Origin: Candidatus Moranbacteria bacterium RIFCSPHIGHO2_01_FULL_55_24
GTDB lineage: Bacteria; Patescibacteriota; Minisyncoccia; Moranbacterales; UBA1568
Reading direction: 5' to 3'
Assembly (NCBI GenBank): GCA_001786575.1
Contig: MFRW01000011.1
Coordinates: forward strand, 22,201-86,200
Length of the DNA stretch: 64,000 nucleotides
Both the position numbers and the translations under genes were made by a program. Numbering within the stretch: position 1 is the first letter of the stretch; every line of letters begins with the position of its first letter. The notes below the pieces were generated by a model. That model had not been told where the DNA came from. It saw only the letters and a list, made by a program, of their open reading frames with translations, and did not search any database. Below are positions 1 through 64,000 of this stretch, piece by piece.

Positions 1-245
1 TGATCCAGGCGTTCGGCATTGTTGTTCAAGCGCTGGTCAAGCGTCGTCTGGAAGCTCGCCAGCTGCTGGTTCAGCGAGGTAGCCATGTAATGCATCTTCT
101 CTTCGAAGCCCTTGCTCATACGCTCCACCCGTTCCTCGAGGCCGTCTTCGGAAATTGCGCCTTTTTTGCCGCGAAAAGAAAACGCTAGCCAGGAAGCGAG
201 GCTAGCCAGGAAAACTCCTATGAGAAAAAAGCCCCAGGGTTCCAT
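1..245 (-). CDS. 5'-partial gene; start codon at 245 and the gene runs off the window edge. The N-terminal 82 aa (MEPWGFFLIGVFLASLASWLAFSF, then a Q-rich coiled coil) resemble the DNA recombination protein RmuC
   Basis: Manual reverse-complement translation; a TM helix followed by LNQQLASFQTTLDQRLNNNAERLD resembles the RmuC N-terminal architecture. Absent from the ORF track because it is truncated. Confidence 0.35.
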   Translation of the reverse strand, partial: MEPWGFFLIGVFLASLASWLAFSFRGKKGAISEDGLEERVERMSKGFEEKMHYMATSLNQQLASFQTTLDQRLNNNAERLD

Positions 246-265
246 AGAAAAAAGACTCTAATGCG

Positions 266-871
266 CTATTTCTTAAGACCGGCGATAAAACGTTTCAATT
301 CCGGGACCTTGTTCACTACCTCCTCGTACGGCCCCTCGAGAAATTCGATGAAGAAACGGTCCAGCATATTCAGCCGGTAGTGCAGTTCTTCGTTATTCAT
401 AAGGACAAATCGGATCTCCTTGCCGACTTCCGCCTCGAGGTGGGTGATCGCGTGGCGGAGCTTCGTCCGATTGACGTTGTTCACCACCAGAATCATGTCG
501 ACTTTGCTCTTCGGATAATTCAGGAACAAGCCGCTGATCAGGATAAGCTTGACCTCTCCGGCAGTCTTGAGTTTCCGGAAGATCTGGGACTGGGCGTGGA
601 CATTCAGCTTCGAGACCAGACTCTTGAGCTCCGTATGGAAAGGGAAATTCTCATTCACGATAAACGCCTTTTTTCCCTTGCGGGAACGCTCGAACAAGAA
701 TTTCATCTTCACGAGCTTCGCAGCCTCCCGGGTGATATCCGTTTTCGGCACGAGCGTCTTTTCTGAAATTTCCGCAACCGTGTAGTCAGCGCCGGGATTT
801 AAGAGAAAGAAGCGGAGCAACCGGGAACGAGCTTTGGAACCGAACAGAGTATCGAACAGTGCGAGCGACAT
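266..871 (-). CDS. hypothetical protein with an N-terminal winged-helix-like DNA-binding region (putative transcriptional regulator)
   Basis: 201-aa ORF. The N-terminal segment ARSRLLRFFLLNPGADYTVAEISEKTLVPKTDITREAAKL is typical of wHTH regulators; the C-terminal domain is unassigned. Confidence 0.5.
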   Translation of the reverse strand: MSLALFDTLFGSKARSRLLRFFLLNPGADYTVAEISEKTLVPKTDITREAAKLVKMKFLFERSRKGKKAFIVNENFPFHTELKSLVSKLNVHAQSQIFRKLKTAGEVKLILISGLFLNYPKSKVDMILVVNNVNRTKLRHAITHLEAEVGKEIRFVLMNNEELHYRLNMLDRFFIEFLEGPYEEVVNKVPELKRFIAGLKK

Positions 872-1014
872 AGATTTCCTTCCTTACATGCATTTAAAAG
901 CCTCCATTCCTCTTTATGCAGTATAGGCAAAAAAGAGGGCTCCGTCAAAGCAGCCGTTTCCCCGGAAAATGCGAGGATAAAGCCTCCAAATAAAGCTTCC
1001 TTGGCTTGTTTTTA

Positions 1015-1023
1015 TGGTATACT
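1015..1023 (+). promoter_or_regulatory. extended -10 promoter element TGGTATACT upstream of the ATG at 1034
   Basis: TGnTATACT motif 11 nt upstream of the first ATG of the 847-aa ORF; the same TGGTA-type extended -10 recurs at 9430 and 29655. Confidence 0.4.
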
Positions 1024-1033
1024 ATGGGAGTAT

Positions 1034-3544
1034 ATGGCGGAAAAAAAACGCGAACAAAAAATGCGGGCAATTTCTGATCTCGACCGGGTCATCACCGATA
1101 TTCTCGTAGCGGAAAAACGCTCCAACGAACCGTTCATCAAGACATTCAATTATGTCGGTGAAAACGTTTCGAAACTCGATCTCGGCACCCTGGTCGGGGT
1201 ATTCGAGGTGGACGAAAAGAGCGAAGACTCCGCCTACATCGTCAACTTCCTGGCTTCCGTAGCCAAAAAAGAATATTTCAGCAATCCGCGGCGCGGAGCC
1301 ATCGAGAGTTTCGAAGCGGCGCTTCACAAGATAAATGTCGCATTAGCCGAACTCGTGAAGCACGGCAATATCGCCTGGCTGGGGAAATTCCATGGAGCGC
1401 TCGGCGTATTCGAGAAGAACAACTTCCATTTTTCCGTCAGCGGCGAAGCCGCCATCCTGCTTTTCAGGAATAATTCCTTTGTAGAAATCAGCGAAGGGCT
1501 GGCCTCCCCGGAAGCCCAGGAGCATCCGCTCAAGACGTTCGTAGAAGTTTCAAGCGGACGGCTTATGCTCGGGGATACCCTTATTTTATCCTCCCCGGAA
1601 CTCCAAGCGCTCTTTTCAGAGGACAGTCTCGCGAAAAACCGCGAGCGCCTCGGCATTCCCGGCTTCCGCCAATTCTTGAAGACCGCGCTCGTAAATGAGC
1701 TCGATATGGCCGCGACTCTCGTGGTAGATATCACCGAGAAGGACTTTTCCGCCCAAGAAAAATCCAGCCCCGCTAAACGCAGAGCAAAGAAGGAGGATTC
1801 TCCGGATGCTGCCTCATTCAATCCCTTCAGCCAACAGGCCTTCACCCCGAAGCCGAAAGAACGCTCCGAGGAAGACGTATTCCAGCCGCATGCCGAGCCG
1901 GCGCGTTCCGAATACACCGACAGCAAAACCGGACATATCTATGTCCAAGGGGAACTCCCGGAGGATATCCCGTCCCATCGCGCTTTCTTTGACGAACTCT
2001 CGCTCCGTTTCCAGGGTCTCGCCCTCGTCATCGGAAAATCATCTTCCCAGTGGGGCCGTTCGCTCCGCAAAACAAGGAAGCAGGCAGCGCTCTCGCTCTG
2101 GGTTCTTTCCCGTAATGGGAAGGAAAAGACGCATCAGCTCACCAGAAAGAGCCGGCGCGCTCTGCAGAAGCTTTGGCGCTCGCTTGAGGAGAAACGTCAG
2201 AAGAAAGCAGCTCCCACGGAAACATACTCCCCGGAAACATTCGAAACGCTCCCGGAAGAGCCCTCTTTTGCCGATCTTGATTTCAAAGCGCCCGAAAAAC
2301 CCGCCTCACTCGAAAGAGACCTCGAGGAGCCGTTATCCGACAGACAAGAGACTAGTTTCCGTCCGCAAGCGGCTCCTTTTCTCCCAAAAAGCCGCGAACA
2401 TGGAGCACTCCAGCAGAAGCTCCGCTCCTTTTATACCCAGGAAGGCTCCCGGAGGCCTTCTTCCGTTCCTGGAGAATCACCCTCTCTCCGCCAAGCGCTT
2501 CCAAGAGGAAACACTTTTCTGGCATCCCTCCTTGCTTCAGCCAAAAAAACTCTCCGGAAGACAAGCCTGCTCTTGAGGACTCTTCCTCGAACACTCGCTT
2601 CGTTCGATATCTCTCCTCTCAAGAAGTGGCATCTCGCTCTCGGGCTCGTGATCGCCATCAGTCTTTCGGCTTTTTTCCTCCTCAAAGATGATGGGCTCGA
2701 AAGCCGGAATGCAGACGAGTCGAACCTGAACCCCCAAGAGAATTCCCTCTCTCAAGAAGCAAACGGCGAAAAGAATGCGAACGTTCTCGGAGCGCCGACC
2801 TCTCTCGAAAAAGGGCTGCCTGAAGAAACGCGTCTCGTGACCTTGAATGGCCAGCCCTATGCCGTGACCCGGGATGCTCTCATCGATGTCCGCGAAAACA
2901 AGAGCTACTCTCCCCCGACCGGAGGAAACGCCGTGCGCTTCGCGGCAGCGATGGAAGACCTGCAGCTCATCTTCCTCTTCACCGAAAACAAGCTGGTCTA
3001 TGCCTGGAGTCCTATCAGTAAGACTTTCTCCCAGAATGAGATTGCGCTTCCCGAAAATTCCTCGGTCGGCGGCATCGGGACCTACCTCACCTATCTCTAT
3101 GTATTGGATACTTCGAACGATCAGATCTACCGCTTCCCCCGGGCCGAAGGCGGTTTCGGAGCGCCCACGAACTGGTTCCGAGAATCAGTGACTATAGAAG
3201 AGAATGCCCTTTTTGCCGTCAACGAGAGCATCATCATCACGCTTACGCCGAGCGAGATAAAAGGCTTTTTCCAGGGAAAGACCAATGCGACTTTCGAGAT
3301 GCCTGGAAGCGAAGCTTCCCTCGCAGCGCTTTATACCGATCCTGACACGCCGGAGATCTACGGACTCGACAGCAAAGGGAAACGTATCATCGTCTGGGAT
3401 ACCAGCGGCAAGATCATCGCAGAGTATTTCCATGAGGCGCTTGCCGGAGCCCGCGCACTTTCGGTCGATCCTAAAAGCAAGACTTTCTTCGTAGCCGGGA
3501 GCGATGGGGAAATCCTCTCCTTCTCTCTCGGAAACGGGATCTAG
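1034..3544 (+). CDS. single-pass membrane protein: N-terminal SpoIIE/RsbU-type PP2C-like domain (catalytic motifs partly degenerate), long S/R/K/P/E-rich linker, TM helix, C-terminal extracytoplasmic repeat domain
   Basis: Manual motif alignment of the N-terminus (first 220 aa) to RsbU/SpoIIE PP2C blocks: VGVFEVDEKSEDSAYIVNFLASV vs IGDVSGKGVPAALFMAM; FSVSGEAAILLFRNNSFVEI vs CNAGHNPPLLVRNNGSIELL; LMLGDTLILSSPEL vs LEKGDILLLYTDGV; LDMAATLVVDI vs YDDITCLVVKV. The TM helix is WHLALGLVIAISLSAFFLL. The C-terminus carries repeated Y..D/W.D-like strands. TTG at 1001 is an alternative start; ATG 1034 is preferred. Confidence 0.6.
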   Translation: MAEKKREQKMRAISDLDRVITDILVAEKRSNEPFIKTFNYVGENVSKLDLGTLVGVFEVDEKSEDSAYIVNFLASVAKKEYFSNPRRGAIESFEAALHKINVALAELVKHGNIAWLGKFHGALGVFEKNNFHFSVSGEAAILLFRNNSFVEISEGLASPEAQEHPLKTFVEVSSGRLMLGDTLILSSPELQALFSEDSLAKNRERLGIPGFRQFLKTALVNELDMAATLVVDITEKDFSAQEKSSPAKRRAKKEDSPDAASFNPFSQQAFTPKPKERSEEDVFQPHAEPARSEYTDSKTGHIYVQGELPEDIPSHRAFFDELSLRFQGLALVIGKSSSQWGRSLRKTRKQAALSLWVLSRNGKEKTHQLTRKSRRALQKLWRSLEEKRQKKAAPTETYSPETFETLPEEPSFADLDFKAPEKPASLERDLEEPLSDRQETSFRPQAAPFLPKSREHGALQQKLRSFYTQEGSRRPSSVPGESPSLRQALPRGNTFLASLLASAKKTLRKTSLLLRTLPRTLASFDISPLKKWHLALGLVIAISLSAFFLLKDDGLESRNADESNLNPQENSLSQEANGEKNANVLGAPTSLEKGLPEETRLVTLNGQPYAVTRDALIDVRENKSYSPPTGGNAVRFAAAMEDLQLIFLFTENKLVYAWSPISKTFSQNEIALPENSSVGGIGTYLTYLYVLDTSNDQIYRFPRAEGGFGAPTNWFRESVTIEENALFAVNESIIITLTPSEIKGFFQGKTNATFEMPGSEASLAALYTDPDTPEIYGLDSKGKRIIVWDTSGKIIAEYFHEALAGARALSVDPKSKTFFVAGSDGEILSFSLGNGI

Positions 3545-6015
3545 GCAGCCTCCTGGATCTTGATGCGTTCCAGAATCTCGCTCTTCACGATAGAAGCATC
3601 GCGCCCATAGCGGAGACGCGAGAGCTCTTTTAAGGCATTCGCCACTTCCTGATTGCCATTCGATGGCGGATACGTCTTCATATTGAAAGGCTTCGTGAGC
3701 TCATTGTTGAGAAGGAGCCTCACGAAACAGCGGTAATTGTCTACATTGACCAGGTCCTGCGCGGAAAAGACCGGTGCGAACTGCTTTTCCAGGAATTCCG
3801 CATCATCCGGTCCTACGCGGAAGGAAATGAGCGAACCCACATTCCCGAATACCGCTTTGGATATCTCTTCCTTCAGCTGGCCGATGAACTGGTGTGCCAG
3901 GACCAGGACCAGGCGGTATTTCCGAGCTTCGGAGAGGATCTGTGCGATGGAAGTCGTCGTCACATTCTGAAACTCATCCAAGTAAAGGTAGAAATCCGAA
4001 CGCTCTTCTTCGGGCATATCGACGCGCGACAGAGCCGCCATGAGGATCTTTCCGACGATGATCATACCGAGAAGGCGCGCATTGATCTCTCCCAGACGCC
4101 CTTTGGAGAGATTCACTAAGAGGATTTTCTTCTGGTCCATGACGTCGCGGAAATTGAAGGCGCTCTTCTGTTGCGCGATAATCGGCCGCATCAGGTCGTT
4201 TGAAATGAAAGCGGTGAGCTTCGAAGTGATATAGGGAACCATATTGGCCAGAGCGGCTTCGCCTCCGGCCTTCTCGGCTTCTTTCTGCCAGAAATCCCGT
4301 ACGATCGGGTTCTCGCAGTGGGAGAGTTTCATGCGCCGGAAATTCTCATCCGCAAGCACTTTCGGGATCTCCATGAGCGTCGAACCGCTCTCGGGATGTT
4401 CCATGACCAAGAGCATGGCGTTCCGCATATACTGCTCGAACATCGGGCCTCCCGTCGCCTTCATATCGTAGAGCTGGTCGAAGATGCCGATCATCTCGTT
4501 GATGACGAACGTTTTCTGCTCGGGGTGAGCCGGGTCATACTCGAGCATATTCATACCCAGAGGCTTGCCGGTGTCTGCCGGATCGAAGACGATGACATCT
4601 TCGGCACGCTCTTTCGGGATGGACGCGAGGATATCCTCTATCGCATCGCCATGCGGATCGATGAAGCAAAACCCTTTGCCGGCTCGGGCATCCTTCTTCG
4701 CCATTTCCTGGAGGAAATTCGACTTTCCGACGCCGGTCTGCCCCACCACATACATGTGGCGGCGGCGATCGGCATCCGTGATACGGATCTCCGTCTCCGT
4801 ACCGCGGTAGTCATTGAAGCCGAGGAGCATCCCTTCATTCGGGATGTTGATCGGCGGAGCAGCCGCTCCGGCCTTCAGCCACTTGATCTTAGGCGTAGCC
4901 GTCGTAGAGATCGGGAAGTGGAAAATGCTCGCGAGCTCTTCGGTGTTCAGAAGGAAAGAATGGTCTTCATCGAAATTCCGGAAAACATAGTGGAAAGCCG
5001 CTTCGCGCGTCTTGATCCGCTTCCTGACGCGGAAACGGTTGATATCGTGGTTCTCGAACTGACCGAAGGCGCTCTCCATGTGTCCGAGGATCTCATCGGC
5101 GCGAGACTGGGTATCAGCAGAAGCCAAAAGGCGCAGATTGACGCGGAAGGCGCTCTTGCTCGTCTTCTGGTCGATCGCTTTCACAAGCTCTTCCTCGTGA
5201 GGCGTCAGCATGACAGGCTTCTTCTCGCGATCAAGCGTGCCCTTCTTATTGGCCGGACTAAGAGCGCTCATGATATCCTTTCCCATTTCGTTGCCGGCTC
5301 TCTGCATCGTTTTGCCTTTCTTCAGATCCTGGATCCGCTTGCCTTCCTGGATATGCCGGGCGATCTGCTTGCCCTCTTGGCGCCAGACGGCTCCGGCCGG
5401 AGCGAGCACCAGCTGCATCACCGCGCCTTCGCTCGCGGTGTTGAGCTTGCTTAATGAATTCGATATCCCGTTGAGCGGATCGACCCCGAGATCGCGATAG
5501 GTCACGAGCGGAAGAGCGTGATGATGAGCAAGCTCCAGTTCTGCCACCGCTACCTTGCTCCCCGGCGCGAAAATCGTGTAGTCAGGGACGCGCTCTATGG
5601 TCGCTTCCGGGAAAAAGCTATGCACCTGTTTCTCGACGCTTTCCCGGAAGCGCTTCGGGATGCCGAGATAGAAAAAGATCTCCTCGCTCGAAGAGGGATT
5701 GGCGATTTCGAAAACGATCGTCGGAGCATGATAGAGGAGGCGCGAAAGGAAATTCCCCGGATGCTTCAGATTGGAAAGCGAAACCAGAAGCTGCTCCATG
5801 GCGAGAATCTCTTCTTTCCAAGCATCAGCATTCTGGCCGGCATCCTGCTTGCGGACAACTTGAACGACCTCCAGTTCCATCATGAGCGACTGGTTCACCT
5901 GCCGCCGGAAGCGTATGAAGCTCCTCGCGACCAGAAACCCCCCGCTCCCCAGGGTGACGAACCCCAGGAACCAGGTAAAAGGAATGAAAATACTATTGAA
6001 ATCGAACTGATTCAT
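3541..6015 (-). CDS. membrane-anchored P-loop ATPase of the type IV coupling protein (VirD4/TraG/TraD, TraG-D_C-like) family with an unusual ~420-aa N-terminal domain
   Basis: N-terminal hydrophobic anchor IFIPFTWFLGFVTLGSGGFLVARSFI; Walker A VVGQTGVGKSNFL; Walker B YLYLDEFQNV (the DEF variant typical of T4CPs); downstream LVLAHQFIGQL matches the T4CP xQSxxQL motif. A GGAGG SD lies 4 nt upstream of the ATG. The stop overlaps the convergent gene by 4 nt (CTAG). Confidence 0.6.
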   Translation of the reverse strand: MNQFDFNSIFIPFTWFLGFVTLGSGGFLVARSFIRFRRQVNQSLMMELEVVQVVRKQDAGQNADAWKEEILAMEQLLVSLSNLKHPGNFLSRLLYHAPTIVFEIANPSSSEEIFFYLGIPKRFRESVEKQVHSFFPEATIERVPDYTIFAPGSKVAVAELELAHHHALPLVTYRDLGVDPLNGISNSLSKLNTASEGAVMQLVLAPAGAVWRQEGKQIARHIQEGKRIQDLKKGKTMQRAGNEMGKDIMSALSPANKKGTLDREKKPVMLTPHEEELVKAIDQKTSKSAFRVNLRLLASADTQSRADEILGHMESAFGQFENHDINRFRVRKRIKTREAAFHYVFRNFDEDHSFLLNTEELASIFHFPISTTATPKIKWLKAGAAAPPINIPNEGMLLGFNDYRGTETEIRITDADRRRHMYVVGQTGVGKSNFLQEMAKKDARAGKGFCFIDPHGDAIEDILASIPKERAEDVIVFDPADTGKPLGMNMLEYDPAHPEQKTFVINEMIGIFDQLYDMKATGGPMFEQYMRNAMLLVMEHPESGSTLMEIPKVLADENFRRMKLSHCENPIVRDFWQKEAEKAGGEAALANMVPYITSKLTAFISNDLMRPIIAQQKSAFNFRDVMDQKKILLVNLSKGRLGEINARLLGMIIVGKILMAALSRVDMPEEERSDFYLYLDEFQNVTTTSIAQILSEARKYRLVLVLAHQFIGQLKEEISKAVFGNVGSLISFRVGPDDAEFLEKQFAPVFSAQDLVNVDNYRCFVRLLLNNELTKPFNMKTYPPSNGNQEVANALKELSRLRYGRDASIVKSEILERIKIQEAA

Positions 6016-6038
6016 GAACCCTCCTTTTCACGTATGTG

Positions 6039-6455
6039 TTAGCGCAAAGCGTTCCCCTTATCGAGTGCGGCATGAAACTGCTCCGCAAGCTCATCATGCA
6101 TCATATCGAGCGCATAGAAATCCTTGAGCGAGCGCGCTACTTGGACCGCGTGCGGGACCCCCTTGGTTTCTGCCAGCGAAACGAGGTGCGTGATGCGGCT
6201 TTCCTCATCAAGCGCGGCGGTCCGGTCCGCATCGCTCCTCACTTCCTGAATCGGTGCGACCGGATTCGGGGCATGTGCCTCCACCCTTTTCAAAAGCGAC
6301 TGGAAATCCCTGTTTTCCGCAGGAGCTTCTTCTCTCTTCACCTCATGCTCATAGGAGACAGCGGCTTCCAGCGTCTCTTCACGGATTTCCTCTGCTGGAG
6401 CGTCGAGGATATCCTCCTGTTCATGGTTAATCCCATTGCCGAACTCTTCTGCCAT
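6039..6455 (-). CDS. small acidic hypothetical protein (138 aa), co-operonic with the ATPase
   Basis: ORF with strongly acidic composition (many E/D) and predicted helical character; 23-nt gap to the downstream ATPase gene. Confidence 0.5.
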   Translation of the reverse strand: MAEEFGNGINHEQEDILDAPAEEIREETLEAAVSYEHEVKREEAPAENRDFQSLLKRVEAHAPNPVAPIQEVRSDADRTAALDEESRITHLVSLAETKGVPHAVQVARSLKDFYALDMMHDELAEQFHAALDKGNALR

Positions 6456-6472
6456 AGCGTTGTACCTAAAGA

Positions 6473-6790
6473 TTACAGCCCTCCCAGATTTTTCTTCATC
6501 TCTTCCGTGAATTCCTGCGCGACTTCGCGCACAAAGACATTGTATCCCGGAATGCTCTTTTCGAAAAAGGCTTCGATTTCTTCCGCAGAAGCGCCCCGGT
6601 CCAGAAGACCTTCGTATTCCGTCACGCCGCTCTCGCCGATTTTTTCCATCGTCGCGAGAAAGAGACGTTTGATGAACGCTTCTCCCATCTGTTCGAGCAG
6701 CGCATCCCGGCGCTCTTCGGGCACCTGTTCAAGCTGGAACTCTTCTGCAAACTGCTTCTTCAATGCTTGGAGATCTGGAGTCATACGCAA
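6473..6790 (-). CDS. small acidic hypothetical protein (105 aa), co-operonic
   Basis: ORF with acidic, helical composition (EEFQLEQVPEERRDALLEQMGEAF...); 12-17 nt gaps to its neighbours. Confidence 0.5.
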   Translation of the reverse strand: MRMTPDLQALKKQFAEEFQLEQVPEERRDALLEQMGEAFIKRLFLATMEKIGESGVTEYEGLLDRGASAEEIEAFFEKSIPGYNVFVREVAQEFTEEMKKNLGGL

Positions 6791-6802
6791 AAAATATATG
6801 GT

Positions 6803-9406
6803 TTAGAATTTGAAATCGAAATCCGGATCAGCCATGCGGCGGCGCATGATGAGCGTCGTGATCCGGAGCGTGTAGCTATTGATGTCTTCGCGGCTCTTGA
6901 GATCCGCTGCTTTGCCGAACTGTTCCCGTGCCGCATCGGTAAACGATGCCAGCCGCTCCATCTGGCTCGGGTGGAGAGGATTCAGGCGGCGGCTGTAATC
7001 ATATTCCGGGTTCTCCAGCAGATGTTCATGCACCCGGAGCACCCGGTCCACCTTGATGCCTCCGAGGTTCTTCGCTCCGAAGCTGAATTGATCCGTTCCG
7101 AGAGACTGGATTTCCGGCGTTTCGAAGATATGCATGCGCGTCTGGATCAGCTCTTCTTTGGCTGTGCTGAAAAGATCCGGATGCTCCTTGAAAAAGGCTT
7201 TGTGGTCGCTCAATTCCTGGAGCTCCCGCGCGCTCAAGTCCTGCTCCGACCAAGGAAGACTCTTTTCTCCTGTCCCTCCGAGATTTTCCGGGAGGAGATT
7301 TTCCGGCTTTCCTTCGGCCTGGCCCGGGGTATCTACGGGCGTCTCATGATTCTCCAAATAGGTATCGAGATCGAGCGAGGTTTTCGCTACTGCTTCCACC
7401 GGCTCTGCTCCAGCCGCTTCGAGAGCTGCTACAGCCTTGCCATCGAGAATCGCTTGAGTCTCTTCCGGAGAGAGAATCTTCTCAAGCGAGAGCGTATCTC
7501 CGACATGGATAGCATTGATATCACCGCTCGGGAATCCGGCTGCCTGGAGTTCTTCCGGCGAAAGAGTCGGTAGTTTATTGGCAATCGCATTCTCAAGCGC
7601 CTGGATGACGCGTGCCTTCTCTCCCGGATCCATATCGGCCGGCAGACGCGCTTCGAGCACTCCCCAGAGGCCCTTGCCGCTATCGGCAGCGGTTACCAGA
7701 TGTTCCGCGAGCAGAGCCTTCGGAGACGTTTCTGCTACCGCCTGCGCCACGTTGTCAGGATCAGAGATTCCTTCTGCAATAGCATGCGGAACTCCTTCCG
7801 CTGGAAGTTCCGGGGCTATCGGAGAAGGAACCGCCTCATCAGCCAGATCAGGAGCCGGCTCGGCTGCGATCGCTTCATCAAGGGCGTTTTGCGGCGGCGT
7901 TTCAGGTGCAAGTGCCGGCTCGGTTGCCTCTGCTCCCGGCGTATCCGCTTGCAGAATATCCGAAGCGAAAGCTATTCCCGTACCGAAGGTTACAGCTGCT
8001 CCCTTGCGGAAAAGCGCGGCCCGCTTGGCTTGCTGCATCTTGCTGTCGAGCGAAGCGATGTCTTTCGTCAGAAGTTCTTTGAGTCTTTCAAAAGATTCAG
8101 CGGTCGGCAGAGCTTCGGAAAAAGTGTGTGTCTCTCTGGTAAGCGCCAAGAGTTCTTCATCGATCTCCTTTTCAGCCGCTTTCTCGGCCCGTTTCTCCGC
8201 ATATCCTTGCATGAGGACTTCTCCCGTTACTGCGCCGCCGGCACCGGCCATGAAGCGCCGTAATGTCACGATTGCGCCTCCCAGCGCGGCTCCGCCAGAA
8301 AGAGAGAGCGCTCCTGCGCCAGCGAAGCAAGCCGCTGCCAAAGCGAACTTCTGCGGACGTGAAAGGCTGTTATAGGCCTTGCCAAGACGCTCGTATGCAT
8401 CCAGGGCCCTCCCGCCCAGACCTTTCCGCTCCATGCGCACATCAGTCCGCGTTGCTACGAGATTCTTCGCTTCCTCGAATTTGAAATAGCGGAGGAGCGC
8501 CGCCATCTCGTGCTTGAGTTCGGTTCCTTTCAGTCCGCTTTTCTTCAGCTGCTCCAGCTCGAGCTCCTGAAGAGCAGTCAGTGCGCCCTCGTACTGCTCC
8601 CTCCGATAGCGCGTATCCTGGTCCTCCTCCGTGTCGCTCTTCATGCGGAAAAACGCCCGGAGCTGCTTCCAGGCATGTGATTTTTCGTAGTCTTCTTCCG
8701 CGAAGCGCCTCCGCATATCGGAAACCTCCTCCCGGCGGAGAGCGATCTCTTCGTTAAGATTCCTGGCCGGAACGGATTCCTTTTCTTTCTCGAGAGACTC
8801 GACAGACGCCGGTTCGGCTTCAGTCGGCTTCGGAACCTCCTCGGTCTGCGCTTCCGGCTCGGGAGCGGATTCAGGCTTCACGGCGTTCCCCTCTTCCCGG
8901 TCGGAAACTTCCTCCGCAACCAGAGGTATCTCGACACCAGGAACAGTCTCTTCCTGCTTTGAAGGCTTTTTCCCGCGCCGCCGCAGCGAAAGTATCTTTC
9001 CTTCCTCCGCATCCGGCATCGGCTCCGAAGGCATGGTCTCCGGCTGTGGCGTTTCCGGGCCCGAAGACTGCTCTTCTCCCTTAGGATGTTTCAAAAATGT
9101 GTACTTTTCCCTCACCTCGGACTGGCTTCCGAAAAGGAGCGTGCTTCCTGGGTGGAGCGCATCGTCTTCGCCTTCTACCACATGCGCTTCCACACCTCCT
9201 TGATCCGAGACGCTGTCGATACGTATCTCCGTGCCTTCCGCAGAAGTGAATCGATCTCCGACACGGAGCCCCTCTCCTTCCGCTGATTTTTCGGGCAAGT
9301 TCTGTTCGGGATTTTTCCCAGATGCTTTTTCCGGAGAATCAAAAACAGCCTCCGCTGATTCTGCTTCAGTCATTTTCCTTGCGCCGGCAGCTTCTCCTTC
9401 GGGCAT
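6803..9406 (-). CDS. large (867 aa) acidic, largely low-complexity protein with glycine/alanine-rich hydrophobic segments and a C-terminal globular region; first gene of the operon
   Basis: N-terminal ~330 aa E/P/S-rich; hydrophobic G/A-rich stretch FALAAACFAGAGALSLSGGAALGGAIVTLRRFMAGAGGAVTG and a second one, AAVTFGTGIAFASDIL; A/P/E-rich linker; ~250-aa C-terminal domain with no recognisable motif. Confidence 0.55.
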   Translation of the reverse strand: MPEGEAAGARKMTEAESAEAVFDSPEKASGKNPEQNLPEKSAEGEGLRVGDRFTSAEGTEIRIDSVSDQGGVEAHVVEGEDDALHPGSTLLFGSQSEVREKYTFLKHPKGEEQSSGPETPQPETMPSEPMPDAEEGKILSLRRRGKKPSKQEETVPGVEIPLVAEEVSDREEGNAVKPESAPEPEAQTEEVPKPTEAEPASVESLEKEKESVPARNLNEEIALRREEVSDMRRRFAEEDYEKSHAWKQLRAFFRMKSDTEEDQDTRYRREQYEGALTALQELELEQLKKSGLKGTELKHEMAALLRYFKFEEAKNLVATRTDVRMERKGLGGRALDAYERLGKAYNSLSRPQKFALAAACFAGAGALSLSGGAALGGAIVTLRRFMAGAGGAVTGEVLMQGYAEKRAEKAAEKEIDEELLALTRETHTFSEALPTAESFERLKELLTKDIASLDSKMQQAKRAALFRKGAAVTFGTGIAFASDILQADTPGAEATEPALAPETPPQNALDEAIAAEPAPDLADEAVPSPIAPELPAEGVPHAIAEGISDPDNVAQAVAETSPKALLAEHLVTAADSGKGLWGVLEARLPADMDPGEKARVIQALENAIANKLPTLSPEELQAAGFPSGDINAIHVGDTLSLEKILSPEETQAILDGKAVAALEAAGAEPVEAVAKTSLDLDTYLENHETPVDTPGQAEGKPENLLPENLGGTGEKSLPWSEQDLSARELQELSDHKAFFKEHPDLFSTAKEELIQTRMHIFETPEIQSLGTDQFSFGAKNLGGIKVDRVLRVHEHLLENPEYDYSRRLNPLHPSQMERLASFTDAAREQFGKAADLKSREDINSYTLRITTLIMRRRMADPDFDFKF

Positions 9407-9429
9407 ATCATTTTATTTTCTCCTGTTTC

Positions 9430-9438
9430 TGGTATAAT
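9430..9438 (+). promoter_or_regulatory. extended -10 promoter TGGTATAAT for the downstream glycosyltransferase operon
   Basis: Perfect TGnTATAAT in an AT-rich divergent intergenic region, 75 nt upstream of the ATG at 9513. Confidence 0.45.
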
Positions 9439-9466
9439 TTTAGCATAACAAACAAAAAACAAAAAA

Positions 9467-9502
9467 GGATCTGCGTCTGCTTTTTCCATACTTTGCAGAT
9501 CC
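9467..9502. repeat. perfect 8-bp inverted repeat GGATCTGC..GCAGATCC (20-nt spacer) flanked by A-tracts, in the 5' leader of the GT-C gene and in the divergent promoter region
   Basis: Read directly from the sequence: ggatctgc at 9467-9474, gcagatcc at 9495-9502. Confidence 0.6.
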
Positions 9503-9512
9503 GGAAAAATCT

Positions 9513-11111
9513 ATGCCTTCACGCGCATTCCATCGCCCCCTCCTCTGGCTCGGACTCCTGTTCATCATAGCTCTCGGGGTGTTCCTCCGGAGCTACCAGA
9601 TCGAGTCCATCCCGGCCGGACTCTACCCCGACGAGGCCACGAACGGAACCGATGCGATCCATGCGATCGAAACCGGCAATTACCTTCTCTTCTACCCGAA
9701 CAACTACGGCCGCGAAGGATTGTTCATCAATCTCCAAGCCCTCGCTCTCCAGACTTTCGGAATAAGCATCGCCGCGCTCAAGTTCTGGTCGATCGTTTTC
9801 GGCTCATTGAGTATCCTCGGCATCTACCTGCTCGGCGTAGAGCTCTTCCACCGGCGCTCCGGGGGCCTCATAGCCGCCTTCATGCTGGCTACCTCCTTCT
9901 GGGCTATCAACTTCTCGCGCATCGGCTTCCGGGCCATCATGACCTCTTTCCTGCTGTCCTTCGCCTTTTACTTCTTTTTCCGCGGGCTCCGCAGGCACCG
10001 CTACCTGGATTTCACCATTTCAGGCCTCCTCTTCGGCCTCGGAATCCACACTTACATCGCTTTCCGGCTTACCCCTCTCATCCTGATCCTGCTCCTGCCC
10101 TTCCTCATGCTTTCCTATGAGAAATTCCTGAAGCGCTTCTGGAAACATGCGCTCGTATTCGCAGCCGCCGCCTTCATCGCGGCCGCTCCCATGCTCTACC
10201 ACTTCTTCGTAGCTCACCCGGAAGATTTCGCTTCCCGTTCCGCTGCCGTCTCTATCTTCTCCCCGGAAATAAACAAGGGCGACTTCTGGGGAACGCTCGG
10301 GAAAACCTTCGGGTTGAGCATGGCGAAGTATAACTTCTGGGGCGATCAGAATTGGCGGCACAACTACCCGCCTTACCCGATCCTCGACCCTCTCGTCGGC
10401 ATGCTCTTTCTCGCCGGCTTCCTCTACATCATCTGGCAGACGATTACGCTCCTCGGCCGGCGCATCCGCGAAGGCGACCGCGACACCCGCCTCGTCAGGA
10501 ACGCCTTCCTTCTCGGGACCTTCTTCGTCATGCTCATGCCGGAATTCCTGACCGAAGAAGGCTTGCCACACGCCCTGCGCGCTATCGGCACCCAGGTACC
10601 GGTCTTCCTCATCGCCGCCCTTCCGGCCCTTTGGATCGTCAAGAAAGCCTATCGCTCGCTCCCTTCCACACGCTTCGCGCTCCTTTCCTTGCTTACCATC
10701 CTCCTTGCCGGAAGCGCCGTCATAAATATCACCAAATACTTCGTCTTCTTCGCAGCAAGCCCTCACCAGCACGGCGCCTTCAACGAGAACTACACGAACA
10801 TGGCCAAATACCTCTTGAGCCTGCCGGAAGACACCCATAAATACGTCTATGCCAACGCCGGCGGCACGAATATCGATAACGGCCTCCCGGTGACAGCACA
10901 GTCGATTACGTTCCTCACGCATGGGAAGATCAAGAACCTCGAATTCCTGAATCCGGACACGCGGATCGTCCGCCCGGCCGTCATCATCCTCATGAACTAC
11001 GATAACGGAATCGCGGAACGCATCCTGAAACGGACTCCGGGAGCGGAAATCCAGAAGATCGACCTGCACCCTGGATTCGGCAGCGATTTCCTCTCGATCG
11101 TGATCCCATAA
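9513..11111 (+). CDS. GT-C fold glycosyltransferase, PMT/ArnT-like (GT39/GT83 family), multi-pass membrane protein
   Basis: Many TM helices; first periplasmic loop carries the conserved acidic motif (LYPDEATNGTDAIHAIETGNYLLFYPNNYGREGL), as in dolichyl-phosphate-mannose protein mannosyltransferases and ArnT. Confidence 0.8.
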   Translation: MPSRAFHRPLLWLGLLFIIALGVFLRSYQIESIPAGLYPDEATNGTDAIHAIETGNYLLFYPNNYGREGLFINLQALALQTFGISIAALKFWSIVFGSLSILGIYLLGVELFHRRSGGLIAAFMLATSFWAINFSRIGFRAIMTSFLLSFAFYFFFRGLRRHRYLDFTISGLLFGLGIHTYIAFRLTPLILILLLPFLMLSYEKFLKRFWKHALVFAAAAFIAAAPMLYHFFVAHPEDFASRSAAVSIFSPEINKGDFWGTLGKTFGLSMAKYNFWGDQNWRHNYPPYPILDPLVGMLFLAGFLYIIWQTITLLGRRIREGDRDTRLVRNAFLLGTFFVMLMPEFLTEEGLPHALRAIGTQVPVFLIAALPALWIVKKAYRSLPSTRFALLSLLTILLAGSAVINITKYFVFFAASPHQHGAFNENYTNMAKYLLSLPEDTHKYVYANAGGTNIDNGLPVTAQSITFLTHGKIKNLEFLNPDTRIVRPAVIILMNYDNGIAERILKRTPGAEIQKIDLHPGFGSDFLSIVIP

Positions 11112-11146
11112 GCAAAGAACGCTAACTCATTACTTCTGTACACCCT

Positions 11147-13045
11147 ATGGATTTCCTCAAAGAGCATGCTTCCAAACTGGTAGCGGCTATCCTTCTGGTA
11201 TTCTTCGGATTGAATCTCTTCATCTCTTTCCAAGAATCCACGACGATGGATGAGAAAGCGCATATCCCCTCCGCCTATAGCTACGTCCGCTACGGCGACA
11301 TGCGTCTCAACCCTGAACATCCGCCCCTCTTGAAAGACCTCGCCGGACTGCCGCTTCTTTTCTTGGATCTCGAATTCCCTCTCCAGTCCAAAGAATGGCA
11401 AGAGGGCGTGAACGAACAGTGGGTACTGGGAGACAAATTCATCAACTGCTCCGCTCCGAGCGAAGCCTGCAACGATCCGAACGCCGTCACCTTCTGGTCC
11501 CGCCTCCCTATAATCATCATCGCGGTGCTCCTCGGCCTCATGCTCTTCCTCTGGACCAAAGAGCTTGCCGGGACCTTGGCGGGCCTGTTCGCTCTCATCC
11601 TCTACGCCTTCGATCCGAACATCATCGCCCACAGCCACTACGTCACGACCGACATCGGCATCGCCGCCTTCCTCTTCTTCTCGTTCTATTTCTTCGTGCG
11701 CTTCCTCCAGAATCCGAGTGCCAAGAACATTTTCTGGAGCGGTATTTTCCTCGGCCTCGCCCAGCTCGCGAAATTCTCGGCCGTTCTCCTTTTCCCGATC
11801 TTCGGGCTCTTCGTCATCCTCTACGCGCTCTCCAAGGCCAAGCCGGCAGGCGTAACGCTTGCCACGCCGCTCTGGAAGATCAAGGAAATCTTCCTCTTGG
11901 GGCTCAAATTCATAGGAAGCGTCGTCATCTGCTTCGCGCTCATCTGGCTCCTCTACTACCCGAACACCATGAACATGCCCGGCGAGAAACTCGTCGAGGT
12001 AGCGCATGTCATGTTCCCGGACAAAGGCCTCGGCCCGTTCGCAAAGGATTTCATCGAAGCGACCCATGCACACCCTCTTATCAAGCCCTATTCCGAATAC
12101 TTCCTCGGCGTCTTCATGGTGTTCGCGCGCGTCGCTGGCGGCAATACCTATTACTTCCTCGGGAACGTTTCCAACCACGCCTCTCCCTGGTATTTCCCTG
12201 TCGTCTTCCTCCTGAAGGAGACCCTGCCCTTCCTCTTCCTGCTCGTCGCCACCTCCCTCTACGCGTTCTACCGCATCGGGAAGAGCTTCCGCGAGGCCCA
12301 TCTCCGCTCACCCAAAGACTTCTTCGCGTTCCTCGGCCGCTCTTTCCAATCGAGGATCGTCCAGTACTTGAGCGTCTTCTTCGTGCTCTTCTACAGCTAC
12401 GTGAGCATCACGGGGAACCTCAACATCGGCTTCCGTCACCTCTTCCCGATCCTGCCGTTCCTCTACATGCTCATCGGGAAAACTCTCTTCGACATGATCC
12501 GGCGCCAGAAAGATGCCTTCACCCAGAAGGTTTCCCTCATCATCTTAGGCATCTTCTCGCTCATCATCATGGCTATCCCGATCCTGACCTACCCGAGCTA
12601 TCTCTCCTACTTCAACGGAGCCTTCGGCGGACATGAGACCGGCTACCGCTACGTGACTGATTCGAACTACGACTGGGGACAGGACGTCAAGCGCCTCAAA
12701 GTCTTCGTCGATAGCCACAATCGCTGCAAAAGCGGCATGACGTTCTCCGGAGATGATTGCACGCTTGCCGGCACCCTGCCTCCGATAGACCGGATCCGCG
12801 TCGACTACTTCGGCGGCTCCAGTCCGGCATACTACCTCGGAGACAAATTCGTTTCCTGGCACTCTTACAGCCCGCCGGAAGCCGGCTGGTACGCGATCTC
12901 CATCGGCTTCTTTCAGGAGAACATCCACACGGAGGCGAAGCCGGGCGATCTCAATTACCGCTGGCTGGCAAAATATGCCCCCGTGGCGAGGGCCGGAGAT
13001 TCCATCTTCATCTTCTACGTTCCGGAAGTTCCGGAGAGCGAATAG
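11147..13045 (+). CDS. second GT-C fold glycosyltransferase, PMT/ArnT-like paralog
   Basis: N-terminal TM helix then TMDEKAHIPSAYSYVRYGDMRLNPEHPPLL (DE motif loop); more than 10 predicted TM segments; larger C-terminal soluble domain. Confidence 0.8.
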   Translation: MDFLKEHASKLVAAILLVFFGLNLFISFQESTTMDEKAHIPSAYSYVRYGDMRLNPEHPPLLKDLAGLPLLFLDLEFPLQSKEWQEGVNEQWVLGDKFINCSAPSEACNDPNAVTFWSRLPIIIIAVLLGLMLFLWTKELAGTLAGLFALILYAFDPNIIAHSHYVTTDIGIAAFLFFSFYFFVRFLQNPSAKNIFWSGIFLGLAQLAKFSAVLLFPIFGLFVILYALSKAKPAGVTLATPLWKIKEIFLLGLKFIGSVVICFALIWLLYYPNTMNMPGEKLVEVAHVMFPDKGLGPFAKDFIEATHAHPLIKPYSEYFLGVFMVFARVAGGNTYYFLGNVSNHASPWYFPVVFLLKETLPFLFLLVATSLYAFYRIGKSFREAHLRSPKDFFAFLGRSFQSRIVQYLSVFFVLFYSYVSITGNLNIGFRHLFPILPFLYMLIGKTLFDMIRRQKDAFTQKVSLIILGIFSLIIMAIPILTYPSYLSYFNGAFGGHETGYRYVTDSNYDWGQDVKRLKVFVDSHNRCKSGMTFSGDDCTLAGTLPPIDRIRVDYFGGSSPAYYLGDKFVSWHSYSPPEAGWYAISIGFFQENIHTEAKPGDLNYRWLAKYAPVARAGDSIFIFYVPEVPESE

Positions 13046-13056
13046 AGAGGGTGTAG

Positions 13057-13088
13057 GAAAATCCGCCCGATCGGGCGGATTTTTTATT
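13057..13088. terminator. bidirectional rho-independent terminator between convergent genes
   Basis: aaaATCCGCCCgatcGGGCGGATttttttatt: 8-bp GC-rich stem, 4-nt loop, T-tract on the plus strand and an A4 (U4) run on the other side. Confidence 0.6.
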
Positions 13089-13100
13089 CTGGCTCGCTCA

Positions 13101-14063
13101 CTACTCTTTCTTCTTGGCTTTCTCTCCTTCTTTGGGGTCCTTGGCGTTCTCTTTGTTCTCTTCGGATTTCTTTTCTTCGGGCGCATTCTTGAAAGCATAG
13201 TAGATGCGGTTCTCCGTCCGGAGATCGATATAGGCGAGTTCTCCGAGCTTTTCCTGCGGCAATTCGCCGTCGAAAAAAAGCGCGAGCGAATCGATCGTCT
13301 CTTGCGGCTCAAGGCTCGTATTCACATAGAGTTCGTACCCGCCCTCTGCGCGGAACCGCACTTCATCGGAAAAGCGCGAAGGCGTGACAGATTCTTTTTC
13401 CAGTTTGATTCCGAAGCGCTCATCCAGAAGACTGTAGAGAGCGAGAAGGCGTGTAGAAAACGGGTAGCTGAAGACCGGCTGGCCGAGATCGACAGGAAGC
13501 CCGCTCTTGTCGATAACGGTATACACCGGGAGGCGTTCCTCGGGAAGTCCGATTATGGCACGGCTCTCACGCGTACGGTTCTCCTCATCCAGGAGATAGC
13601 ACGGTCCTCCGGAACACCAGAGTACTCCCGCTTCCCGTTCCTCCACCCGGAGGAAGAGGCTCGCCGGGAAACGCTTCTCGACTCTGGCGGAGCGGATTTC
13701 CGGATAGGTCTCCAGAAGCGCGGCCGAGAACTTCTCGGTCCGGAAGAGGAGGTAATTTTTCGCCGAGAAGACGCCGAGCCACGTGTCAGAAGTCGCTTGG
13801 GAGAAGAAATCCTCAAGCTTTTCCGTACTCACTCGGGAATTCCCCGATACGGAAAAACGCTCCAAGAGAAGGAGCGGGGAAACGAGCAAAAGGTAGCCGA
13901 GCGTCCCGAGAAACACGAGCCACAGGAAAAGCGAGAGGAAAAACATTCCCGGGCGGCCGGTTTTTTCTTCCGAAGCTCCGCGCTTGGCGCGCTTCTCTTT
14001 GCGCTTCGGAAGAAAAACGTTTTTATGGAAAGCTCCTGGTTTTTTCTTGCGGAACACACGCAT
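13101..14063 (-). CDS. ftsQ: cell division protein FtsQ/DivIB-like (TM helix + POTRA + FtsQ domain) with a lysine/glutamate-rich C-terminal tail
   Basis: TM FFLSLFLWLVFLGTLGYLLLV followed by ERFSVSGNSRVSTEKLEDF (POTRA-like) and VEKRFPASLFLRVEEREAGVLW. The start is placed at the internal Met (MRVFRKKK); the listed ORF is N-terminally over-extended. Confidence 0.6.
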   Translation of the reverse strand: MRVFRKKKPGAFHKNVFLPKRKEKRAKRGASEEKTGRPGMFFLSLFLWLVFLGTLGYLLLVSPLLLLERFSVSGNSRVSTEKLEDFFSQATSDTWLGVFSAKNYLLFRTEKFSAALLETYPEIRSARVEKRFPASLFLRVEEREAGVLWCSGGPCYLLDEENRTRESRAIIGLPEERLPVYTVIDKSGLPVDLGQPVFSYPFSTRLLALYSLLDERFGIKLEKESVTPSRFSDEVRFRAEGGYELYVNTSLEPQETIDSLALFFDGELPQEKLGELAYIDLRTENRIYYAFKNAPEEKKSEENKENAKDPKEGEKAKKKE

Positions 14064-14068
14064 CTTGG

Positions 14069-14968
14069 TTAGAGAGCTAGGAAAAGCGATTCGAGTGCCA
14101 GGCGCGCATTGCCCTGGCTGTGTTTCAAAAGAGAGAGTGTCTGGTTCACATTCTCCAGAAAGAGGAAAAACTGGCTGATTCGCTTCGGCTGCTCTTCGCG
14201 CGCCGCCTGCCGATGGATCCCCGGCAAGTACCACTCCAGAAGACGGATAGCCCGGGGAACGTCCTTCGCCAGTTCTTCCGCCAGCTTGAGCCGTTCTCTC
14301 AAGGAAAGCGCGGAGAGGCGGAATAAGAGAGAGAGGAGTTCCTTGTCCCGTGCAAACCCCTGACTGTCTTCGAGCGCTCGGAAAAGGATTCCCGGTCTCC
14401 CGAGAGAGAAGAAGAAATCCGGCAGAGACTCTCCCTGGGATCGGAAAAGCGGCGTGAACTTCTCGGCAAGAAGCGCTTCCGGCACGAACTGGAACCGTGT
14501 TGTCGCTACGCGTGATAAGAGCGTGGAGAGGAGACTCCCGGCATCATGCGTTACCAGGATGATCACCGCCTGCGGTTCCGGCTCCTCTACGAACTTGAGG
14601 AGTGCGTTCTGCGCCGTATGCGAAAGGCGATGGGCATCTCGGATGATGAGCACCCGATAGCCCGACTGGGGCCTTTTCGAGAGGAACTGGATGCCTTCGC
14701 GCGCTTCTTCGGCGGATATGCTTTTCTCTTTCGTCACCCCCCGCTTCTTTTCCTGGCGAGGCGAAAGAATCATCACATCGAGCGGGTGCGGCAAGGCTTC
14801 GGTCGGTTCGAAATCCGGCTCGCCCGCAAGCAGACAGGCGAACTCGAAAGCCACAAGGGCCTTCCCGACGCTCTCCGGTCCGGAGAAAAGATAGCTCTGG
14901 CTGATGTTGCCGGATGTGGCAAATTGCCGGAGAAGCGCTCGCTCTTTTTCGTGTCCGATGATCTGCAT
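14069..14968 (-). CDS. holB: DNA polymerase III delta-prime subunit
   Basis: MQIIGHEKERALLRQFATSGNISQSYLFSGPESVGKALVAFEFACLLAGE (degenerate P-loop typical of delta-prime) and AHRLSHTAQNALLKFVEEPEPQAVIILVTHDAGSLLSTLLSRVATTRF. Start moved to the internal ATG at 14968, just downstream of the upstream gene's stop at 14979. Confidence 0.8.
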   Translation of the reverse strand: MQIIGHEKERALLRQFATSGNISQSYLFSGPESVGKALVAFEFACLLAGEPDFEPTEALPHPLDVMILSPRQEKKRGVTKEKSISAEEAREGIQFLSKRPQSGYRVLIIRDAHRLSHTAQNALLKFVEEPEPQAVIILVTHDAGSLLSTLLSRVATTRFQFVPEALLAEKFTPLFRSQGESLPDFFFSLGRPGILFRALEDSQGFARDKELLSLLFRLSALSLRERLKLAEELAKDVPRAIRLLEWYLPGIHRQAAREEQPKRISQFFLFLENVNQTLSLLKHSQGNARLALESLFLAL

Positions 14969-14978
14969 AGGGAATCGC

Positions 14979-16130
14979 TTAGCCTGCTGAATTATTTTCC
15001 AAGGCGAGAACGGCCTTGATCTTTTCCTGGAAGGCCTGCTTCGAGAAGCGCTCGGCAGCCCTGCGGACGAGAGTCCGGTCAAAGGATGATTCCGAAGCGA
15101 TGAAGCGTGCGAGAGCGGCGGCAAAGACTTCCGGTGTCTGGGATTCGACGAAGAGGCCGGTTTTCTTGTCCTCGATGATCTCGCGGATACCGCCGTAGTC
15201 ATAGGCGATCACCGGAACACCGAACGAGAGCGCTTCGACGGCCACCATGCCGAAATCCTCTTCCGAAGGGAGGATGAGCGCCCGGGCTTTCTGATAGAGC
15301 GCCGCCAGAGCTGCGTCATCCGCCTTCCCTGCGAAACGCACCGTCTTACCCGCGGCTTTCCGCAGGTGCTTCGCTTCCGGCCCGCTCCCGACGACCACGA
15401 GCGGCACTCCCAGCTTGTTCGCTGCATCAATCACGACATCCGCCTTCTTGGAAGCGGTCAGGCGCGCCACCATGAGGAAGTGTTCGCGCTTCCCGGCGTC
15501 GCTTGCAGAAATGTCCGGAAAACGTTCGGCCAAGTCGAGCGCCGGCGGATAGATGACTTCGCTTTCCCGGCGGTAGTACTTGCGGACCCGTTCAGCTGTG
15601 AAAAAGGAATTAGAAAGAAGGATATCCGGCCGGTCTGCCGCCTGCACATCCCAGACCCGGAGGTAGCTCATGAAGAGCCTCACCAGGAAACGGAAGAGGC
15701 CGGACGGGCGCGCTTCGCGGAGATACGCCTCGTGGTAGTCCCACGCGTAGCGCATCGGAGAATGAAGATAGGCGATGTGCCAGGTGTGGAGCCGCGTCAC
15801 GACGCCTTTGCTCCAGGCGCCGGAAGAAGACAGGATGACATCGTATTCCCGAAGATCGAACGTCTCGACCGCCACCGGAAAGAACGGCAAGAGCAGGCGA
15901 TAGCGCCTCCGGAGAAATCCCGGCAACTTCTGAAGCCAGGAAGTCCGGATTGTAGCCCCAGGCACTACGCGCTCCGTAACCGCAGGATCTGCCAAGAGCG
16001 TATAGATGGGTGCCTCCGGGTAGAGCTCATGGAGCGCCGCAAGTACGCGCTCGGCTCCCCCGAAACTGACAAGAAAATCATGCACGAGTGCGATCCTCCT
16101 ATCCCCTTTCTTTCCCTGATGCTGTTCCAT
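14979..16130 (-). CDS. glycosyltransferase family 4 (GT-B fold)
   Basis: C-terminal EDFGMVAVEALSFGVPVIAYDYGGIREII motif (E-x7-E GT4 signature). Confidence 0.85.
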   Translation of the reverse strand: MEQHQGKKGDRRIALVHDFLVSFGGAERVLAALHELYPEAPIYTLLADPAVTERVVPGATIRTSWLQKLPGFLRRRYRLLLPFFPVAVETFDLREYDVILSSSGAWSKGVVTRLHTWHIAYLHSPMRYAWDYHEAYLREARPSGLFRFLVRLFMSYLRVWDVQAADRPDILLSNSFFTAERVRKYYRRESEVIYPPALDLAERFPDISASDAGKREHFLMVARLTASKKADVVIDAANKLGVPLVVVGSGPEAKHLRKAAGKTVRFAGKADDAALAALYQKARALILPSEEDFGMVAVEALSFGVPVIAYDYGGIREIIEDKKTGLFVESQTPEVFAAALARFIASESSFDRTLVRRAAERFSKQAFQEKIKAVLALENNSAG

Positions 16131-16137
16131 ATCGGAT

Positions 16138-17262
16138 CTACTTTGCGATATTGAAAAACTCTGCGATCCTCGCGCTGCACTTTTCCCAACTGAAACGCTC
16201 TACATTTCTCATCCCTTTACCGATTATATCATTCCTCACTCCCTCGTTCGTGAGCACCAGCTGGATGCCCTCGGCAATGCTCTCTTGCCTATCCGGGTCG
16301 ACATACACCGCTCCCTCGCCCCCTACCTCCGGGAGAGAAGAAGCTTCCGAAGTGACTACCGGCACCCCGACGCTCTGGGCTTCCAGGACCGGAATGCCGA
16401 ACCCCTCATAGTGGGACGGAAAAACGAAAACATCCGCCTCTTTCAGCAAGGACCACTTCTCTTCCTCGGTAATATAGCCCGGGATGAGGATATCTTGGCG
16501 ATAACGGGAAGCTTCCAGCTTCTTTCGTATGGCTTCCGCCCCATAGCCCCATTTGCCCGCCAGTACTAACCGGTGTGGGATCCGCAATTTGTCTTTCAGG
16601 AGTTCGAACGCTTCGATAATCTTCACAATGTTCTTCCTCTGTTCGAGCCTTCCGATGAAGAGGAGATACGGCCTCTCGACCGCCTGCCGGCTCCCGGTTC
16701 TCGGCGCTTGGCTCTTGGTGACTTCGTATCCCTCGTACACCACGGAAATCTTCTCTTCGGGAATGCCGTACAGGCGCATGATGTCGCGCTTGGTGTTTTC
16801 CGACACCGCGATAATCCTTTCGGCGGCGCGGCAAGAATAGCGGATCGAGGCCCGCATATAGAGACGATCCCAGAACGAATAGGCTTCCGGACAGAATTCA
16901 TATTCCAGTCCGTGTACCGTAACGATCGTATTTTCCGGATGGACGCGCGGCACCGTATGCGCCGGAACGAACAGGACGTCCGGCTCGGAGAGGAGCATCT
17001 CGATCGACAGCCCTACTTGCGTCCAGAAGCGCGGTGCCCAGATACCCTTCACCTTCCAATTAGCCGGCAGGTCAAAATCGATCTCCGGATACAGAAAAAC
17101 GGGTTTCCCCTTCCTTATCCGAAGCTTCTTCCTGACATACAGCCGCACCTCCGCTTCGCGCGGCAATGCCTCGCGCAGATGCTTGATGGTCTGATAAGCG
17201 TATTCTTCTATCCCCGTCCGATAGCGGAGAAACGCCCGCGATGCATCGATACCGATAATCAT
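16138..17262 (-). CDS. glycosyltransferase family 4 (GT-B fold)
   Basis: EGFGIPVLEAQSVGVPVVTSEASSLPEVGG motif. Start placed at MIIGIDASRA; the listed ORF extends to 17355. Confidence 0.85.
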   Translation of the reverse strand: MIIGIDASRAFLRYRTGIEEYAYQTIKHLREALPREAEVRLYVRKKLRIRKGKPVFLYPEIDFDLPANWKVKGIWAPRFWTQVGLSIEMLLSEPDVLFVPAHTVPRVHPENTIVTVHGLEYEFCPEAYSFWDRLYMRASIRYSCRAAERIIAVSENTKRDIMRLYGIPEEKISVVYEGYEVTKSQAPRTGSRQAVERPYLLFIGRLEQRKNIVKIIEAFELLKDKLRIPHRLVLAGKWGYGAEAIRKKLEASRYRQDILIPGYITEEEKWSLLKEADVFVFPSHYEGFGIPVLEAQSVGVPVVTSEASSLPEVGGEGAVYVDPDRQESIAEGIQLVLTNEGVRNDIIGKGMRNVERFSWEKCSARIAEFFNIAK

Positions 17263-17363
17263 ATGTATTTCAACAAACCAGAAGAGGATACCTGATGAAA
17301 ATTTTTGAGGGGTTCGGGCGGCACGAAGATTTCTCAAAATCCAGAGCTGGTACAAATAAAAAA

Positions 17364-18380
17364 CTACTTCGCTGCCATAATCGTCCGCTTGTAGACCTCC
17401 AGATTTTCCAGAACGATTCCGGTCCCTTTCACCACGCAGAAGGCCGGGTCATCCGCCACATAGCACGGCACGTTGATCGTCTTGGCGATGAGCTGGTCCA
17501 GATGGCGGAGCTGGGCCGTTCCGCCCGAAAGCACCATGCCCTTGTCCATGATATCCGCTGCGAGCTCCGGCGGCGTCTCCTGGAGCACCTGCTTGATCAC
17601 GTTGATGATTTCCCGGAGCTCATCTTGGATAGCTTCGGTGATCTCGTTCGAGGAAATAGTGACCGTCTTCGGCAGGCCGCCCATAAGGTCGCGCCCGCGC
17701 ACATCCATATGGTCTTCCTTCACCTGGGCCAGCGCCGAGCCGATCTTCATCTTGATGTCTTCGGCGGTCCGATCGCCGATCGCCAGGCTGTACTTGCGCT
17801 TGATGTAATCCGAAATCGCCTGGTCGATGCGGTTCCCGCCGACGCGCGCGCTATGCGCCGCCACCACGCCGCCGAGCGAGATGATGGCGATCTCCGATGT
17901 GCCGCCGCCGATATTGATGATCATGTTCCCCTGGGCGGTATGGATCGGGATGCCGGCGCCGATCGCAGCGAGAATCGGCTCCTTCACGACATAGGCATTC
18001 TTGGCGCCTGCCTTGAGCGCGGCATCGATGACAGCGCGGCGTTCCGTCGAGGTGATGCCAGCCGGAATCGAGATGACGACTTCCGGGCGGAAGAAGCGCA
18101 CGCGGCCGCCGACGCGGTTCAAGAAATACTTGAGCATGGCCTCGGTGATGCGATAGTCCGCGATCGCGCCGTCACGGAGCGGCTGACGCGCCACGATAGT
18201 GTCCGGCGTCCGGCCGAGCATTTCCTTCGCTTCATTGCCGACCGCGAGCACCTTGTTTTCCAGAAGAGAGATGGCGACTACCGACGGCTCGTTCACCACG
18301 ATGCCTTTCCCCGGAACGAATACCAGCGTATTCGCCGTTCCGAGATCGATTCCGATTTTCCGCAGAAAGACTGGTTTCAT
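17364..18380 (-). CDS. mreB: rod shape-determining protein MreB
   Basis: IGIDLGTANTLVFVPGKGIVVNEPSVVAI and the actin-fold motifs. Confidence 0.95.
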   Translation of the reverse strand: MKPVFLRKIGIDLGTANTLVFVPGKGIVVNEPSVVAISLLENKVLAVGNEAKEMLGRTPDTIVARQPLRDGAIADYRITEAMLKYFLNRVGGRVRFFRPEVVISIPAGITSTERRAVIDAALKAGAKNAYVVKEPILAAIGAGIPIHTAQGNMIINIGGGTSEIAIISLGGVVAAHSARVGGNRIDQAISDYIKRKYSLAIGDRTAEDIKMKIGSALAQVKEDHMDVRGRDLMGGLPKTVTISSNEITEAIQDELREIINVIKQVLQETPPELAADIMDKGMVLSGGTAQLRHLDQLIAKTINVPCYVADDPAFCVVKGTGIVLENLEVYKRTIMAAK

Positions 18381-18396
18381 ATGCTTTCAGTATATA

Positions 18397-19662
18397 TTAT
18401 GCCCGTGTTTTCCGTTCGATGCGCGCCCCGATCTTCTGGAGGCGCTCCTCGATGCGCTCATATCCGCGGTCGACCTGATAGATATCCTCGATGGTCGTCG
18501 TGCCCTTGGCCGCGAGGGCCGCGATAATCAGCGCCACTCCGGCCCGCAGATCATAGCTCTTGATAACCGTCCCCTCGAGCGGAGTTTTCCCGTGGACGAC
18601 CACCTGATGAGGGTTGAGTACGGTGGCCTTGGCGCCCATCTTCTCTAGCTCGGAAACATAGCTGAAGCGCCCTTCGAACAGGGTATCGAAGATGAGCGTC
18701 GAGCCCTTCGCCTGGGTGGCGAGCACGCCGAACGGTGCTTGGATGTCGGTCGGAAGCCCAGGGTACGTCCGTGATTCGACCTTCGGTACGGCCCGGAGAA
18801 CTCGTGCAGGGATAATCGTAATCGCATCCCCTGTGATCCGGAAATCCGTCCCGAATTCGCGAAGCTTTTCCAAAACAAGGTCGAGATGCTCTTCGCGAGC
18901 ATGCTTTACGGTGATCTCGCTCCCGGTAGCGGCGCCCAGGATAAGGAAAGTAGCCGCTTCGTTATGATCAGGGATAATCGTGTGTTCTCCTCCGGAAAGC
19001 TTCCGGCTGCCGGTGATTTCGAGCGTGTGCGACCCGAGTCCCTTGATCTTGGCCCCGAGCTTGATGAGGAAACGGCCGAGATCCTCCACATGCGGCTCGG
19101 CAGCAGCGATCTTGATCACAGTCTTCCCGGGAAGCGCGGCAGCAAGCATCATGGCGTTCTCGGTCGCGGTGACCGAGAGCTCTTTGAGCACCACTTTCCC
19201 CGCATGACGCCTGGAGGCGTCGGCCTGATAGCCTTTCGCAGTTTCTCGGATATCGACTCCGAGCTTCCGGAAAGCATCGACATGCGTATCCACCGGCCGG
19301 GCGCCGATTACGCAGCCTCCTGGCTGGGCCAAGAAGAAAGAGCGGAAACGGGCCGCGAGGGGCCCGAGAAGAAGGATCGAGGAGCGGATCTGCCGCACTG
19401 CCGATGCATCCGCTTTTTTCAGAGAAAGGTTCTTCGCGGTAATCCGGACGCTCTTTTTCCCGACCCACTCCACCTGTGCTCCGAGACTTTCGAGGATTTC
19501 CAGCATGCGGAACACGTCCTCGATAAGAGGAATATTCTTTATGGTACATGGCTCTATGGAGAGAAGCGTCGCAGCGAGAATCGGGGTCGCCGCGTTCTTC
19601 GATCCGCCGACTTCTATGGTCCCAGAAAGGCGTTTTCCGCCGGTAATTTCAAAAACTTCCAT
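18397..19662 (-). CDS. murA: UDP-N-acetylglucosamine 1-carboxyvinyltransferase
   Basis: FEITGGKRLSGTIEVGGSKNAATPILAATLL with the full-length EPSP-synthase fold pattern. Confidence 0.95.
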   Translation of the reverse strand: MEVFEITGGKRLSGTIEVGGSKNAATPILAATLLSIEPCTIKNIPLIEDVFRMLEILESLGAQVEWVGKKSVRITAKNLSLKKADASAVRQIRSSILLLGPLAARFRSFFLAQPGGCVIGARPVDTHVDAFRKLGVDIRETAKGYQADASRRHAGKVVLKELSVTATENAMMLAAALPGKTVIKIAAAEPHVEDLGRFLIKLGAKIKGLGSHTLEITGSRKLSGGEHTIIPDHNEAATFLILGAATGSEITVKHAREEHLDLVLEKLREFGTDFRITGDAITIIPARVLRAVPKVESRTYPGLPTDIQAPFGVLATQAKGSTLIFDTLFEGRFSYVSELEKMGAKATVLNPHQVVVHGKTPLEGTVIKSYDLRAGVALIIAALAAKGTTTIEDIYQVDRGYERIEERLQKIGARIERKTRA

Positions 19663-19689
19663 GGGTAAAGATTGGTTAGTAGCTTAGTC

Positions 19690-19718
19690 AGCATAGCGCA
19701 AATAAAGGCTTCTTTCAA
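19690..19718 (-). promoter_or_regulatory. candidate sigma70-type promoter for murA (TTGAAA-17-TATGCT)
   Basis: Reverse complement of 19713-19718 gives TTGAAA, a 17-bp spacer, then TATGCT (rc of 19690-19695). Confidence 0.4.
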
Positions 19719-19730
19719 GGGTAGAAAAGG

Positions 19731-19774
19731 CTAAAAAAAGCCCCGGAAGCCTCTCGTATGAGAAACTTCCAGGG
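19731..19774 (-). terminator. rho-independent terminator downstream of trxB
   Basis: Minus-strand RNA CCCUGGAAG-(16-nt loop)-CUUCCGGGG (9 bp, one G.U) followed by CUUUUUUUA. Confidence 0.6.
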
Positions 19775-19841
19775 AATTCGAACGGCTTATGCCGAGTTCA
19801 AGCTGTACGGGAAAAAGAGGCGATCCCCCCGGACCTCTCTT

Positions 19842-20762
19842 TCAGGCGGATTTGCGGATATAGTCATAGGCCGAAAGGGCCGCTACTACCCCGTAGCCTG
19901 CGGAAATATTGTTCTGTTTGTAGAGCACATCCGTCGCGTCCCCCGTGGCGAATATGCCAGGCTGCGAAGTGGCAGCGGTCTTCCCGTCGACAATAATCTC
20001 TCCGCGCTCATTCATCTCCACTAATCCCTTGGCGAATTCAGTATTCGGGATCATGCCGATTTCTACGAACACGCCGTCGAGCGGAATCGTCTTTTCCTCA
20101 CCGCTTTCCTTATCCTGGTAGCGGAGTCCGGTCACGATCTGCTCTCCGAGAATCTCTTGGGTCAGGGCCTGATAGATGACGCTCACCTTTTCCGACGCCA
20201 ATACCTTCTCCTGTGTGATCTGATCCCCCTTCAGCTCGCCCGAACGCACGATGAGAACGACTTCCTTGGCATACGGAAGAAGATCTTCTACCGCTTCCAG
20301 ACCGGCATTCCCGCCGCCTACGACCGCGACCTTCTTGTCACGGAAGAACGGGGCATCGCAGGTCGAGCAATAGACGACACCCTTCCCCGCGAACTTCTCT
20401 TCGCCAGGCACATCCAAGTGGCGATGGCGCCCGCCGGACGCGATGATCACCGTCTTCGTTTCATACTCGCCCTTCTCGCTCATGACCCGGTATCCGCCGG
20501 TTGGCAGCTCTTCTATCTTGGTGGCCCGCTCGCCGGTCCGGATCTCTATCCCTTCCTGCGCGCGCAAGTGTTTCTCCAAAGCCTGGGCGAACTCCCAGCC
20601 GGTAATCGATTCTGTCCCGATCCAGTTCTCGATCCCTGCGGATACGGTCGACTGGCTCTGGAAGTTCTCGGTAATGAAAAGCGTCTTCAGCTGCTTCCTC
20701 GCCGCATACACGCCCGCGGCTATTCCTCCCGGTCCGCCTCCGATAATGACCACGTCGTACAT
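19842..20762 (-). CDS. trxB: thioredoxin-disulfide reductase
   Basis: FAD motif VVIIGGGPGGIAAGVYAARK and redox-active CSTCDAPFF. Confidence 0.95.
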   Translation of the reverse strand: MYDVVIIGGGPGGIAAGVYAARKQLKTLFITENFQSQSTVSAGIENWIGTESITGWEFAQALEKHLRAQEGIEIRTGERATKIEELPTGGYRVMSEKGEYETKTVIIASGGRHRHLDVPGEEKFAGKGVVYCSTCDAPFFRDKKVAVVGGGNAGLEAVEDLLPYAKEVVLIVRSGELKGDQITQEKVLASEKVSVIYQALTQEILGEQIVTGLRYQDKESGEEKTIPLDGVFVEIGMIPNTEFAKGLVEMNERGEIIVDGKTAATSQPGIFATGDATDVLYKQNNISAGYGVVAALSAYDYIRKSA

Positions 20763-20905
20763 AGTATTCAGAAATTCAAAAGTTAACAGAATGCCCTTGT
20801 CCAGCGGATGCGAGAGAACGATACGGTCTTTGAAATACTGACTTTCAAAAGCTTCCTCTGCCGCTTTCCTATTTTACCGCCCAAAAGAAAAAGTGTCTAA
20901 AACCC

Positions 20906-22303
20906 CTAAAGAAGGGCTTTGACCTGGTTCCGGAACTGGTCTCCGCGGTCGAATTCGTTTGAGAACACCCCGAAACTGGCCGCTCCGGGAGAGAGCAGCA
21001 CGACATCCCCCGGCGCCTTCGCCGCCTCGGCTTCTGCGAGGGCTTCGGCCATGGAACGCACCACGACATACTTTTCCTGGGCGCCGAGCCGCGCCAGGAT
21101 CTTCTCGAGCTTGTCGGTACCGCCCCCTGCGAAGAGAATCGCTTTCTTCGCTTGCTTCGAAAGAGCGATGGCGAGAGCTTCGAAATCGAGTTCCTTGTCG
21201 CTCCCTCCTCCCACAAAAATGACCGGTGACCCGGCAAACGCCTTGAGTGCCGAAAGAGCCGCTTCAGGTATGGTGGCGGCACTGTCGTTGTAATAGCGCA
21301 CCTGGTCCTTCTCACGCACGAATTCCAGCCGGTGCGGCACGCCGGCAAACGTCTCGACGCCTTCGCGGATCATTTTCGGCTTGAGTCCATAAGCGAGACA
21401 CGCAAGTGCGGCCGCCAAGACATTCCCGCGGTTGTGTTCTCCGGTAAGAGAAATCTTCTCGAGCGGGAACAAAACCTTATCGTGATCGGCTTCTCGCACG
21501 AAGAGGACGTTATTCTCTATCCAAGCGCCGCTCCCAGGGATACTCCCTCCGGCAGAAAACCAGAGCACGGAACCGGGGGCCTCCTCTGCCGCCTCGCGCA
21601 CAGCGGGGTTATCCGCATTCGCGACAAGTATATCCTTCCCCTTTTGAAAACGGAAAATATTCTTCTTGTCCTCCAGATATGCTTCAAGCGTCTTGTAGTA
21701 ATTGAGGTGGTCAGGATAGAAGTTCGTGAAGACGGCGATGTGCGGACTCTTCTTGAGATCCTGAAGCGGCGAGAGTCGCCAAGAGGAAAGCTCGAATACT
21801 ACGACCGCATCGGCTGTCGCCTTGGAAAGCTGGGAAAGTACGCCGACTTGGCTGATCCCGGCGCGCACCACCTTCTTGCCGGCACGCTCCAGGATGTGTG
21901 CGATGAGGGAAGCCGTCGTCGTTTTCCCTTTCGTGCCCGTAACGCCGATGATCGGCGCCGGACAGAAACGGAAGAAGAGGCTCGAATCCATTTCCACGGG
22001 AACCTTGTGCTTCTTCGCCAAGAGAATATATTCGTTCTTCCACGAAATACCGGGATTCTTCACGACCATATCCACCCGGGTGAAATCTTCCGGTCGGTAC
22101 TGGCCTAAGACATACGTGATGTTCTTGTACTTCTTGAGCTTCTCGAGCGATGCCGCAAGTTCGCTCTTTTTCTTGATATCGGTCACGATGATCTCCCGCG
22201 CCCCGGCTTCTGCCAGGAACGCGACCGTGCCTACGCCCCCCATATTGAGGCCCAGGCCGAATACCGTAATACGCTTATTCTTGAGGAAAGACGGATTTTG
22301 CAT
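20906..22303 (-). CDS. murD: UDP-N-acetylmuramoylalanine--D-glutamate ligase
   Basis: N-terminal Rossmann ITVFGLGLNMGGVGTVAFLAEAGA and Mur ligase P-loop GVTGTKGKTTTASL. Confidence 0.9.
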   Translation of the reverse strand: MQNPSFLKNKRITVFGLGLNMGGVGTVAFLAEAGAREIIVTDIKKKSELAASLEKLKKYKNITYVLGQYRPEDFTRVDMVVKNPGISWKNEYILLAKKHKVPVEMDSSLFFRFCPAPIIGVTGTKGKTTTASLIAHILERAGKKVVRAGISQVGVLSQLSKATADAVVVFELSSWRLSPLQDLKKSPHIAVFTNFYPDHLNYYKTLEAYLEDKKNIFRFQKGKDILVANADNPAVREAAEEAPGSVLWFSAGGSIPGSGAWIENNVLFVREADHDKVLFPLEKISLTGEHNRGNVLAAALACLAYGLKPKMIREGVETFAGVPHRLEFVREKDQVRYYNDSAATIPEAALSALKAFAGSPVIFVGGGSDKELDFEALAIALSKQAKKAILFAGGGTDKLEKILARLGAQEKYVVVRSMAEALAEAEAAKAPGDVVLLSPGAASFGVFSNEFDRGDQFRNQVKALL

Positions 22304-22396
22304 AGCAGGGTCTGTGAGAACCGAACATTACAGGAAAATTTCCCTCTTGGCAAGACGAATTTTCGAGAAAAAAGAGGCTGATTTCCAGCTATTTTT

Positions 22397-23989
22397 CTAC
22401 CAGGAGAACCAGCTTTGCTTCGAGCGCAAGACCTTTCCGCTGCGCACTTTTCCGAGCGTACCGTTCTCGAGGGCAAGGATTCCATTGATAGCCAAATGAG
22501 AGATGCCGACGGCATACTGATAGGGGTTTTCCATCGTCGCCAAGTCTTGGATCTTTTCGGGATCGAACACGACGACATCGGCCGCGAATCCCCTTACGAG
22601 TGCGCCGCGCTTCTCCAGACGGAATTTCTTCGCCGGAAGCCCGCTCATCTTGTGGACCGCTTCCTCCCACGAAAGCGCTTTCTTTTCGCGCACGTATTCC
22701 GCGAAGACTTTCGGGAAGGTACCGAAGTTCCGCGGGTGCACCAGATCGCCGGTAGCCTTATGCGCTATCGAATAGCCGGCGCCGTTGCTCGAAATGATCG
22801 AGAACGGGTGCTGGATAGCCCGGAGCACATTCTTCGGCGAGAGCACTTCGAGCGATACGATGGCACGGCCATCGCTGGCAGACAGGAAATCGAGAACAGT
22901 CTCTTCAGGAGACTTCCCTTGGAGCGCCGCGATTTCGGATATGCGGCGGCGCGAAAGCATCTTGCTCAACGTCGATGCGGAGATGAGAATCCGGGAATAG
23001 TCTGTCGGTTTCTTCCGCATGTCCCGGAGCACCGCAGCGCGGACTTGTCCGTCTTTCAGCCGTTCGAGCATCATTTTCCGGCCGTCGCGGGTAATCCATT
23101 CCGGAAGGAGCGTATACAGAACCGAACCGGTAGTCGTGTACGGGTACACATCGAAAGAGACGTCGATACCGTTCAAGGCAGCCGTCTCGATGAGATTGAA
23201 AGCTTCGTCCATGAGGTGCCAGTTCTCTTCCCCGACTGCCTTGAGATGGGAGATGTGAAGCGGAATCTTGGTCTCGCGGGCGATCGTGATCGCCTCTTCG
23301 ACGGCCTTTACCAGACCCGCTTCCTCATCGCGCACGTACGTAGCATAGACGCCATCCCGTTCCGCTACCTCGGAAACGAGCGTCATCAGTTCGCGAGCGC
23401 CGGCATCGCGGGCATGCGTATAGCGGAGGCCGGTAGAGAGCCCTATCCCTCCTTCTTTGAGGCCTATCTTGAGTAGGCGTTCCATGACAGAAATCTCCTC
23501 GGGAGTGATCGTCCGCGTCTCGTCCTTCATCGCCCCGCGGCGGAGCGTGCCATGGCCCACCAGCGTCGCGAAATTCGTCGCTGGGCGGCGGCGCTCGACA
23601 GCGGCCAGGAATTCCTTCATCGAAAGCCAGTTGAAGTTGATCTTCTGGATGTCGGTCCATTTCTGGATGGACCGTATGATGCCCGGCTCGGTCAATGGCG
23701 CGAGCGACGCTCCGGAATTCCCGCCGATGATCGTCGTCACTCCCTGATAGAGGAGACTCTCCAGGCTCGGATTCGCCAAGAGCTGCCAATAGGTGTCCGA
23801 GTGGTTGTTGACATCGACAAATCCGGGAGTCACATACTGCCCTGCCGCATCGATGACTTTCTCCGCCTGGGCATGGCGCAGCTCTCCGATGTCGGCGATT
23901 ACTCCCTCTTTGATAGCCAAATCAGCCCGGTACATCGGCCGGCCGGTGCCATCGATTATGGTGCCGTTCTTGATGAGGATGTCGTACAT
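22397..23989 (-). CDS. N-acyl-D-amino-acid deacylase (D-aminoacylase) family amidohydrolase
   Basis: MYDILIKNGTIIDGTGRPMYRADLAIKEGVIADIG and the VDVNNHSD metal-binding His motif. Confidence 0.8.
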   Translation of the reverse strand: MYDILIKNGTIIDGTGRPMYRADLAIKEGVIADIGELRHAQAEKVIDAAGQYVTPGFVDVNNHSDTYWQLLANPSLESLLYQGVTTIIGGNSGASLAPLTEPGIIRSIQKWTDIQKINFNWLSMKEFLAAVERRRPATNFATLVGHGTLRRGAMKDETRTITPEEISVMERLLKIGLKEGGIGLSTGLRYTHARDAGARELMTLVSEVAERDGVYATYVRDEEAGLVKAVEEAITIARETKIPLHISHLKAVGEENWHLMDEAFNLIETAALNGIDVSFDVYPYTTTGSVLYTLLPEWITRDGRKMMLERLKDGQVRAAVLRDMRKKPTDYSRILISASTLSKMLSRRRISEIAALQGKSPEETVLDFLSASDGRAIVSLEVLSPKNVLRAIQHPFSIISSNGAGYSIAHKATGDLVHPRNFGTFPKVFAEYVREKKALSWEEAVHKMSGLPAKKFRLEKRGALVRGFAADVVVFDPEKIQDLATMENPYQYAVGISHLAINGILALENGTLGKVRSGKVLRSKQSWFSW

Positions 23990-24020
23990 GGGATTTCGGA
24001 AAAGGAAGCGCCGCTCGCGC

Positions 24021-25064
24021 TTACTTTTTCCCGTTCTTGATAATTTTCTCTACCTCCTGCATGAAGGCCTTGTCTTTCTGGAGGATTTTCGGGACGAGGA
24101 GATGCGCATCTGCCGCTTCTTTCAGATCTTTCACCTTCGCGAGCGTGCCCCCCTTCGCGACCTCGAGAATCCGGTCGTATTCGGCCATGTCCGGCGTTGC
24201 GAAGCGCACATTACGGAAATCCTGGGTGGTGCCTGCGAGGACTACCTGCCCCGTACGGGCCTCGGGAAGCATCTCGGCGAGAGCATTGCCGGAATTGCGG
24301 CTGTTCTTCATACTGGCCACTTTGACATTCCACTTCTCGTCATGCTTGAGCGTCTGATCCGCATAGTGCATCGCATAGGCCGGGTCCACTTCGGCCACCT
24401 TGAGCATGAAGGCTTCGTTCATTTTCGCTTCTTTGGGAAGATTCTGCAGGAAGCTGCCAAGCGAATCGTGGTTCGTTTCGAGCTCATGGAGGAAACGGCT
24501 GAACTCGCCGATTTCCTTGGGACTTCCCTGAACGATGGCTTCTTGGCCGAAGCCCGAATCTTCCTTGAAGATGCTTTTGGGCGGCTCTGGAACTTTCGTT
24601 TCTTCGGCTGCCTCCGGCGCTTCTTCGGGAGCTGGCGCTGCCTCCTCCTTCGGCGCCTCTTGGGGTGCTTCTTCTTTTTTCGGAGCTTTCTTCTTTTCCG
24701 GGACAGCCTCTTCCTGCCTCTCCGGCACTTCGCCGCCAAGCGCTTCGAGCTCATCCTCCAGCTTCTTCCGCTGATTGATAAGAGCCAAGAGTTCTTCGTC
24801 TTCTTTGTCCGGCGTAATGTCCTTGTTGAGGGTCCCTATTTCCTGGAGAAGCTTCGCGCGCTTGCCTTCGAGCTCCGCTTTCGCCTCATCTTCGTGCTGT
24901 TTCGCTTCATAGGCTTGGCGCAGCTCATCGAGACGCTTCCGTTCAGCTAAAAACTCGAGTACCTGTTCATCTGACAAGTCCCCGAATTTTGTCTCGCGTA
25001 TCTCTGCTAGACGTTCGTGATGTTTTGTTTCATCTGGTGCATTTCCCATAGGCCCTCCTTCCAA
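24021..25064 (-). CDS. hypothetical protein: coiled-coil N-terminus, KEEAP-type charged low-complexity linker, ~190-aa C-terminal domain
   Basis: ORF with coding-like composition; no recognisable motif. Confidence 0.5.
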   Translation of the reverse strand: MEGGPMGNAPDETKHHERLAEIRETKFGDLSDEQVLEFLAERKRLDELRQAYEAKQHEDEAKAELEGKRAKLLQEIGTLNKDITPDKEDEELLALINQRKKLEDELEALGGEVPERQEEAVPEKKKAPKKEEAPQEAPKEEAAPAPEEAPEAAEETKVPEPPKSIFKEDSGFGQEAIVQGSPKEIGEFSRFLHELETNHDSLGSFLQNLPKEAKMNEAFMLKVAEVDPAYAMHYADQTLKHDEKWNVKVASMKNSRNSGNALAEMLPEARTGQVVLAGTTQDFRNVRFATPDMAEYDRILEVAKGGTLAKVKDLKEAADAHLLVPKILQKDKAFMQEVEKIIKNGKK

Positions 25065-25067
25065 AAA

Positions 25068-26075
25068 CTAGACGGCAATATGCTCCGCCATTTCGATCAG
25101 GCGGTTCGAGTAACCCCATTCGTTATCATACCACGCCACCACTTTCACCAGATCGCCATCGATGACCTTCGTAAGCGACAGATCGACTATGCTTGAAAAC
25201 GGATTGCCGATAAAGTCGGAAGAAACCAGCGGCTCTTCCGTTACCGCAAGCACTCCCTTGTAACGGGGCGATCCGGCAGCCGTCTTGAGCGCTTCATTGA
25301 TGGCTTCCGCAGTAGTTTTTTTCTTGAGCAGGAAAGTGAAGTCCGTCAGCGAGACGACCACTGTCGGGACCCGTATCGACAGTCCGTCAAAGCGGCCTTT
25401 GAGCTCCGGCATCACCTGGGTGACTGCAATCGCAGCACCGGTGGTCGTCGGTACGATGTTCTGCGCGGCTGCGCGGGCGCGCCGGAGATCCTTGTGCGGC
25501 CCATCCTGCAGGTTCTGGTCGGCCGTATAAGAATGGATCGTCGTCATGAGTGCCTTTTCGATACCGAAGAGTTCGTGGATCACCTGGGCTACCGGAGCGA
25601 GCGAATTGGTCGTGCAGGAAGCGTTCGAAATCACCTTCTCTTCCCCGTAGCGGTCATGATTCACCCCCATAAGGAAGGTGGGCACGCTCCCTTCTTCACC
25701 CTTCGAGGGAGCGGAGAGGATGACTTTTTTGGCGCCGGCATCAAGATGTTTCGAAGCGGCGTCCTTGTCGGTAAACCTTCCCGTACATTCGAGCACCACG
25801 TCTACCTGAAGTTTCCCCCACGGCAGCTTCTCCGGAACCGGTTCGGCATAGATCGGGTAACGCTTGCCGGAAACGACAAGCTCCGTCCCTTCCACGGAAA
25901 CCTTCTCGCGGAAATGCCCGTAGGCCGTGTCGTACTGGAGGAGATGCGCCAGCACTCCCGCCTCGGTCAGGTCGTTGATCGCGACGACTTCCAAGTCCGG
26001 CTTCTGAAGAGCGATCTTGAAGGCCGCGCGGCCGATACGGCCGAACCCGTTGATAGCAATCCTTTTTTTCTGCAT
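25068..26075 (-). CDS. gap: glyceraldehyde-3-phosphate dehydrogenase
   Basis: INGFGRIGR and the active site SNASCTTNSLAP. Confidence 0.97.
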   Translation of the reverse strand: MQKKRIAINGFGRIGRAAFKIALQKPDLEVVAINDLTEAGVLAHLLQYDTAYGHFREKVSVEGTELVVSGKRYPIYAEPVPEKLPWGKLQVDVVLECTGRFTDKDAASKHLDAGAKKVILSAPSKGEEGSVPTFLMGVNHDRYGEEKVISNASCTTNSLAPVAQVIHELFGIEKALMTTIHSYTADQNLQDGPHKDLRRARAAAQNIVPTTTGAAIAVTQVMPELKGRFDGLSIRVPTVVVSLTDFTFLLKKKTTAEAINEALKTAAGSPRYKGVLAVTEEPLVSSDFIGNPFSSIVDLSLTKVIDGDLVKVVAWYDNEWGYSNRLIEMAEHIAV

Positions 26076-26096
26076 ACGTTTTATCTTTACTCCTTT

Positions 26097-26954
26097 TTAT
26101 GCCTTCCCCGCGCTGCCGAAGGCTTCGATTTTCTTCTTCACCGCTTCCTTGGTGTACTCTCTCGCTGTTCCGAGAACTTTCCGCAGATCGGTCTCGTCTA
26201 CTGACTGGAGCATCTCACGCATCCCGCCGATGAAAGCGAGACGGATCGCCGTATCGACATTGAAACAGCTGATTCCGCGTTTGATCACCTCCGCGACACG
26301 CTCATTGTCCCAATCCGATGCTCCGTGGAGGACAAGCGGGAGCGAGACCAGGCTCTGGATCTTAGAGAGCCGCTCGTAGTCCGGCTCGCTCCGTTCCCGG
26401 AAGAATCCGTGGGCATTGCCGATAGCGACTGCGAGCGTATCGATGCCGGTCTCTTCGACAAAAGCTTTCGCCTGCTCGGGATCGGTCATGTACTGGTTCC
26501 AGTCCACCGTATCCATCTGCATCTCCCCGATATACGGGACATTTCCCAGTTCCGCTTGGACCGTGATTCCGCGGGCATGCGCGATCTCGACGATTTTCTT
26601 CGTCATCATGACGTTGTCGGCATATTCTTTGCGCGACCCATCATACATCACGGATGTGAATCCGATATCCATGGCCCGCTCGACGACTTCGAAACTTTTG
26701 CCGTGATCCAGATGGATTCCGACCGGGATATCCTTGGCATAGAATTCGGCGATGTTCGCGATGAGGTGGTAGATCCCGCGTCCGCCGGCGTATTCGAACG
26801 TCTTCTCGGTCACCTGCACGATGACGGGGGAAGACAGATCTTTGGCCGCCTCGATGATAGCCTGGGTCGTTTCAAGGTTGATGGTATTGAAAGCGCCGAC
26901 GGCGTATCCGCCCTCTTTCGCTTTCGCAAGGATGTCTTTGACATTGGTCAGCAT
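26097..26954 (-). CDS. fba: fructose-bisphosphate aldolase class II
   Basis: GGYAVGAFNTINLETTQAIIEAAKDLSSPVIVQV and the HLDHG metal site. Confidence 0.95.
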   Translation of the reverse strand: MLTNVKDILAKAKEGGYAVGAFNTINLETTQAIIEAAKDLSSPVIVQVTEKTFEYAGGRGIYHLIANIAEFYAKDIPVGIHLDHGKSFEVVERAMDIGFTSVMYDGSRKEYADNVMMTKKIVEIAHARGITVQAELGNVPYIGEMQMDTVDWNQYMTDPEQAKAFVEETGIDTLAVAIGNAHGFFRERSEPDYERLSKIQSLVSLPLVLHGASDWDNERVAEVIKRGISCFNVDTAIRLAFIGGMREMLQSVDETDLRKVLGTAREYTKEAVKKKIEAFGSAGKA

Positions 26955-26966
26955 AGGTAGAGCATT

Positions 26967-27749
26967 TCAGGCTTCGAGAGAAAGCGCCTGTTCTTCGAAG
27001 AGAGCAAGCATCTTCACGATCTCATAAGGGAAGAGACTTTCGCGGCCGACGAGAACCCCGTCCATCCCCGCTTCCCAGGATACCGCTCCGAGGAAAGAGC
27101 TTTTGACCGATCCTCCATAGAGTACCCGCACCCTTTCCGCGGCCTGGCTATCGAACATTTCGGCCAGAAGTTTCCGGATGAGCACTTTCACTTGAAGGAT
27201 CTCGTTGGTCGTCGGGAGCGTGTCTGTTCCGATGGCCCAGCGCGGCTCATAGGCGAGAATGATCTTTTCGGCCTGGAGTTTGGAAAGGCCTTCGAAAACC
27301 GCCTGCACCTGGTGTTCCAAGACGCGATCGGTTTCGCCCTGCGCTCGCTCTTCTCCGGTCTCTCCTACGCAGACGATCGGCACCATGAGCGCCTTCAGTA
27401 CGGCATGCGCCTTCTCCCGGACGATCCGGTCGTCTTCATTCCCGTATTGGCGCCGCTCGCTGTGACCGACAATCACGTATTCCACCCCGTCATTCTTGAG
27501 CATCACCGGCGAGAGCTCGCCGGTATAGGCGCCGCTCTTTTCCCAGAAGACATTCTGGGCACCCTTGGCGATACCTTGCGGCAATTCCGAAAACTCGTTC
27601 AGATAGAGCGCCGGCGGGCAAAGAACGCCAGCCGCATGTTCGAACTTCTTTCCGCTCATCTCACGCTGAAGCACCGAGAGATACTGACTCACCTCTTCAC
27701 GCGATAACGGATTCATCTTCAGGTTCCCGACAATGAGAAAACGTGCCAT
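26967..27749 (-). CDS. tpiA: triosephosphate isomerase
   Basis: GNLKMN and VGHSERR active-site motifs. Confidence 0.95.
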   Translation of the reverse strand: MARFLIVGNLKMNPLSREEVSQYLSVLQREMSGKKFEHAAGVLCPPALYLNEFSELPQGIAKGAQNVFWEKSGAYTGELSPVMLKNDGVEYVIVGHSERRQYGNEDDRIVREKAHAVLKALMVPIVCVGETGEERAQGETDRVLEHQVQAVFEGLSKLQAEKIILAYEPRWAIGTDTLPTTNEILQVKVLIRKLLAEMFDSQAAERVRVLYGGSVKSSFLGAVSWEAGMDGVLVGRESLFPYEIVKMLALFEEQALSLEA

Positions 27750-27766
27750 AACAGAGTATCAGAAAA

Positions 27767-28792
27767 TTATTGAAGCTGCTTACGGAGGAATTCTGCCGAG
27801 ACTTCCGGCAGGATAGTCGAGACTTCGATCCCGGTAGAGAGCTCGAAGCCCGCCCAAGTGGCCGTGCGCGGGATGATCTCTATATGCCACCGGTAGTGAG
27901 GATAATCGCTTCCGTCACAAGGAGCGGTGTGGATATAGAAGTTATACCCGGGATCATTGAGTCCTTGATGAAGGGCCCGCAAGCTGGCCTGAAGCGCCTC
28001 GGCGCAGGCGAATTTCTCTTCATCGGTAATGCGCTCGAAGTACGGGTTATGGCGCTTGCCGACTACCCATATTTCGAATGCGGCTCGCGAAGCGAACGGG
28101 CAGAATGCCACGAAGTGTTCATTCTCGAAAATCAGCCGTTTCCTGGCTTCCAGTTCATGCGCCACGATAACACTGAAAACGTCTTGCTTCGTGCTCCGAT
28201 AGTAGCGTTCGGCACCGGCAAGATCCAAAGAAAGCCCCGGAGAAACGACTGGAATCGCGATGAGTTGGGAGTGCGGATGGAGAACCGATGCTCCGGAACC
28301 CTTGCCGTGATTATGGAAAATCTGGATGTATTTGACCGTCTTCTTGTTCATGAGCGCCAAGTAGCGCTCCTGATAAGCGTCGATCACTTCAGCGACCTGC
28401 CAGGTATCGAGGAGCGCGAGCGAACGCTTTGGGTCTCGGGTGACGATTATCTCATGGTGTCCGACACCGCTCATCGCGAAGTATGGGCCTTCCGAGAGAT
28501 CTTTCGCCGTCCGGCTGTTTTGCACGACCGGAAACTTATTCGGAAAAACCCGCAAGCTCCAATCACCGTCATCGCGCCGATAGATAAGGACGTCCTTTTC
28601 TTGTCCGCTCGCTTCAGGGTCTTCAAAAGGATCGCTCTTAGGCTCTTGTACCGGCTGTTCCGCACTCACGAAATCGTCCGGCCGTTTCGCCCGCGCCGTC
28701 GCTATCACCACCCAATCCCCCGTGACGATATCCTGGCGGATTTCCGATTCAGAGGGATGTGCTTTTTTGTTTTCTCCTTTTTTGACTGGCAT
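27767..28792 (-). CDS. galT: galactose-1-phosphate uridylyltransferase (HIT superfamily, GalT type)
   Basis: HPHSQLIAIPVV (GalT HPH motif) and FENEHFVAFCPFASRAAFEIWV. Confidence 0.85.
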   Translation of the reverse strand: MPVKKGENKKAHPSESEIRQDIVTGDWVVIATARAKRPDDFVSAEQPVQEPKSDPFEDPEASGQEKDVLIYRRDDGDWSLRVFPNKFPVVQNSRTAKDLSEGPYFAMSGVGHHEIIVTRDPKRSLALLDTWQVAEVIDAYQERYLALMNKKTVKYIQIFHNHGKGSGASVLHPHSQLIAIPVVSPGLSLDLAGAERYYRSTKQDVFSVIVAHELEARKRLIFENEHFVAFCPFASRAAFEIWVVGKRHNPYFERITDEEKFACAEALQASLRALHQGLNDPGYNFYIHTAPCDGSDYPHYRWHIEIIPRTATWAGFELSTGIEVSTILPEVSAEFLRKQLQ

Positions 28793-28834
28793 TTTTTTCT
28801 TTTTGGTTTCGAAAGGAATGAGCCTGGCCGAACT

Positions 28835-29605
28835 TTACGCTTCAGCTTGCGATTTGCGATACTCGCGGACACGGTAAGCTCCTGTAAGGAAACGCCACCT
28901 TGTCTTGAAGAGATCGATGATCACCTGGATGAACCCGTTCTTGCCGGTAAGAGAGACAGTCGATCCTTCTTCGTTCATCCAGCGTACCGGCATCTGTTTC
29001 ACTCGGAACCCGAGCTTTTCAGAAAGCGCGATGAGCTCGAAGTCGAATCCGAAACGGTCCACTACCATGCGATTCGCGACTGCTTCGGCCGCCTTGGCCG
29101 AGAGTATCTTGAACCCGCACTGGGTATCCGGATACGCCCACAGTCCGAGAACGATTCGGATCAGCCAATTCCCCATATCGCCCATGATCTCGCGGTGTTT
29201 CGGCTGGTGTACCTGGATGAATGCGCCTTCTATGTCGCGGGAGCCGATAACCACATCGTAGCCTTCTTCGAATTGCGGGAGGAATGCGTCGAGATGAGTA
29301 ATCGAAGTAGAGCCGTCAGCATCGAGAAATACCCGGTACCGGCCCGTGGCTTCGAGAAGCCCTTGGCGGACGACGTAGCCCTTGCCATGGTTCTCCTTGT
29401 TATCGATAACGCGTACATGCGGGATCTGGAGGGCGTAATTGCGCGCGATTTCAGCAGTATTGTCCGGGGAGCCATCGACGACAATGAGGATTTCGTAGGT
29501 GTAATTCTTGCTTTTGAGGTATTTGTCGATTTCGAGAAGATTGCGTCCGATACGCTCACCTTCCTTATAGGAAGGTATGATGACAGAGAGAAACGGCTGT
29601 TCCAT
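28835..29605 (-). CDS. GT2 family glycosyltransferase, polyprenol-phosphate sugar synthase-like (Dpm1/Ppm1/GtrB-like)
   Basis: LSVIIPSYKEGERIGRNL, DGSPDNT and DADGST motifs (GT-A DXD). Confidence 0.85.
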   Translation of the reverse strand: MEQPFLSVIIPSYKEGERIGRNLLEIDKYLKSKNYTYEILIVVDGSPDNTAEIARNYALQIPHVRVIDNKENHGKGYVVRQGLLEATGRYRVFLDADGSTSITHLDAFLPQFEEGYDVVIGSRDIEGAFIQVHQPKHREIMGDMGNWLIRIVLGLWAYPDTQCGFKILSAKAAEAVANRMVVDRFGFDFELIALSEKLGFRVKQMPVRWMNEEGSTVSLTGKNGFIQVIIDLFKTRWRFLTGAYRVREYRKSQAEA

Positions 29606-29646
29606 AGGTCAAGAGAAGAATTCAAAAAATTATGGATTCCAAGAAT

Positions 29647-29674
29647 ATTTTACCATAATCATGCGTATTTCCAA
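29647..29674 (-). promoter_or_regulatory. candidate promoter (TTGGAA-16-TGGTAAAAT, extended -10) for the GT2-galT-tpiA-fba-gap operon
   Basis: Reverse complement of 29669-29674 is TTGGAA; rc of 29647-29655 is TGGTAAAAT. Confidence 0.45.
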
Positions 29675-29709
29675 AGAAAAAAGGAGGTTATCTATCGGAA
29701 TAACCTCCT
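29675..29709 (-). terminator. rho-independent terminator downstream of ruvX
   Basis: Perfect 10-bp inverted repeat AGGAGGTTAT/ATAACCTCCT (8-nt loop) followed on the minus strand by UUUUUUCUUUGG. Confidence 0.6.
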
Positions 29710-29745
29710 CATTCGAGAGTGCTCAAGGAGCTCCTGTCCCTCTTC

Positions 29746-30168
29746 TCAAAAATCAGCGTCGGCAGCCTCGCTCTCGCCCTTATCCAGCCACTCCTGAAGG
29801 AGGATACGAGCAGCTTCCGCATCGTCGTATGCGCTGATGCTCTTCTTCTGCGTTTCAGCCAGATTCGCCTGGGCCATCTTGCTCGTGAACATCTCGTTCT
29901 GCATGATGACTCGCACGCCGAGTTCCTTTTCCAGTTTCTCCCGGAATGCCTGGATTTCCGCTCCGGTATTCGCTTCCGGATGCTCCGGATCGCCCAAGAT
30001 GACCGTTCCGATCTCTTCCATGAGGACCACTTCCCCGAGGGTCGGCCAGAAATTCGTATCCATCGGCCAGATGCCGTAAGCGACAGCGATCCTGGTTTCC
30101 GCGTGCGCCAAAGCCACCCCGATTTTGGCCTTCCCCCAGTCGATTCCTAAGAAGTTCTTGGATTCCAT
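29746..30168 (-). CDS. ruvX: Holliday junction resolvase-like putative pre-16S rRNA nuclease YqgF/RuvX
   Basis: NFLGIDWGKAKIGVALAHAETRIAVAYG (RNase H-like fold N-terminus); start placed at the internal ATG (MESKNF). Confidence 0.85.
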   Translation of the reverse strand: MESKNFLGIDWGKAKIGVALAHAETRIAVAYGIWPMDTNFWPTLGEVVLMEEIGTVILGDPEHPEANTGAEIQAFREKLEKELGVRVIMQNEMFTSKMAQANLAETQKKSISAYDDAEAARILLQEWLDKGESEAADADF

Positions 30169-30202
30169 ATATTCAATTATAAGGGAATCCCCTTTAAAAA
30201 GC

Positions 30203-30973
30203 CTAGAGGCGCGTGAGGTTCTCTGCGCCATCATCCGTGATAACGATCGTGTCTTCGAAATGAGCGGACAGGCTGCCGTCGCTCGTAACGAAAGTCCATC
30301 CGTCGGAAGCGATCTTCACATAGAACTTGCCGGCATTCACCATCGGCTCGAGCGCGAGCGTCATCCCCTTCTCGAATGTTACGTTCGGCAGGTCCCTGGT
30401 CACATAATTCGGAATCTGGATGTCTTCATGGAGCTCGCGGCCGACGCTATGCCCAACCAAGTCGCGCACTACCGAAAAACCGTTCTGCTCGACATGGTCC
30501 TGGACGGCCCTGGCATAGTCTTTCACCCGCGCCCCGGGCCGGAGCACGGAGATTCCGGCAAGCAGACTCTCTTCTGTCACGCGCATGAGCTTCTCGGCTT
30601 CCGGCGAGATTTTGCCGATAGCGACTGTCCTGGCCATATCGGACACCATGCCTTCGAAGCGCATGCCGATATCCAGCTTCAAGATATCTCCGTCTTTCAA
30701 GATCCGGTTCTTCGACGGAATACCGTGCACTACCTCGTCATTGAGAGACGTGCAGAGCGATCCCGGGAACGGTCGGCCGCTTGAAGCTCCATAGCCTTTG
30801 AAGATCGGGGTGCCTGAAGCTTCATGAATGAGCTTCTCCGCGAGCGCGTCCAGTTCGAATGTACTCACGCCAGGGCGCGCCTCGCGCATGACAGCCGCGA
30901 GCACGGAAGCGAGACGCTTCCCTGATTCACGGAGGCTTTTGATTTCGGATTCGGTCTTTATGAAAAGATTCAT
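30203..30973 (-). CDS. map: methionine aminopeptidase type I
   Basis: Pita-bread fold motifs VVHGIPS, DILKLDIG and HEDIQIPNY. Confidence 0.95.
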   Translation of the reverse strand: MNLFIKTESEIKSLRESGKRLASVLAAVMREARPGVSTFELDALAEKLIHEASGTPIFKGYGASSGRPFPGSLCTSLNDEVVHGIPSKNRILKDGDILKLDIGMRFEGMVSDMARTVAIGKISPEAEKLMRVTEESLLAGISVLRPGARVKDYARAVQDHVEQNGFSVVRDLVGHSVGRELHEDIQIPNYVTRDLPNVTFEKGMTLALEPMVNAGKFYVKIASDGWTFVTSDGSLSAHFEDTIVITDDGAENLTRL

Positions 30974-31650
30974 GCGTGGTCGTGCTTACTGGTCTTGGCA
31001 AGGATGTCGCGATAGATGGCATCCGCACCCTGATTGCCATCGATCCTGGCGAGCGTTCCCTCGCGTTCGAAGTACTCGATGACCGGAAGAGTCTCCTCCT
31101 GGAAGATCTGGAAGCGCTTGCGCACCCCCTCTTTCGTATCGTCCTTGCGCTGGCCGATCTTTCCGCCGCAAGCTTCGCAGGTGCCGCCGGCTTCATCGTG
31201 GAGGTCCTTGCCGAGAATGTACGGGCGATGACAGCCGAAGCAGAGATAGCGGCGCGAGATGCGCCCGATGGACTCCTCCTCGGAAATCTCGATGAAGATC
31301 GCTTTGGTGAGCGAGCGGCCGAACTCCTGAAGCACAGCCAGGACCGGCTGGATCTGCGAAACGCGGCGCGGCGCACCATCCAGAAGGATGCCCTTGCTTT
31401 GCGGTACGCGTTCCAGAGCCATCCGCAGCACCGTGCTCACGGTTTCGTCAGGGACGAGCTCGCGGCGGCGATTCACGATATCGTTCAGTTCACGTCCGAA
31501 CGACGTGTCCTGTTCCGCAGCCGCCCGCAGTTCGGAACCGATATCGATATGCACCAAATCGAAAGCCTTGCGCAAGAGCTCGGCCTGGGTGCTTTTCCCG
31601 CTCCCGGGAGGACCGAGAAGGATGTAGTTATGCTCCAAAGATGAGACCAT
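30970..31650 (-). CDS. adk: adenylate kinase with zinc-binding lid
   Basis: ILLGPPGSGKSTQAELL and lid CFGCHRPY...CEACGGK. Confidence 0.95.
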   Translation of the reverse strand: MVSSLEHNYILLGPPGSGKSTQAELLRKAFDLVHIDIGSELRAAAEQDTSFGRELNDIVNRRRELVPDETVSTVLRMALERVPQSKGILLDGAPRRVSQIQPVLAVLQEFGRSLTKAIFIEISEEESIGRISRRYLCFGCHRPYILGKDLHDEAGGTCEACGGKIGQRKDDTKEGVRKRFQIFQEETLPVIEYFEREGTLARIDGNQGADAIYRDILAKTSKHDHA

Positions 31651-31653
31651 GGC

Positions 31654-32937
31654 TTAGAATGTTTCGTAGCTCCGCATCATCACCTGGCTCTGTATATGCT
31701 TGATCGTCTCAAGCACGACCGACACTACGATGAGAATACTGACGCCGCCCAAGGAGAGCGACTGGATACCGGTCATGCCCTGAACAATGAACGGCATGAC
31801 TGCGATCGCCCCGAGGAAGAGCGCTCCGGCAAGCGTGATGCGGTTGATGATGTGGTAGAGATACTCGGCCGTAGTATTCCCCGGGCGGATGCCTGGGATG
31901 TAACCGCCTTGCTTCTGCAGATTCTCGGCGATCTTGTTCGGATCGAACACGACGGCGGTGTAGAAATATGTGAACACCACGACGAGCAGGAAGTAGACTG
32001 ATCCGTAGACCCACTGGTTCTGAAGCCACGCGCCGATCGAGAGAGCATACGCGGCGACGTTTCCGGAAGCACTCTGGGCGAGGAAATTCGCGATCATCGT
32101 CGGAATGAGGATGAGCGAGACGGCGAAAATGATCGGGATCACGCCGGCTTGGTTCACCTTGAGCGGCAAGTGTGTGGAACTGCCTCCATAAGTCTCCGCT
32201 CCGCGGACTCTCTTGGCATAGGCGACCGGGATGGTACGCTGGCCTTCATTGACGAAGATCACTCCGGCGATGGTAACGGCGCCGACTGCGAAGAAGAGCA
32301 GATACGTGAAGAACTGCGACGGATCCCAGGTCGCGATGACGCGGGAAAGAGCAGTCGGGAGACTCGAGACGATACCGGCGAAGATGATCATCGATACGCC
32401 GTTTCCCAAACCTTTTTCGGTGATGAGCTCTCCTAACCACATGAGGAAGATGGTACCGGCAGTCGCGCTGACGATAATGACTGCCATCGTGAAGGGTTCG
32501 ATCGTGCCGAGGATATTCTGGCTGCGGAGGAGCGAGAGCATGCTGAATGACTGGAGCGCGGCAAGCGGCACCGTCAGCCAGCGGGTAATCATATTGAACT
32601 TCTGGCGGCCCTGCTCGCCTTCTTCCTTATAGAGGCGCTCCAGCGAAGGCACGAGCGTCGTCATAAGCTGCATGATGATCGAAGCCGTGATATAGGGCGC
32701 GACGCCCAAAAGCATGATCGAGATGTTGGAAAGTCCGCCACCGGAAAAGATATTGAGAAGACCTAAGAAGGCATTCTCTTCGAACAGCTGCTTCAGAGCG
32801 AATACGTCGACTCCGGGGAGCGGGATATTGGCCGCTACCCGGTACACGACCAGGATTCCCAAGATGAAGAGGAGCTTATTGCGGAGCGTCGGCACCTGGA
32901 AGATATTTGCAAGCACTTGCCACATAGGAAAAATCAA
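31654..32937 (-). CDS. secY: preprotein translocase subunit SecY
   Basis: NKLLFILGILVVYRVAANIPLPGV and 10 TM helices. Confidence 0.95.
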   Translation of the reverse strand: MIFPMWQVLANIFQVPTLRNKLLFILGILVVYRVAANIPLPGVDVFALKQLFEENAFLGLLNIFSGGGLSNISIMLLGVAPYITASIIMQLMTTLVPSLERLYKEEGEQGRQKFNMITRWLTVPLAALQSFSMLSLLRSQNILGTIEPFTMAVIIVSATAGTIFLMWLGELITEKGLGNGVSMIIFAGIVSSLPTALSRVIATWDPSQFFTYLLFFAVGAVTIAGVIFVNEGQRTIPVAYAKRVRGAETYGGSSTHLPLKVNQAGVIPIIFAVSLILIPTMIANFLAQSASGNVAAYALSIGAWLQNQWVYGSVYFLLVVVFTYFYTAVVFDPNKIAENLQKQGGYIPGIRPGNTTAEYLYHIINRITLAGALFLGAIAVMPFIVQGMTGIQSLSLGGVSILIVVSVVLETIKHIQSQVMMRSYETF

Positions 32938-32982
32938 AAAAGCGGTTGTACAGCCAGTATATCCTAAAAAAAGGTGGCTGGT

Positions 32983-33405
32983 CTAGCCAGCCACCCCGAG
33001 CGCCTCGCGCGCCTTTTCTGAAGTTTTGATGCCCTCTTCGAGGGAAAGCTTCTTTTTGGTCGTGCCGGTGGCGACGATCTTGACACCCGCAGACAAAGCT
33101 TTTTTGGAAACGACGTTCCTCTCTACGAGGAGTGCGACGGTCACGGTTTCACCGTTCTCGAACGCCCGGTCAATTTCGGCAAGCGTTACGGTATACTTCT
33201 GCGGATTGACGGCTTTGCGGCCCCGGACCTTCTTCAGGCGCTCCACGAAGGTCGAGCGTCCTCCTTCGAACAACGGGTCTACCGAAGCGCCGGAACGCGC
33301 TTTCTGGCCCTTGCTGCCGCGACCGGAAGTCGTACCGCGCTTTCCGCCGCGGCCGATACGTTTCTTGCCTTTACGGCCGGTTACTGAAAGTTGATGGATC
33401 TGCAT
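32983..33405 (-). CDS. rplO: 50S ribosomal protein L15
   Basis: RKGKKRIGRGGKRGTTSGRGSKGQKARSG. Confidence 0.95.
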   Translation of the reverse strand: MQIHQLSVTGRKGKKRIGRGGKRGTTSGRGSKGQKARSGASVDPLFEGGRSTFVERLKKVRGRKAVNPQKYTVTLAEIDRAFENGETVTVALLVERNVVSKKALSAGVKIVATGTTKKKLSLEEGIKTSEKAREALGVAG

Positions 33406-33426
33406 AGCACTATTCTTTAGGATACA

Positions 33427-33948
33427 TTAGGCGGTGGCTTCTTCTGTCTTTTCTGAAACAGGTTCCTGGAGAACTTCTTCTTTCGGAGCCTTGAGCTGCA
33501 GAAGAGCCTTTACGGTCACGCGCGCTACATTGAGAGGATTCGAAGCCCCGAGAGACTTCGAAACGATATCTTTCACTCCGAGCAAGTCCACGACGGCACG
33601 CACGGCACCGCCGGCGATTACGCCCTGTCCTGGACGTCCCGGCTTCAGGAGTACCTTGGCGCTTCCGAGCTTCGCCTGGATGTCATGAGGAATAGTGGTC
33701 CCGACGAGCGCCACATCTACCAGGTTCTTCTTCGCATCATTGTAAGCCTTCTGGATAGCATCGGAAACATCGGAGCCCTTCGCGACACCTACGCCGACTT
33801 TCCCCTTGCGATTGCCGATCACGAGCGTCGCCCGGAAACGGAAACGGCGTCCACCCTTCACCACACGCGTCACGCGCGCCAAATTCAGGAGCTTCTGTTC
33901 AAACTCCGGCTTCTCGCGTCTCATTGTTTTTCTGCCCTGCTTTGCCAT
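33427..33948 (-). CDS. rpsE: 30S ribosomal protein S5
   Basis: RVTRVVKGGRRFRFRATLVIGNRKGKVGVGVAKG. Confidence 0.95.
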   Translation of the reverse strand: MAKQGRKTMRREKPEFEQKLLNLARVTRVVKGGRRFRFRATLVIGNRKGKVGVGVAKGSDVSDAIQKAYNDAKKNLVDVALVGTTIPHDIQAKLGSAKVLLKPGRPGQGVIAGGAVRAVVDLLGVKDIVSKSLGASNPLNVARVTVKALLQLKAPKEEVLQEPVSEKTEEATA

Positions 33949-33983
33949 ATGGTTGTGGTCTCGGAAAGTTCCTTAATGCTTGA

Positions 33984-34340
33984 TTAGATCTTGATGCCTT
34001 GGGAGCGGAGCCCGTCTGCGAGCGCCTTCACCTTCCCATGATACTTGTATCCGGCACGGTCGAAAACGCCTTCCTCGATGCCCTTGGCCTTGAGCCGGTC
34101 TGCGAGCATCTTGCCGACCTTCTCCGCGCCTTCCTGGGTATGCTTCGGTGTCTTGCCAGTCTCGGCGAGGGTCGCTTGCGCGAGCGTCACGCCCTGGACA
34201 TCATCGATGGCCTGAACATAGAGGGATCGGAGACTGCGGAAAACAGCGATACGCGGACAAGTCGCGGTACCAGAAACCTTCGCCCGGACTCGGCGCTTGC
34301 GGCTGATGCGATTCTCTTTTCTTTCTGTGCGTTTCAACAT
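33984..34340 (-). CDS. rplR: 50S ribosomal protein L18
   Basis: RKRRVRAKVSGTATCPRIAVFRSLRSLYVQAIDD. Confidence 0.95.
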   Translation of the reverse strand: MLKRTERKENRISRKRRVRAKVSGTATCPRIAVFRSLRSLYVQAIDDVQGVTLAQATLAETGKTPKHTQEGAEKVGKMLADRLKAKGIEEGVFDRAGYKYHGKVKALADGLRSQGIKI

Positions 34341-34363
34341 AGGATTTTCTTCACTTCAAAGCT

Positions 34364-34900
34364 TTAAGAAGCAGCTTTCTTGCCTTCCTTGCGGCGAACG
34401 GTTTCGCCCACGTACCGGAAGCCTTTGCCCTTGTACGGCTCAACCGGCTTCAGCTTGCGGACGATGGCAGCGAACTGGCCGACCGCCTGTTTGTCGATGC
34501 CGGAAACCGTCATCACATTGCCCTCGATTTTCGCTTCAAGCCCTTCCGGAACAGCGACTTCTACCGGGTGAGAGAATCCCAATGCGAGGTTCAGCTTATT
34601 GCCCTGGGCAGCCATGCGGTAGCCCACGCCGTTCAACTCGAGCTGTTTCTGGAAACCTTCGGTCACGCCGGAAAGCATGTTGTCGATCAGCTTCGCAGTC
34701 GTCCCCCAGAGTGCCTGGGCGAGTTTGGTCGTTCCGATCTTCTCAACAGCCACGACTCCTCCATCGATGGATACCTTCACCTCGCGGCGAAGCGTGAGCG
34801 TGAGCGTTCCTTTCGGTCCCTTGGCGGTAAGCACGTTGGCAGAGAGCGTCAGTTCTGCGCCGTTCGGGATCTGTACTGGTTTTTTGCCGATTCTACTCAT
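34364..34900 (-). CDS. rplF: 50S ribosomal protein L6
   Basis: MSRIGKKPVQIPNGAELT, two L6 repeats. Confidence 0.95.
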   Translation of the reverse strand: MSRIGKKPVQIPNGAELTLSANVLTAKGPKGTLTLTLRREVKVSIDGGVVAVEKIGTTKLAQALWGTTAKLIDNMLSGVTEGFQKQLELNGVGYRMAAQGNKLNLALGFSHPVEVAVPEGLEAKIEGNVMTVSGIDKQAVGQFAAIVRKLKPVEPYKGKGFRYVGETVRRKEGKKAAS

Positions 34901-34913
34901 AGTGTTTGCTTCT

Positions 34914-35318
34914 TTACCAGACTTTGCACACGTACTCGCCTCCCAAGCCCTTGCTGTAAGCCTCGCCGCCAGTCATGACTCCTTGGGAAGTCGAAAGGAT
35001 CGCGATACCGTATCCGTTCTTCACCTTCTTTACCTGATGTCCCTTCACATAGATGCGGCAGCCTTCGGTGCTCACGCGGGTGATTTCCTGGATAGCCGGC
35101 AGGCGCTTGGTCGGGGAAACCTTGTTGTATTTCAGGGAAAGGACGAGATTCTTCTTCACGCCTTCGGTTTCGGTCTCTGCACCCTCGACAAAACCCTCAC
35201 GCACGAGAATCTCTGCGATCTTGGCCTTGAATTTGGACGCAGGAATAGAAACGCGTGTGTGGCCTGCGGCCTGGGCGTTCCGGATTCTTGTGAGCATGTC
35301 TGCGATTGGATCAAGCAT
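34914..35318 (-). CDS. rpsH: 30S ribosomal protein S8
   Basis: DPIADMLTRIRNAQAAGH. Confidence 0.95.
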   Translation of the reverse strand: MLDPIADMLTRIRNAQAAGHTRVSIPASKFKAKIAEILVREGFVEGAETETEGVKKNLVLSLKYNKVSPTKRLPAIQEITRVSTEGCRIYVKGHQVKKVKNGYGIAILSTSQGVMTGGEAYSKGLGGEYVCKVW

Positions 35319-35350
35319 ACGAATGTGTCATTTATAACCTATTGAGGGGC

Positions 35351-35536
35351 TTACCAGGAAGCTTTCTTCACTCCCGGGATCTGTCCGGTAAGCGCGAGCT
35401 CACGGAAACAAATACGGCAAATATCGAAACGGCGCAAATATCCGTGCTTCCGACCGCACTTCCAACACCGCCGTACTATACGGGTAGAAAACTTCGGTGT
35501 CTTGAGCGCTCGCGCGTGGGTTGATGTCTTTGCCAT
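35351..35536 (-). CDS. rpsZ: 30S ribosomal protein S14 type Z (zinc-binding, 61 aa)
   Basis: [21 protein letters not shown] (four-Cys zinc ribbon). Confidence 0.95.
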
Positions 35537-35550
35537 AACGAGATTGTTCT

Positions 35551-36111
35551 CTATTGCTTAGGTTCTTCTCCTTGGAGCGGCAGTCCGATGAGACGGAAAA
35601 GCGCTTCTCCTTCTTGTTTGTTTTTCGCAGTCGTCACGATGTTCACCTGGAAGCTGAACAAGTGCTGCACTTTTTCAGGGACGATTTCTGGAAATACGGC
35701 GTGTTCCTTGATGCCGATGTTCGCATTACCGCCCTGGTCGATTACGTTCTTCGAAAGTCCCTGGAAGTCGCGAACGCGCGGAAGAGCGACATTGAAGAAG
35801 CGGTCAAGGAAGTCCCACATGCGCTCACCATGAAGCGTAACGCGAGCGCCGACTTCAAGCCCTTCGCGGATCTTGAATCCGGCAATAGCCTTCTTCGCCT
35901 TCGTCATGACGACCTTCTGGCCGGTAATCGTCTCGAGTGCTTCGACGATCTCCTCCACCTTCTTGGTATCCTTCAGGATCTTGCCGATACCGACGTTGAC
36001 CACCACTTTCGAGACACGTGGAAGAGCCATCGGACTCTTGATGCCGAGCTCTTTCTTCATGCCTGGGATGGCACGCTCCTTGTATACTGTTTTGATCCCT
36101 GGTGTTTTCAT
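35551..36111 (-). CDS. rplE: 50S ribosomal protein L5
   Basis: Full-length L5 pattern ([13 protein letters not shown]..., [18 protein letters not shown]). Confidence 0.95.
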
Positions 36112-36143
36112 ATCGATAGTCTACGATGATTCTTCTTTATGCT

Positions 36144-36449
36144 TTACAGAGCCTTGCCGCTCTTCTTGCTGATGCGCACTTTCTCGTTCCCCTCCATGCG
36201 GTATCCGGCGCGGGTCGGCTTATTCGTCTCTTTGCAGATCAGCATGACGTTCGAGACATGGATCGGCGCCTCTTTCTCGACGCGCTCACCCTTCTGTCCC
36301 TCGCGCTTCGCGCGGATATGGCGCTTCATGATGTTCGCTCCCTTCACGATGACGCGTTCTGCCTTCGGGAAGATAGCCAGCACCTCGCCGCGCTTGCCGC
36401 GGTCCTTGCCAGCCCTCACTTCTACTTGGTCGCCTTTCTTGATCTTCAT
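36144..36449 (-). CDS. rplX: 50S ribosomal protein L24
   Basis: MKIKKGDQVEVRAGKDRGKRGEVL (KOW motif). Confidence 0.95.
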   Translation of the reverse strand: MKIKKGDQVEVRAGKDRGKRGEVLAIFPKAERVIVKGANIMKRHIRAKREGQKGERVEKEAPIHVSNVMLICKETNKPTRAGYRMEGNEKVRISKKSGKAL

Positions 36450-36458
36450 ACGTTTCTT

Positions 36459-36830
36459 TTACAATACTTCCGGAGCGAGTGAGACGATCTTGGCAAATCC
36501 CTTTTCGCGCAATTCGCGAGCGACCGGACCGAAGATACGGGTACCTTTCGGATCAGTGCCGTTCGTATCGAGAATCACTGCGGCATTCTCATCGAAGCGG
36601 ATATAGGAATTGTCCTTGCGGCGGTAAGCGCGATTCTGGCGGACGATGACAGCCTTCACCTTGTCGCCCTTCTTCACCATGCCGCGCGGCTCGGCAGATT
36701 TGACGGAAGCCACGATGATATCCCCCAAAGCAGCGTAGCGGCGGCGGGTACCTCCGAGCACTTTGAAACACTTGATGCTTTTGGCACCAGAGTTATCCGC
36801 AATTTTGAGCATGCTTTCTACTTGGATCAT
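36459..36830 (-). CDS. rplN: 50S ribosomal protein L14
   Basis: [27 protein letters not shown]. Confidence 0.97.
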
Positions 36831-36862
36831 AGGGCTATCTTAATCGGTCTTCTCTTTTTGGA

Positions 36863-37123
36863 TTATTTCTCTGAAATCACGCTGTGGCGCTTCTGTCCGC
36901 TGATCGGACGGCATTCCTGGAACATGACCACGTCTCCGATCTTATACGCGTTCGCTTCGTCATGCACCTTGTAGCGCTTGCTGGAGCGGTACTGCTTCAG
37001 ATACTTCGGATGAGTCTTCAAGGTATCGACTTTCACGACAATGGTCTTGTCCATCTTGTCGGAGACGACGACGCCCTTCAGCTTCGGAGCCTTATTCACT
37101 TTTGCTGTCTTCTGGTTTTCCAT
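36863..37123 (-). CDS. rpsQ: 30S ribosomal protein S17
   Basis: KGVVVSDKMDKTIVVKVDTLKTHPKYLK. Confidence 0.95.
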   Translation of the reverse strand: MENQKTAKVNKAPKLKGVVVSDKMDKTIVVKVDTLKTHPKYLKQYRSSKRYKVHDEANAYKIGDVVMFQECRPISGQKRHSVISEK

Positions 37124-37158
37124 ACGGAATGTTCTCGTAGTAAATTGAAAGAATACCT

Positions 37159-37392
37159 TTATTTCCCGGTTTCGTCAAGGCCGACTTCTTCTATGCGGGC
37201 GATTGTCTTCAGGCGGGCGATATCCTTCTTCATCTTGCGGTACTCGGTGTGGTTCTTCGCCTCGCGAGTCGCCAAATCGAAGCGCAGCTTGCGCGTCTTG
37301 TCGAGGAGCTCCACCAACGCCTTCGCGCGCTCTTCAGTATTCTTTTCTATCCATTCTTTGGCTTTCATACGCGCGCTCTTAGTGTTTTTCAA
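37159..37392 (-). CDS. rpmC: 50S ribosomal protein L29
   Basis: Short helical protein in the conserved position between rplP and rpsQ; overlaps rplP by 14 nt. Confidence 0.85.
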
Positions 37393-37792
37393 TAAAACGG
37401 GTCTTTACCGGGAGCTTGTGCGAAGCGAGACGCATCGCTTCCTGGGCCGCCTCGCGGCTGATGCCTTCCAGTTCGAACAGGACTTTTCCGGCACGGATCT
37501 TCGCCACGAAGTGGTCGACGCTTCCCTTACCTTTACCCATCGGGGTCTGTTCGCCCTTCTTGGTCATCGGTTTGTCAGGGAACACGCGGATCCACACCTT
37601 GCCGCCACGCTGGATCGAGCGAGTCATAGCACGGCGGGCAGACTCGATCTGGCGAGCGGAAATCAGGCCCTCTTCGAGGGATTTCAGCCCGAAGCTGCCG
37701 AAGCTCACTTCGCTTCCGCGGGTCGCCGGAGTTCCGGACCATCCTCCGCGGTGGTGCTTCCGATGTTTTACTTTGCGTGGCATTAACAACAT
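37379..37792 (-). CDS. rplP: 50S ribosomal protein L16
   Basis: [20 protein letters not shown]. Confidence 0.97.
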
Positions 37793-37834
37793 AGTCGTAT
37801 CTGTCGTGCGGACTCCCGAGAGAGCCCTGGCACA

Positions 37835-38494
37835 TTACTCTTGATTGGCTTCTTTAAACTTCTCTCCCTTGTAGATCCAGACTTTCACCCCGATCACTCC
37901 GTAGGTCGTATTCGCTTCATAACGGGCGAAATCGATATCTGCACGAAGCGTATGGAGAGGGATCTTTCCGCGGGACAACCATTCGCGACGGGACATTTCC
38001 GCTCCGCCCAAACGGCCGCAAATCTCGATCTTCACGCCTTCGATGCCCTTATTGGCCTCTACCTGGTCGAGTGTTCCCTTGAGGATGCGGCGGAACGGGA
38101 GACGGCGCTCGAGCTGCTCGGCCACCTGCTGGGCCACGAGCATGGCATTCGCTTCAGCCTGCTTCACTTCCTGGACCTCCACCTTGAGATCCACTTTCTT
38201 GCCGGCGAAGAAACGCTTCTTGATAACGCGGGTCAGGTCTTCGATGCCGGTCCCTCCGCGGCCGATGAGCACACCCGGGCGGGAAGTCTCGATGATCAGG
38301 CGGACGGCATTTGCAGAGCGCTCGATACCGACAGAGGCGATCGCAGCCTGCTTCCACTTCTTCATGATCAGATCGCGGATTTCCACGTCTTTCCGGAGCT
38401 GCTCGCGGTAGCGTTTCTTATCGCCGAACCAGCGCGACTGCCAGTTAGTCGTGATGCCGAGACGGATACCAGTTGGATTGACTTTATGTCCCAT
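37835..38494 (-). CDS. rpsC: 30S ribosomal protein S3
   Basis: MGHKVNPTGIRLGITTNWQSRWF (KH domain). Confidence 0.97.
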   Translation of the reverse strand: MGHKVNPTGIRLGITTNWQSRWFGDKKRYREQLRKDVEIRDLIMKKWKQAAIASVGIERSANAVRLIIETSRPGVLIGRGGTGIEDLTRVIKKRFFAGKKVDLKVEVQEVKQAEANAMLVAQQVAEQLERRLPFRRILKGTLDQVEANKGIEGVKIEICGRLGGAEMSRREWLSRGKIPLHTLRADIDFARYEANTTYGVIGVKVWIYKGEKFKEANQE

Positions 38495-38508
38495 AATAAG
38501 TAGAGAGG

Positions 38509-39030
38509 TTAGACAGCTTTACGCTGAAATATTTTCTTGGCAGCTGCTTTCGGCTGAACCGGAGCGGCTTTTTCCTTCGTTTTCATCACGCCCGCGCGCT
38601 TCGGCTGCCCTTCTTCCTTTGCAGGAGCGGCCGGAGTTTCGATGGCTTCGGTATCGACTGTCTCTTTCTTCGCCTTCTTCACACGGTTCTTGCCTTCGAT
38701 CTTCTCCTCGAGTATGACGGTGACTTTGGAACCGCGGCGGAGCAGCGGGGTCGCACGGCCGAAGGCCCGCGGCAGCCAGCGCTTCAGACGGAGCCCGTCC
38801 CCGACCTGTACATCAGCCACATAGAGATTGGCTTCATCGAGGCCGAAGTTGTTCGTCGCATTCGCGATCGCGCTCCGGAGGAGCGTGTGAAGCGGAGTCG
38901 CTGACTTCTTCGTAGCCTTCGAAAGCTGGAGCAGCGCTTCGCGCACATCAACGCCCACCAAAGCACGCGTCACCAGGCGCGTTTTGCGCGGTGAGACTCG
39001 GAGATTGTTCAATGATGCGTGTACTTTCAT
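38509..39030 (-). CDS. rplV: 50S ribosomal protein L22 with a ~60-aa K/A/P/E-rich C-terminal extension
   Basis: ASLNNLRVSPRKTRLVTRALVGVDVREAL core plus tail ...KKAKKETVDTEAIETPAAPAKEEGQPKRAGVMKTKEKAAPVQPKAAAKKIFQRKAV. Confidence 0.95.
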   Translation of the reverse strand: MKVHASLNNLRVSPRKTRLVTRALVGVDVREALLQLSKATKKSATPLHTLLRSAIANATNNFGLDEANLYVADVQVGDGLRLKRWLPRAFGRATPLLRRGSKVTVILEEKIEGKNRVKKAKKETVDTEAIETPAAPAKEEGQPKRAGVMKTKEKAAPVQPKAAAKKIFQRKAV

Positions 39031-39035
39031 AGGTC

Positions 39036-39377
39036 TTATTTCTTAGCCGCAGTCGAAGCCTTAGCGGCCTTCGCGGCATCCAATTCGCGCTGCTTCGCGG
39101 CAGATTCCAATTCCTTCTGCATCTTTCCTCCATGGCGATAGAACTTGCGCGTCGGAGAGAACTCTCCCAAACGGTGTCCGACCATTTCCTCCGACACGGA
39201 CACGGAGATGAAATCGCGGCCATTGTGCACGCCGAAGGTGAATCCGACCATCTCCGGAGAGATGACGCAGGCGCGCGACCAGGTCTTGATGACCGTGCGG
39301 TCGCCAAGCTTCTTCCCCTCAAGTTTCTTGAGGAGACGCTGATCTACGTATGGGCCTTTTTTCAGACTGCGTGACAT
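39036..39377 (-). CDS. rpsS: 30S ribosomal protein S19 with a K/A-rich C-terminal extension
   Basis: [19 protein letters not shown] core plus tail [26 protein letters not shown]. Confidence 0.95.
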
Positions 39378-39410
39378 AGGAGATTCTTTAGGATGGGGAT
39401 CGAAATGTTA

Positions 39411-40238
39411 TTACTTCTTGACTCTGCGACGGATAATATACTTGTTGCTCGGGTTCTTCTTGCTTCTGGTCTTCTTGCCGAGGGCTGGCTTGCCCCAAGG
39501 CGTCTTCGGGTGCATACCGAGCGGCTGGCGCCCTTCGCCACCTCCGTGAGGATGGTCTACCGGGTTCATCGCGCTTCCGCGAACGCCTGGCCGGCGATTC
39601 TTCCAGCGGCTGCGACCGGCTTTTCCGATCGTTTCGGCACTGTGCTCGAAATTGCTTACCTGACCGAGCGTAGCATAGCACTCCTTGCTAATCAAGCGGA
39701 TTTCTCCTGAAGTGAGTTTCACCTGGGCCATCGGACCATCAAGCGCCATAAGCGTCGCCTGGGTGCCGGCGCTGCGGACGATCTGCCCGCCTTTGCCGAC
39801 TTTGAGCTCGATATTGCAGATAATGGTGCCTGGCGGAATGTTCTTCAGGAGGAGACGGTTCCCGTTCTGGATCGGGGTCTCTTCGCCGGAAATCACTTCG
39901 TCTCCTGCGCGCATACCTTCGGTCGCGAGGATATAGCGCTTTTCGCCGTCACGGTAATAGATGAGAGCGATAAGAGCCGAGCGGTTCGGATCCTTCTCGA
40001 GGCTCGCTACGCGGCCCGGAATGTTCAGTTTGTCCTGCTTGAAATCCACCAAGCGGTAGCGCCGCTTGTGGCCGCCACCCTGGTGACGGACGGAAATCTT
40101 CCCGGCGGAACGGCCGGCTTTCTTCTTGTGCGGAGCCAGGAGGGACTTCTCCGGAGCACGGTCAGTCACGCCTTCAGGCTTGACCACCGACATGTTGCGG
40201 CGCCCGGCAGTATTTCGTTTGTAGATCTTGATTGCCAT
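39411..40238 (-). CDS. rplB: 50S ribosomal protein L2
   Basis: Full-length L2 (GRNxxGxITxRHxGGGHKRxYR, HPHGGGEGR). Confidence 0.97.
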
Positions 40239-40258
40239 ATGCTTCTAGAACAGCGCCT

Positions 40259-40630
40259 TTACAGGCCTCCCTTAAATAATTCGATACTCTGCCCTTCTGC
40301 GAGCTGGACCAGGGCCTTCTTGATACCGCTGCGCTTTCCCATAATCTGTTTCTTGCCGAAGGCCTTGCTCTTTCCCGGAAGATTCACGACGCGCACATCG
40401 GTGACATTTACGCCGAAGGCTTCCTGGACCGCCTGGGTGATACTCTGCTTCGTGGATGTCTTCGCTACTTCGAACACGTATTGGCCGTTGGCATTCAATG
40501 CATAGCTCTTTTCGGTAATGCGCGGCTTCAGAAGCACCTTCGCAGCGAGCGCGCTCTCTTTCTGGACTACCGGAGCCTTCGGAGCAGCAGCTTTCTTCTT
40601 CTTTTTCGTTGTCTTGGTAAACAGTGCCAT
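40259..40630 (-). CDS. rplW: 50S ribosomal protein L23 with a K/A-rich N-terminal extension
   Basis: MALFTKTTKKKKKAAAPKAPVVQKE... then LLKPRITEKSY core. Confidence 0.93.
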   Translation of the reverse strand: MALFTKTTKKKKKAAAPKAPVVQKESALAAKVLLKPRITEKSYALNANGQYVFEVAKTSTKQSITQAVQEAFGVNVTDVRVVNLPGKSKAFGKKQIMGKRSGIKKALVQLAEGQSIELFKGGL

Positions 40631-40642
40631 AATTCTCTGGTA

Positions 40643-41284
40643 TTATTTCTCCCACTTAGCGAAACGCTCTTCCAAGCGCGCCAGGCTCGCTTCAGAAAGA
40701 AGGACGAATTCGTGGTTCAACAGTTCGAGTACGTTCAGATTTTCCGCAAGCGTGCTGTCAGCCTTCGGAATGTTGCGGATGACGCGAGCGACCGGAAGCT
40801 CCTCTTTCGTCAGTCCTGCTACGAGGCTCTTCTCTCCCATTCCGAGGGTTTGCTTCGCTTCCGCAAAATGCTTGGTCTTCATTTCAGAAAAGGCGAGCGC
40901 ATCTACTACGACGCACTTCCCTTCGCGGATCTTGTCAGCAAGCGCGATCATGACGGCCTTCTGGCGCATCTTTCTGTTCGCGTCTTTGGAATAGTTGCGT
41001 TCGCTCGTAGGACCGAATACGACGCCACCTTTGCGCCAGATCGGACTGCGTACCTCGCCGACGCGGGCGCGGCCGGTCCCCTTCTGCCGCCAAGGCTTCC
41101 TGCCGGAACCGCGACGCTCGCTCCGATCCTTGGTATGGGCGATCGGCTGCCGCAGGTTGGCCTGAAGCGCCACGTATACCTGGTGGAGCAGCGCGTCATT
41201 CGAAGGCAGGCCGAAAAGAGACTCTTTGAGAGTGAGTTCTTTGACTTCGGCGCCCTTCAGGTTTTTGACAGAAACTTTGATCAT
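40643..41284 (-). CDS. rplD: 50S ribosomal protein L4
   Basis: KDRSERRGSGRKPWRQKGTGRARVGEVRSPIWRKGGVVFGP. Confidence 0.95.
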   Translation of the reverse strand: MIKVSVKNLKGAEVKELTLKESLFGLPSNDALLHQVYVALQANLRQPIAHTKDRSERRGSGRKPWRQKGTGRARVGEVRSPIWRKGGVVFGPTSERNYSKDANRKMRQKAVMIALADKIREGKCVVVDALAFSEMKTKHFAEAKQTLGMGEKSLVAGLTKEELPVARVIRNIPKADSTLAENLNVLELLNHEFVLLSEASLARLEERFAKWEK

Positions 41285-41298
41285 ATATATTTGAAATG

Positions 41299-41904
41299 CT
41301 ATTTGGCGCTCGTGATCTTTACGATACGGCCGTTCACTCCCGGGACCGCACCGCGGAGCCCGATGAGACCCTCGGCTTCGTTCACGTAGACGACCGAGAG
41401 ATTGCGGACCGTCAGGTTCTCGCCGCCCATGCGGCCGGCCATGCGCCGTCCCTTGATAACGTGTTCCGGAAATGTCGCGCCGATAGAACCAGGCTTGCGC
41501 ATATCATGTTTGCGGCCGTGGCTCGCCGGAGCTCCGCGGAAACCATGACGCTTCACGACACCCTGGAATCCCTTCGCTTTGGTCACGCCGGTCACATGGA
41601 CCTTTTCGCCGACTTCGAACTGGGAGACTTTGAGCTCCGTTCCCGGAGCGAATGTTTCCAATTCGGAGGCGAGGCCTGCCAACGCTTCCTTATCCAAGTC
41701 CTTGCCGATACGGAATTCGTGGGCGACATTCTTCTTCTTGGTCTTCTTGGTCTCTACCTGTACTGCCAGATAGCCGTTCTTGTCAGCCGTCCGATGAAGC
41801 GTCACGACGTTCGGGTCGCAAGCGACGAGCGTCATGTTCAAAGCACCCTTCGCTTCGTCGAAGAGTGTCGTCATTCCTAGTTTTTTTCCGAGCAGAAACT
41901 TCAT
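41299..41904 (-). CDS. rplC: 50S ribosomal protein L3
   Basis: MKFLLGKKLGMTTLFDE; start at the internal ATG (the listed ORF is over-extended to 41979). Confidence 0.95.
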   Translation of the reverse strand: MKFLLGKKLGMTTLFDEAKGALNMTLVACDPNVVTLHRTADKNGYLAVQVETKKTKKKNVAHEFRIGKDLDKEALAGLASELETFAPGTELKVSQFEVGEKVHVTGVTKAKGFQGVVKRHGFRGAPASHGRKHDMRKPGSIGATFPEHVIKGRRMAGRMGGENLTVRNLSVVYVNEAEGLIGLRGAVPGVNGRIVKITSAK

Positions 41905-41928
41905 GGCAGTATGGTCACTCACTTCATT

Positions 41929-41962
41929 AAAAAACAAAAAACTGACTCTCAAGCATAGCCAG
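41929..41962 (-). terminator. intrinsic terminator/attenuator-like hairpin plus U-tract between rpsJ and rplC
   Basis: Minus-strand RNA CUGGCU-AUGCUUGAG-AGUCAG (6 bp, one G.U) followed by UUUUUUGUUUUUUU. Confidence 0.45.
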
Positions 41963-42050
41963 TTTCCAGTATCCTGCAAACTCTGGCCCGCTTAGTATCC
42001 TTTCCCTTCACCCATATACAGACAAATAGGAAAGGACTTGAACGAGATTT

Positions 42051-42383
42051 CTACATTTTGATTTCGATGTCGACTCCTGCTGGCAAATCCAGATTCGTTA
42101 GATTATCAATCGTCTTGGCGGTCGGATTCAGGATATCGATCAGTCTCTTGTGCACCCGCATCTCGAACTGATCGCGAGAGTTCTTGTGCACGAAGGTGGA
42201 CTTGTTCACCGTCACTTTGTGCGCTTCCGTCGGGAGTGGCACTGGACCGGTAATCTCTGCACCAGAACGTTCAGCTGTCTCGACAATCTTGCGAGCCGAT
42301 TGGTCCGCAATCTTGTGGTCGTACGCCTTGATTTTGATTCTGACGCGCAGATTATTCTGTTGCGCCGCTTCTGTTTTTTTCAT
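42051..42383 (-). CDS. rpsJ: 30S ribosomal protein S10
   Basis: [41 protein letters not shown]. Confidence 0.97.
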
Positions 42384-42475
42384 TCTTGTAATCTACAATA
42401 TTCTTCCCGTCCATTCAAGAGAAGAGTTATGGGAACAAGGTCGAAGCCTCATTCCCACGCTCTTCACTCGAAGAG

Positions 42476-43666
42476 TTACTTCAAGATCTTGGTAACGACA
42501 CCGGCACCTACCGTGCGTCCGCCTTCGCGGATTGCGAAGCGTACGCCGTCTTCCATAGCGACCGGAGCCAACAGCTTGACCTTGAGAGTCACCGTGTCTC
42601 CAGGCATCACCATCTCGGTTCCCTCTGGGAGCTCTACTTCGCCGGTTACGTCCGTGGTACGGATGTAGAACTGCGGCTTGTAGCCCTTGAAGAACGGAGT
42701 GTGGCGACCGCCTTCTTCCTTGGAAAGGATATAGACTTCGCAATCAAATTCAGTGTGAGGAGTGATAGAACCCGGCTTGGCAAGAACCTGTCCGCGCTCT
42801 ACGTCTTCTTTCTTGATACCGCGGATCAGAAGACCGGCATTGTCACCGGCTTCACCACGGTTCAGCTGCTTGTTGAACATCTCGATACCGGTAACGACCG
42901 TCTTGACCGTGTCGCGGAGACCGACGATTTCGACTTCTTCGTTGATATTCACTACACCGCGCTCGATACGGCCGGTTACGACAGTACCGCGTCCTTCAAT
43001 CGAGAAGATGTCTTCGATCGGCATGAGGAACGGCTTGTCAGTATCGCGAACCGGTTCAGGGATCTTGGCGTCAAGAGCGGCCACAAGGTCCCAGATCGGC
43101 TTGGCATCAGCATCATCAGCAGACTTGGACTCGAGAGCCTTGAGCGCGCTGCCGCGGATGACAACTGCGTTGTCGCCATCGTAGTTGTACTTGGAAAGGA
43201 GTTCACGGACTTCAGCCTCGACGAGCTCGACGAGTTCCTGGTCATCCACCATATCCACCTTGTTCAGGAAGACGACGATTTCCGGTACGCCCACCTGGTA
43301 AGCGAGGAGGATGTGCTCGCGGGTCTGTGGCATAGGACCGTCAGTCGCGGAAACCACGAGGATAGCGCCGTCCATCTGGGCAGCACCCGTGATCATGTTT
43401 TTGATATAGTCAGCGTGACCAGGACAGTCGACGTGCGCGTAGTGACGAGCTTCCGACTCGTACTCGCAGTGAGCCGTCGCGATGGTAATACCGCGCTCGC
43501 GCTCTTCAGGAGCCTTGTCGATTTCGTCCACACCGCGCTCCTTCGCCAAACCCTTCATGCTCAACACATGGAGAATCGCAGCGGTCAGAGTAGTCTTACC
43601 GTGGTCGACGTGACCGATTGTGCCGACGTTTACGTGCGGCTTAGTTCGTTGAAATTGCTCTGCCAT
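42476..43666 (-). CDS. tuf: elongation factor Tu
   Basis: [37 protein letters not shown]. Confidence 0.99.
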
Positions 43667-43859
43667 AACTTTGCGGAACCAGGAGGCTCTATGAACGAAC
43701 GCTCCGGCGTATTCCTAAAAAATTATACAAATTACGTCTTTTCATTTCTCTCGATTTTCCCCAAGTTTTTCGTAAAAATAAACAAAAAAGCTTGGGAAAA
43801 AGCATCGCTCATATGGTATCAATCTCGCTCGATCTTGTCAAGAGAAGAGCGAGGCTTCC

Positions 43860-45962
43860 CTACTTCCCTTCATTCCCTGCCGAGCGGGATCCGATAATCT
43901 CCTGCGCCACATTGCTCGGCACTTCAGCATAGTGGCTGAATTCCATAACATAGCTCGCGCGGCCCTGTGACATGGAGCGCATCTGGGTAGCGTAGCCGAA
44001 CATCGAGGAGAGCGGCACTTCCGCATGGATCTCCTTCACGGCAGAAGCTCCTTCGCCCCGGCCGACCATCTCCTTGATGACGCCGCGCTTGGAGGAAAGG
44101 TCACCGACGATATCGCCCATGAAGTTCTCCGGGGTCGTCACTGCCACCTTCATCACCGGTTCAAGAATGACCGGTTTCGCTTTTCTTGCAGCCTCTTTGA
44201 ACGCGAGCGATCCTGCGACACGGAAAGCGGCTTCCGAAGAGTCGACGTCATGGTAAGAACCGTCAAAGACCACGGCCTTCATGTCCACCATCGGATAGCC
44301 GGCAAGCACGCCGGTTTCCATGGCTTCCTGGATACCTTTGTCGATCGGCTTGATGAATTCCTGCGGAATCACACCGCCCTTGATCTCATCGACGAACTCA
44401 TAGCCCTCGCCCGGCTCCTGCGGTTCGAGGCGCAGCCAGCAATGGCCGTACTGTCCGCGACCGCCGGATTGGCGGATATACTTGCCCTCTGCCTCCGCCT
44501 TCTCACGGATAGTTTCGCGGTAAGCCACTTGCGGCCGTCCGACGTTCACTTCGACTTTGAACTCACGCTTCATACGGTCGACGAGAATGTCCAAGTGAAG
44601 CTCGCCCATGCCGGAAAGGATGGTCTGGCCGGTCTCGACATCGCTTCTGACGCGGAAAGTCGGGTCCTCCTCCATAAGTTTCTTCAAAGCGACACCCATC
44701 TTCTCCTGGTCAGCCTTGGTTTTCGGCTCGATCGCGATATCGATCACCGGTTCCGGGAAGACGATAGACTCGAGGATGACCGGGCTTTCCGGATCGCAGA
44801 GCGTGTCTCCGGTGGTGGTCACCTTCATGCCGACGAGCGCACCGATGTCGCCTGCTCCGAGCTCATCGATCTCTTCGCGATGATTGGCATGCATACGCAG
44901 GATACGTCCGATACGTTCCTTCTCTCCCTTGGTAGCATTGAGCACGTACGAACCGGCCTTGACGGTACCGGAGTAGACACGGAAGAAGGTAAGCTGCCCT
45001 ACGAAGGGATCGGTTGCGATCTTGAACGCGAGCGCAGAGAACTTCTCATTGTCATCGGTCTTTCGTTCCACTTCCTGTTCGGTCTTCGGGTCGATAGCCT
45101 TGATAGCCGGAATATCGAGCGGCGATGGCAGATAGTCCACCACGGCATCCAGGATGAGCTGGACGCCCTTGTTGCGGAGCGCAGTCCCGGTGAACACCGG
45201 GATCAGGCGCACCTCGCAGACTGCCTTGCGGAGAGCGGCCTTCAATTCCTCGACGGAAATCTCTTCGCCGTTCAGATACTTCTCGGTCAGCGCGTCATCG
45301 GTTTCGGAAATCTTCTCCACCATCTTCTCGCGCCACTCCTTGGCCTTGTCGAGGAGTTCGGCCGGAATCTCGGCTTCTTCGATGATCTCGCCCATCTGGC
45401 CGCTGAAAGTGTAGGACTTCATCTTCATGAGGTCGATGATGCCGTAGAAATCGCTCCGCTCGCCCATCGGGAGCTGAACCGCGACGGCATGCGGGGTGAG
45501 GCGGTTCCAGATAGATGCCAGCGCATCCTCGAAAACAGCGCCCTCTTTGTCGATCTTATTGATAAAGCAGATGCGGGGAACCTGGTATTTGTCAGCCTGG
45601 CGCCAGACGGTTTCCGACTGCGGCTCGACACCCTCCTTGCCGTCGAATACCACCACGCCGCCATCCAAGACGCGCAAAGAACGCTCCACCTCTACGGTGA
45701 AGTCCACGTGTCCCGGAGTGTCGATGATGTTGATGTGATGATCCTTCCAGAAGCAGGTAGTCGCGGCCGAAGTGATCGTGATACCGCGCTCGCGTTCCTG
45801 TTCCATCCAGTCCATAGTCGCCTCTCCCTCATGCACCTCGCCGATCTTGTGCGTGATTCCGGTATAGAAAAGCACACGTTCAGTCGTCGTGGTCTTGCCA
45901 GCATCGATATGGGCGATGATGCCGATATTGCGATAGCGCTCGATAGGGATAGTGCGTGGCAT
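43860..45962 (-). CDS. fusA: elongation factor G
   Basis: [28 protein letters not shown], 700 aa. Confidence 0.99.
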
Positions 45963-46088
45963 AAAGGGATGCGATTTATGATTTTATGATACGGATATCG
46001 ATGAATAAAAAAGATTTACGACCCCGCAGATGAAGAAAAACTCATAGTCCTTATTCTTCCATCTCTCATCGTAAATCTCAAACTTCCG

Positions 46089-46556
46089 TTAGGCGAAGTG
46101 AGCGAAAGCTTTGTTGGCCTCTGCCATACGGTGCGTTTCGTCGCGTTTCTTCATGGCCGAACCGGTCTTGTTGGAAGCGTCGAGAAGCTCGTCCGCGAGC
46201 CTTTCAGCCATAGACTTGCCCTTGCGGCCGCGGCATGCGTCGCGCACCCAGCGCATCGCGAGCACCTGGCGCCGTTCGCCGGAAACCGGGACCGGGACCT
46301 GGTAGTTGGCACCGCCGACGCGGCGGCTCTTCAGCTGGAGAAGCGGCGAAACGTTCTTGATAGCCTGCTCGAAGGTATTGAGACCGCCCTTCTTGGTGCG
46401 GTCATGGATGATATCGAAAGCATCGTACACGATCCGTTCAGCGACGCTCTTCTTGCCGTCCCACATGATCATGCCGATAAAATGGCCGACGAGCGGATTC
46501 CCGTACACGGCGTCCGCTTTCCATTCGCGATGATATTGTCTCTTTCTGCGTGGCAT
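46089..46556 (-). CDS. rpsG: 30S ribosomal protein S7
   Basis: Conserved S7 pattern and operon position. Confidence 0.95.
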   Translation of the reverse strand: MPRRKRQYHREWKADAVYGNPLVGHFIGMIMWDGKKSVAERIVYDAFDIIHDRTKKGGLNTFEQAIKNVSPLLQLKSRRVGGANYQVPVPVSGERRQVLAMRWVRDACRGRKGKSMAERLADELLDASNKTGSAMKKRDETHRMAEANKAFAHFA

Positions 46557-46576
46557 AGTTTAGAAATTCAAATAGG

Positions 46577-46993
46577 CTAGTCTTTCTTCTTCTCCTTCTT
46601 GGCTCCGTATTTGCTGCGGCTCTGCTTGCGCTGTACACCGGCGGAGTCGAAGACGCCGCGGACGACGTGGTAGCGCACGCCCGGGAGGTCCTTCACGCGG
46701 CCGCCACGGATCATGACGATCGAGTGCTCCTGGAGGTTGTGTCCCTCACCCGGGATATAGGCGGTCACTTCCATGCCGTTGGTCAGACGCACGCGGGCGA
46801 TCTTGCGGAGGGCGGAGTTCGGCTTTTTCGGAGTGGTCGTGGAGACTTTCAGGCAGACGCCGCGCTTGAATGGGCTCTGGTGCAGCGTATCGCGGTTCTT
46901 GAGCGTGTTGATCGAATACGCCATAGCCGGAGACTTGGACTTTTTCTTGATGGATGTGCGCGGGCGCTTGATGAGCTGATTGATCGTTGCCAC
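46577..46993 (-). CDS. rpsL: 30S ribosomal protein S12 (GTG start) with a ~13-aa internal insertion and a K-rich C-terminal tail
   Basis: [22 protein letters not shown]...[27 protein letters not shown]; extra [20 protein letters not shown] between KSKSP and KRGVC. Confidence 0.95.
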
Positions 46994-47080
46994 AGGAGGG
47001 TCTCTATGAATAGTTAGATGGAGGAGAGAAAATCTTCAGTAAGGTAAATTAAAAAAGCCCTTGGCTTTTCCGTATCCCGT

Positions 47081-47109
47081 ATAGTAGGCAAATGACTCCC
47101 ATTTGTCAA
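47081..47109 (-). promoter_or_regulatory. near-consensus sigma70 promoter for the str operon (TTGACA-17-TACTAT)
   Basis: Reverse complement of 47104-47109 is TTGACA; rc of 47081-47086 is TACTAT; 17-bp spacer; ~80 nt upstream of rpsL. Confidence 0.55.
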
Positions 47110-47111
47110 GT

Positions 47112-47834
47112 CTAGCGCGCCAATCCGATGAAAAGCCCGAGAACGCTCCAAATAAAGATGCTGATAGGCTGGGAAAAGAAGAAAATAACGCCTAAAAGGA
47201 GGATAAGTCCGTATTGTTCCAGAAGCATCTGGGTGCGCTCGCGGATCGGCAGGAGCGCATAGAGGAGCTTCGAGCCATCGAGAGGCGGGATAGGCAGCAG
47301 GTTGAAGCAGGCCAAGACGACATTCCAGAAGATGATCAGGAGGAAGAGTCCGAAAAAGATAGCCGGGAGCGAGCCTGCGATAGCTTCGGAAAATAGGCCG
47401 AAGCGCTCGAGAAAGCCTCCTTGGCCGATAATGATCCCCAAGAAGCGGTTCACGATGTCGGCCTTCACCTGGGAGCCGATCGGCATCAGCTTGGCCAGGA
47501 AAGCGGCGATAAGTGCGATCAGGAGGTTCGAGCCCGGACCCGAGAGCGCGACTAGGACCGGCCCCCACTTCTGATTCCGGAGATTGTAAGGATTATACGG
47601 GACCGGCTTGGCCCAGCCGAACGCGAATCCGGTGCTCACGAAGAGAAGGATCGGCAGAATGACCGATCCGAACGGGTCGATATGCTTTACAGGATTCAGA
47701 TTGAGGCGTCCGGCATATTTGGCGGTCATGTCCCCGAGCCACAGGGCTACGACACCATGGGAGACTTCGTGGATGATGACCGAATAGAGGAGCGTCGTTA
47801 AGTAGAAAGCGACGAGAACGAGTTCATTTGCCAT
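47112..47834 (-). CDS. site-2 protease family (peptidase M50) membrane metalloprotease
   Basis: HEVSHGVVALWLGD (HExxH in a TM helix) in a multi-pass membrane protein. Confidence 0.85.
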   Translation of the reverse strand: MANELVLVAFYLTTLLYSVIIHEVSHGVVALWLGDMTAKYAGRLNLNPVKHIDPFGSVILPILLFVSTGFAFGWAKPVPYNPYNLRNQKWGPVLVALSGPGSNLLIALIAAFLAKLMPIGSQVKADIVNRFLGIIIGQGGFLERFGLFSEAIAGSLPAIFFGLFLLIIFWNVVLACFNLLPIPPLDGSKLLYALLPIRERTQMLLEQYGLILLLGVIFFFSQPISIFIWSVLGLFIGLAR

Positions 47835-47908
47835 AAGAAAGCACAGCGGCTTGCCAAAGTTATAGGGACATGGTAACCTTTTTCGAGTAATACTTCAACC
47901 CTCCAGAT

Positions 47909-48085
47909 ATGAGCCGTGTATGTGAACTGACCGGCCGCGGAACCCAGACTGGCAATTCCCGCAGCCACTCCAATATCGCAACCCGCCGCAAGTTCAAGGT
48001 GAACCTCCAGACCAAGCGTATCGGAGGCATGAAGCTGCGCCTTTCGACGCGTGCTATCCGCACCCTAGCCAAAACCGCGAAGTAA
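47909..48085 (+). CDS. rpmB: 50S ribosomal protein L28 (58 aa; missed by the ORF track because it is under 60 aa)
   Basis: Manual translation [58 protein letters not shown], matching the L28 consensus MSRVCxxTGKxxxxGNNxSHAxNxTKRRFxPNLQ. Confidence 0.85.
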
Positions 48086-48109
48086 GCGGGAAATCTTCGG
48101 AACAAAAAA

Positions 48110-48138
48110 CCTCCCGGACTCTCGGGAGGTTTTTTCTT
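48110..48138 (+). terminator. rho-independent terminator after rpmB
   Basis: CCTCCCGgactcTCGGGAGG followed by TTTTTTCTTT. Confidence 0.65.
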
Positions 48139-48139
48139 T

Positions 48140-48210
48140 GTCGGAGCGCCGGGAATCGAACCCGGTCTACACCCACCCCATGGGCGCGTACTGCCGGTAT
48201 ACTACGCTCC
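48140..48210 (-). tRNA. tRNA-Pro, anticodon GGG (CCA not encoded)
   Basis: Manual fold: acceptor CGGAGCG/CGCUCCG; D-arm GUAU-ACCGGCA-GUAC; anticodon stem CGCCC/GGGUG with loop AU-GGG-GU (U33, G37); T-arm CCGGG-UUCGAUU-CCCGG; discriminator A. Confidence 0.85.
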
Positions 48211-48257
48211 GTCCGAGCGATTGCTCGCTCTGCTACTGAAACACCCTAGCATTTCCG

Positions 48258-48298
48258 AAACCAAAAGAAAAGGCTCCCAGAGGGGTACCTCGGGGAGC
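48258..48298 (-). terminator. rho-independent terminator downstream of ndk
   Basis: Minus-strand RNA GGCUCCCCGAGGUACCCCUCUGGGAGCC (11-bp stem with a 1-nt internal mismatch) followed by UUUUCUUUUGGUUU. Confidence 0.6.
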
Positions 48299-48316
48299 CG
48301 GAAAGCTTGCAGAAGA

Positions 48317-48925
48317 TTACTCGAGAATGCCGTCGAGGTTCACATCGTAGAGGATAGCATCCTGCACGAGGCGGTAAGAGACGGTCTCCTCCGGAGCGAA
48401 CCAGATCGGAATCTCGCGCTCGGCCTCTTCGGGACTATCGGAACAATGGACGAGATTGCGCACGGCGCGGTTATCGATACTCGAGAGCGCATAGGAATCC
48501 ACCGTCAGATCGCCCCGGATCGTACCGACATCGGAAGTCGTCGGCTCGGTACCGCCCACGATCTTCTTCACGATAGCTGCCGCCTGGTTGCCCTCGATGA
48601 CGAAAGCCAAAACCGGCCCCGAGGTGAAGAAGTCCACATTCGACTGGATGATGTCCTTCCCGTATTCCAGAGCTTCTTTCTCGATCGGAAGCTTCTGATT
48701 GGTGCGGTCTTCGATGATGCGGTTCCCTTTCTTCAAGAACCATTCCTCATCCTTATTGTAATGGGCCCAACACTGGTCCGCCTTCGGCACCAGAAGCTTC
48801 AGAGCGACGAATTTCAGACCGGTGCGTTCGAAACGGCTGACGATTTCGCCTATCAGGGATCGCTGTACGCCATCCGGCTTGATGATTACGAGAGTACGTT
48901 CTTTCTTAGGATGCTTCTCACTCAT
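48317..48925 (-). CDS. ndk: nucleoside diphosphate kinase, long form (202 aa) with an atypical NxxHCSD active-site context
   Basis: ERTLVIIKPDGVQRSLIGEIVSRFERTGLKFVALKL and NLVHCSDSPEEAEREI. Confidence 0.8.
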   Translation of the reverse strand: MSEKHPKKERTLVIIKPDGVQRSLIGEIVSRFERTGLKFVALKLLVPKADQCWAHYNKDEEWFLKKGNRIIEDRTNQKLPIEKEALEYGKDIIQSNVDFFTSGPVLAFVIEGNQAAAIVKKIVGGTEPTTSDVGTIRGDLTVDSYALSSIDNRAVRNLVHCSDSPEEAEREIPIWFAPEETVSYRLVQDAILYDVNLDGILE

Positions 48926-48994
48926 AATGCCTTCTCTTCTTACAAAACTTACAACTTAGAAAACTATGACATGAAAACCGGAACTTTGCAACGG

Positions 48995-49852
48995 TCAACG
49001 GGCAGGAGCATAGGTACACCGGCTGGTCAATTCCAGACAGCGGTAGCGGATGTCCCCCTCTTCGTCCGTGCGCCGGACAAGCACCGACCGTTCACGCAGA
49101 CGCGCCAGGACCCCGGGGTCGGGATGTCCATAGCTGTTTTCGCCTACGGAGAGGACCGCTTCCTCCGGGCCGATCCGCTCCAGGAAAGCCGCGCTCGATG
49201 AATACTTCGATCCATGGTGCGCTACTTTGAGCACCGTTACCGGCCTCTCTTCCGGAAGCGCCTTTTCCTCGCCTGGGAGATCGCCGGTCAAAAGAAAACT
49301 CGTTTCTCCGAACTGGAAGCGCGCAACGATACTGCCTTCATTCGATTCGGTACCGCTCTCTTCCGCAAGCGGACGGAGCGGATACTCGAGCGTCAGCGTT
49401 CCGCCTTCGGGGAAGACGATTTCTGTTCCGCGTGCGATAGCCTGCATCTCGCCGGTCTCTTCGGCTGCGAGCGTCTCGAAGAGACGCGAGGTTTCCGTCT
49501 CGCTTGTGTCTCCGTTCGTGAAGACAGAAAGGACTCGGTAGGCCCGCAAGAGCTCCGGGAATCCGCCGATATGGTCGCTGTCCGGATGAGTGGCGATAAG
49601 CGTTTCGATCTGCCTGTCCCAGAAAGGGATGTGTCTTCCCAAGCGGGCCAAGAGGACTTTTCCGCTTCTCCCGCCATCGATCACTACCTGGTACTCCCCT
49701 TGCTGGATAAGGATGGCATCGCCTTGGCCGACATCAAGAAAGACGATGTCTGTCCTTCCAGGCTCGGCATGTTTCCCAAAAGGGAGCCAGACGAGACTGC
49801 AGACGAGAACCGAAAGAAGCCCGCCGAGGAGCCACCAAAAATGCTTCTGCAT
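48995..49852 (-). CDS. ComEC C-terminal-type metallo-beta-lactamase domain protein with an N-terminal membrane anchor
   Basis: TM FWWLLGGLLSVLVCSLVW, then DIVFLDVGQGDAILIQ and LIATHPDSDHIGG; overlaps the upstream comEC ORF by about 119 nt in another frame. Confidence 0.75.
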   Translation of the reverse strand: MQKHFWWLLGGLLSVLVCSLVWLPFGKHAEPGRTDIVFLDVGQGDAILIQQGEYQVVIDGGRSGKVLLARLGRHIPFWDRQIETLIATHPDSDHIGGFPELLRAYRVLSVFTNGDTSETETSRLFETLAAEETGEMQAIARGTEIVFPEGGTLTLEYPLRPLAEESGTESNEGSIVARFQFGETSFLLTGDLPGEEKALPEERPVTVLKVAHHGSKYSSSAAFLERIGPEEAVLSVGENSYGHPDPGVLARLRERSVLVRRTDEEGDIRYRCLELTSRCTYAPAR

Positions 49853-51317
49853 ACCAGAGACGTTTACGCTCGCGCAAGCGCGCAAGACAGAAAGTTACAA
49901 GAAGAGCATACCATATGAGCAGGAAGGCGAAAGGAAACGGCGGCAGCTCGAAAGCGATCATCGCGCGGCTTCCGAAGAACTCGGCGAAATGGGTAATGAG
50001 AGAGAGCGGCACATACGCTACCCAAGAGAAGAGCGGGGTAGCTACAGGGAAAGCTCCTCCGAAAAAAGCTACGGCAAGGCTTCCTGCCATAGCGAATGGT
50101 ACCAACGGCAGGAGAACGATATTGGCGATGAGTGAAAACCAGGAGAGGAGACCGAAGTGATAGGCGATAAGCGGCAGGACGAAAAGCTCGACGAAGAGCG
50201 TCATGCGGAAGACTTCACGGATTGCGGCGCCAGAAAAACTCTCTCCCGTCCCTTCTCCCGGTCTTGCGCCGAAAAGGATCCCTGCGAGCGCCAGAAAAGA
50301 GAGCTGGAAACCGATGTCGTACCGGAGAAGAAGCGGGTTCGAGAGGAGCATCGCCGCTGCCGCAAGGCCGAGCAGAAAGAACGGCCGTGCCATCCTGCCC
50401 TGATGAATGGCCATAAAGACCCCGAAAGCCATGATACCTGCCCGGAGCGCCGAAGCCGGAGCCCCCACCAGCATGACAAACAGCCAGATCCCGACCGCCA
50501 CGAATATGAGCGCTTGGCGCCGCCAGAGACCGCTTGAGAGACCCAAGAAAAGACAGAGTTCGGCTACCAGCATGATGTTATAGCCTGACACCGCCACGAT
50601 ATGCGTCATCCCGATGCGCTCGAAAAAGCCTTCGTTCCTGGCGTCCATATAGCTGCTGCCACCTAAGAGAAGGCCCTTGGCAAGCCCTGCCTCCGGTTCC
50701 GGAAGCGCCTCCCGCAAAACCTGCTCGGTAGCCCCTCGGAAAAAGGAAAGGGCGCCGAAAAATCTCCCCGTAGGATCCGGCGGCAGAATCTCTTGCCGTT
50801 CCCCCTTGGGGCAGAGAAAGCCTATGCCGCGGCGTGCCAGAAAGAAGCGGTAATCGAATGTCTCGCTCCGATTCTCGGGAAGTTCAAGCACGCAAGCAAA
50901 CAGGAAGCGATCGCCGAAAGCGACCGATTCTGAAAGATTCGTCCGCCAGAGTATGCGTTCTTCGGGACAGGTCCGCCCCGGAGAACAGGAAACGGTTTCA
51001 AGTCCGACCTCCTGATAAGCATCTTTCCGCTCCGGAAATCCGATGACGCGTACTGTTCCGGCAAACGTGGGTTCGGGGAGGCGAAGCGACTGCCAATGCT
51101 CTACCTCTTCTGCCGCGCGAACGCCGCCGAAGAGAAAACTTATGAAAAAGAAGAGCGAGAGAAGAAGCAGCTCCCTCCGAAGAAAAACCAGCGCAGCCAC
51201 CAGTGCGACTGCGGAAAAAAGAAAAGCGTGCTGGAGCACGCTTCCGAAAAATGATCCGAATGCTGTCCCCAAGAGAAACCCTGCCGTTACGCTTCCGATA
51301 ATCAGAGCGGCGCGCAT
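49734..51317 (-). CDS. comEC: DNA internalisation competence protein ComEC/Rec2, membrane (DUF4131 + Competence) part
   Basis: Multi-pass membrane protein with HIVAVSGYNIMLV and the other Competence-domain motifs. Confidence 0.8.
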   Translation of the reverse strand: MRAALIIGSVTAGFLLGTAFGSFFGSVLQHAFLFSAVALVAALVFLRRELLLLSLFFFISFLFGGVRAAEEVEHWQSLRLPEPTFAGTVRVIGFPERKDAYQEVGLETVSCSPGRTCPEERILWRTNLSESVAFGDRFLFACVLELPENRSETFDYRFFLARRGIGFLCPKGERQEILPPDPTGRFFGALSFFRGATEQVLREALPEPEAGLAKGLLLGGSSYMDARNEGFFERIGMTHIVAVSGYNIMLVAELCLFLGLSSGLWRRQALIFVAVGIWLFVMLVGAPASALRAGIMAFGVFMAIHQGRMARPFFLLGLAAAAMLLSNPLLLRYDIGFQLSFLALAGILFGARPGEGTGESFSGAAIREVFRMTLFVELFVLPLIAYHFGLLSWFSLIANIVLLPLVPFAMAGSLAVAFFGGAFPVATPLFSWVAYVPLSLITHFAEFFGSRAMIAFELPPFPFAFLLIWYALLVTFCLARLRERKRLWYAEAFLVAPRRASFGSRLQSRLAPFWETCRAWKDRHRLS

Positions 51318-51320
51318 ACC

Positions 51321-51767
51321 TTACCCGATAGTCTCGAGAATCTTGCGGAAACTCTTCACGCTTCCGAAGGATTTGTAAACGCTCGCGAAGCGGATATAGG
51401 CGACCTCATCCACTTCCTTCAGCTTCTGGAGAATCAGATTGCCGATCTCGCGGCTCGAGATCTCGTTCGTCTGGCGTTCCTGGAGAAGGCATTCGATTTC
51501 GCCGAGGATCTTCTCGATCTTCTCCTCCGCTCCCGGGCGCTTCTCGAAGGCGCGCCGCAGGCCCCGCTCGACCTTGGCCTGGTCGTACTCCTCTTTCGTA
51601 CCGTCTTTCTTCACGATAAGCAGGCGCGCAGTTTCCCGCACTTCATACGTGCTGAACCGGCGGTGGCACTTCGCACACTCGCGGCGGCGGCGGATCGCTC
51701 TCCCTTCCTGGGTTTCGCGCGAATCCACTACTTTCGTATCCTTGGCATTGCAATAGGGGCAAAGCAT
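51321..51767 (-). CDS. nrdR: transcriptional repressor NrdR
   Basis: MLCPYCNAKDTKVVDSRETQEGRAIRRRRECAKCHRRFSTYE (zinc ribbon + ATP-cone). Confidence 0.95.
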   Translation of the reverse strand: MLCPYCNAKDTKVVDSRETQEGRAIRRRRECAKCHRRFSTYEVRETARLLIVKKDGTKEEYDQAKVERGLRRAFEKRPGAEEKIEKILGEIECLLQERQTNEISSREIGNLILQKLKEVDEVAYIRFASVYKSFGSVKSFRKILETIG

Positions 51768-51846
51768 AACTTTTCTCCTTTACTGTAGAGAAGTTCCGGG
51801 AAAAAGAAAAGCTCTCCGGACCCGGAGAGCTTTCTGAAGAGAGCTC

Positions 51847-53091
51847 TTACTTCTTCATCTTTCTCCGGATGAACGCCGGGATTTCCAGGTCGTCATCGTC
51901 TGAAAGCTCTTTTGATTCGACTCGCGAGTTCGTCTGGCGCGGCTGGACCTTTTCTTCGATAATCATGACCGGCTGCTCGATTTTCCGCGATGGGAAGAAG
52001 ATCTCCTCTTCGATCTCTTCGGACGAGGTATGTATTTCGAGGGAAGCGATGGTCGGGCTCTTGGGAGCGCCCTCGTGTTCACGCTTGCGCGAGCTCCCTG
52101 CGCGGGTCGTGAGGCCGACCGATTCATTGACCCGGGCGACATCGAAACCAGTCGCTACCACCGTGATCTGGATCTCACCCTTGCGGATCTGTTCATCAGT
52201 GACCGCTCCGAAGATGACCTTGGCATTCGGATCGATATTTTCCGTAATGATGTTCGCGGCTTCGTTTATCTCAAGCATGGTCAGATCCGTAGAGCCGGAG
52301 ATGTTGAAGAGCACACCCTTCGCGCCGTCGATCGAAAGCTCGAGAAGCGGGCTGTTGATAGCGGCTTGAGCGGCCTCGGTAGCCCGGTTCTCACCGGAGG
52401 CGATACCGATACCCATGAGCGCGCTGCCGCTGTCCTCCATGATGGCACGTACGTCGGCAAAGTCGACATTGACGATACCAGGCTTGGTGATGAGGTCAGA
52501 AATGCCCTGCACGCCTTGGCGGAGCACATCGTCCACGATGCGGAACGCGTTTACCAGAGTGGTTTTGCGGTCGATGATCGAGAGCAGTTTGTCGTTCGGG
52601 ATAGTGATGAGCGTATCGACGCGGTCCTTCAAATTTTCGAGCGCTTCTTCGGCGATCGAGCGACGCTGCGAGCCTTCGAAAGCGAATGGCTTGGTGACGA
52701 CGCCGACGGTCAGCGCGCCGAGCTCCTTGGCAGTCTCCGCTACGATCGGAGCGGCACCGCTTCCGGTTCCTCCGCCCAGTCCGCAAGCTACGAAAACCAT
52801 GTCTGCCCCCTTGAGGACTTCCTGGATCTCATCGCGATTCTCTTCTGCTGCTTGGCGGCCGATTTCCGGATTCATGCCGGCACCGAGGCCCTTCGTCAGA
52901 TTTTTCCCAATATGCACTTTTTCCTGTGCCTTGGAATTATGAAGCGCCTGCGCATCGGTATTGATAGCGACAAATTCGACTCCCTTGATCTTGGCATCAA
53001 TCATGCGGGAAATGCCGTTCCCTCCAGAACCTCCTACACCTACCACTTTGATCTTCGCAAAGGTTTCGATATCAGGTTTGATCTCTGCCAT
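51847..53091 (-). CDS. ftsZ: cell division GTPase FtsZ with a long C-terminal linker
   Basis: [18 protein letters not shown] and [12 protein letters not shown] (tubulin signature). Confidence 0.97.
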
Positions 53092-53275
53092 ATGTATCCC
53101 CTTTAACCCAGGTTGATTACTGCCTCCTAACTATACTGTTCTTTCAAAAACCCGTACAAGTCGTCCCAGGCACTTGAAACTCAAATCTATCATATACGAA
53201 GAACGAGTGTCAAGAATCCATCCTGGCACCCTCCCTCCCCTTTTTCTTCTCTTTTTAAGCCAAATTCCGCCTCTG

Positions 53276-54535
53276 TTACGGCAGGAAGCGCTCTGACCAA
53301 TGCCGGATCTTCCCGACCATCCCTTGCATGCTCTCCGGCATCGCGCCGAACATCCTGGAAGGCGAGAAGCCGCGCTCGCGAGGCCCTGATTCCTGGGCAT
53401 AGAGGACCAGACCTACTGCTGTCGCGAACTGCGGACTGTCCACTTCATCCAAGATACCGCCCAGCGGCTTCGGATAACCGATATGGACGGGTAGGCGCAG
53501 GATTTCCTTGGCGAAATCCACGACACCAGGCAAGAGAGAGCCCCCGCCCGTCAATACCGCTCCGCCCGGGAGCAGGCCTTCGCGGCCGATATTCTTCAAT
53601 TCCGCATTGACGAGGCCGAGAATCTCTTCGAGCCGCGCCTCGATGATCTCCGCTACATGGTAGCGCGAAACCAGTCCGTCTTCTTCGGAGTCGAAGAGGT
53701 TCAGATCGATCTCTTCGCGTTTCGAGATGCCGTCTGCCTGGGCGCTCCCGTATTGGAGCTTCACCGCTTCGGCGACTTCGATCGAAGTACGGAGTCCGAT
53801 CGCGACATCGTTCGTTATATGACTGCTCCCCACAGGGAGAACCGCCAGGTGGAGCAGATCGCCGTCTTCGAAAACCGCAAGCGAGGTGGTGCTCCCTCCG
53901 ATATTGATGAGCACCGTACCGAGTTCCTTCTGTTTCGCGGAAAGGACCGCTTCTGCGGAAGCCAGCGGCTCCGCCACCATGCGTGTCGCGCTGGTCCCGG
54001 CGGCGTCGAGGCTCCGGTGGATATTCTTCAAATGGGAGGCGCTCCCGCTCACGACCAAGGCATTCATCTCGAGCCGCACGCCGCGCATCCCCAGAGGGTC
54101 TTTGATATTCTTCTGGTCATCCAGACGATAGTCGCGCGGAATGACATGGATGATCTCCCGGTTTAATGGCATCGTCAGACGTGCCTGGACTTCAGCCAGG
54201 GCGCGCGCAGTATCATCTTCCGTCACCTCGCCGTCTGCCCGGCCTACAGCGACGACACCGAGAGCATTCAAACATTCGAGTTCAGCTCCTGAAACGCTGA
54301 CGACCACTTCTTCCGCCGCATGTCCCGCCATGCGCTCGGCCTGTTCCAAAGCGGCATTCGCAGCCTTGGCAACCGCTTCGGCGTCTGTCACCGCTCCGCG
54401 GCGCATACCGAAAGCAGGCGCTGTTCCTACGCCGATTATCCGAAGCGCCTCTTCTTGCGACAATTCCTGGGCTATAACCGCCCGAATAGCAGAAGAACCG
54501 ATATCGAGACCTACATAGTAGTGCCCTTTTGACAT
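53276..54535 (-). CDS. ftsA: cell division protein FtsA
   Basis: YYVGLDIGSSAIRAVIAQE actin-like fold; position directly upstream of ftsZ. Confidence 0.95.
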   Translation of the reverse strand: MSKGHYYVGLDIGSSAIRAVIAQELSQEEALRIIGVGTAPAFGMRRGAVTDAEAVAKAANAALEQAERMAGHAAEEVVVSVSGAELECLNALGVVAVGRADGEVTEDDTARALAEVQARLTMPLNREIIHVIPRDYRLDDQKNIKDPLGMRGVRLEMNALVVSGSASHLKNIHRSLDAAGTSATRMVAEPLASAEAVLSAKQKELGTVLINIGGSTTSLAVFEDGDLLHLAVLPVGSSHITNDVAIGLRTSIEVAEAVKLQYGSAQADGISKREEIDLNLFDSEEDGLVSRYHVAEIIEARLEEILGLVNAELKNIGREGLLPGGAVLTGGGSLLPGVVDFAKEILRLPVHIGYPKPLGGILDEVDSPQFATAVGLVLYAQESGPRERGFSPSRMFGAMPESMQGMVGKIRHWSERFLP

Positions 54536-54672
54536 ACTACAAAATAATCTTTTCAGCTAAAAAGCGAGGCTCTCCCGGAAGAGCTTTCCATATCGGTGAT
54601 TATACCTCGATTTATCTTCATCTGCAAAAAAGAGGAGTCGGGAAGAATCCTCATGGTTCGCGTTCATTCCCC

Positions 54673-55032
54673 TCATATCACGGAAGGGTAGAAGTAAGGA
54701 AGAAAAATGACCACGCCTACGACAAGCGCCGTCACGGAAACGATGAGCACCGCTCCTGCCATGGTGTCTTTCACGACACGGGCATACGGGTGGACACGCG
54801 GCTTCAAGATATCCGTCATGCGCTCGATGGCGGTATTGGCGAGCTCCATGCTCAACACCAATCCGATTGTCAGCATGAGAATAGCTGCCTCTCCGGAAGT
54901 GACCGGAAGCCAAAGACAGAGCAGGCAGACCACTATGGCTCCTATCGATTCTATCTGGAAGTTCGGCTCGTGCCGGAATGTGAACCACAGGCCGCGGAAG
55001 GCGTATATGAAGCTTTTCAAGACTCGTTTCAT
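54673..55032 (-). CDS. dgkA: diacylglycerol/undecaprenol kinase
   Basis: LKSFIYAFRGLWFTFRHEPNFQIE; three TM helices; 119 aa. Confidence 0.9.
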   Translation of the reverse strand: MKRVLKSFIYAFRGLWFTFRHEPNFQIESIGAIVVCLLCLWLPVTSGEAAILMLTIGLVLSMELANTAIERMTDILKPRVHPYARVVKDTMAGAVLIVSVTALVVGVVIFLPYFYPSVI

Positions 55033-55508
55033 ACGGTTTTCTTTTTTTCCAGGCTATCACGAACCACTTCTTCCGTCACGCTGTCCTGAAGCGCGAACAT
55101 CTCGTCAGTATGATCGTAGCCTAAGAGATGCAGGATCCCGTGCGAGAAGATGTAGGCCATCTCGTGCTCCTGGCTGATGCCATCCTCTTGTGCGGCCATG
55201 AGGATGAAGCTCGGGCAATAGAACAGCTCGCCGAGAACTATCTGGCTCTCGGCTGACTCTTTAAGCGCTTCGGCGTCGGCGTATTCCGCAAAAGAGAGGA
55301 TGTCCGTCACAGCATCCTTTCCCCGATACTCTCCGTTCAGCTCGCGAATCTTCTCTTCGCTGACAGCTATCGCCGAAAGCTCGCAGGTACGCGCTTCCTC
55401 CGGAAAGAGCCCCTGCACTCTGGAGAGGGTGCGCTCCGCCACATCCTGGAGAAATGCTGCCGAGAAGGGAGTTGCTGTCTCTTCGATATGTTCTACGATG
55501 ACCTGCAT
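55029..55508 (-). CDS. ybeY: rRNA maturation RNase YbeY
   Basis: HGILHLLGYDH zinc-binding motif. Confidence 0.95.
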   Translation of the reverse strand: MQVIVEHIEETATPFSAAFLQDVAERTLSRVQGLFPEEARTCELSAIAVSEEKIRELNGEYRGKDAVTDILSFAEYADAEALKESAESQIVLGELFYCPSFILMAAQEDGISQEHEMAYIFSHGILHLLGYDHTDEMFALQDSVTEEVVRDSLEKKKTV

Positions 55509-55515
55509 AGGTTCT

Positions 55516-56016
55516 TTATTGGAGGCGTTCCATCACCAAGCGGCGCACATCGTCTCCCGAAGCGCGGCCGGCGACCTTCTGCATGGCAGCTCCCATCGCC
55601 TGCCCTATTTGGGATTTTTCGGTGAATCCGCCTTCCTTGAGAGCGGCTTCTACGAGAGCGGTCAGTTCCGCTTCCGGCAAGGCCTCCGGAAGATAGGCGG
55701 AAAGGAGGGAAAGCTCCGCTTCTTCCTTGGCTGCAAGGTCTTCTCTGCCTCCGGCGCGGTACTGTTCGATACTGTCTTTGCGCTGCTTGACGAGGCGTTT
55801 GATCACGCTCTCCACATCAGCATCGGACAGCTCCTCGGGTGAGACGCGCTTCTCGATCGCCAAGTTCTTGACCGCGCTCTGAAGCATGCGGAGCGTATCG
55901 CGCTTCTCCGCGTTTCCCGCTTTCATCGCATCTTTCAGTTCAGCGGTCAAAGTTCCATACAAAGCCATAGGATATTTCTTAATAATTTCTTCTAGTGTAC
56001 CAGATTCTCGGGACAT
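55516..56016 (-). CDS. yqeY: GatB/YqeY domain-containing protein
   Basis: LTAELKDAMKAGNAEKRDTLRMLQSAVKN; GGAGG SD upstream of the ATG at 56016. Confidence 0.85.
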   Translation of the reverse strand: MSRESGTLEEIIKKYPMALYGTLTAELKDAMKAGNAEKRDTLRMLQSAVKNLAIEKRVSPEELSDADVESVIKRLVKQRKDSIEQYRAGGREDLAAKEEAELSLLSAYLPEALPEAELTALVEAALKEGGFTEKSQIGQAMGAAMQKVAGRASGDDVRRLVMERLQ

Positions 56017-56035
56017 TTCTCAAAATCTCCTCCTC

Positions 56036-56066
56036 ATAGAGAAAATCCCCGCTTGATGCGGGGATT
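56036..56066 (-). terminator. rho-independent terminator after rpsU
   Basis: AATCCCCGC-ttgat-GCGGGGATT; the minus-strand RNA is followed by UUUUCUC. Confidence 0.55.
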
Positions 56067-56070
56067 CTTC

Positions 56071-56325
56071 TTAACGGTTCATGCGCTTCTTGATTTCGCG
56101 AAGAGCTTCATCGTTGAATTTTCCGAGTTTCTTGAGACGACTGATCTCCTTGCGGATATCCACTTTGTAGAGAGCTTCGTCGCGGCGCTTGTCGCGGCTT
56201 TTCTCTGTCTGATGGAAACGCTTCTTACGAACCTGTCGCAGGACGCCCGACTGCTGGACGCGCCGTGAAAAACGGCGGATCAGGCTTTCGGCTGTCTCCT
56301 TCTCTTTCTTCTTTACTTGGATCAT
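56071..56325 (-). CDS. rpsU: 30S ribosomal protein S21
   Basis: ESLIRRFSRRVQQSGVLRQVRKKRFHQTEKSRDKRR; AAAGGAGG SD. Confidence 0.93.
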   Translation of the reverse strand: MIQVKKKEKETAESLIRRFSRRVQQSGVLRQVRKKRFHQTEKSRDKRRDEALYKVDIRKEISRLKKLGKFNDEALREIKKRMNR

Positions 56326-56402
56326 AAGGAAAACCTCCTTTCTTCATCTGCCGCTCCGTAAAAGGAGACGGCGTCACACCACTCGCTGGGTTTCTGTTAA
56401 TA

Positions 56403-56762
56403 CTATTCTTCTCCTACCGGGTGGATATTCTCTGTAAGCCGGGCTCCCCCGAGAAGGTGGACGTGGAGATGATTTACCTCCTGGCCGCCGCCTTTCCCTA
56501 CCCGAATGAGCAGTTTATACCCTTTTTCGGAAATATTCAAGTCTCTGGCGATATTGCGCGCTACGAGGAACATCTTCCCGACGACGGCTGCATCTTCGTC
56601 TTTCATCTCGGCGATGCTCGTAATGCGCTTCTTCGGGATGATCAGGATGTGGACCGGTGCGATCGGACGGACGTCCTTGAAGGCGAGGATATCCGTATCC
56701 TCATACACGATGTCTGCCGGAATCTCCTTACGGATGATCTTTTGGAATATCGTTTCCTCCAT
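56403..56762 (-). CDS. HIT family protein (HinT-like)
   Basis: Histidine triad HLHVHLLGG. Confidence 0.9.
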   Translation of the reverse strand: MEETIFQKIIRKEIPADIVYEDTDILAFKDVRPIAPVHILIIPKKRITSIAEMKDEDAAVVGKMFLVARNIARDLNISEKGYKLLIRVGKGGGQEVNHLHVHLLGGARLTENIHPVGEE

Positions 56763-56779
56763 ACGCTTCTGACTTGGGA

Positions 56780-58201
56780 TTATGCGTTCAAGATCTGGTT
56801 AGCCTTGATGATCTTCTTCACCGCATCCACCAATCTTTCCTGCGTCACCGTTTCCTGGGTTCCGGAAACCATATCCTTTACGATAGCAGTCTCATCGAGC
56901 GCTTCTTTCTGGCCGACGATGATCGTCACTTCCACGCCGAGGCGATTCGCTACGCGCATCTGCGATTTCAGACTGCCGCGCCCGAAGCTTTCCGCGATGA
57001 GTACGCCGTTCTTCTCCAGTTCCGCGAAAAGTTTGAGGCTCTTCTTCTTGGCCATCTCGCCGAGCTGTGCCAGGAAGACTTTCGGCTTGGGCTGTTCGTA
57101 CGGCTTTACCTGGGTGCGCTTCATCTCGAGGACGATGCGGTCGAGACCGAGGGCGAAGCCGATCGCCGGAGTCGGCTCGCCGCCGAGCGATTCGATGAGG
57201 CGGTCATAACGGCCGCCGCCGCCGAGCGAGTAGTTCTTGCCGTCCTTGTCAGTCGAGCGGATCTCGAACACGGTACGGGTGTAGTAGTCGAGGCCGCGCA
57301 CCAAGCGGGTATTGATCGAGTACGGCAGTTCCAGCTCGTCTAAGTACTCGAGGAATTTCTTGAAGTGCTCGCGCGATTCGACATCGAGGTAATCGAGCGA
57401 CTGCGGCGCGTGCGCCGTCAGCTGGATACACTTGTCTTCCTTGCAGTCGAGGATGCGGAGCGGGTTCGAAGTCAGACGCTCGCGACACTTCTGGCAGAGT
57501 TTCTGCTTCTGTGATTCGAGGTAGCGCACCAGAGCCTTCTCATAATCGCGGCGCGTTTCCGGGGTGCCGATGCTATTCACCTGGAATTCGATATTCTTCA
57601 ATCCCAATTGCTGTACCACCCGGTAAGCGAGCTGGATCGTCTGCGCATCGAGGATCGGGTCGCTTTCGCCGAACATATCGAAATTCGCCTGCCAGTGCTC
57701 CCGATAGCGGCCTTCCTGCGGACGGTCATAGCGGAAGAGCGGTCCCATCGAGAAAAGCTTGATCGGTTTCGGCAGAACGCCCATGCCGTGCTCGATATAG
57801 GCGCGGCACAGACCAGCGGTCATTTCCGGCCGCAGAGCCACGCGGTCGCCGCCGCGGGTATTGAAGAGGTAGATCTCCTTGTCGACGATATCCGTCCCCT
57901 CTCCGATCGTGCGCAGATAGATATGCGCGTACTCGAGCGTCGGCAGGTCGATGCGCTGGAAGCCATACTCCTGGGAAGCATGGGAAAGCACTTTGCGCGC
58001 CCGTTCCCAATACGGCTGCTCATCCGGAAGGATGTCTCTCATACCGCGAAGCGCCTGCATGAGGATCTCCTCCTGCATCACGGCCGGTGCGGCTGCTTTC
58101 TTCGGAGCGGTTTTCTTCGGAGCGGCTGCTTTCTTGGCAGGCGCCGCCTTCGGCTTCTTGTCTTTCTTAGTCATAGAGGTTTTCTTCTGTGCCATACGCA
58201 T
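56780..58201 (-). CDS. hisS: histidine--tRNA ligase with a ~40-aa K/A/P-rich N-terminal extension
   Basis: LRGMRDILPDEQ, class II aaRS motifs, HisS-type anticodon-binding domain; N-terminus MTKKDKKPKAAPAKKAAAPKKTAPKKAAAP. Alternative start near 58078. Confidence 0.93.
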   Translation of the reverse strand: MRMAQKKTSMTKKDKKPKAAPAKKAAAPKKTAPKKAAAPAVMQEEILMQALRGMRDILPDEQPYWERARKVLSHASQEYGFQRIDLPTLEYAHIYLRTIGEGTDIVDKEIYLFNTRGGDRVALRPEMTAGLCRAYIEHGMGVLPKPIKLFSMGPLFRYDRPQEGRYREHWQANFDMFGESDPILDAQTIQLAYRVVQQLGLKNIEFQVNSIGTPETRRDYEKALVRYLESQKQKLCQKCRERLTSNPLRILDCKEDKCIQLTAHAPQSLDYLDVESREHFKKFLEYLDELELPYSINTRLVRGLDYYTRTVFEIRSTDKDGKNYSLGGGGRYDRLIESLGGEPTPAIGFALGLDRIVLEMKRTQVKPYEQPKPKVFLAQLGEMAKKKSLKLFAELEKNGVLIAESFGRGSLKSQMRVANRLGVEVTIIVGQKEALDETAIVKDMVSGTQETVTQERLVDAVKKIIKANQILNA

Positions 58202-58228
58202 TAAAAAATGAGATTGCTCTTTAAAACT

Positions 58229-58906
58229 CTAGTAGAATGCCGTCTTGGAAAGAGGCCAGGCCCGCAGCAGGACGCGTCCGATGATATATTCTTTCTTGAG
58301 AGGGCCGAATCCCCTCGAATCATAGCTGAACATGCGATTGTCCCCCATGACGAAGTATTCGTCAGGTCCCAAAGCGACTTTCGGCATATCCGGCATCACG
58401 ATGGTGCGGGACAGGTATGCCGTCTCATCCAAAACGAATCCTTCCGGATGACTCTCATTGTAAATATGGACTCTGTTGTTGCGGATCTCTACCGCTTCGC
58501 CCGGCAGACCGATCACGCGCTTGATGAAGAATTGGTCCGGATTCTTCGGATACTCGAAGACGACCGCGTCCTGGCGCACCATCTCGCGGAAGCCTCCGAC
58601 GGTCATACTGGCGTCGGCTTTGAGGCCCAAGTTCGTCTCCTTGTAGCCGAACTCGCTGATGATCAGGTATTCGCCGTCTTCGAAGTTCGGTTCCATGCTC
58701 GAACCCTGGACGAAAAACGGTTGGAATAAAAATACCCGAACCGGTATAATGATGACTACTGCCAAAAGGAAGACTTTTACCATCTCGAAGAGCAGACCGC
58801 CGACACCGAGGTACTCTTCTTGGGTCTGATGTGATTCCGGATTCTGCATAGGTACGAAAAGCGAATAAACATCTGCTATTGTATCAGATTTTTCCCCTCT
58901 TGGCAA
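58229..58906 (-). CDS. lepB: signal peptidase I
   Basis: GSSMEPNF (Ser box), GDNRMFSYDSRGFGP. The start could alternatively be the internal Met near 58849. Confidence 0.9.
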   Translation of the reverse strand: MPRGEKSDTIADVYSLFVPMQNPESHQTQEEYLGVGGLLFEMVKVFLLAVVIIIPVRVFLFQPFFVQGSSMEPNFEDGEYLIISEFGYKETNLGLKADASMTVGGFREMVRQDAVVFEYPKNPDQFFIKRVIGLPGEAVEIRNNRVHIYNESHPEGFVLDETAYLSRTIVMPDMPKVALGPDEYFVMGDNRMFSYDSRGFGPLKKEYIIGRVLLRAWPLSKTAFY

Positions 58907-58944
58907 GAGACGAAATCCCCCTTCTAAAGCCGAAAACTACCCTC

Positions 58945-60507
58945 ATGGACAGCCTCCGCCCCACCAAGAAGCCAGAACCCCGATTCCTGGAAGAATCTGC
59001 CGAAAAAAGTGTTATCCGGCAGCCAGAACCAGAGAGGGAGAGTCCGTCTCGACAGCCGGAACGCTTGTTTCACTGGAAAAGGATCTTTTTCTCCCTCTTG
59101 GCGGCGCTCGCGCTCGGCACCTTCATCTTCCTCGCTTTCTTTCTCTGGAAAGGCATCACAACCGGCAAGAAGATCCAGATCGAGAACCGAAGCGCCGCAA
59201 GCTTCTGGACAGAGCTTAAGGGTCTCGCGAAGAACTTCGGTTCAGGAGAGAGGGTCTCGCTCAAGCAAGACGAGAACGGGCGTATAAACATCCTCCTCCT
59301 GGGGCGCGCCGGCGAGAAGTATCCGGGCCGCAACCTGACGGATACCGTCATGCTCATGAGCATCGACACCGAAAAGAGAAAAGTCGCCCTGCTCTCCCTC
59401 CCCCGTGACCTGTATACCGAAATCCCCGGCACCGGGACATACACGAAGATTAACGCGCTCTATCAGTACGGCCTCTCGGCAAGCCGGAGCACGGCACCCA
59501 TCGAAGAAGCCGTCGAGACGATCACCGGACAGCCTATCCACTACTTCTTTATCCTCGATTTTGACGGCTTCGAAAAAGCGATAGACAGTTTGGGCGGAAT
59601 CGAAGTCGATGTGGTGAAGGATTTCTACGATACCCGTTATCCCGGTAAGAACTACAGCTACGAGACCTTCGAGCTCAAGCGCGGCTGGCAGACGCTCGAT
59701 GGAGCGACTGCGCTCAAATACGTCCGCGAACGCCATGATGACCCGGATGGCGACTTCGGCCGCGCCCGGCGCCAGCAGCAGGTCCTCCAGGCGATGAAAA
59801 ACAAGGCTTTCTCGCTCGGAACCTTTCTCAATGCGGGAACGCTGAACAGTCTTCTGGATACGCTCGGGGACAGCGTCAAAACCGACGCTTCCCTCGCCGA
59901 ACTGGAAAGCCTCCTGTTCCTCTCCAGAAGCGTGGATACGCGGAACATCGAAACGGTGGTCATCGATGCCTGGAAGAAAGAAAGTCTGCTCCGCGTCTCA
60001 CATGTCGAATGGAACGGGGTACGCGCCTTCGTACTGGTGCCCCGCATCGGCAACTGGAGCGAAATCCGGGACCGAAGCGAGCACATATTCGAACAAGAAG
60101 CTTTCGCGAAACGGAAATCCGAGATAGAACGGGAGGATCCTCAAGTAGTCCTTCTGGTTTCCGGACGGGACTTCCCGGCCGCAGAGAGGCTGAAGCGCCT
60201 CTTCCAGGATGAGACCGGCATCCGCTCTATCCGGATCCAGGTCGGAACATTGGACAGGTGGCCGGAGCAGAGTATCATTGTAGACAGAAGCTCCCTAGGG
60301 AAACCCTGGAGCCTGGATGAGCTTATGAAGAAGCTCCCCCTCGCGAAAAAAGACTCTCTGCCAGGCGGCCTCCCGCTTGACCGGTCTTCAGACTTCGTCA
60401 TTCTGGTAGGGAATGCGCTCGCCCGGGAAGTTCCCGAAGACGCTTTCGGCAGCCTCGATGACACGAATGAGGCCCTCTTCGAAGCCCCGCTCTTACCCGC
60501 CCTCTAA
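58945..60507 (+). CDS. LytR-CpsA-Psr (LCP) family cell wall glycopolymer phosphotransferase with an extended C-terminus
   Basis: TM anchor then INILLLGRAGEKYPGRNLTDTVMLMSIDTEKRKVALLSLPRDLY; start placed at the ATG at 58945. Confidence 0.85.
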   Translation: MDSLRPTKKPEPRFLEESAEKSVIRQPEPERESPSRQPERLFHWKRIFFSLLAALALGTFIFLAFFLWKGITTGKKIQIENRSAASFWTELKGLAKNFGSGERVSLKQDENGRINILLLGRAGEKYPGRNLTDTVMLMSIDTEKRKVALLSLPRDLYTEIPGTGTYTKINALYQYGLSASRSTAPIEEAVETITGQPIHYFFILDFDGFEKAIDSLGGIEVDVVKDFYDTRYPGKNYSYETFELKRGWQTLDGATALKYVRERHDDPDGDFGRARRQQQVLQAMKNKAFSLGTFLNAGTLNSLLDTLGDSVKTDASLAELESLLFLSRSVDTRNIETVVIDAWKKESLLRVSHVEWNGVRAFVLVPRIGNWSEIRDRSEHIFEQEAFAKRKSEIEREDPQVVLLVSGRDFPAAERLKRLFQDETGIRSIRIQVGTLDRWPEQSIIVDRSSLGKPWSLDELMKKLPLAKKDSLPGGLPLDRSSDFVILVGNALAREVPEDAFGSLDDTNEALFEAPLLPAL

Positions 60508-60515
60508 TCCTCCTT

Positions 60516-61061
60516 ATGAAACTCATCATCGGACTGGGAAACCCCGGAAAAGAATACGCGAACACCCGGCACAATGCCGGATTTTCTGCTTTGGAATACC
60601 TGCGGGAGACTTGGGGATTCCCGCTCTGGCAAGGGGAGAAGAAATTTCGCGGCAGCCTTTCGAGCAGCGAAAAGGATGACGAGAAGATCACTCTTTTCGA
60701 ACCGCAGACCCTGATGAACCTCTCCGGTGATGCAGTAGCCCTTATCATGCAGTTCTATAAGCTGGAACCCAAAGACATTCTGGTGCTCCATGACGATCTC
60801 GACATTCCTTCCGGAGAGCTCCGCTTCACAGAGTCTTCGCGCGCTGCCGGCCACAATGGCGTCCAGAACATCATCGACCGCCTCGGGACCCAGGACTTCA
60901 AACGCATCCGGATCGGCATCGGCAAACCGACCGAGGTCTTGGGTGCGTGCCAGCCGCATCACGATTATGTCCTAGACAGATTCACGAAGGACGAGCAGGA
61001 GAAACTTACAAGCCTTCTCCCGGAAATCGAACGGCTCGTCCTGGAAAAGATCGCCGGCTGA
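60516..61061 (+). CDS. pth: peptidyl-tRNA hydrolase
   Basis: MKLIIGLGNPGKEYANTRHNAGF. Confidence 0.95.
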   Translation: MKLIIGLGNPGKEYANTRHNAGFSALEYLRETWGFPLWQGEKKFRGSLSSSEKDDEKITLFEPQTLMNLSGDAVALIMQFYKLEPKDILVLHDDLDIPSGELRFTESSRAAGHNGVQNIIDRLGTQDFKRIRIGIGKPTEVLGACQPHHDYVLDRFTKDEQEKLTSLLPEIERLVLEKIAG

Positions 61062-61065
61062 ACAA

Positions 61066-61099
61066 CAAAAAAACCGCCCTTGAGAGGAGCGGTTTTTTG
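61066..61099. terminator. bidirectional rho-independent terminator downstream of pth
   Basis: aaaaaaACCGCCCTtgagAGGAGCGGTttttttg: A-tract, stem, T-tract. Confidence 0.6.
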
Positions 61100-61240
61100 T
61101 TCTTGAGAAAGTCTTTGACTCGATTCTATCCACAGCCGGCAGGAACCGAAGTCCCGGCGCATTTCAGCGGAAAAAGGCTAGGAGGGATGCCTTCTTCCGC
61201 CCTGTGGACAGAGGCGAACCAATGAACATTTCCGAAGTTC
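61100..61240 (-). ncRNA. candidate small structured RNA (~165 nt), bounded by the promoter at 61242-61270 and the terminator at 61066-61099; identity unknown
   Basis: No plausible ORF. The region folds into an outer stem CCACAG/CUGUGG enclosing two hairpins: GCCGG-14 nt-CCGGC, and a 12-bp GCGGAAAAAGGC/GCCUUCUUCCGC stem with a 10-nt loop. It is flanked by two intrinsic terminators. Confidence 0.3.
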
Positions 61241-61241
61241 T

Positions 61242-61270
61242 ATCCTAGCCAAACCCTCGATAATTGTCAA
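61242..61270 (-). promoter_or_regulatory. near-consensus sigma70 promoter TTGACA-17-TAGGAT firing toward lower coordinates
   Basis: Reverse complement of 61265-61270 is TTGACA; rc of 61242-61247 is TAGGAT; exact 17-bp spacer. Confidence 0.5.
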
Positions 61271-61271
61271 G

Positions 61272-61305
61272 TAAAAACCCCGCAGAAAGCGGGGTTTTCT
61301 TTTTG
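61272..61305. terminator. bidirectional rho-independent terminator downstream of rplY
   Basis: aaaaCCCCGCagaaaGCGGGGttttcttttt. Confidence 0.65.
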
Positions 61306-61318
61306 AGGAGATCTCCGA

Positions 61319-61993
61319 TTATTCGGGCTTGGCTTCGCCTTCCGGAGCTACCTCTTCCTTCACGACACCCTCTACCTTAGTGACATCAGCCTCGACTTTC
61401 TCGTCGAGCGCAGCCATCTCGGCATCGGTGCGCGGCGGCTCTACCAGCGCTATGGTCGTCTCCAGTTCTCCAAGGAGAGTGACTCCCTTCGGAAGCGCGA
61501 TATCCTTGATCTGGATATGGTCTTCAAACGTCTTCAGGATCGAAAGATCGATAGGAAGCGTGTGCGGGAGATCCTTCGGCAGACAGCTGACCAGCACTTC
61601 TTCGAGCGTCTTCACGAGGATGCCTCCATGCTCGCGGACTGCCGGCGCTTCGCCGATGAATTCCAACGGCACATGCGTTTCCAGCTCTTCATCCATGCGT
61701 ACCTGGAAAAAATCGACATGTGTGAAACGGCTGGAAAGCGGATCGAAAGTCACGTCGTGGATAATCGCATTCAAAGCCTTGCCCTTTTCCTGCGCGAGGC
61801 TCAAGATGCTGCTCTGGCCAGCCTCTTTGAAAATCTTCGAGAAAGGCAGGTAGTCCAGCCAGAAGAGCTGGTTCTCTGTGCCGCGCCCGTATATGACGGC
61901 CGGGATTTTCCCTTCCTTGCGGGAGCGTTCCAATTCCTTGGTGCTCACCTTTTCGCGATTCTTGACTGTAAGCGTAAATTCCTGCATATACAA
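61319..61993 (-). CDS. rplY: 50S ribosomal protein L25/general stress protein Ctc (long form)
   Basis: MQEFTLTVKNREKVSTKELERSRKEGKIPAVIYGRG with an acidic C-terminal extension. Confidence 0.9.
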   Translation of the reverse strand: MYMQEFTLTVKNREKVSTKELERSRKEGKIPAVIYGRGTENQLFWLDYLPFSKIFKEAGQSSILSLAQEKGKALNAIIHDVTFDPLSSRFTHVDFFQVRMDEELETHVPLEFIGEAPAVREHGGILVKTLEEVLVSCLPKDLPHTLPIDLSILKTFEDHIQIKDIALPKGVTLLGELETTIALVEPPRTDAEMAALDEKVEADVTKVEGVVKEEVAPEGEAKPE

Positions 61994-62026
61994 CTATCGA
62001 TTAATGGCATTTAGTGAAAAACAGAT

Positions 62027-62347
62027 TTAGAAAAGGGCGCTGATATCGCCCGTGTGCCCTTTGAGAAATTCATGGACTTCGAGCACGTCATCCAAGGAAA
62101 CCGGGTCGCCTTGGTAGAGCGCTCGCGCTTCTGCCTGTTCCAAATCCGTGGGTACCCCCAGGCTCATCACGCCGAGCTGCCCCAAAGAGAGGAAGACGAG
62201 CGATGAAGCGCCGCAACCGTCACAGGAAAGATGAAGCGCTGTCCGCTTTTCATCCTCTTCTAAAACCACCATCTTGGCAGGACGATGCTTTTTGTTGCAT
62301 ACCATGCAACGAACCAGTGACTGCAGATTCTCAAGCGAGAGTTTCAT
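62027..62347 (-). CDS. hypothetical small zinc-ribbon protein
   Basis: Cys pairs CMVCNKK ... CDGCG, 106 aa. Confidence 0.45.
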   Translation of the reverse strand: MKLSLENLQSLVRCMVCNKKHRPAKMVVLEEDEKRTALHLSCDGCGASSLVFLSLGQLGVMSLGVPTDLEQAEARALYQGDPVSLDDVLEVHEFLKGHTGDISALF

Positions 62348-62481
62348 GTTGAGAATATCGTTATAGAGGGAAGAAAAGGAACCATTTACCCGCCCTTACC
62401 AGAGCTTTAACGGAGCGGCACGAGTTTGGACAGATTATCATGCGGAAGGGGTCTCGTCAATATGACGCTCGAACCGGAGGC

Positions 62482-64000
<1,519 letters not shown>

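Follow-up and report, generated by a model that had tools for sequence, protein, structure and literature searches.

Six ORFs were confirmed in the window, that is, in the whole 64-kb stretch of DNA analyzed, and the genes, their sizes, spacings, and motifs are all as a previous sequence-only reading had described them (Table 1). On the minus strand, the genes of an 867-aa protein, a 105-aa protein, a 138-aa protein, and an 824-aa ATPase follow one another with gaps of 12, 17, and 23 nt; the first gap becomes 18 nt with the start used by public gene callers for the 105-aa gene (ATG 6784, 103 aa). The three proteins encoded before the ATPase are all acidic, with a pI of 4.6-4.8. The stop codons of the ATPase gene and of the convergent 836-aa gene share the CTAG at 3541-3544, also as claimed. 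Identical copies of the module proteins were found on 9 public contigs, and homologues keep the identical gene order in ~80 Moranbacteria genomes; these ORFs are true genes rather than chance ORFs.

Table 1. Genes and protein features at the locus, in window coordinates.
Feature	Coordinates	Strand	Basis or remark
201-aa basic wHTH protein gene	266..871	-	Divergent from 836-aa gene
836-aa protein gene	1034..3544	+	ORF; alternative TTG start at 1001; convergent to ATPase operon
Degenerate PP2C-fold domain of 836-aa protein, residues 16-235	1079..1738	+	AF2, pLDDT ~85-95; Foldseek
TM helix of 836-aa protein, residues 528-550	2615..2683	+	AF2 model
β-propeller of 836-aa protein, residues 580-831	2771..3526	+	AF2; Foldseek WD40/NHL folds
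824-aa DUF8128-type coupling-protein-like ATPase gene	3541..6015	-	ORF
RecA-like P-loop motor, residues ~396-800, with all-α insertion ~500-627	3616..4830	-	Profiles and AF2
Walker B YLYLDEF, residues 676-682	3970..3990	-	Sequence
Walker A GQTGVGKS, residues 425-432	4720..4743	-	Sequence
DUF8128 α/β domain, residues ~46-360	4936..5880	-	Precomputed PF26449; confident AF2 domain; Bacillus plasmid alignment from residue 92
Predicted membrane anchor of ATPase, N-terminal hydrophobic helix, residues ~9-34	5914..5991	-	AF2 helix 6-44; hydropathy
138-aa acidic protein gene	6039..6455	-	ORF
Conserved C-terminal helical domain of 138-aa protein, residues ~83-135	6051..6209	-	Family conservation
105-aa acidic helical protein gene, DUF5663	6473..6790	-	ORF
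867-aa acidic protein gene, first in operon	6803..9406	-	ORF

Core genes fill the remainder of the window (ribosomal operon, EF-G/Tu, FtsA/Z, ComEC, glycolysis, MurD, and MreB), with uniform GC content and a sole tRNA 42 kb from the module; an RmuC gene lies near the module. The 64 kb yielded no gene for VirB4, VirB6, a relaxase, or an integrase, in agreement with the claim that other T4SS parts are missing nearby, and the organism, described from its DNA as CPR-like, is indeed a CPR bacterium (Moranbacteria, with tiny cells). The conservation of the neighborhood was likewise confirmed, as the module order and the four-gene spacing are kept in relatives, with median gaps of 23 and 25 nt on either side of the DUF5663 gene and 39 nt between the 138-aa and ATPase genes. 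An operon of four genes, with the ATPase gene last, is thus well supported. The 836-aa gene had been counted as a fifth member of the tight unit, and this part did not stand. Its distance from the ATPase gene has a median of 213 nt and a maximum of 5.9 kb across relatives, the tail-to-tail 4-nt overlap occurs in 1 of 59 (this genome alone), and its family of 327 proteins, without any Pfam match, is exclusive to Moranbacteria. It is a real, loosely linked neighbor of the operon.

The N-terminal hydropathy maximum of the ATPase falls at residues 11-29 (KD 1.54), and the helix is followed by RFRRQ on the predicted cytoplasmic side; a single N-terminal membrane helix is predicted. The domain behind the anchor, previously taken as uncharacterized, corresponds to Pfam DUF8128; the PF26449 match, for this exact protein and every listed homologue, is a precomputed Pfam annotation at E<=1e-5. 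In the motor, HQFIGQL occupies residues 708-714. The catalytic residues are intact, and G425, K431, D680, E681, Q709, and Q713 are invariant among 59 diverse homologues. Three Pfam T4CP families exceeded their gathering scores by small margins: TrwB_AAD_bind (34.0 bits against 20.5), TraG-D_C (24.7 against 22), and T4SS-DNA_transf (22.8 against 20.1). The best NCBIfam matches were the TraD and VirD4-like models, whose equivalog cutoffs (250-650 bits) were missed by a wide margin, and the best PDB sequence matches were TrwB and DotL. The proposed relationship to VirD4/TraG/TraD proteins is therefore upheld. The motif trio, on the other hand, is not diagnostic of T4CPs, as had been stated; GQTGVGKS, YLYLDEF, and HQFIGQL are superfamily-level motifs. 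The TrwB structure was aligned to the motor over 363 of 420 residues, and the structure comparison placed the motor fold at equal distance from VirB4, TrwB, and DptH. The top Foldseek matches were full-length VirB4 (TrwK), with full-length TM-scores of ~0.3. The VirB4 families AAA_10, CagE_TrbE_VirB, and TraC_F_IV gave no match at E<=0.1, and the hhalign comparison of the ATPase family alignment with monoderm VirB4 covered the Walker A region only (probability 9.5%), whereas AAA_10 matches the VirB4 of the B. subtilis plasmid NZ_OX419581 at 8.4e-85. A placement in FtsK/HerA, which the sequence-only reading had set against its own proposal, was not observed, with no match above threshold to FtsK_SpoIIIE or to the HerA-specific domains (HerA_C and HAS barrel).

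Compared with T4CPs (VirD4/TrwB/TraD/TraG, DotL, and Cagβ), the protein has in common the P-loop motor with a predicted membrane anchor, the all-α insertion, and the conserved catalytic residues; it differs in the ~315-residue DUF8128 between anchor and motor, in the absence of adjacent relaxase or T4SS genes, and in being encoded by a chromosomal core gene. Canonical T4CPs have two TM helices, whereas one is predicted here and none in the fused forms of other lineages. VirB4/TrwK proteins are similar in size and in their two-domain layout (N-domain and C-terminal motor), but differ from the ATPase in the Pfam families and full-length TM-scores given above. Its classification as a vertically inherited chromosomal P-loop translocase, in the DUF8128 branch of the ring-forming VirD4/VirB4/HerA family, is well supported.

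Relatives on Firmicutes mobile elements were informative about ancestry. A homologue on plasmid NZ_OX419581 was aligned by BLASTP over ATPase residues 92-809 (E 2e-36, ~22% identity); its gene lies immediately upstream of a replication-relaxation (Replic_Relax) relaxase and 4.5 kb upstream of TcpD/TcpE and the separate AAA_10 VirB4. In the Bacillus phage CP-51, a Replic_Relax protein (gp90, 1.9e-18) comes next after the homologue gp91, and phrog_5156 matches the ATPase at 3e-90 over residues 97-817. These pairs have the full-length DUF8128-plus-motor layout in common with the window protein; they differ in lying on mobile elements beside a relaxase, the plasmid copy with a Tcp-like T4SS, whereas the window copy is chromosomal. 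The relaxase-adjacent slot is a coupling-protein position, from which we infer that DUF8128 ATPases originally served as type IV coupling proteins, a role that is putative for the Firmicutes pairs too. The plasmid and phage relatives are tractable systems for learning the role of the DUF8128 domain.

The 138-aa homologue lies immediately 5' of the ATPase gene in 82 loci, including a relative with 38% identity. Its HMM matches the N-terminal extensions of ATPases from other lineages (P0241 at 1.6e-10, P0286 at 8.9e-8, P0275 at 1.8e-7, and others), and more than eight representative lineages encode the domain and the ATPase as one fused protein. Because of this fusion, the conserved helical part of the 138-aa protein is recognized as an N-terminal domain split off from the ATPase and, as such, almost certainly docks on the motor. 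Of the two small proteins described earlier as acidic and chaperone-sized, both are acidic, but the 138-aa protein is better read as this split-off domain than as a chaperone-sized partner; together with the ATPase, it makes a concrete binary pair for testing. The 105-aa protein matches Pfam DUF5663 (7.8e-6, 26.8 bits against a cutoff of 23.7, 80 of 84 profile positions), an assignment also precomputed for its public copies. Its gene occurs in 65 loci, and no PDB relatives were found. The 867-aa protein is largely low-complexity, with a conserved helical core at residues ~221-480 and Gly/Ala-rich hydrophobic segments at 354-393 and 469-487, which are weak (KD 1.1-1.5). A weak LysM-like stretch spans ~570-645 (LytE LysM region, E 0.026), and one family member has a weak Pfam LysM match at 0.051. 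Homologues are present in 63 loci and are merely 25-40% identical. Tight spacing of the 867-aa and DUF5663 genes is limited to Moranbacteria and near relatives.

The 836-aa protein is predicted to be single-pass, with a PP2C fold devoid of catalytic motifs and an extracytoplasmic β-propeller; the degenerate PP2C-like and extracytoplasmic domains had been recognized beforehand, and AF2 and Foldseek agree with them. The top Foldseek match of the PP2C-fold domain was the S. agalactiae Stp (2pk0_A, E 1.5e-10, TM(target) 0.64), and PppA (6jkv_A) was also matched. The PP2C/SpoIIE profiles of Pfam and NCBIfam did not match, and the family profile found no PP2C in the PDB. RSNEP, with the invariant P33 in place of Asp, replaces RxxNED, SSPEL (P188 invariant) replaces SDGL, and DGxGG is absent, with the motifs registered by eye rather than by structural superposition.

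Patescibacteria comprise a large part of bacterial diversity, and for the majority of the conserved genes enriched in their lineages, no role is known. Among relatives, the ATPase is conserved to the level of RF1, with a median identity of 68% and 1.43 bits/aa against 71% and 1.36 bits/aa for RF1; holB (41%) and FtsQ (31%) are lower. All ten ATPase loci examined (10/10) lie in core-genome surroundings, and no T4SS or relaxase gene was found within 8-10 kb of the ATPase in eight lineages (within 6-10 kb at loci L098, L099, L101, L102, L103, L108, and L109). The module had been called undescribed, which is not so for its ATPase: orphan T4CP homologues, proteins of the same kind, have been reported in 2,918 of 3,035 Patescibacteria genomes (PMC12102498), and Southlakia SEML1_0142 and SEML1_0293 (PMC10633639) also belong here.

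The Southlakia locus runs L28, S2P, L20, L35, IF3, ComM, a small gene, the ATPase SEML1_0142, gyrB, gyrA, and PAP2, which is identical to the gene order of the saccharibacterial DUF8128 loci L108 and L109; SEML1_0142 is the positional orthologue of these ATPases. The window ATPase was assigned to SEML1_0142, and not to the non-essential SEML1_0293, by family membership and synteny within Saccharibacteria rather than by a tree. In the published Tn-seq, SEML1_0142 was scored ES/ES/ES, and the upstream 139-aa gene SEML1_0141 had 0 insertions and was essential (Table S1, PMC10633639). The essentiality of SEML1_0142 is not discussed in the literature, including Wang et al. 2023 (PMC10633639) and Quiñonero-Coronel et al. 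2025 (PMC12102498), the latter of whom called the Southlakia homologue non-essential; neither paper gives domain architecture, operon partners, or conservation analysis for the orphan T4CP homologues. The T4SS of Southlakia is also essential, and its own cluster has no coupling protein. Since Southlakia keeps a canonical, essential FtsK, and since deletion of its comEC abolishes competence without loss of viability, the ATPase is neither an FtsK substitute nor a DNA-uptake motor, and its essential role can be neither ComEC-dependent uptake nor FtsK-type segregation. With an essential counterpart in the one genetically tractable CPR bacterium, this conjugation-derived, former plasmid-transfer motor now seems to be a core gene.

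The ATPase is a domesticated coupling-protein-type motor. As the best explanation of the whole, we tentatively propose, with somewhat less than even confidence, a T4CP-like DUF8128 motor operon that feeds cargo to the chromosomal T4SS. Driven by ATP, the ancestral T4CP would have served as a receptor, accepting a substrate and delivering it to a channel in the membrane; Patescibacteria would have lost the relaxase partner, and the gene would have turned core. The ATPase may still work at the membrane as a hexameric motor, recruiting a macromolecule (likelier protein than DNA) and pushing it, and this cargo may pass to a relaxase-less chromosomal T4SS of the VirB4 type, whose genes lie elsewhere, near dnaA. 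Regulation or adaptor functions would fall to the 138-aa domain and the DUF5663 protein, and the 867-aa protein would be either a membrane partner or the cargo. The PP2C-like/β-propeller protein would be a sensor or scaffold of the envelope, particular to the lineage, and may or may not communicate with the ATPase. However, the ATPase-T4SS link is purely a proposal, and the gene almost never lies near virB4 (148 of 5,713 copies of T4CP homologues in Patescibacteria; PMC12102498). The extreme conservation is unusual for the receptor of a fast-evolving cargo, the modeled motor fold is no nearer to TrwB than to VirB4 or DptH, and the small upstream gene is the only accessory kept outside Moranbacteria and close relatives. 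The question is thereby sharpened: either this ATPase may be the coupling protein that the essential, relaxase-less T4SS of CPR bacteria is missing, or it may drive a machine distinct from that T4SS.

The module may also be partly an illusion of gene order in a low-rearrangement lineage; in this reading, cooperation is confined to the ATPase and the small gene upstream of it, and the 867-aa and DUF5663 genes, above all the 836-aa and wHTH genes, are mere neighbors. The flanking housekeeping genes (two PMT_2 glycosyltransferases, RmuC, MraY-like, and RF1) equal the module genes in synteny, insertions displace the 836-aa gene, GtrA stands in its place in L103, a relative at 52% identity, and distant lineages keep the small upstream ORF only. 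We regard this reading as unlikely but serious. Against it, the four operon genes are spaced 23-39 nt in most relatives, and the series from a large acidic protein through two small ORFs to the ATPase is still present in L103 even with unrecognizable sequences. A self-contained, T4SS-independent envelope machine, composed of the DUF8128 motor, its operon partners, and maybe the 836-aa protein in Moranbacteria, seems unlikely as well. In it, the 867-aa protein would contribute hydrophobic segments and possibly a wall-binding domain to the export or insertion of a substrate or to envelope remodeling. The tight operon kept in ~60 genomes, the RF1-level conservation, the rarity near virB4, and two membrane-associated neighbors with predicted extracytoplasmic domains fit such a machine, and the wider spread of T4CP homologues (96% of Patescibacteria genomes) than of VirB4 (80%) hints at a T4SS-independent role. 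By analogy only, the T7SSb core (EssC motor, EssB pseudo-kinase membrane scaffold, and EsaA) also pairs an FtsK/HerA-superfamily motor with small acidic, large membrane-associated, and single-pass pseudo-enzyme proteins with an extracytoplasmic domain; membrane scaffolds that are pseudo-enzymes have precedents in Gram-positive T4SS and T7SS (PMC13037476). Nevertheless, no channel-like polytopic protein is encoded, the 867-aa hydrophobic segments are weak, the 836-aa gene is loosely spaced, and homologues of the 867-aa, DUF5663, and 836-aa proteins were detected in Moranbacteria and near relatives only, which for an ancient, essential machine would require a change of partners from one lineage to the next. 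It is rather unlikely that Patescibacteria possess, across the phylum, an essential machine for translocation or assembly that is independent of the T4SS and in which the ATPase and its detachable N-domain accept lineage-specific envelope partners (in this genome the 867-aa protein and, perhaps, the receptor with pseudo-phosphatase and β-propeller domains); if true, it would be a new type of secretion or envelope system beneath the episymbiotic lifestyle.

A translocase that serves DNA transactions of the cell itself, apart from protein secretion (for example, importing DNA to scavenge nucleotides, handling the chromosome, or relaxase-less cell-cell transfer, in the manner of Ced/TraB), is quite improbable. 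The DNA-transfer ancestry indicated by the relaxase-adjacent relatives and the weak NCBIfam matches to the archaeal DNA importers CedD (4.5e-4) and CedB are consistent with it, as is the inability of CPR bacteria to make nucleotides (PMC10633639). DNA-metabolism genes recur nearby (gyrBA in L102, L108, L109, and Southlakia; DnaX in L098 and L103; RmuC), but replication-gene neighbors would be expected by chance in ~1-Mb genomes. The operon has no DNA-binding partner, nickase, or oriT-like feature, and the essential canonical FtsK and viable comEC loss in Southlakia also speak against this role. Defense genes are usually patchy and variable, whereas this locus is single, fixed, and syntenic in every Moranbacteria genome examined, has no nuclease, methylase, or Sir2 partner, and has a positional orthologue needed for growth in Southlakia. 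An anti-phage ATPase of the HerA/DptH/MADS type, with the wHTH protein as regulator, is therefore disfavored and very improbable, despite the domain-level match of PADLOC mad8 to the motor (1.7e-14), several weak HerA matches, and the full-length match of the wHTH protein to the defense-candidate family PDC-M05A (5.8e-20). It is doubtful that the wHTH gene belongs to the module; its product matches MarR_2 at 1.4e-4, under the cutoff, and its homologues share a median identity of 73% in 42-43 loci.

The sequence-only reading had proposed an undescribed module around a coupling-protein-like (T4CP-like) ATPase. We confirmed its observations: the six open reading frames (ORFs) and their coordinates, the intergenic gaps of 12/18, 17 and 23 nt in the four-gene operon, the overlap of the convergent ATPase and 836-aa stops (CTAG, 3541-3544), the acidity of the 138-, 105- and 867-aa proteins (pI 4.6-4.8), and the ATPase motifs GQTGVGKS (Walker A, residues 425-432), YLYLDEF (Walker B, 676-682) and HQFIGQL (708-714). 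Nine public contigs carry an identical ATPase, and none of the module genes has a paralogue elsewhere in the window. The names under which the closest homologues are filed place the organism in Moranbacteria (Patescibacteria/CPR). A scan for sigma-70 promoters and terminators told us little, since the counts did not exceed the shuffle expectation.

Genes of the locus (window coordinates) and predicted parts of the ATPase (residues)
Feature	Position	Strand	Basis or remark
201-aa wHTH protein	266-871	-	ORF
836-aa protein	1034-3544	+	ORF
824-aa ATPase	3541-6015	-	ORF
138-aa protein	6039-6455	-	ORF
105-aa protein (DUF5663)	6473-6790	-	ORF; public gene callers start at the ATG at 6784 (103 aa)
867-aa protein	6803-9406	-	ORF
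ATPase, N-terminal helix	residues 6-44		AF2; hydrophobic core ~9-34
ATPase, α/β domain	residues 46-360		AF2
ATPase, RecA-like motor	residues 396-800		AF2; helical insertion ~500-627

The rest of the window is filled by core genome (ribosomal protein operon, EF-G/Tu, FtsA/FtsZ, ComEC, glycolysis, MurD, MreB), and its only tRNA is distant. A mobile-element origin of the locus was rejected because the GC content is uniform across the window, neither an integrase nor a flanking tRNA is present, and about 80 genomes have the locus at the same position. ComEC is represented by two adjacent genes at ~49.0-51.3 kb on the minus strand (L107 4646-6968), DUF4131+Competence (527 aa) followed by Lactamase_B (229 aa). 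A pair of PMT_2 (GT-C) glycosyltransferase genes (9513-13045, plus strand) adjoins the operon, even in the 52%-identity relative (L103, 137-3799), and in two relatives the next gene after the ATPase belongs to the GtrA family (L103 10630-11289; L086 2837-3247). These neighbours could connect the locus with surface glycosylation, or could be no more than synteny.

In the precomputed Pfam annotation, the ATPase motor is preceded by DUF8128 (PF26449); the N-terminal domain, previously called uncharacterised, therefore already had a name, though no known function. Both this kind of protein and the two DUFs, DUF8128 and DUF5663, were already catalogued; the architecture of anchor, DUF8128 and motor is new. 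The motor passed the Pfam gathering scores of TrwB_AAD_bind (34 bits), TraG-D_C, T4SS-DNA_transf and DUF87 by small margins. The best NCBIfam matches were TraD and VirD4-like models, far under their equivalog cut-offs, and the best PDB sequence matches were TrwB and DotL. The AF2 model, which drew on 59 diverse homologues, was confident (pLDDT 87.5, pTM 0.77). Foldseek returned its best E-values for full-length TrwK/VirB4, yet with a TM of only ~0.3; thus, the predicted fold points to the VirB4/VirD4/HerA clade as a whole rather than to its T4CP or VirB4 branch. The VirB4-specific Pfam models gave no match, and the family profile matched a genuine monoderm VirB4 around Walker A only. The three motifs, earlier taken as diagnostic of T4CPs, turned out to be superfamily features. 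The family comprises 22,357 representatives (50% clustering, E<=1e-3), or 5,901 at E<=1e-30. Chromosomal DUF8128 ATPases of 1,700-2,000 aa also exist (L102 8001-14021, P0295; representatives P0294-P0313), their extra length being a Pro/Ala-rich C-terminal tail with repeated 'PPIGAPPVDL' and 'LxITDITGG'.

We examined ten loci from different lineages, including the window, relatives at 52, 46, 40, 38 and 34% identity, a 2,006-aa form and two Saccharibacteria. All lie among housekeeping genes, and no T4SS or relaxase gene was found within 6-10 kb of the ATPase. Across 80 Moranbacteria genomes, the ATPase had a median identity of 68% (1.43 bits/aa), compared with 71% for RF1 (1.36 bits/aa), 51% for the MraY-like protein (0.84), 41% for holB (0.56) and 31% for FtsQ (0.42). 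The ATPase is under housekeeping-level constraint, and this RF1-level conservation is a new observation. Orphan T4CP homologues in CPR were already known: a survey of Patescibacteria (Quiñonero-Coronel et al. 2025, PMC12102498) reported 5,713 VirD4-type homologues in 2,918 of 3,035 genomes, only 148 of them near virB4, with VirB4 itself in 2,417 genomes, and allowed for exaptation, which 'cannot be ruled out'. The orphan, core-genome context seen here agrees with that survey.

Essentiality was assessed from the published Tn-seq data of Southlakia epibionticum, which has two T4CP-like genes, both outside its T4SS cluster (Table S1, Wang et al. 2023, PMC10633639). SEML1_0142 (1,019 aa, 'TraM recognition domain') was scored ES/ES/ES, with 11, 11 and 9 insertions against 114 in the input DNA, and SEML1_0141 (139 aa, 12 nt upstream) was scored GD/ES/ES with 0 insertions. 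The paralogue SEML1_0293 (921 aa) was NE/NE/NE, with 87, 120 and 110 insertions (82 in the input DNA). SEML1_0142 is also flagged there as a core, Patescibacteria-enriched family. Its gene order (L28, site-2 protease, L20, L35, IF3, ComM, small ORFs, ATPase, gyrB, gyrA, PAP2) is the same as at two saccharibacterial loci (L108, L109) whose ATPase has DUF8128, which makes SEML1_0142 the positional orthologue of that ATPase. A relative of these two loci bears the name Candidatus Saccharibacteria. The 2025 survey termed the Southlakia t4cp homologue non-essential, as if there were a single one; in contrast, SEML1_0142 and SEML1_0141 are scored essential and only SEML1_0293 is not. Neither paper discusses SEML1_0142, and our literature search found no papers on it, on DUF8128 or on DUF5663. 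The recognition that the pair is essential is new.

In 82 loci, among them that of a 38%-identity relative, the 138-aa gene immediately precedes the ATPase gene. In other lineages, its HMM matched ATPase representatives in their N-terminal extensions (1.6e-10 for P0241, residues 2-55; 8.9e-8 for P0286; 1.8e-7 for P0275; also P0261, P0264, P0248 and P0258), with a common motif, ...LAxxKGVxxAxxVxxxxxDxxxxDxxHDxL.... The fused domain replaces the TM helix in P0241 and P0247 and stands ahead of two TM helices in P0286. These fusions show the 138-aa protein to be an N-terminal motor domain that has become detached, a type of partner that is new, rather than the generic chaperone that its size had suggested. 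Searched with the accessory-protein HMMs, distant loci and viral contigs yielded matches to the 138-aa family alone, in L086 and the fusions. The small upstream ORFs of five loci (L098, L101, L102, L103, L108) showed neither detectable similarity nor a Pfam match.

The DUF5663 and 867-aa genes, present in 65 and 63 loci, keep operon-like spacing (medians of 23 and 25 nt). Both evolve fast (41% and 29% identity), and neither protein was recognisable by HMM in distant loci outside Moranbacteria. The 52%-identity Parcubacteria relative (L103) keeps the order PMT, PMT, 1,033-aa acidic protein, 74-aa ORF, 135-aa ORF and ATPase. Profile comparison showed the 138-aa and DUF5663 proteins to be unrelated to each other, and the family profiles of the 138-aa, DUF5663 and 867-aa proteins had no significant matches among PDB sequences. 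Of the 105-, 138-, 867- and 836-aa proteins, only the first (DUF5663) had a match in Pfam, NCBIfam, PHROGs and PADLOC. In the 867-aa protein, the N-terminus is acidic and disordered, and the helical core (221-480), which is conserved, contains hydrophobic segments rich in Gly/Ala; there are also a Pro/Ala/Glu linker and a weak LysM-like stretch. This stretch (residues ~570-645) resembles a peptidoglycan-binding motif, below significance both for the family profile against the LytE LysM region (E 0.026) and for one homologue against Pfam LysM (0.051).

For the 836-aa protein, AF2 and Foldseek confirmed a PP2C-fold N-domain, one TM helix and a C-terminal β-propeller. The PP2C-fold domain matched 2pk0 at E 1.5e-10 and also the T6SS regulator PppA; no sequence profile recognised PP2C. 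The metal-binding motifs, registered by eye, are replaced by RSNEP and SSPEL with invariant prolines, and DGxGG is absent, which bears out the earlier description of the domain as degenerate. The gene is restricted to Moranbacteria (327 proteins), where the operon and this pseudo-phosphatase neighbour are new. Its distance to the ATPase gene has a median of 213 nt and reaches 5.9 kb, with overlap in the window genome only, and in L103 a GtrA gene stands in its place. Any functional link to the ATPase is putative. The wHTH protein, 73% conserved and syntenic across Moranbacteria, matched along its entire length PDC-M05A, a candidate phage-defence family in PADLOC (5.8e-20); its conservation and synteny are more what one expects of a core regulator than of a defence gene, and we found no link between it and the ATPase.

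Placement in the family, core status, the operon, the fusion and the essentiality of SEML1_0142 are established; how the ATPase works is an inference. Its homology with TrwB, VirB4 and HerA suggests a hexameric ring at the membrane. It would still move a macromolecule. Its channel could be the T4SS, which is relaxase-less, essential and encoded at a distance, in a cluster that has no coupling protein, and we tentatively favour this possibility. The main rival is a T4SS-independent machine, which we consider unlikely; in its favour, T4CP homologues are more widely distributed than VirB4 and the ATPase gene sits in its own operon. The function is directly testable.

A DNA-handling role is less likely than both and seems rather improbable. 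In Southlakia the canonical FtsK is retained and essential, and ComEC is dispensable for viability; the essential role of the ATPase would thus be neither FtsK-type segregation nor ComEC-dependent DNA uptake, so that an FtsK substitute and a ComEC-coupled uptake motor are disfavoured. A defence role is disfavoured as well and appears very improbable. As for the neighbours, synteny alone has a fair chance of explaining why the 836-aa and wHTH genes lie beside the T4CP-like motor, and perhaps the same goes for the 867-aa and DUF5663 genes.

Relatives of the ATPase were also found on mobile elements. By tblastn, full-length homologues occur on 322 plasmids, mostly of Streptomyces, Bacillus, Clostridium, haloarchaea and Sulfolobus, and in Bacillus phages; phrog_5156 matched ATPase residues 97-817 at 3e-90. 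The IMG/VR scan gave 11 motor-domain relatives, none accompanied by accessory genes. The homologue encoded by B. subtilis plasmid NZ_OX419581 aligns over residues 92-809 (BLASTP 2e-36). Its gene lies immediately upstream of one for a replication-relaxation relaxase, and TcpD/TcpE and a separate AAA_10 VirB4 are encoded 4.5 kb downstream of it. In phage CP-51, the ATPase gp91 precedes gp90, which belongs to Replic_Relax (1.9e-18). Because of this relaxase-adjacent gene order, the DUF8128 ATPase would be the coupling protein of these elements; the literature holds no experiments on them that we found, and the tie between them and the chromosomal motor is new. The ATPase gene is directly followed by a Replic_Relax gene in the large Bacillus phages CP-51 (L100 5749-9310, gp91-gp90), G, JL and Shanette, with a partition protein upstream, a conjugation-like pair within a phage. 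On the C. botulinum plasmid pCBG (L105), a 133-aa ORF (7531-7932), just under the Pfam TrbC/VirB2 pilin cut-off (27.7 vs 27.9 bits), overlaps and precedes a distant full-length homologue (7929-10331), and this VirB2-then-ATPase order is more typical of VirB4.

Follow-up and report, generated by a model that had tools for sequence, protein, structure and literature searches.

A two-domain coupling-protein-type ATPase of Moranbacteria with a predicted VirB4-like N-terminal domain and a small conserved partner

Within the 64-kb stretch of Moranbacteria DNA analysed here (the window), four genes form a tight string on the minus strand: they encode, in this order, an 867-aa protein, a DUF5663 protein, a 138-aa protein and an 824-aa ATPase, separated by gaps of 12, 17 and 23 nt. 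A sequence-only reading had reported the last of these as an 824-residue ORF. Its size and coordinates hold with one amendment, namely that the gene runs on the minus strand; the plus-strand reading of 3541..6015 was rejected because its translation contains many stops. The genes and other landmarks of the window are as follows.

3541..6015, minus strand: 824-aa ATPase ORF (ORF list and translation), laid out as a DUF8128 N-terminal domain plus a T4CP-type ATPase
6015, minus strand: its start codon, ATG
6020..6026, minus strand: Shine-Dalgarno sequence AAGGAGG, 4 nt before the ATG, read off the sequence
6039..6455, minus strand: 138-aa partner gene, 23 nt upstream of the ATPase gene
6063-6197, minus strand: conserved C-terminal helical module of the partner, residues 87-131
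6473..6790, minus strand: DUF5663 gene (Pfam PF18908), in the same tight string
6803..9406, minus strand: first gene of the string; its 867-aa product is acidic, of low complexity and has hydrophobic segments (ORF list)
48140: the single tRNA of the window, 42 kb from the ATPase gene
49734-51317: ComEC

The 824-aa ORF is identical to a protein (P0001) present in public metagenomes on contigs of up to 214 kb. It has 4,424 homologs at E<=1e-3, the best 120 of which are 69-100% identical to it and 802-843 aa long, so the ORF is far beyond chance. No ATPase paralog is encoded within the window, as blastp against all its ORFs returned nothing below E=0.7. Within its family, which was already catalogued, this gene is nothing out of the ordinary; the value of the results below lies in the annotation of the family as a whole. 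The parts of the protein to which they refer are these.

5914..5991, minus strand: single N-terminal TM helix, approximately residues 9-34 (hydropathy; AF2 models a long helix at 6-44)
4840..5883, minus strand: N-terminal domain, approximately residues 45-392, matching Pfam DUF8128; its predicted alpha/beta fold is VirB4-NTD-like
5206..5334, minus strand: Lys-rich low-confidence insert within the N-terminal domain, approximately residues 228-270 (pLDDT, consensus)
4912..4953, minus strand: conserved linker motif LLNTEELASIFHFP, residues 355-368 (two family alignments)
4720..4743, minus strand: Walker A GQTGVGKS, residues 425-432, aligned to the TrwB P-loop
4135..4521, minus strand: all-alpha insertion in the nucleotide-binding domain, approximately residues 499-627 (AF2, hhalign)
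3970..3990, minus strand: Walker B YLYLDEF, residues 676-682 (D680, E681, F682), aligned to TrwB LWLFIDEL
3919..3930, minus strand: EARK, residues 696-699, invariant in alignments of 46 diverse members and of 119 members
3874..3894, minus strand: HQFIGQL, residues 708-714, aligned to TrwB GLQSTSQL
3547..3651, minus strand: C-terminal helical hairpin, residues 789-823 (AF2 helices 789-803 and 807-823), kept in the family consensus

The C-terminal half of the protein (approximately residues 395-790) is built as a nucleotide-binding domain of the TrwB type into which an all-alpha domain is inserted. Three Pfam families score above their gathering cut-offs on the ATPase core: TrwB_AAD_bind (PF10412, 34 bits against 20.5, residues 613-728), T4SS-DNA_transf (PF02534, 22.8 against 20.1) and TraG-D_C (PF12696, 24.7 against 22). 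A profile search against PDB retrieved TrwB (8.5e-8) and DotL (5.7e-5), and no VirB4 chains up to E=10. Moreover, hhalign aligned the family profile with TrwB over 268 columns at 95.7% probability (E 8.7e-9), spanning Walker A, the all-alpha domain and Walker B. In the AF2 model there is no beta strand between those at 474-477 and 631-635, and helices make up most of residues 499-627; the hhalign alignment runs through this region, which is the counterpart of the TrwB all-alpha domain. NCBIfam T4CP models all fell far below their cut-offs, the best being TIGR03743 with 33.5 bits against 366.

The motifs on which the sequence-only reading relied, namely a Walker A at about residue 430, a Walker B ending in DEF and HQFIGQL, are all where it had put them. 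HQFIGQL is the counterpart of the T4CP Q-x-x-x-QL motif. Across 46 diverse family members K431, D680, E681, R698, Q709 and Q713 are invariant, and this conservation of all the catalytic residues predicts an active enzyme. EARK, judged by its invariance, is a candidate arginine finger or sensor. Neither an FtsK gamma domain nor a Pfam FtsK_SpoIIIE match was found in the protein, nor were the marks of HerA, an N-terminal HAS-barrel and an accompanying nuclease or effector.

For residues ~40-400, single-sequence and profile searches found no match in an earlier Pfam release, NCBIfam or PDB sequences, which agrees with the earlier description of residues ~40-420 as motif-less. The newer Pfam release, on the other hand, does have a family there: DUF8128 (PF26449), which comprises over 2,000 clusters at 50% identity, is matched by the identical protein and by all 120 relatives listed, a membership taken from precomputed annotation. 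No paper in the literature searched names DUF8128.

Structure prediction followed by Foldseek revealed a VirB4-type N-terminal domain in the predicted fold. The full-length AF2 model, made without templates, is collinear with full-length TrwK (about 900 aligned columns, E 3e-16), and TrwK chains are its top full-length matches. To our knowledge, full-length VirB4 structures, released in 2022 or later, all post-date AlphaFold2 training. Thus, the DUF8128 half (approximately residues 45-392) is predicted to fold like the N-terminal domain of VirB4, a likeness that has not been described before. The sequence-only reading had named a clean full-length match to a characterised family such as VirB4/TrbE as what would refute it; such a match exists at the level of fold and is lacking in sequence. 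Similarity of the N-terminal domain to VirB4 is undetectable by hhalign against R388 TrwK (sequence from NC_028464) or a Bacillus AAA_10 VirB4, so shared descent of the DUF8128 and VirB4 N-terminal domains rests on predicted structure. Comparison with VirB4/TrwK of R388 (PDB 7o42, 8rtd) and with the VirB4 C-terminal domain 4ag5 leads to the same contrast, as the sequence likeness stops at the P-loop.

Could the protein then be a divergent VirB4-type assembly ATPase, a second paralog in which DEF and QxxxQL are convergent or incidental? Its length (824 aa, against 823 for TrwK), the same two-domain order and the lead of TrwK chains among full-length Foldseek matches are what such a paralog should display. 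However, the VirB4 Pfam families PF03135 and PF12846 do not match it at E<0.01, and hhalign gives 6.4% for R388 TrwK, confined to the P-loop, and 0.3% for the Bacillus VirB4, against the 95.7% for TrwB. Neighbours of the VirB3, VirB6 and VirB8 types, with which VirB4 is encoded, were not found beside the ATPase gene. Moreover, a Bacillus plasmid encodes both a homolog and a VirB4, and a published ortholog typed as t4cp1 comes from a genome with a bona fide VirB4 alongside TrsD and VirB3 (both discussed below). We therefore regard a VirB4 paralog as very unlikely.

In the Lys-rich insert of the N-terminal domain pLDDT falls below 50 at residues 234-246 and 252-265, and much of the stretch has no majority residue in the consensus, with L270 conserved in at least 90% of sequences. 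In the linker motif, E360, H366 and P368 are invariant or nearly so.

An N-terminal membrane anchor had been proposed, and hydropathy indeed reveals one hydrophobic helix. It is predicted to anchor the ATPase in the membrane in the lineage of the window. The basic stretch RSFIRFRRQ directly follows this helix; by the positive-inside rule, it implies an N-out/C-in topology in which both large domains would be cytoplasmic. TrwB of R388 (PDB 1e9r) is built differently, as it has two TM helices followed at once by the nucleotide-binding domain, whereas the DUF8128 ATPase carries a single TM helix, absent from the fused forms examined (described next), and an extra domain of ~350 residues.

The small acidic protein encoded directly upstream is a conserved companion of the ATPase that has not been described before. 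It is present in 59 of 77 related loci, as a separate gene directly upstream in 30 and as an in-frame fusion to the ATPase N-terminus in 29. Its N-terminus is acidic and probably disordered, and its C-terminal module carries the conserved motif LAxxKG..A..IA..L.D.Y.LD..HD.L. In the fused forms that were looked at the partner stands in place of the membrane helix, which is absent from all nine. The partner family has 189 members, the named ones being from Patescibacteria, and no Pfam match was found among the 120 listed. Unlike VirB3, to which it is unrelated, the partner has no TM segment. In 11 partner-less loci a 168-aa protein is encoded at -5 nt; it was considered as a substitute and dismissed for lack of detectable homology to the partner.

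In the window and in all related loci the ATPase gene is embedded in housekeeping chromosome. One setting is the end of the spc operon, where SecY-Adk-Map is followed by the ATPase gene and then by Ndk and RNase J; others are CysRS-DnaB-YbaB-RecR, GtrA-DnaX and RmuC. No T4SS genes are present among the annotated ORFs of the window, and no relaxase was found either there or in the related loci, in which respect the DUF8128 ATPase differs from TrwB, VirD4 and TraG. A T4SS pilin pair lies near the ATPase in 1 of 84 loci (L007), and a search of all loci with these pilins, the hydrolase and the other genes around it recovered the pilins from that locus alone. The gene is chromosomal and vertically inherited in Patescibacteria, its product being 69-79% identical across Moranbacteria and about 42% between classes.

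These data also bear on the idea that an integrated conjugative element, a prophage or an anti-phage defence system with a HerA, DptH or MADS-like ATPase carried the gene as cargo or left it behind as a remnant. Homologs do occur on plasmids and phages, phrog_5156 matches at E 3e-90, and the C-terminal domain gives a PADLOC mad8 hit (1.7e-14) and weak HerA matches. Against this, the neighbourhood holds no integrase, relaxase, T4SS, phage genes or other MADS or Dnd components, the tRNA is 42 kb away, housekeeping synteny is conserved and the gradient of identity has the pattern of vertical descent. The mad8 match is confined to the generic ATPase core, and on the PADLOC matches being of this kind the defence reading was rejected. 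We consider an origin of this sort extremely improbable.

Relatives outside Patescibacteria show that the domain pair is old and widely distributed. Proteins of 885-913 aa annotated as 'DUF87 domain-containing' on Bacillus plasmids, such as WP_144625398.1 of B. subtilis (NZ_OX419581.1) and WP_128472464.1 (NZ_CP035190.1), are full-length homologs. WP_144625398.1 aligns by hhalign across both domains at 99.95% (E 4.6e-38, 665 columns), and these proteins share with the ATPase both domains and the L..EEL....P linker motif. They differ in being encoded on plasmids, where their genes open a conjugation gene set with a Tcp-like T4SS, and in having neither a TM helix nor a small-partner homolog; the partner HMM found no match in the plasmid loci of homologs. 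The WP_144625398.1 gene lies directly upstream of one annotated 'replication-relaxation family protein' and also upstream of TcpD, TcpE and an AAA_10 VirB4. We know of no characterised member of this group. The T4CP of pLS20 (p48, 786 aa, two TM helices) was considered as an equivalent and set aside, since its architecture is different; the gene order differs as well.

On the haloarchaeal plasmid NZ_CP135526.1, the two domains are encoded in separate, overlapping genes. A 391-aa hypothetical protein is homologous to the DUF8128 domain (hhalign 98.9%, E 2e-17), and its gene overlaps the start of the next one, which encodes a T4CP-like ATPase, a 1026-aa 'TraM recognition domain' protein with a long C-terminal extension. 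The linker motif aligns in these homologs too. In viruses, phrog_5156 is a full-length profile match (residues 97-817), and tblastn identified homologs in the Bacillus phages CP-51, G (gp156), JL and Shanette that cover up to 81% of the protein; these differ in their viral context and share 21-25% identity. The sequence-only reading had left a choice between a novel fusion and a divergent T4CP subfamily. The first is not borne out: the pair is already a Pfam DUF, and it recurs in the T4CP counts of Patescibacteria, in Bacillus plasmids and phages and, as two genes, in haloarchaea. The second is the right one, because in sequence the core is coupling-protein-like and not VirB4-like, as Pfam, the hhalign result for TrwB and the published t4cp1 call agree.

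That call comes from Quinonero-Coronel et al. 2025, whose orphan T4CPs are the set of genes to which the DUF8128 ATPase belongs. In that paper (PMC12102498), the ortholog KKP71086.1, which is 66% identical to the 824-aa ATPase, is listed as an orphan VirD4-type T4CP (CONJScan t4cp1, 93.6% coverage, 'VirB4 proximity: No'), and its genome is given a separate VirB4-TrsD-VirB3 cluster. In a sister genome, ~210 genes separate the ATPase from the true VirB4, which is found with TrsD and VirB3. The paper counts 5,713 VirD4-type homologues in 2,918 of 3,035 Patescibacteria genomes (96%), only 148 of them near virB4, and VirB4 in 2,417 genomes; in the literature these T4CP homologues are called orphans and are given no role. 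Also reported are only 109 relaxases in the 3,035 genomes, and chromosomal patescibacterial T4SS clusters that encode no T4CP (PMC12102498, PMC10633639). In the text available, PMC12102498 makes no mention of an N-terminal domain, a VirB4-like fold, a small partner or plasmid and phage relatives.

Taken together, the gene is probably a patescibacterial member of a two-domain branch of T4CPs (VirD4/TrwB). By analogy with TrwB, VirB4 and HerA, its product may form a hexameric, ATP-driven ring at the cytoplasmic face of the membrane, in which docking or regulation would fall to the VirB4-like N-terminal domain together with the small partner. The N-terminal domain of R388 VirB4 contacts VirB4 itself, VirB3 and VirB8. 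Homologs of this kind, together with the gene fusion, are what points to a hexamer, a docking role and an interaction with the partner. We infer an origin of the family among the conjugative coupling proteins of plasmids from monoderms and archaea, followed by exaptation in Patescibacteria, where relaxases are almost absent, as a hexameric translocase or substrate receptor. We tentatively favour a role in trans as substrate receptor and energiser of the chromosomal T4SS. A T4SS-independent role in DNA handling is nearly as likely. The T4SS link is weak, because T4SS genes essentially never adjoin the gene, the fused forms looked at lack an anchor, and in S. epibionticum a t4cp homologue, which may or may not be a DUF8128 protein, is reported not to be essential whereas the T4SS is (PMC12102498).

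A stronger form of independence would make the protein a housekeeping motor, translocating DNA or another polymer in chromosome maintenance, segregation, repair or DNA uptake, as do FtsK, HerA or ComFA, with T4CP ancestry of historical interest only. In favour of this, core genes surround the gene at every locus, the window also encodes ComEC, the fused forms appear soluble, large Bacillus phages have homologs without a T4SS, and in the literature exaptation is raised as a possibility and T4CP homologs are counted in more genomes than VirB4, as noted above. However, roughly two copies against one in incomplete MAGs would by arithmetic yield that very excess, the small partner is the only specific neighbour conserved across classes, no NurA-like nuclease or recombinase partner was found, and the FtsK hallmarks are missing. 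Such a motor seems to us rather unlikely.

A bolder proposal derives T4CPs from a two-domain ATPase resembling VirB4 and holds that DUF8128 proteins keep this ancestral design, with docking through the N-terminal domain, as part of a near-universal machine of Patescibacteria. We judge it improbable. If it were true, the N-terminal domain would dock the coupling ATPase directly on the VirB4/VirB3/VirB8 platform, for example by replacing an outer VirB4 protomer, and the ATPase with its partner would be a near-universal core machine that feeds an essential relaxase-less T4SS or imports host material.

Patescibacteria account for a large share of bacterial diversity and depend on host cells, and the single patescibacterial model that has been studied relies on a T4SS for which neither a coupling protein nor a relaxase is recognised. 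To the published orphans the present analysis adds, for one family, a predicted VirB4-type N-terminal domain, a partner protein dedicated to the ATPase and, in many lineages, fused to it, and full-length relatives on Bacillus plasmids that also bear T4SS genes. Fold, partner and plasmid relatives offer a testable handle in the form of surfaces to mutate, a pair to co-purify and a tractable plasmid model. The result also bears on the kinship of the two signature T4SS ATPases, VirB4 and VirD4.

The first two genes of the string are more narrowly distributed. The 867-aa protein has no Pfam, NCBIfam, PADLOC or PHROG match and no similarity to the 715-aa protein in the equivalent position of locus L007, and was on the latter ground rejected as a conserved component; it is conserved in close relatives only. 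The DUF5663 protein is likewise a lineage-restricted neighbour, since only 8 of the loci retrieved have a homolog of it no more than 8 kb from the ATPase.

The sequence-only reading had reported an ATPase open reading frame at positions 3541-6015. The ORF list and translation confirmed a real gene of 824 codons (3541..6015), but on the minus strand; the plus-strand reading was ruled out, as that frame is full of stops. An AAGGAGG sequence at 6020-6026 precedes the ATG at 6015. The three ATPase motifs claimed earlier are all found in the minus-strand product:

Residues 425-432: Walker A, GQTGVGKS
Residues 676-682: Walker B, YLYLDEF
Residues 708-714: HQFIGQL

A single hydrophobic helix at the N-terminus (approximately residues 9-34) is followed by basic residues; the predicted topology, obtained by applying the positive-inside rule to this helix, places the two large domains on the cytoplasmic side. 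No paralog was found in the 64-kb window. The G+C content of the window is 55.5%, which seems high for a CPR genome. Many long antisense ORFs are also present (e.g. 378 aa at 4318-5454, plus strand, opposite the ATPase gene, and 675 aa at 27770-29797); as genes they were rejected, being composition artefacts.

The Pfam domains TrwB_AAD_bind, T4SS-DNA_transf and TraG-D_C match the protein above gathering cut-offs. Against PDB, the family profile matched TrwB (8.5e-8) and also DotL, with no VirB4 up to E=10. Alignment with hhalign to R388 TrwB reached 95.7% probability over 268 columns, running from Walker A via the all-alpha region to the Q motif; the corresponding values were 6.4% for R388 TrwK/VirB4, at the P-loop only, and 0.3% for a Bacillus AAA_10 VirB4. 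Judged by sequence, the ATPase half is thus placed with coupling proteins, and the earlier suggestion of a divergent T4CP subfamily was right, with Pfam, the PDB profile search and the TrwB alignment in agreement. The catalytic residues K431, D680, E681, R698, Q709 and Q713 do not vary among 46 diverse family members, from which we conclude that the enzyme is probably active.

As for the N-terminal half, local Pfam, NCBIfam and PDB sequence searches matched only the C-terminal half, just as the sequence-only reading had found no recognisable motif in residues ~40-420. The proposal of an unknown fold did not survive modelling. AlphaFold2 models, built without templates from 119 aligned sequences (42-79% identity), had a mean pLDDT of 86.1 for the full-length protein, and a pLDDT of 88.6 with a pTM of 0.87 for residues 40-392 modelled alone. 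The N-terminal-half model has the fold of the TrwK N-terminal domain; because its match list includes no RecA-like ATPase, the match is to that domain and not to the TrwK ATPase domain. When Foldseek was run with the full model, full-length TrwK chains ranked first (E 3e-16), collinear over ~860-940 columns. The known full-length VirB4 structures were released in 2022 or later, after AlphaFold2 had been trained, and no templates were used, so the resemblance is not a template copy. A full-length VirB4 match, which had been named as evidence against a coupling protein, therefore exists in predicted fold but not in sequence, where hhalign gave TrwK its 6.4%. The fold match and the T4CP sequence affinity together indicate that the protein combines the VirB4 domain plan with the sequence signature of a coupling-protein ATPase.

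The alternative that the protein is simply a divergent VirB4 was rejected on the sequence evidence and on the co-residence of a true VirB4. In the genome encoding the ortholog KKP71086.1 (66% identical), a separate VirB4, KKP70874.1, lies with TrsD and VirB3 ~210 genes away, and a second T4CP is present. A recent survey lists KKP71086.1 in Table S3 as a T4CP (profile t4cp1, 93.6% coverage, 'VirB4 proximity: No'; Quinonero-Coronel et al. 2025, PMC12102498) and counts 5,713 VirD4-type homologues in 2,918 of 3,035 genomes, only 148 of them near virB4. Precomputed Pfam matches assign PF26449 (DUF8128), followed by T4CP domains, to the identical protein and to all 120 listed relatives (69-100% identical, 802-843 aa). 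Residues 1-420 alone retrieved 2,033 clusters at E<=1e-3 among 1.84 billion cluster representatives, and full-length DUF8128-ATPase proteins are ~750-930 aa, with a few longer. A scan of one genome per species confirmed at least 599 relatives; 80 loci were kept, from Moran-, Uhr-, Falkow-, Komeili-, Magasanik-, Nomura-, Taylor-, Wolfe- and Zambryskibacteria, Paceibacterota and others. The literature already counts this family among orphan T4CPs and Pfam already models it as a DUF; the protein is an ordinary representative of it. No paper in the literature library searched mentions the name DUF8128, and no description was found of its VirB4-like fold, of the partner and fusions described below, or of the plasmid, archaeal and phage link.

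The plasmid and archaeal side of that link emerged from tblastn searches of 72,556 plasmids, in which the C-terminal half matched 480 records (Bacillus 215, Streptomyces 89, Clostridium 20, Sulfolobus 11, and, among several haloarchaeal genera, Natrinema 13 and Haladaptatus 9); where a gene was annotated beneath the match, its label was mostly T4CP, TraM-recognition or DUF87. The N-terminal half matched 33 records, several beside an ATPase match on the same plasmid. On the B. subtilis plasmid NZ_OX419581.1, the family profile covers both domains of a 913-aa 'DUF87' protein (99.95%, E 4.6e-38, 665 columns), whose gene is directly upstream of one for a 'replication-relaxation family protein', which we take to be a relaxase, with TcpD, TcpE and an AAA_10 VirB4 after it; this gene order recurs on a B. 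licheniformis plasmid. The two domains are split on the haloarchaeal plasmid NZ_CP135526.1, where a 391-aa gene encodes the N-terminal domain by itself (98.9%, E 2e-17) and overlaps the 5' end of a T4CP-like gene of 1026 aa. Unlike the Moranbacteria protein, these Bacillus and haloarchaeal homologs have neither a TM helix nor a small-partner homolog. The full-length PHROGs family phrog_5156 also matched (E 3e-90), and Bacillus phages CP-51, G, JL and Shanette carry relatives. These relatives show the domain pair to be ancient, occurring fused or split, and on the Bacillus plasmids, at least, its gene stands where a conjugative coupling protein would be encoded. A novel fusion, as proposed earlier, is not what this catalogued family represents.

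The gene 23 nt upstream (6039..6455, minus strand) encodes a 138-aa partner whose acidic N-terminus varies and whose C-terminal helical module, LAxxKG..A..IA..L.D.Y.LD..HD.L, is conserved. An HMM of the module detected it in 59 of the 77 loci with enough upstream sequence: in 30 as a gene of its own, next to the ATPase gene on its upstream side and in the same orientation (gaps -3 to 184 nt), and in 29 fused in frame to the ATPase N-terminus, giving proteins of ~900-970 aa. The fused proteins examined have no N-terminal TM helix. The partner family has 189 detectable members, the organism-named ones all from Patescibacteria, and the 120 listed have no Pfam match. Repeated gene fusion is strong evidence that partner and ATPase act together; we infer that they contact each other. 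In locus L028 (782-1288) and 10 other loci where the partner was undetected, mostly ABY1-type (Uhr-, Komeili-, Magasanikbacteria), a different ~168-aa protein without Pfam match lies directly upstream (median offset -5 nt); its charged N-terminus is similar to the partner's, with no detectable homology. In another related locus, L062 (2484-5978), an apparent 1164-aa ORF joins a methionine-aminopeptidase-like N-terminus to partner and ATPase across an N run, probably an assembly or masking artefact rather than a genuine fusion.

The window belongs to the core chromosome of a Moranbacteria-like patescibacterium (CPR), encoding SecY, EF-G, an EPSP-synthase-family enzyme (PF00275), MurD, ComEC, HisRS and LytR; the ATPase gene is flanked by holB, a POTRA protein, two PMT-type glycosyltransferases, RmuC, PrmC, RF-1 and L31. 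No relaxase, integrase, VirB4 or VirB6 is among its annotated ORFs. Cargo of an ICE, prophage or defence system was rejected as an explanation: mobile and defence genes are absent nearby, synteny is conserved and the identity pattern is vertical. PADLOC mad8 and HerA matches involve the generic ATPase core only.

Our tentative preference is that the protein serves the chromosomal T4SS in trans, as its receptor and energiser. The enzyme would form a hexameric ATP-driven ring, by analogy with TrwB, VirB4 and HerA, tethered to the membrane in this lineage by its single helix. The VirB4-like domain and the partner may together form a module for docking or regulation; VirB4 of R388 uses its N-terminal domain for the VirB4-VirB4, VirB3 and VirB8 contacts (PMC12857230). 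The family would descend from conjugative coupling proteins of the monoderm type and have been exapted later. PMC12102498 states that exaptation 'cannot be ruled out' and reports relaxases as almost absent in Patescibacteria. The S. epibionticum T4SS cluster has no recognisable coupling protein (PMC10633639). Close behind comes a T4SS-independent DNA-handling role, in itself rather unlikely, to which the invariably housekeeping neighbourhood, the soluble fused forms and the phage homologs point, as would the S. epibionticum t4cp, reported as non-essential (PMC12102498), if it is a DUF8128 protein.

The ATPase gene is last in a tight same-strand string of an 867-aa protein, DUF5663, the partner and the ATPase (gaps 12, 17 and 23 nt). 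The 867-aa protein (6803-9406, minus strand) is acidic and Pro/Glu/Ala-rich, with internal Gly/Ala-rich hydrophobic segments; it has no family match in any library searched and does not resemble the 715-aa protein that occupies its position in L007, a related locus. Convergent with the ATPase gene and overlapping it by 4 nt is an 847-aa ORF (1001-3544, plus strand) with no Pfam, NCBIfam or PHROG match and a weak PADLOC one (PD-T4-6, E 1e-3). Its C-terminal third looks repeat-rich by eye, and a convergent ~830-aa homolog (cluster 19) occurs in 8 related Moranbacteria-type loci. The ComEC homolog (Competence and DUF4131 domains; 49734-51317, minus strand) bears on the idea of the ATPase in DNA uptake; it is 44 kb from the ATPase gene, with no evidence of linkage. 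T4SS-type genes lie close to the ATPase gene in just one of 84 loci, L007 (14657-18579; Patescibacteria MAG GCA_029210775.1), where a 1033-aa Amidase_2/SpoIID hydrolase and a pair of PF18895 T4SS pilins are encoded 2-6 kb downstream of it.

Follow-up and report, generated by a model that had tools for sequence, protein, structure and literature searches.

A large, rapidly evolving membrane-anchored protein encoded beside an orphan VirD4-like ATPase in Moranbacteria

Introduction

Moranbacteria are tiny bacteria of the candidate phyla radiation. A 64-kb stretch of DNA from one of them (the window) contains a four-gene operon that opens with a reading frame for a large acidic protein and includes the gene of a VirD4-like ATPase. 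In the Patescibacteria, thousands of VirD4-like genes lie away from type IV secretion system (T4SS) genes, and their function was left open by a 2025 survey (PMC12102498). The locus raises the question of what the large protein is, and whether it is a partner of the ATPase, a substrate of it, or something else.

Results and Discussion

The reading frame and its coding status

The frame occupies positions 6803..9406 of the minus strand, on which all of the features given with coordinates below also lie, and encodes 867 aa from ATG to stop. Its product is identical to A2808_01375, a hypothetical protein deposited at NCBI from a Candidatus Moranbacteria metagenome-assembled genome, and gene calls on 13 contigs, drawn from several data sets, give exactly this protein. 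The earlier note on this DNA was correct in calling an acidic protein here (pI 4.76; E 13.4%, A 12.9%) and in placing it at the head of an operon, as it is gene 1 of a tight group of four with gaps of 18, 17 and 23 bp. A scan for promoters and terminators gave counts at chance level.

A codon-usage score was trained on the housekeeping genes of the window. The log-likelihood was 0.149 in the annotated frame and -0.045 or lower in the other five frames, and the annotated frame had the top score in every sub-region. The score is below that of typical genes (about 0.32), the GC3 of 0.59 is below that of the neighbouring genes (0.71-0.78), and the composition of the N-terminus and linkers is biased, all of which might be expected of a mis-called low-complexity or non-coding frame. 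That reading, which has a negligible probability, is refuted by the frame scores, by three AlphaFold2 domains with pLDDT >90, by an architecture common to hundreds of relatives and by an operon position that is kept across them. The frame is a real coding gene, and the low-complexity artefact that the earlier note had named as a refutation was excluded by the codon scores, the 13 contigs and the dozens of species with the same architecture and synteny.

A four-gene module conserved across species

Gene 2 (6473..6784) encodes a 103-aa acidic DUF5663 protein (Pfam PF18908, E 7.8e-6) whose position is conserved. Gene 3 (6039..6455) encodes a 138-aa acidic protein with a conserved helical C-terminal part and no family match, and gene 4 (3541..6015) an 824-aa membrane-anchored ATPase of the FtsK/HerA/VirD4 kind. 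The large protein stands directly upstream of the DUF5663 protein, the small acidic protein and the DUF8128 ATPase both in the window and in locus L001, and this order was found at 48 of the 64 informative loci, these being species-level loci with enough upstream DNA. At 14 further loci the place of gene 1 is taken by a more divergent protein of 1344-1602 aa, in which the C-terminal domain is the same and both a hydrophobic hairpin and an anchor helix are present. This conservation across species upholds the functional link to the adjacent ATPase that had been proposed, with the proviso that conserved gene order is evidence of linkage and not of mechanism.

The module lies on the chromosome, is single-copy-like and shows high conservation, and its members differ in evolutionary rate. 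Median identity to the proteins of the window was 70% for the ATPase, 44% for the small acidic protein, 42% for the DUF5663 protein and 28% for the large protein, the last value applying to its best segment of 351 aa only. A WXG100-like identity of the DUF5663 protein was considered and rejected, as it had neither a family nor a PDB match. Literature searches found no papers on DUF5663 or DUF8128, and nothing specific to the four-gene operon.

The ATPase and its orphan status

The 824-aa ATPase combines DUF8128, which classical coupling proteins lack, with the domains TrwB_AAD_bind, T4SS-DNA_transf and TraG-D_C. It is 62-79% identical across Moranbacteria, and its relatives in Bacillus phages are only 22-25% identical. 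There is a single P-loop domain, and only the P-loop region matches TrwB and DotL. Neither VirB4 nor other T4SS genes were found in the 64-kb window, the other genes of which are housekeeping, and no VirB4 or other channel genes were found in the listed flanks of 8-10 kb. The ATPase is an orphan in this sense, that no T4SS channel genes lie nearby. The window agrees with the survey, in which only 148 of 5,713 VirD4-like genes of Patescibacteria were near virB4 (PMC12102498).

The module also differs from a Type VII-like one, in which a multi-domain FtsK/SpoIIIE ATPase of the EssC/EccC type is accompanied by small WXG100 proteins. In the present operon the ATPase has one P-loop domain with coupling-protein matches, and the two small proteins match DUF5663 only, or nothing.

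A family without a known fold

A word-index homology search with the full 867-aa protein returned one relative only, and the family emerged by exhaustive profile search, which gave 310 clusters of relatives at E <= 1e-3 and 98 at E <= 1e-30, all of them unnamed. The family was defined by a core HMM built from aa 205-490, which matched 145 of the 150 retrieved proteins. The 867-aa protein carries the whole core signature: a helical core, a YN-x(5,6)-K motif, an uncharged GG hairpin, RR, KRAxxxRK and a Gly-rich anchor helix. The order of modules (variable N-terminus, core, LysM-like domain, C-terminal domain) is kept in nearly all members.

The protein had no match in Pfam, NCBIfam, PHROGs, PADLOC or the phage database, and among 52 full-length relatives scanned against Pfam there were only five weak matches, each in a single member. 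A sequence search of the PDB with the single protein found nothing, and profile searches of the PDB gave only weak matches to LytE and Hbl-L1. No solved structure matched the fold of any of its three modules. A match to Protein A (E 4e-7) was discarded as an artefact in which a short motif was summed over repeated domains, each insignificant alone. The 867-aa protein is a membrane-anchored, rapidly evolving protein without a known family or fold.

Domain architecture

It had been claimed that about 60% of the protein is low complexity rich in E, P, A and S. This figure was overstated, since these residues make up 39% of the protein and reach at least 50% in only three 50-aa blocks; the predicted disordered fraction is about 35% (pLDDT <50 in the AlphaFold2 model for 306 of 867 residues). 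Three confident modules, at aa 209-487, 559-665 and 720-867, are separated in the model by disordered linkers.

The N-terminal region (aa 1-208; 8783..9406) is acidic, mostly disordered, hypervariable between species and predicted to be cytoplasmic. Its pLDDT was below 50 at aa 1-46 and 78-208, and a jackhmmer search with it among 150 family members found only itself. Between these stretches, a three-stranded beta element was modelled with moderate confidence at aa 52-76 (9179..9253; strands 52-54, 60-66 and 72-76; pLDDT about 70). By eye, the protein P0002 carries repeats of short beta units that resemble this element. The disordered region also contains the basic motif RRRGKK (aa 142-147; 8966..8983), which recurs in the family; 55 of 131 members have RRR in their N-terminal region, against 8.9 expected from shuffles. 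This recurrent patch, of the form RRR[GKR], was the only candidate noted for a translocation signal of a coupling-protein substrate.

The first confident module starts with a conserved helical bundle (aa 209-349; 8360..8782), predicted to be cytoplasmic, with helices at 215-253, 263-290, 294-327 and 329-346 and with R232, D239, Y272 and Y345 nearly invariant. It is on this bundle that the alignment with P0002 falls. The hydrophobic hairpin follows, and after it charged helices (aa 400-465; 8012..8209), also predicted to be cytoplasmic, which end in a K/R-rich KxQxxKRAxxxRK motif ahead of the last hydrophobic helix. Beyond that helix are linker 1 (aa 488-558; 7733..7945), which is acidic, rich in Pro, Ala and Glu, disordered and predicted to be extracytoplasmic, an alpha/beta domain (aa 559-665; 7412..7732), linker 2 (aa 666-719; 7250..7411), disordered in the AlphaFold2 model, and the C-terminal domain (aa 720-867; 6806..7249). 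The last is all-alpha, without a known fold match, and of a sequence type designated 'c', two further types being found in relatives. What the earlier note had described as a C-terminal domain of about 250 aa is thus two confident domains joined by a disordered linker of about 50 aa. The conserved-looking His residues it had noted there are not conserved family-wide; the nearly invariant residues of the C-terminal half are D575, W581, F625, L645, G831 and Y845.

Hydrophobic segments and predicted topology

Both of the hydrophobic stretches that had been singled out from the sequence were located, at aa 354-394 and aa 470-485. The 19-residue Kyte-Doolittle mean exceeded 1.0 only at 351-393 (maximum 1.52) and 463-487 (maximum 1.12); these are marginal values, and the segments of relatives reach 2.1. 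The Gly/Ala-rich hairpin (aa 350-399; 8210..8359) consists of arm 1 (350-366), a GG turn (367-375) and arm 2 (376-382), after which come RR and a Gly-rich helix of amphipathic character, and K353 and G371/G372 are nearly invariant. In an alignment of 101 relatives the hairpin is seen as about 30 residues without charge, containing a GG turn that is nearly invariant and having K/R flanks on both sides (K/R 3.45 and D/E 1.5 before it, RR after it), the pattern typical of a helical hairpin of the in-in kind or of a re-entrant loop. The third hydrophobic helix (aa 466-487; 7946..8011), with nearly invariant G475 and G477, is a predicted in-to-out membrane anchor, preceded in the same 101 members by K/R 5.9 and followed by D/E 3.5 and K/R 1.6.

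These observations support the reading of the first stretch as re-entrant or membrane-inserting, with the second behaving as an in-to-out transmembrane helix, and the Gly/Ala-rich stretches are a conserved, functional-looking feature. From the charge distribution, the N-terminal half is predicted to be intracellular and the C-terminal half extracellular. How often the chain crosses the membrane is uncertain, because the arms of the hairpin are too short for two full spans and its turn was modelled with low confidence (pLDDT <50 at aa 367-373).

The earlier note had compared the protein to VirB6/TrbL, the channel subunits of T4SS, with which it shares Gly/Ala-rich hydrophobic segments and a neighbouring coupling-type, VirD4-like ATPase. 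VirB6/TrbL proteins, however, are polytopic, with five or more spans, and have their own Pfam family. The 867-aa protein has three hydrophobic segments only, neither it nor the 52 relatives matched a TrbL or VirB6 profile of Pfam or NCBIfam, no fold match was found, and VirB4 and the other T4SS genes are missing from the window. Membership of that family is refuted, and a role as such a channel subunit is very improbable.

The hairpin also brings to mind proteins that are exported and then insert into membranes. In such a scheme the ATPase would export the large protein as a translocator or alpha-pore-former-like protein, the small acidic proteins would be its chaperones or adaptors, and the hairpin would enter the membrane of the host bacterium that carries the Moranbacteria cell. 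A long helical bundle with an uncharged Gly/Ala/Val-rich hairpin of 30-50 residues is a feature shared with the ClyA family of toxins (Hbl-L1, NheB, MakA, XaxB, SmhB, AhlB). The family profile matched Hbl-L1 exactly on the hairpin (E 0.0043), MakA and Nhe-L1-like chains recurred there with an independent alignment (E 1.2-1.6), and XaxB, SmhB, AhlB, ClyA and MakA chains were present, at non-significant levels, in the Foldseek list. Small acidic proteins beside a coupling-type ATPase resemble secretion adaptors, which are known from DotL-IcmSW and the type III chaperones, and outer domains that evolve rapidly and in mosaic fashion fit an interaction with a host. No significant sequence or fold similarity to ClyA-family toxins was found, however, and the 867-aa protein is not a small soluble secreted toxin, having an additional membrane anchor, a large C-terminal half and the charge pattern of a resident membrane protein. 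An N-in/C-out anchoring, as predicted here, is more readily expected of a resident membrane subunit than of a secreted substrate, and export is considered unlikely.

A bolder form of this idea is that the four genes constitute a minimal, Patescibacteria-specific device for contact-dependent export. It would comprise a coupling-type ATPase without a VirB channel, two small acidic adaptors through which the large protein is passed on, a pore-toxin-like hairpin that inserts into the host membrane, and swappable LysM-like and C-terminal domains that set host or wall specificity. We regard this as a long shot; if true, a secretion or translocator system of a new kind would lie behind the epibiotic lifestyle.

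A possible LysM-like domain and the division neighbourhood

The confident model of aa 559-665 has two short paired strands flanking helices, as in LysM, in a divergent beta-alpha-alpha-beta arrangement in which the second helix is long and a further helix is inserted. The family motif of this domain is x-V-x-K-G-D-S-V-W-K-I-A, followed by the second helix and a final h-x-x-G-x-x-h-x-h strand. Weak matches to Pfam LysM (PF01476) were obtained for 10 of 22 family versions, every other Pfam family being matched by one member only, and the family profile matched a LysM repeat of LytE with E 0.0038 (E 0.078 with a domain-only profile). The 867-aa protein itself had no match to PF01476, the best family member (E 0.0025) fell short of the gathering score, and aa 559-665 did not superpose on the solved LysM fold. 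This region is possibly a divergent LysM-like domain, and the predicted position of the C-terminal half outside the cell fits a domain that binds the wall.

A bitopic protein with a wall-binding domain might alternatively be a scaffold of the cell envelope or of division that works at the septum with a DNA pump of the FtsK kind, and not in secretion. FtsN, DamX and DedD have a comparable layout, with a cytoplasmic N-terminus, an anchor, a long low-complexity linker and a small domain of the wall-binding type outside, features which are in part predicted here. Wall and division genes also lie in the neighbourhood of the operon: two PMT-type glycosyltransferases, a POTRA (FtsQ-like) gene, holB, GT4 glycosyltransferases, MreB and MurA, and at a greater distance FtsA and FtsZ. 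The ATPase is a member of the FtsK/HerA superfamily, with its TrwB/DotL match limited to the P-loop region, and a chromosomal, single-copy-like and highly conserved module would suit this role. On the other hand, the best domain matches of the ATPase are those of coupling proteins and not FtsK domains, such fast evolution and swapping of end domains would be unusual for core division proteins, and the neighbourhood may merely mirror conserved genome order. The 867-aa protein also differs from FtsN, DamX and DedD in lacking a SPOR domain, in its far larger conserved cytoplasmic helical core, in its extra C-terminal domain and in its strict linkage to a coupling-type ATPase. A division scaffold is also judged unlikely, about as much so as export.

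A candidate partner subunit of the ATPase

The best explanation, which is put forward tentatively and with slightly less than even confidence, is that the 867-aa protein is a resident of the cell envelope, which it spans, and the fast-evolving partner subunit in a four-gene module that is found throughout Moranbacteria and has an orphan VirD4/TraD-like ATPase at its centre. The N-terminus, disordered, acidic and bearing the RRRGKK patch, would be cytoplasmic together with the helical bundle (aa 209-349 and 400-465), and there they could contact the two small acidic proteins and the ATPase, itself predicted to be almost wholly cytoplasmic with one N-terminal anchor. The uncharged segment at aa 350-399 would dip into the membrane as an in-in hairpin, and the helix at 466-487 would cross it. 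The C-terminal 380 residues would then lie outside, where the acidic linker would bear the LysM-like domain, probably gripping the cell wall, and the interchangeable all-alpha end domain would be displayed on the cell surface. A protein arranged in this way might link the cytoplasmic motor with the wall or surface, serving as a stator or scaffold, and is possibly the exit site for whatever the ATPase moves. The coding status, the domain architecture, the family, the synteny and the difference in evolutionary rate are established by the data, whereas the topology, the binding to the wall, the contact with the ATPase and any part in transport are inferred.

The nearest analogues of a resident partner subunit are found among the accessory or adaptor partners of type IV coupling proteins, for example the DotL-IcmS/IcmW/LvgA adaptors and, from Gram-positive conjugation systems, wall-anchoring scaffolds of the PrgK/TcpG type. 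In common with these, the gene lies beside one for a VirD4/TraD-like ATPase together with small acidic proteins, and a membrane anchor and a probable wall-binding module outside are predicted. The 867-aa protein has, in contrast, no sequence or fold relationship to the DotL adaptors, PrgK or TcpG and no hydrolase domain, and VirB4, VirB6, VirB8 and relaxase genes are absent nearby. The small acidic partners and the pore-toxin-like composition of the hairpin also fit a system of substrate plus chaperones, which counts against the resident-subunit reading.

Significance

In Moranbacteria, one orphan VirD4-like ATPase is tied to a conserved four-gene operon, the first gene of which encodes a large, fast-evolving, mosaic and membrane-anchored protein. 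The study of orphan ATPases thereby gains named candidate partners, three structured domains suited to expression, and definite predictions on topology, wall binding and interaction. Should the outer domains make contact with host cells or with the wall, the family would mark host specificity in a lineage that is uncultured.

The gene and its operon

The target, an 867-aa protein, is the product of a hypervariable gene that heads a conserved Moranbacteria operon. The operon is built around an orphan VirD4-like ATPase, that is, one without type IV secretion channel genes nearby. The target ORF, on the minus strand at window 6803-9406, begins with ATG and ends in a stop codon. Four genes run in the same direction with gaps of 18, 17 and 23 bp between them, and the ORF lies first, so that its place at the head of the operon, proposed in the earlier note, was borne out. 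The genes that follow encode a DUF5663 protein (103 aa, acidic), a 138-aa acidic protein without a family, and an 824-aa ATPase (window 3541-6015, minus strand) with one N-terminal hydrophobic anchor and a DUF8128 domain. A literature search found no publication on DUF5663, DUF8128 or the four-gene operon.

Codon usage was scored as a log-likelihood, with 19 housekeeping genes of the window as the training set. The annotated frame of the target had the top score (0.149, versus -0.045 or less in the other five frames) and was also the highest in each of six sub-regions. This score is lower than in typical genes (~0.32), mainly because of the disordered parts of the protein. An identical sequence, called on 13 contigs, has been deposited as a hypothetical protein from a Candidatus Moranbacteria MAG (Rifle aquifer series). 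The gene is real; with the annotated frame best throughout, the probability that it is a low-complexity annotation artefact is negligible. The acidity claimed earlier was confirmed (pI 4.76), and both hydrophobic stretches quoted at that time were found (aa 354-394 and aa 470-485), these being the only places where the 19-residue Kyte-Doolittle mean exceeded 1.0. The figure of 60% E/P/A/S low complexity was too high, as these four residues make up 39% of the protein and just three 50-residue blocks exceed 50%. GC3 was lower in the target (0.59) than in the ATPase gene (0.71) or the divergent PMT genes (0.78-0.79); the target's first codon positions had an unusually high GC (0.68), reflecting its E/A/G/D/V-rich composition.

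The 106-bp region between the target and the divergent PMT_2 gene (window 9407-9512) is AT-rich and contains a -10-like element (TAAAAT/TATGCT), with GGAG ~15 nt ahead of the target ATG; a scan for consensus promoters gave no minus-strand match here. At the other end of the operon, an 847-aa ORF (window 1001-3544, plus strand; called as 836 aa in locus L002) converges on the ATPase gene. It had no Pfam or NCBIfam match and only a weak PADLOC match (PD-T4-6, E 0.0011), and has a Ser/Pro/Lys-rich middle, one hydrophobic segment and an apparently beta-rich C-terminal part.

The coupling-type ATPase

The domain matches of the ATPase were weak but consistent (TrwB_AAD_bind, T4SS-DNA_transf, TraG-D_C and DUF87/HerA), and its nearest solved relatives were TrwB and DotL, with similarity confined to the surroundings of the P-loop. 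By gene content the window is ordinary Patescibacteria chromosome, with a ribosomal-protein cluster and genes for EF-G, MreB, MurA, FtsA, FtsZ, ComEC, GyrB, HisRS and an LCP-family protein. The alternative that the target is a division or envelope scaffold partnering an FtsK-like pump is considered unlikely. Neither VirB4 nor other channel genes were present in the 64-kb window. This is concordant with a 2025 survey of Patescibacteria, in which merely 148 of 5,713 VirD4-like genes were near virB4 (PMC12102498).

More than 4,400 relatives of the ATPase were retrieved at E < 1e-20, and the best 120 of these were all full-length and 69-79% identical. Along its entire length the ATPase also matched phrog_5156, a PHROG of unknown function (E 3e-90); it further matched the PADLOC model 'mad8' (E 1.7e-14), and relatives 22-25% identical occur in Bacillus phages CP-51, JL and Shanette and in phage G. 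The single N-terminal hydrophobic segment of the ATPase carries GSGG, a motif that recalls the SGG turn of the target hairpin.

Family and architecture of the target

A word-index search with the target returned one relative, P0002, which was 31% identical across aa 187-495 and whose locus (L001) has the same gene order as the window. An exhaustive HMMER search, with a two-sequence profile as the query and 50%-identity representatives as clusters, yielded 310 clusters at E <= 1e-3 and 98 at E <= 1e-30, with lengths from ~600 to 1,858 aa. All ten clusters whose names were looked up were unnamed or 'hypothetical protein', came from Moranbacteria or 'Patescibacteria group' MAGs, and had just 1-4 members at 90% identity. 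A Foldseek search of the target against the PDB gave nothing at E < 1. The family is unnamed and undescribed, with no fold relatives detectable among solved structures.

Domain models built on the target showed that nearly all members share one module order, in which a variable N-terminus is followed by the core with its hydrophobic segments, then by a small alpha/beta domain and finally by the C-terminal domain. No relative of the N-terminal 204 residues was detectable, even among family members. A basic motif, [GS]-RRR-[GKR] followed by more K/R, recurs in the disordered, otherwise unalignable N-termini (P0123-P0270), the target copy being RRRGKK (aa 142-147, window 8966-8983). RRR was present in this region in 55 of 131 members, against 8.9 expected when each N-terminus was shuffled, and could be a recognition or nucleic-acid-binding site.

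AlphaFold2, with 101 family sequences as input, modelled the target with a mean pLDDT of 69.5 and three confident parts: aa 210-487 (all helical), aa 560-665 (pLDDT ~95) and aa 720-867 (all helical, pLDDT ~95). Disorder was predicted between them and towards the N-terminus (aa 1-46, 78-208, 487-558 and 666-714), and pLDDT was <50 in 306 residues. A separate model of aa 555-867 agreed with the full-length model.

Among the 101 aligned members, the first hydrophobic segment consists of ~30 uncharged residues with a Gly-rich turn, in which G371/G372 are nearly invariant. On its N-terminal side stands a conserved motif, YN-x(5,6)-K, with Y345 and K353 both nearly invariant; on its C-terminal side come an RR/KR pair and a Gly-rich, amphipathic helix. 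The last hydrophobic helix, with nearly invariant G475/G477, lies between a strongly basic motif (K/R 5.9 versus D/E 2.2) and an acidic stretch (K/R 1.6 versus D/E 3.5). The positive-inside rule is the basis for the topology call: given these flanking charges, the hairpin is predicted to enter and exit on the cytoplasmic side and the last helix to run from inside to outside, which would place the C-terminal 380 residues outside. Peak hydrophobicity is marginal in the target (1.52) and reaches ~2.1 in relatives. Two full spans would need longer arms than those of the hairpin, and AlphaFold2 assigned low confidence to its turn; the most likely form, by inference, is therefore re-entrant or half-membrane. 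The earlier note had likened these segments to VirB6/TrbL proteins; every test of such membership failed, and it is highly improbable that the target is a VirB6/TrbL-like channel.

Resemblance to pore-forming toxins and LysM domains

The family profile matched Hbl-L1 of Bacillus, a ClyA-family pore-former (E 0.0043), exactly at its Gly/Ala/Val-rich head hairpin. With an independent core alignment, MakA and an Nhe-L1-like chain matched at the same stretch (E 1.2-1.6), and the non-significant Foldseek list included XaxB, SmhB, AhlB, ClyA and MakA chains. Long helical queries generally attract matches of this type; the Hbl-L1 match was heavily biased and no pore-toxin match was significant as a fold match. 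The resemblance is one of composition and general shape, with no evidence of homology. An improbable reading takes the target as an exported substrate of translocator or pore-former-like type, chaperoned by the small proteins.

The alpha/beta region of many relatives follows the LysM-like pattern x-V-x-K-G-D-S-V-W-K-I-A-G ... helix ... L-K-x-G-E-x-I-x-F. When 22 family versions were scanned alone, 10 gave sub-threshold Pfam LysM matches (best E 0.0025), whereas each other Pfam family was matched by just one. A LytE LysM repeat was matched by the family profile (E 0.0038) and by a domain-only profile (E 0.078). The target version is more divergent (VTAADSGKGLWGVLEARL ... IHVGDTLSL); its second helix is long, a further helix is inserted, and it had no Pfam LysM match of its own. 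Given this family-level signal and the divergent target version, the domain is labelled possibly LysM-derived, its membership not being established.

Gene order and divergence

Eighty species-level loci around ATPase orthologues were compared, 64 of them with at least 4.5 kb upstream. The order family member, DUF5663, small protein (the third gene) and ATPase was found in 48 of these 64 loci, and in 14 the small protein and ATPase alone were recognised. In L052, L057, L059 and L084, which belong to this second group, a protein of 1,344-1,602 aa occupies the position of the target. The one read, from L052 (3448-7482), retains a hydrophobic hairpin, an anchor helix and the type-c C-terminal domain, lacks the alpha/beta domain, and scores under the core HMM threshold. 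No DUF5663 gene was detected in these four loci and about ten further ones, which together form a sub-clade with ATPases ~65% identical.

Across 55 loci, median identity to the window's proteins was 70% for the ATPase, 44% for the small protein and 42% for DUF5663, versus 28% for the target over its 351-aa best segment only; the target gene is therefore evolving much more rapidly than the other three. The outer domains of the family are mosaic. They comprise C-terminal types a, b and c and two alpha/beta types, short (GDSVWKI) and long (GLWG with an insertion), and all six combinations occur among the genes upstream of the ATPase in L009-L088, where the ATPase lies at about 8001 in most loci. 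Loci whose ATPases are neighbours on a rough NJ tree can differ in these types, a pattern suggestive of domain exchange at the disordered linkers.

In L001, two extra large genes (5001-9992; 684 aa and 960 aa) lie between the divergent PMT glycosyltransferase genes and P0002; they are not family members and had no Pfam matches. Some 30 of the 80 loci belong to TPA MAG records whose titles read 'uncultured Bdellovibrionales' or 'uncultured Pseudobdellovibrionaceae'. These loci carry a Moranbacteria-type operon with ATPases 62-75% identical, and the records look taxonomically mislabelled.

Proposed role

The best-supported reading, held tentatively, is that the target is a resident envelope-spanning subunit. 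The disordered tail and helical bundle would be cytoplasmic, within reach of the ATPase and both small acidic proteins, and the hairpin and anchor helix would form the membrane part. Outside would lie a linker, a domain in contact with the wall, and a variable end domain on display. The target would in this way tie the orphan coupling-type motor to wall or surface. Such physical contacts, the wall binding and any transport role are putative, and the remaining probability falls to functions outside the readings considered here.

The general logic, in which a coupling-type ATPase has a membrane accessory protein at its side, is already known, and by itself the target reveals no new mechanism. 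What it provides, for the question of orphan coupling ATPases in Patescibacteria, is a set of concrete, testable partners and domains.
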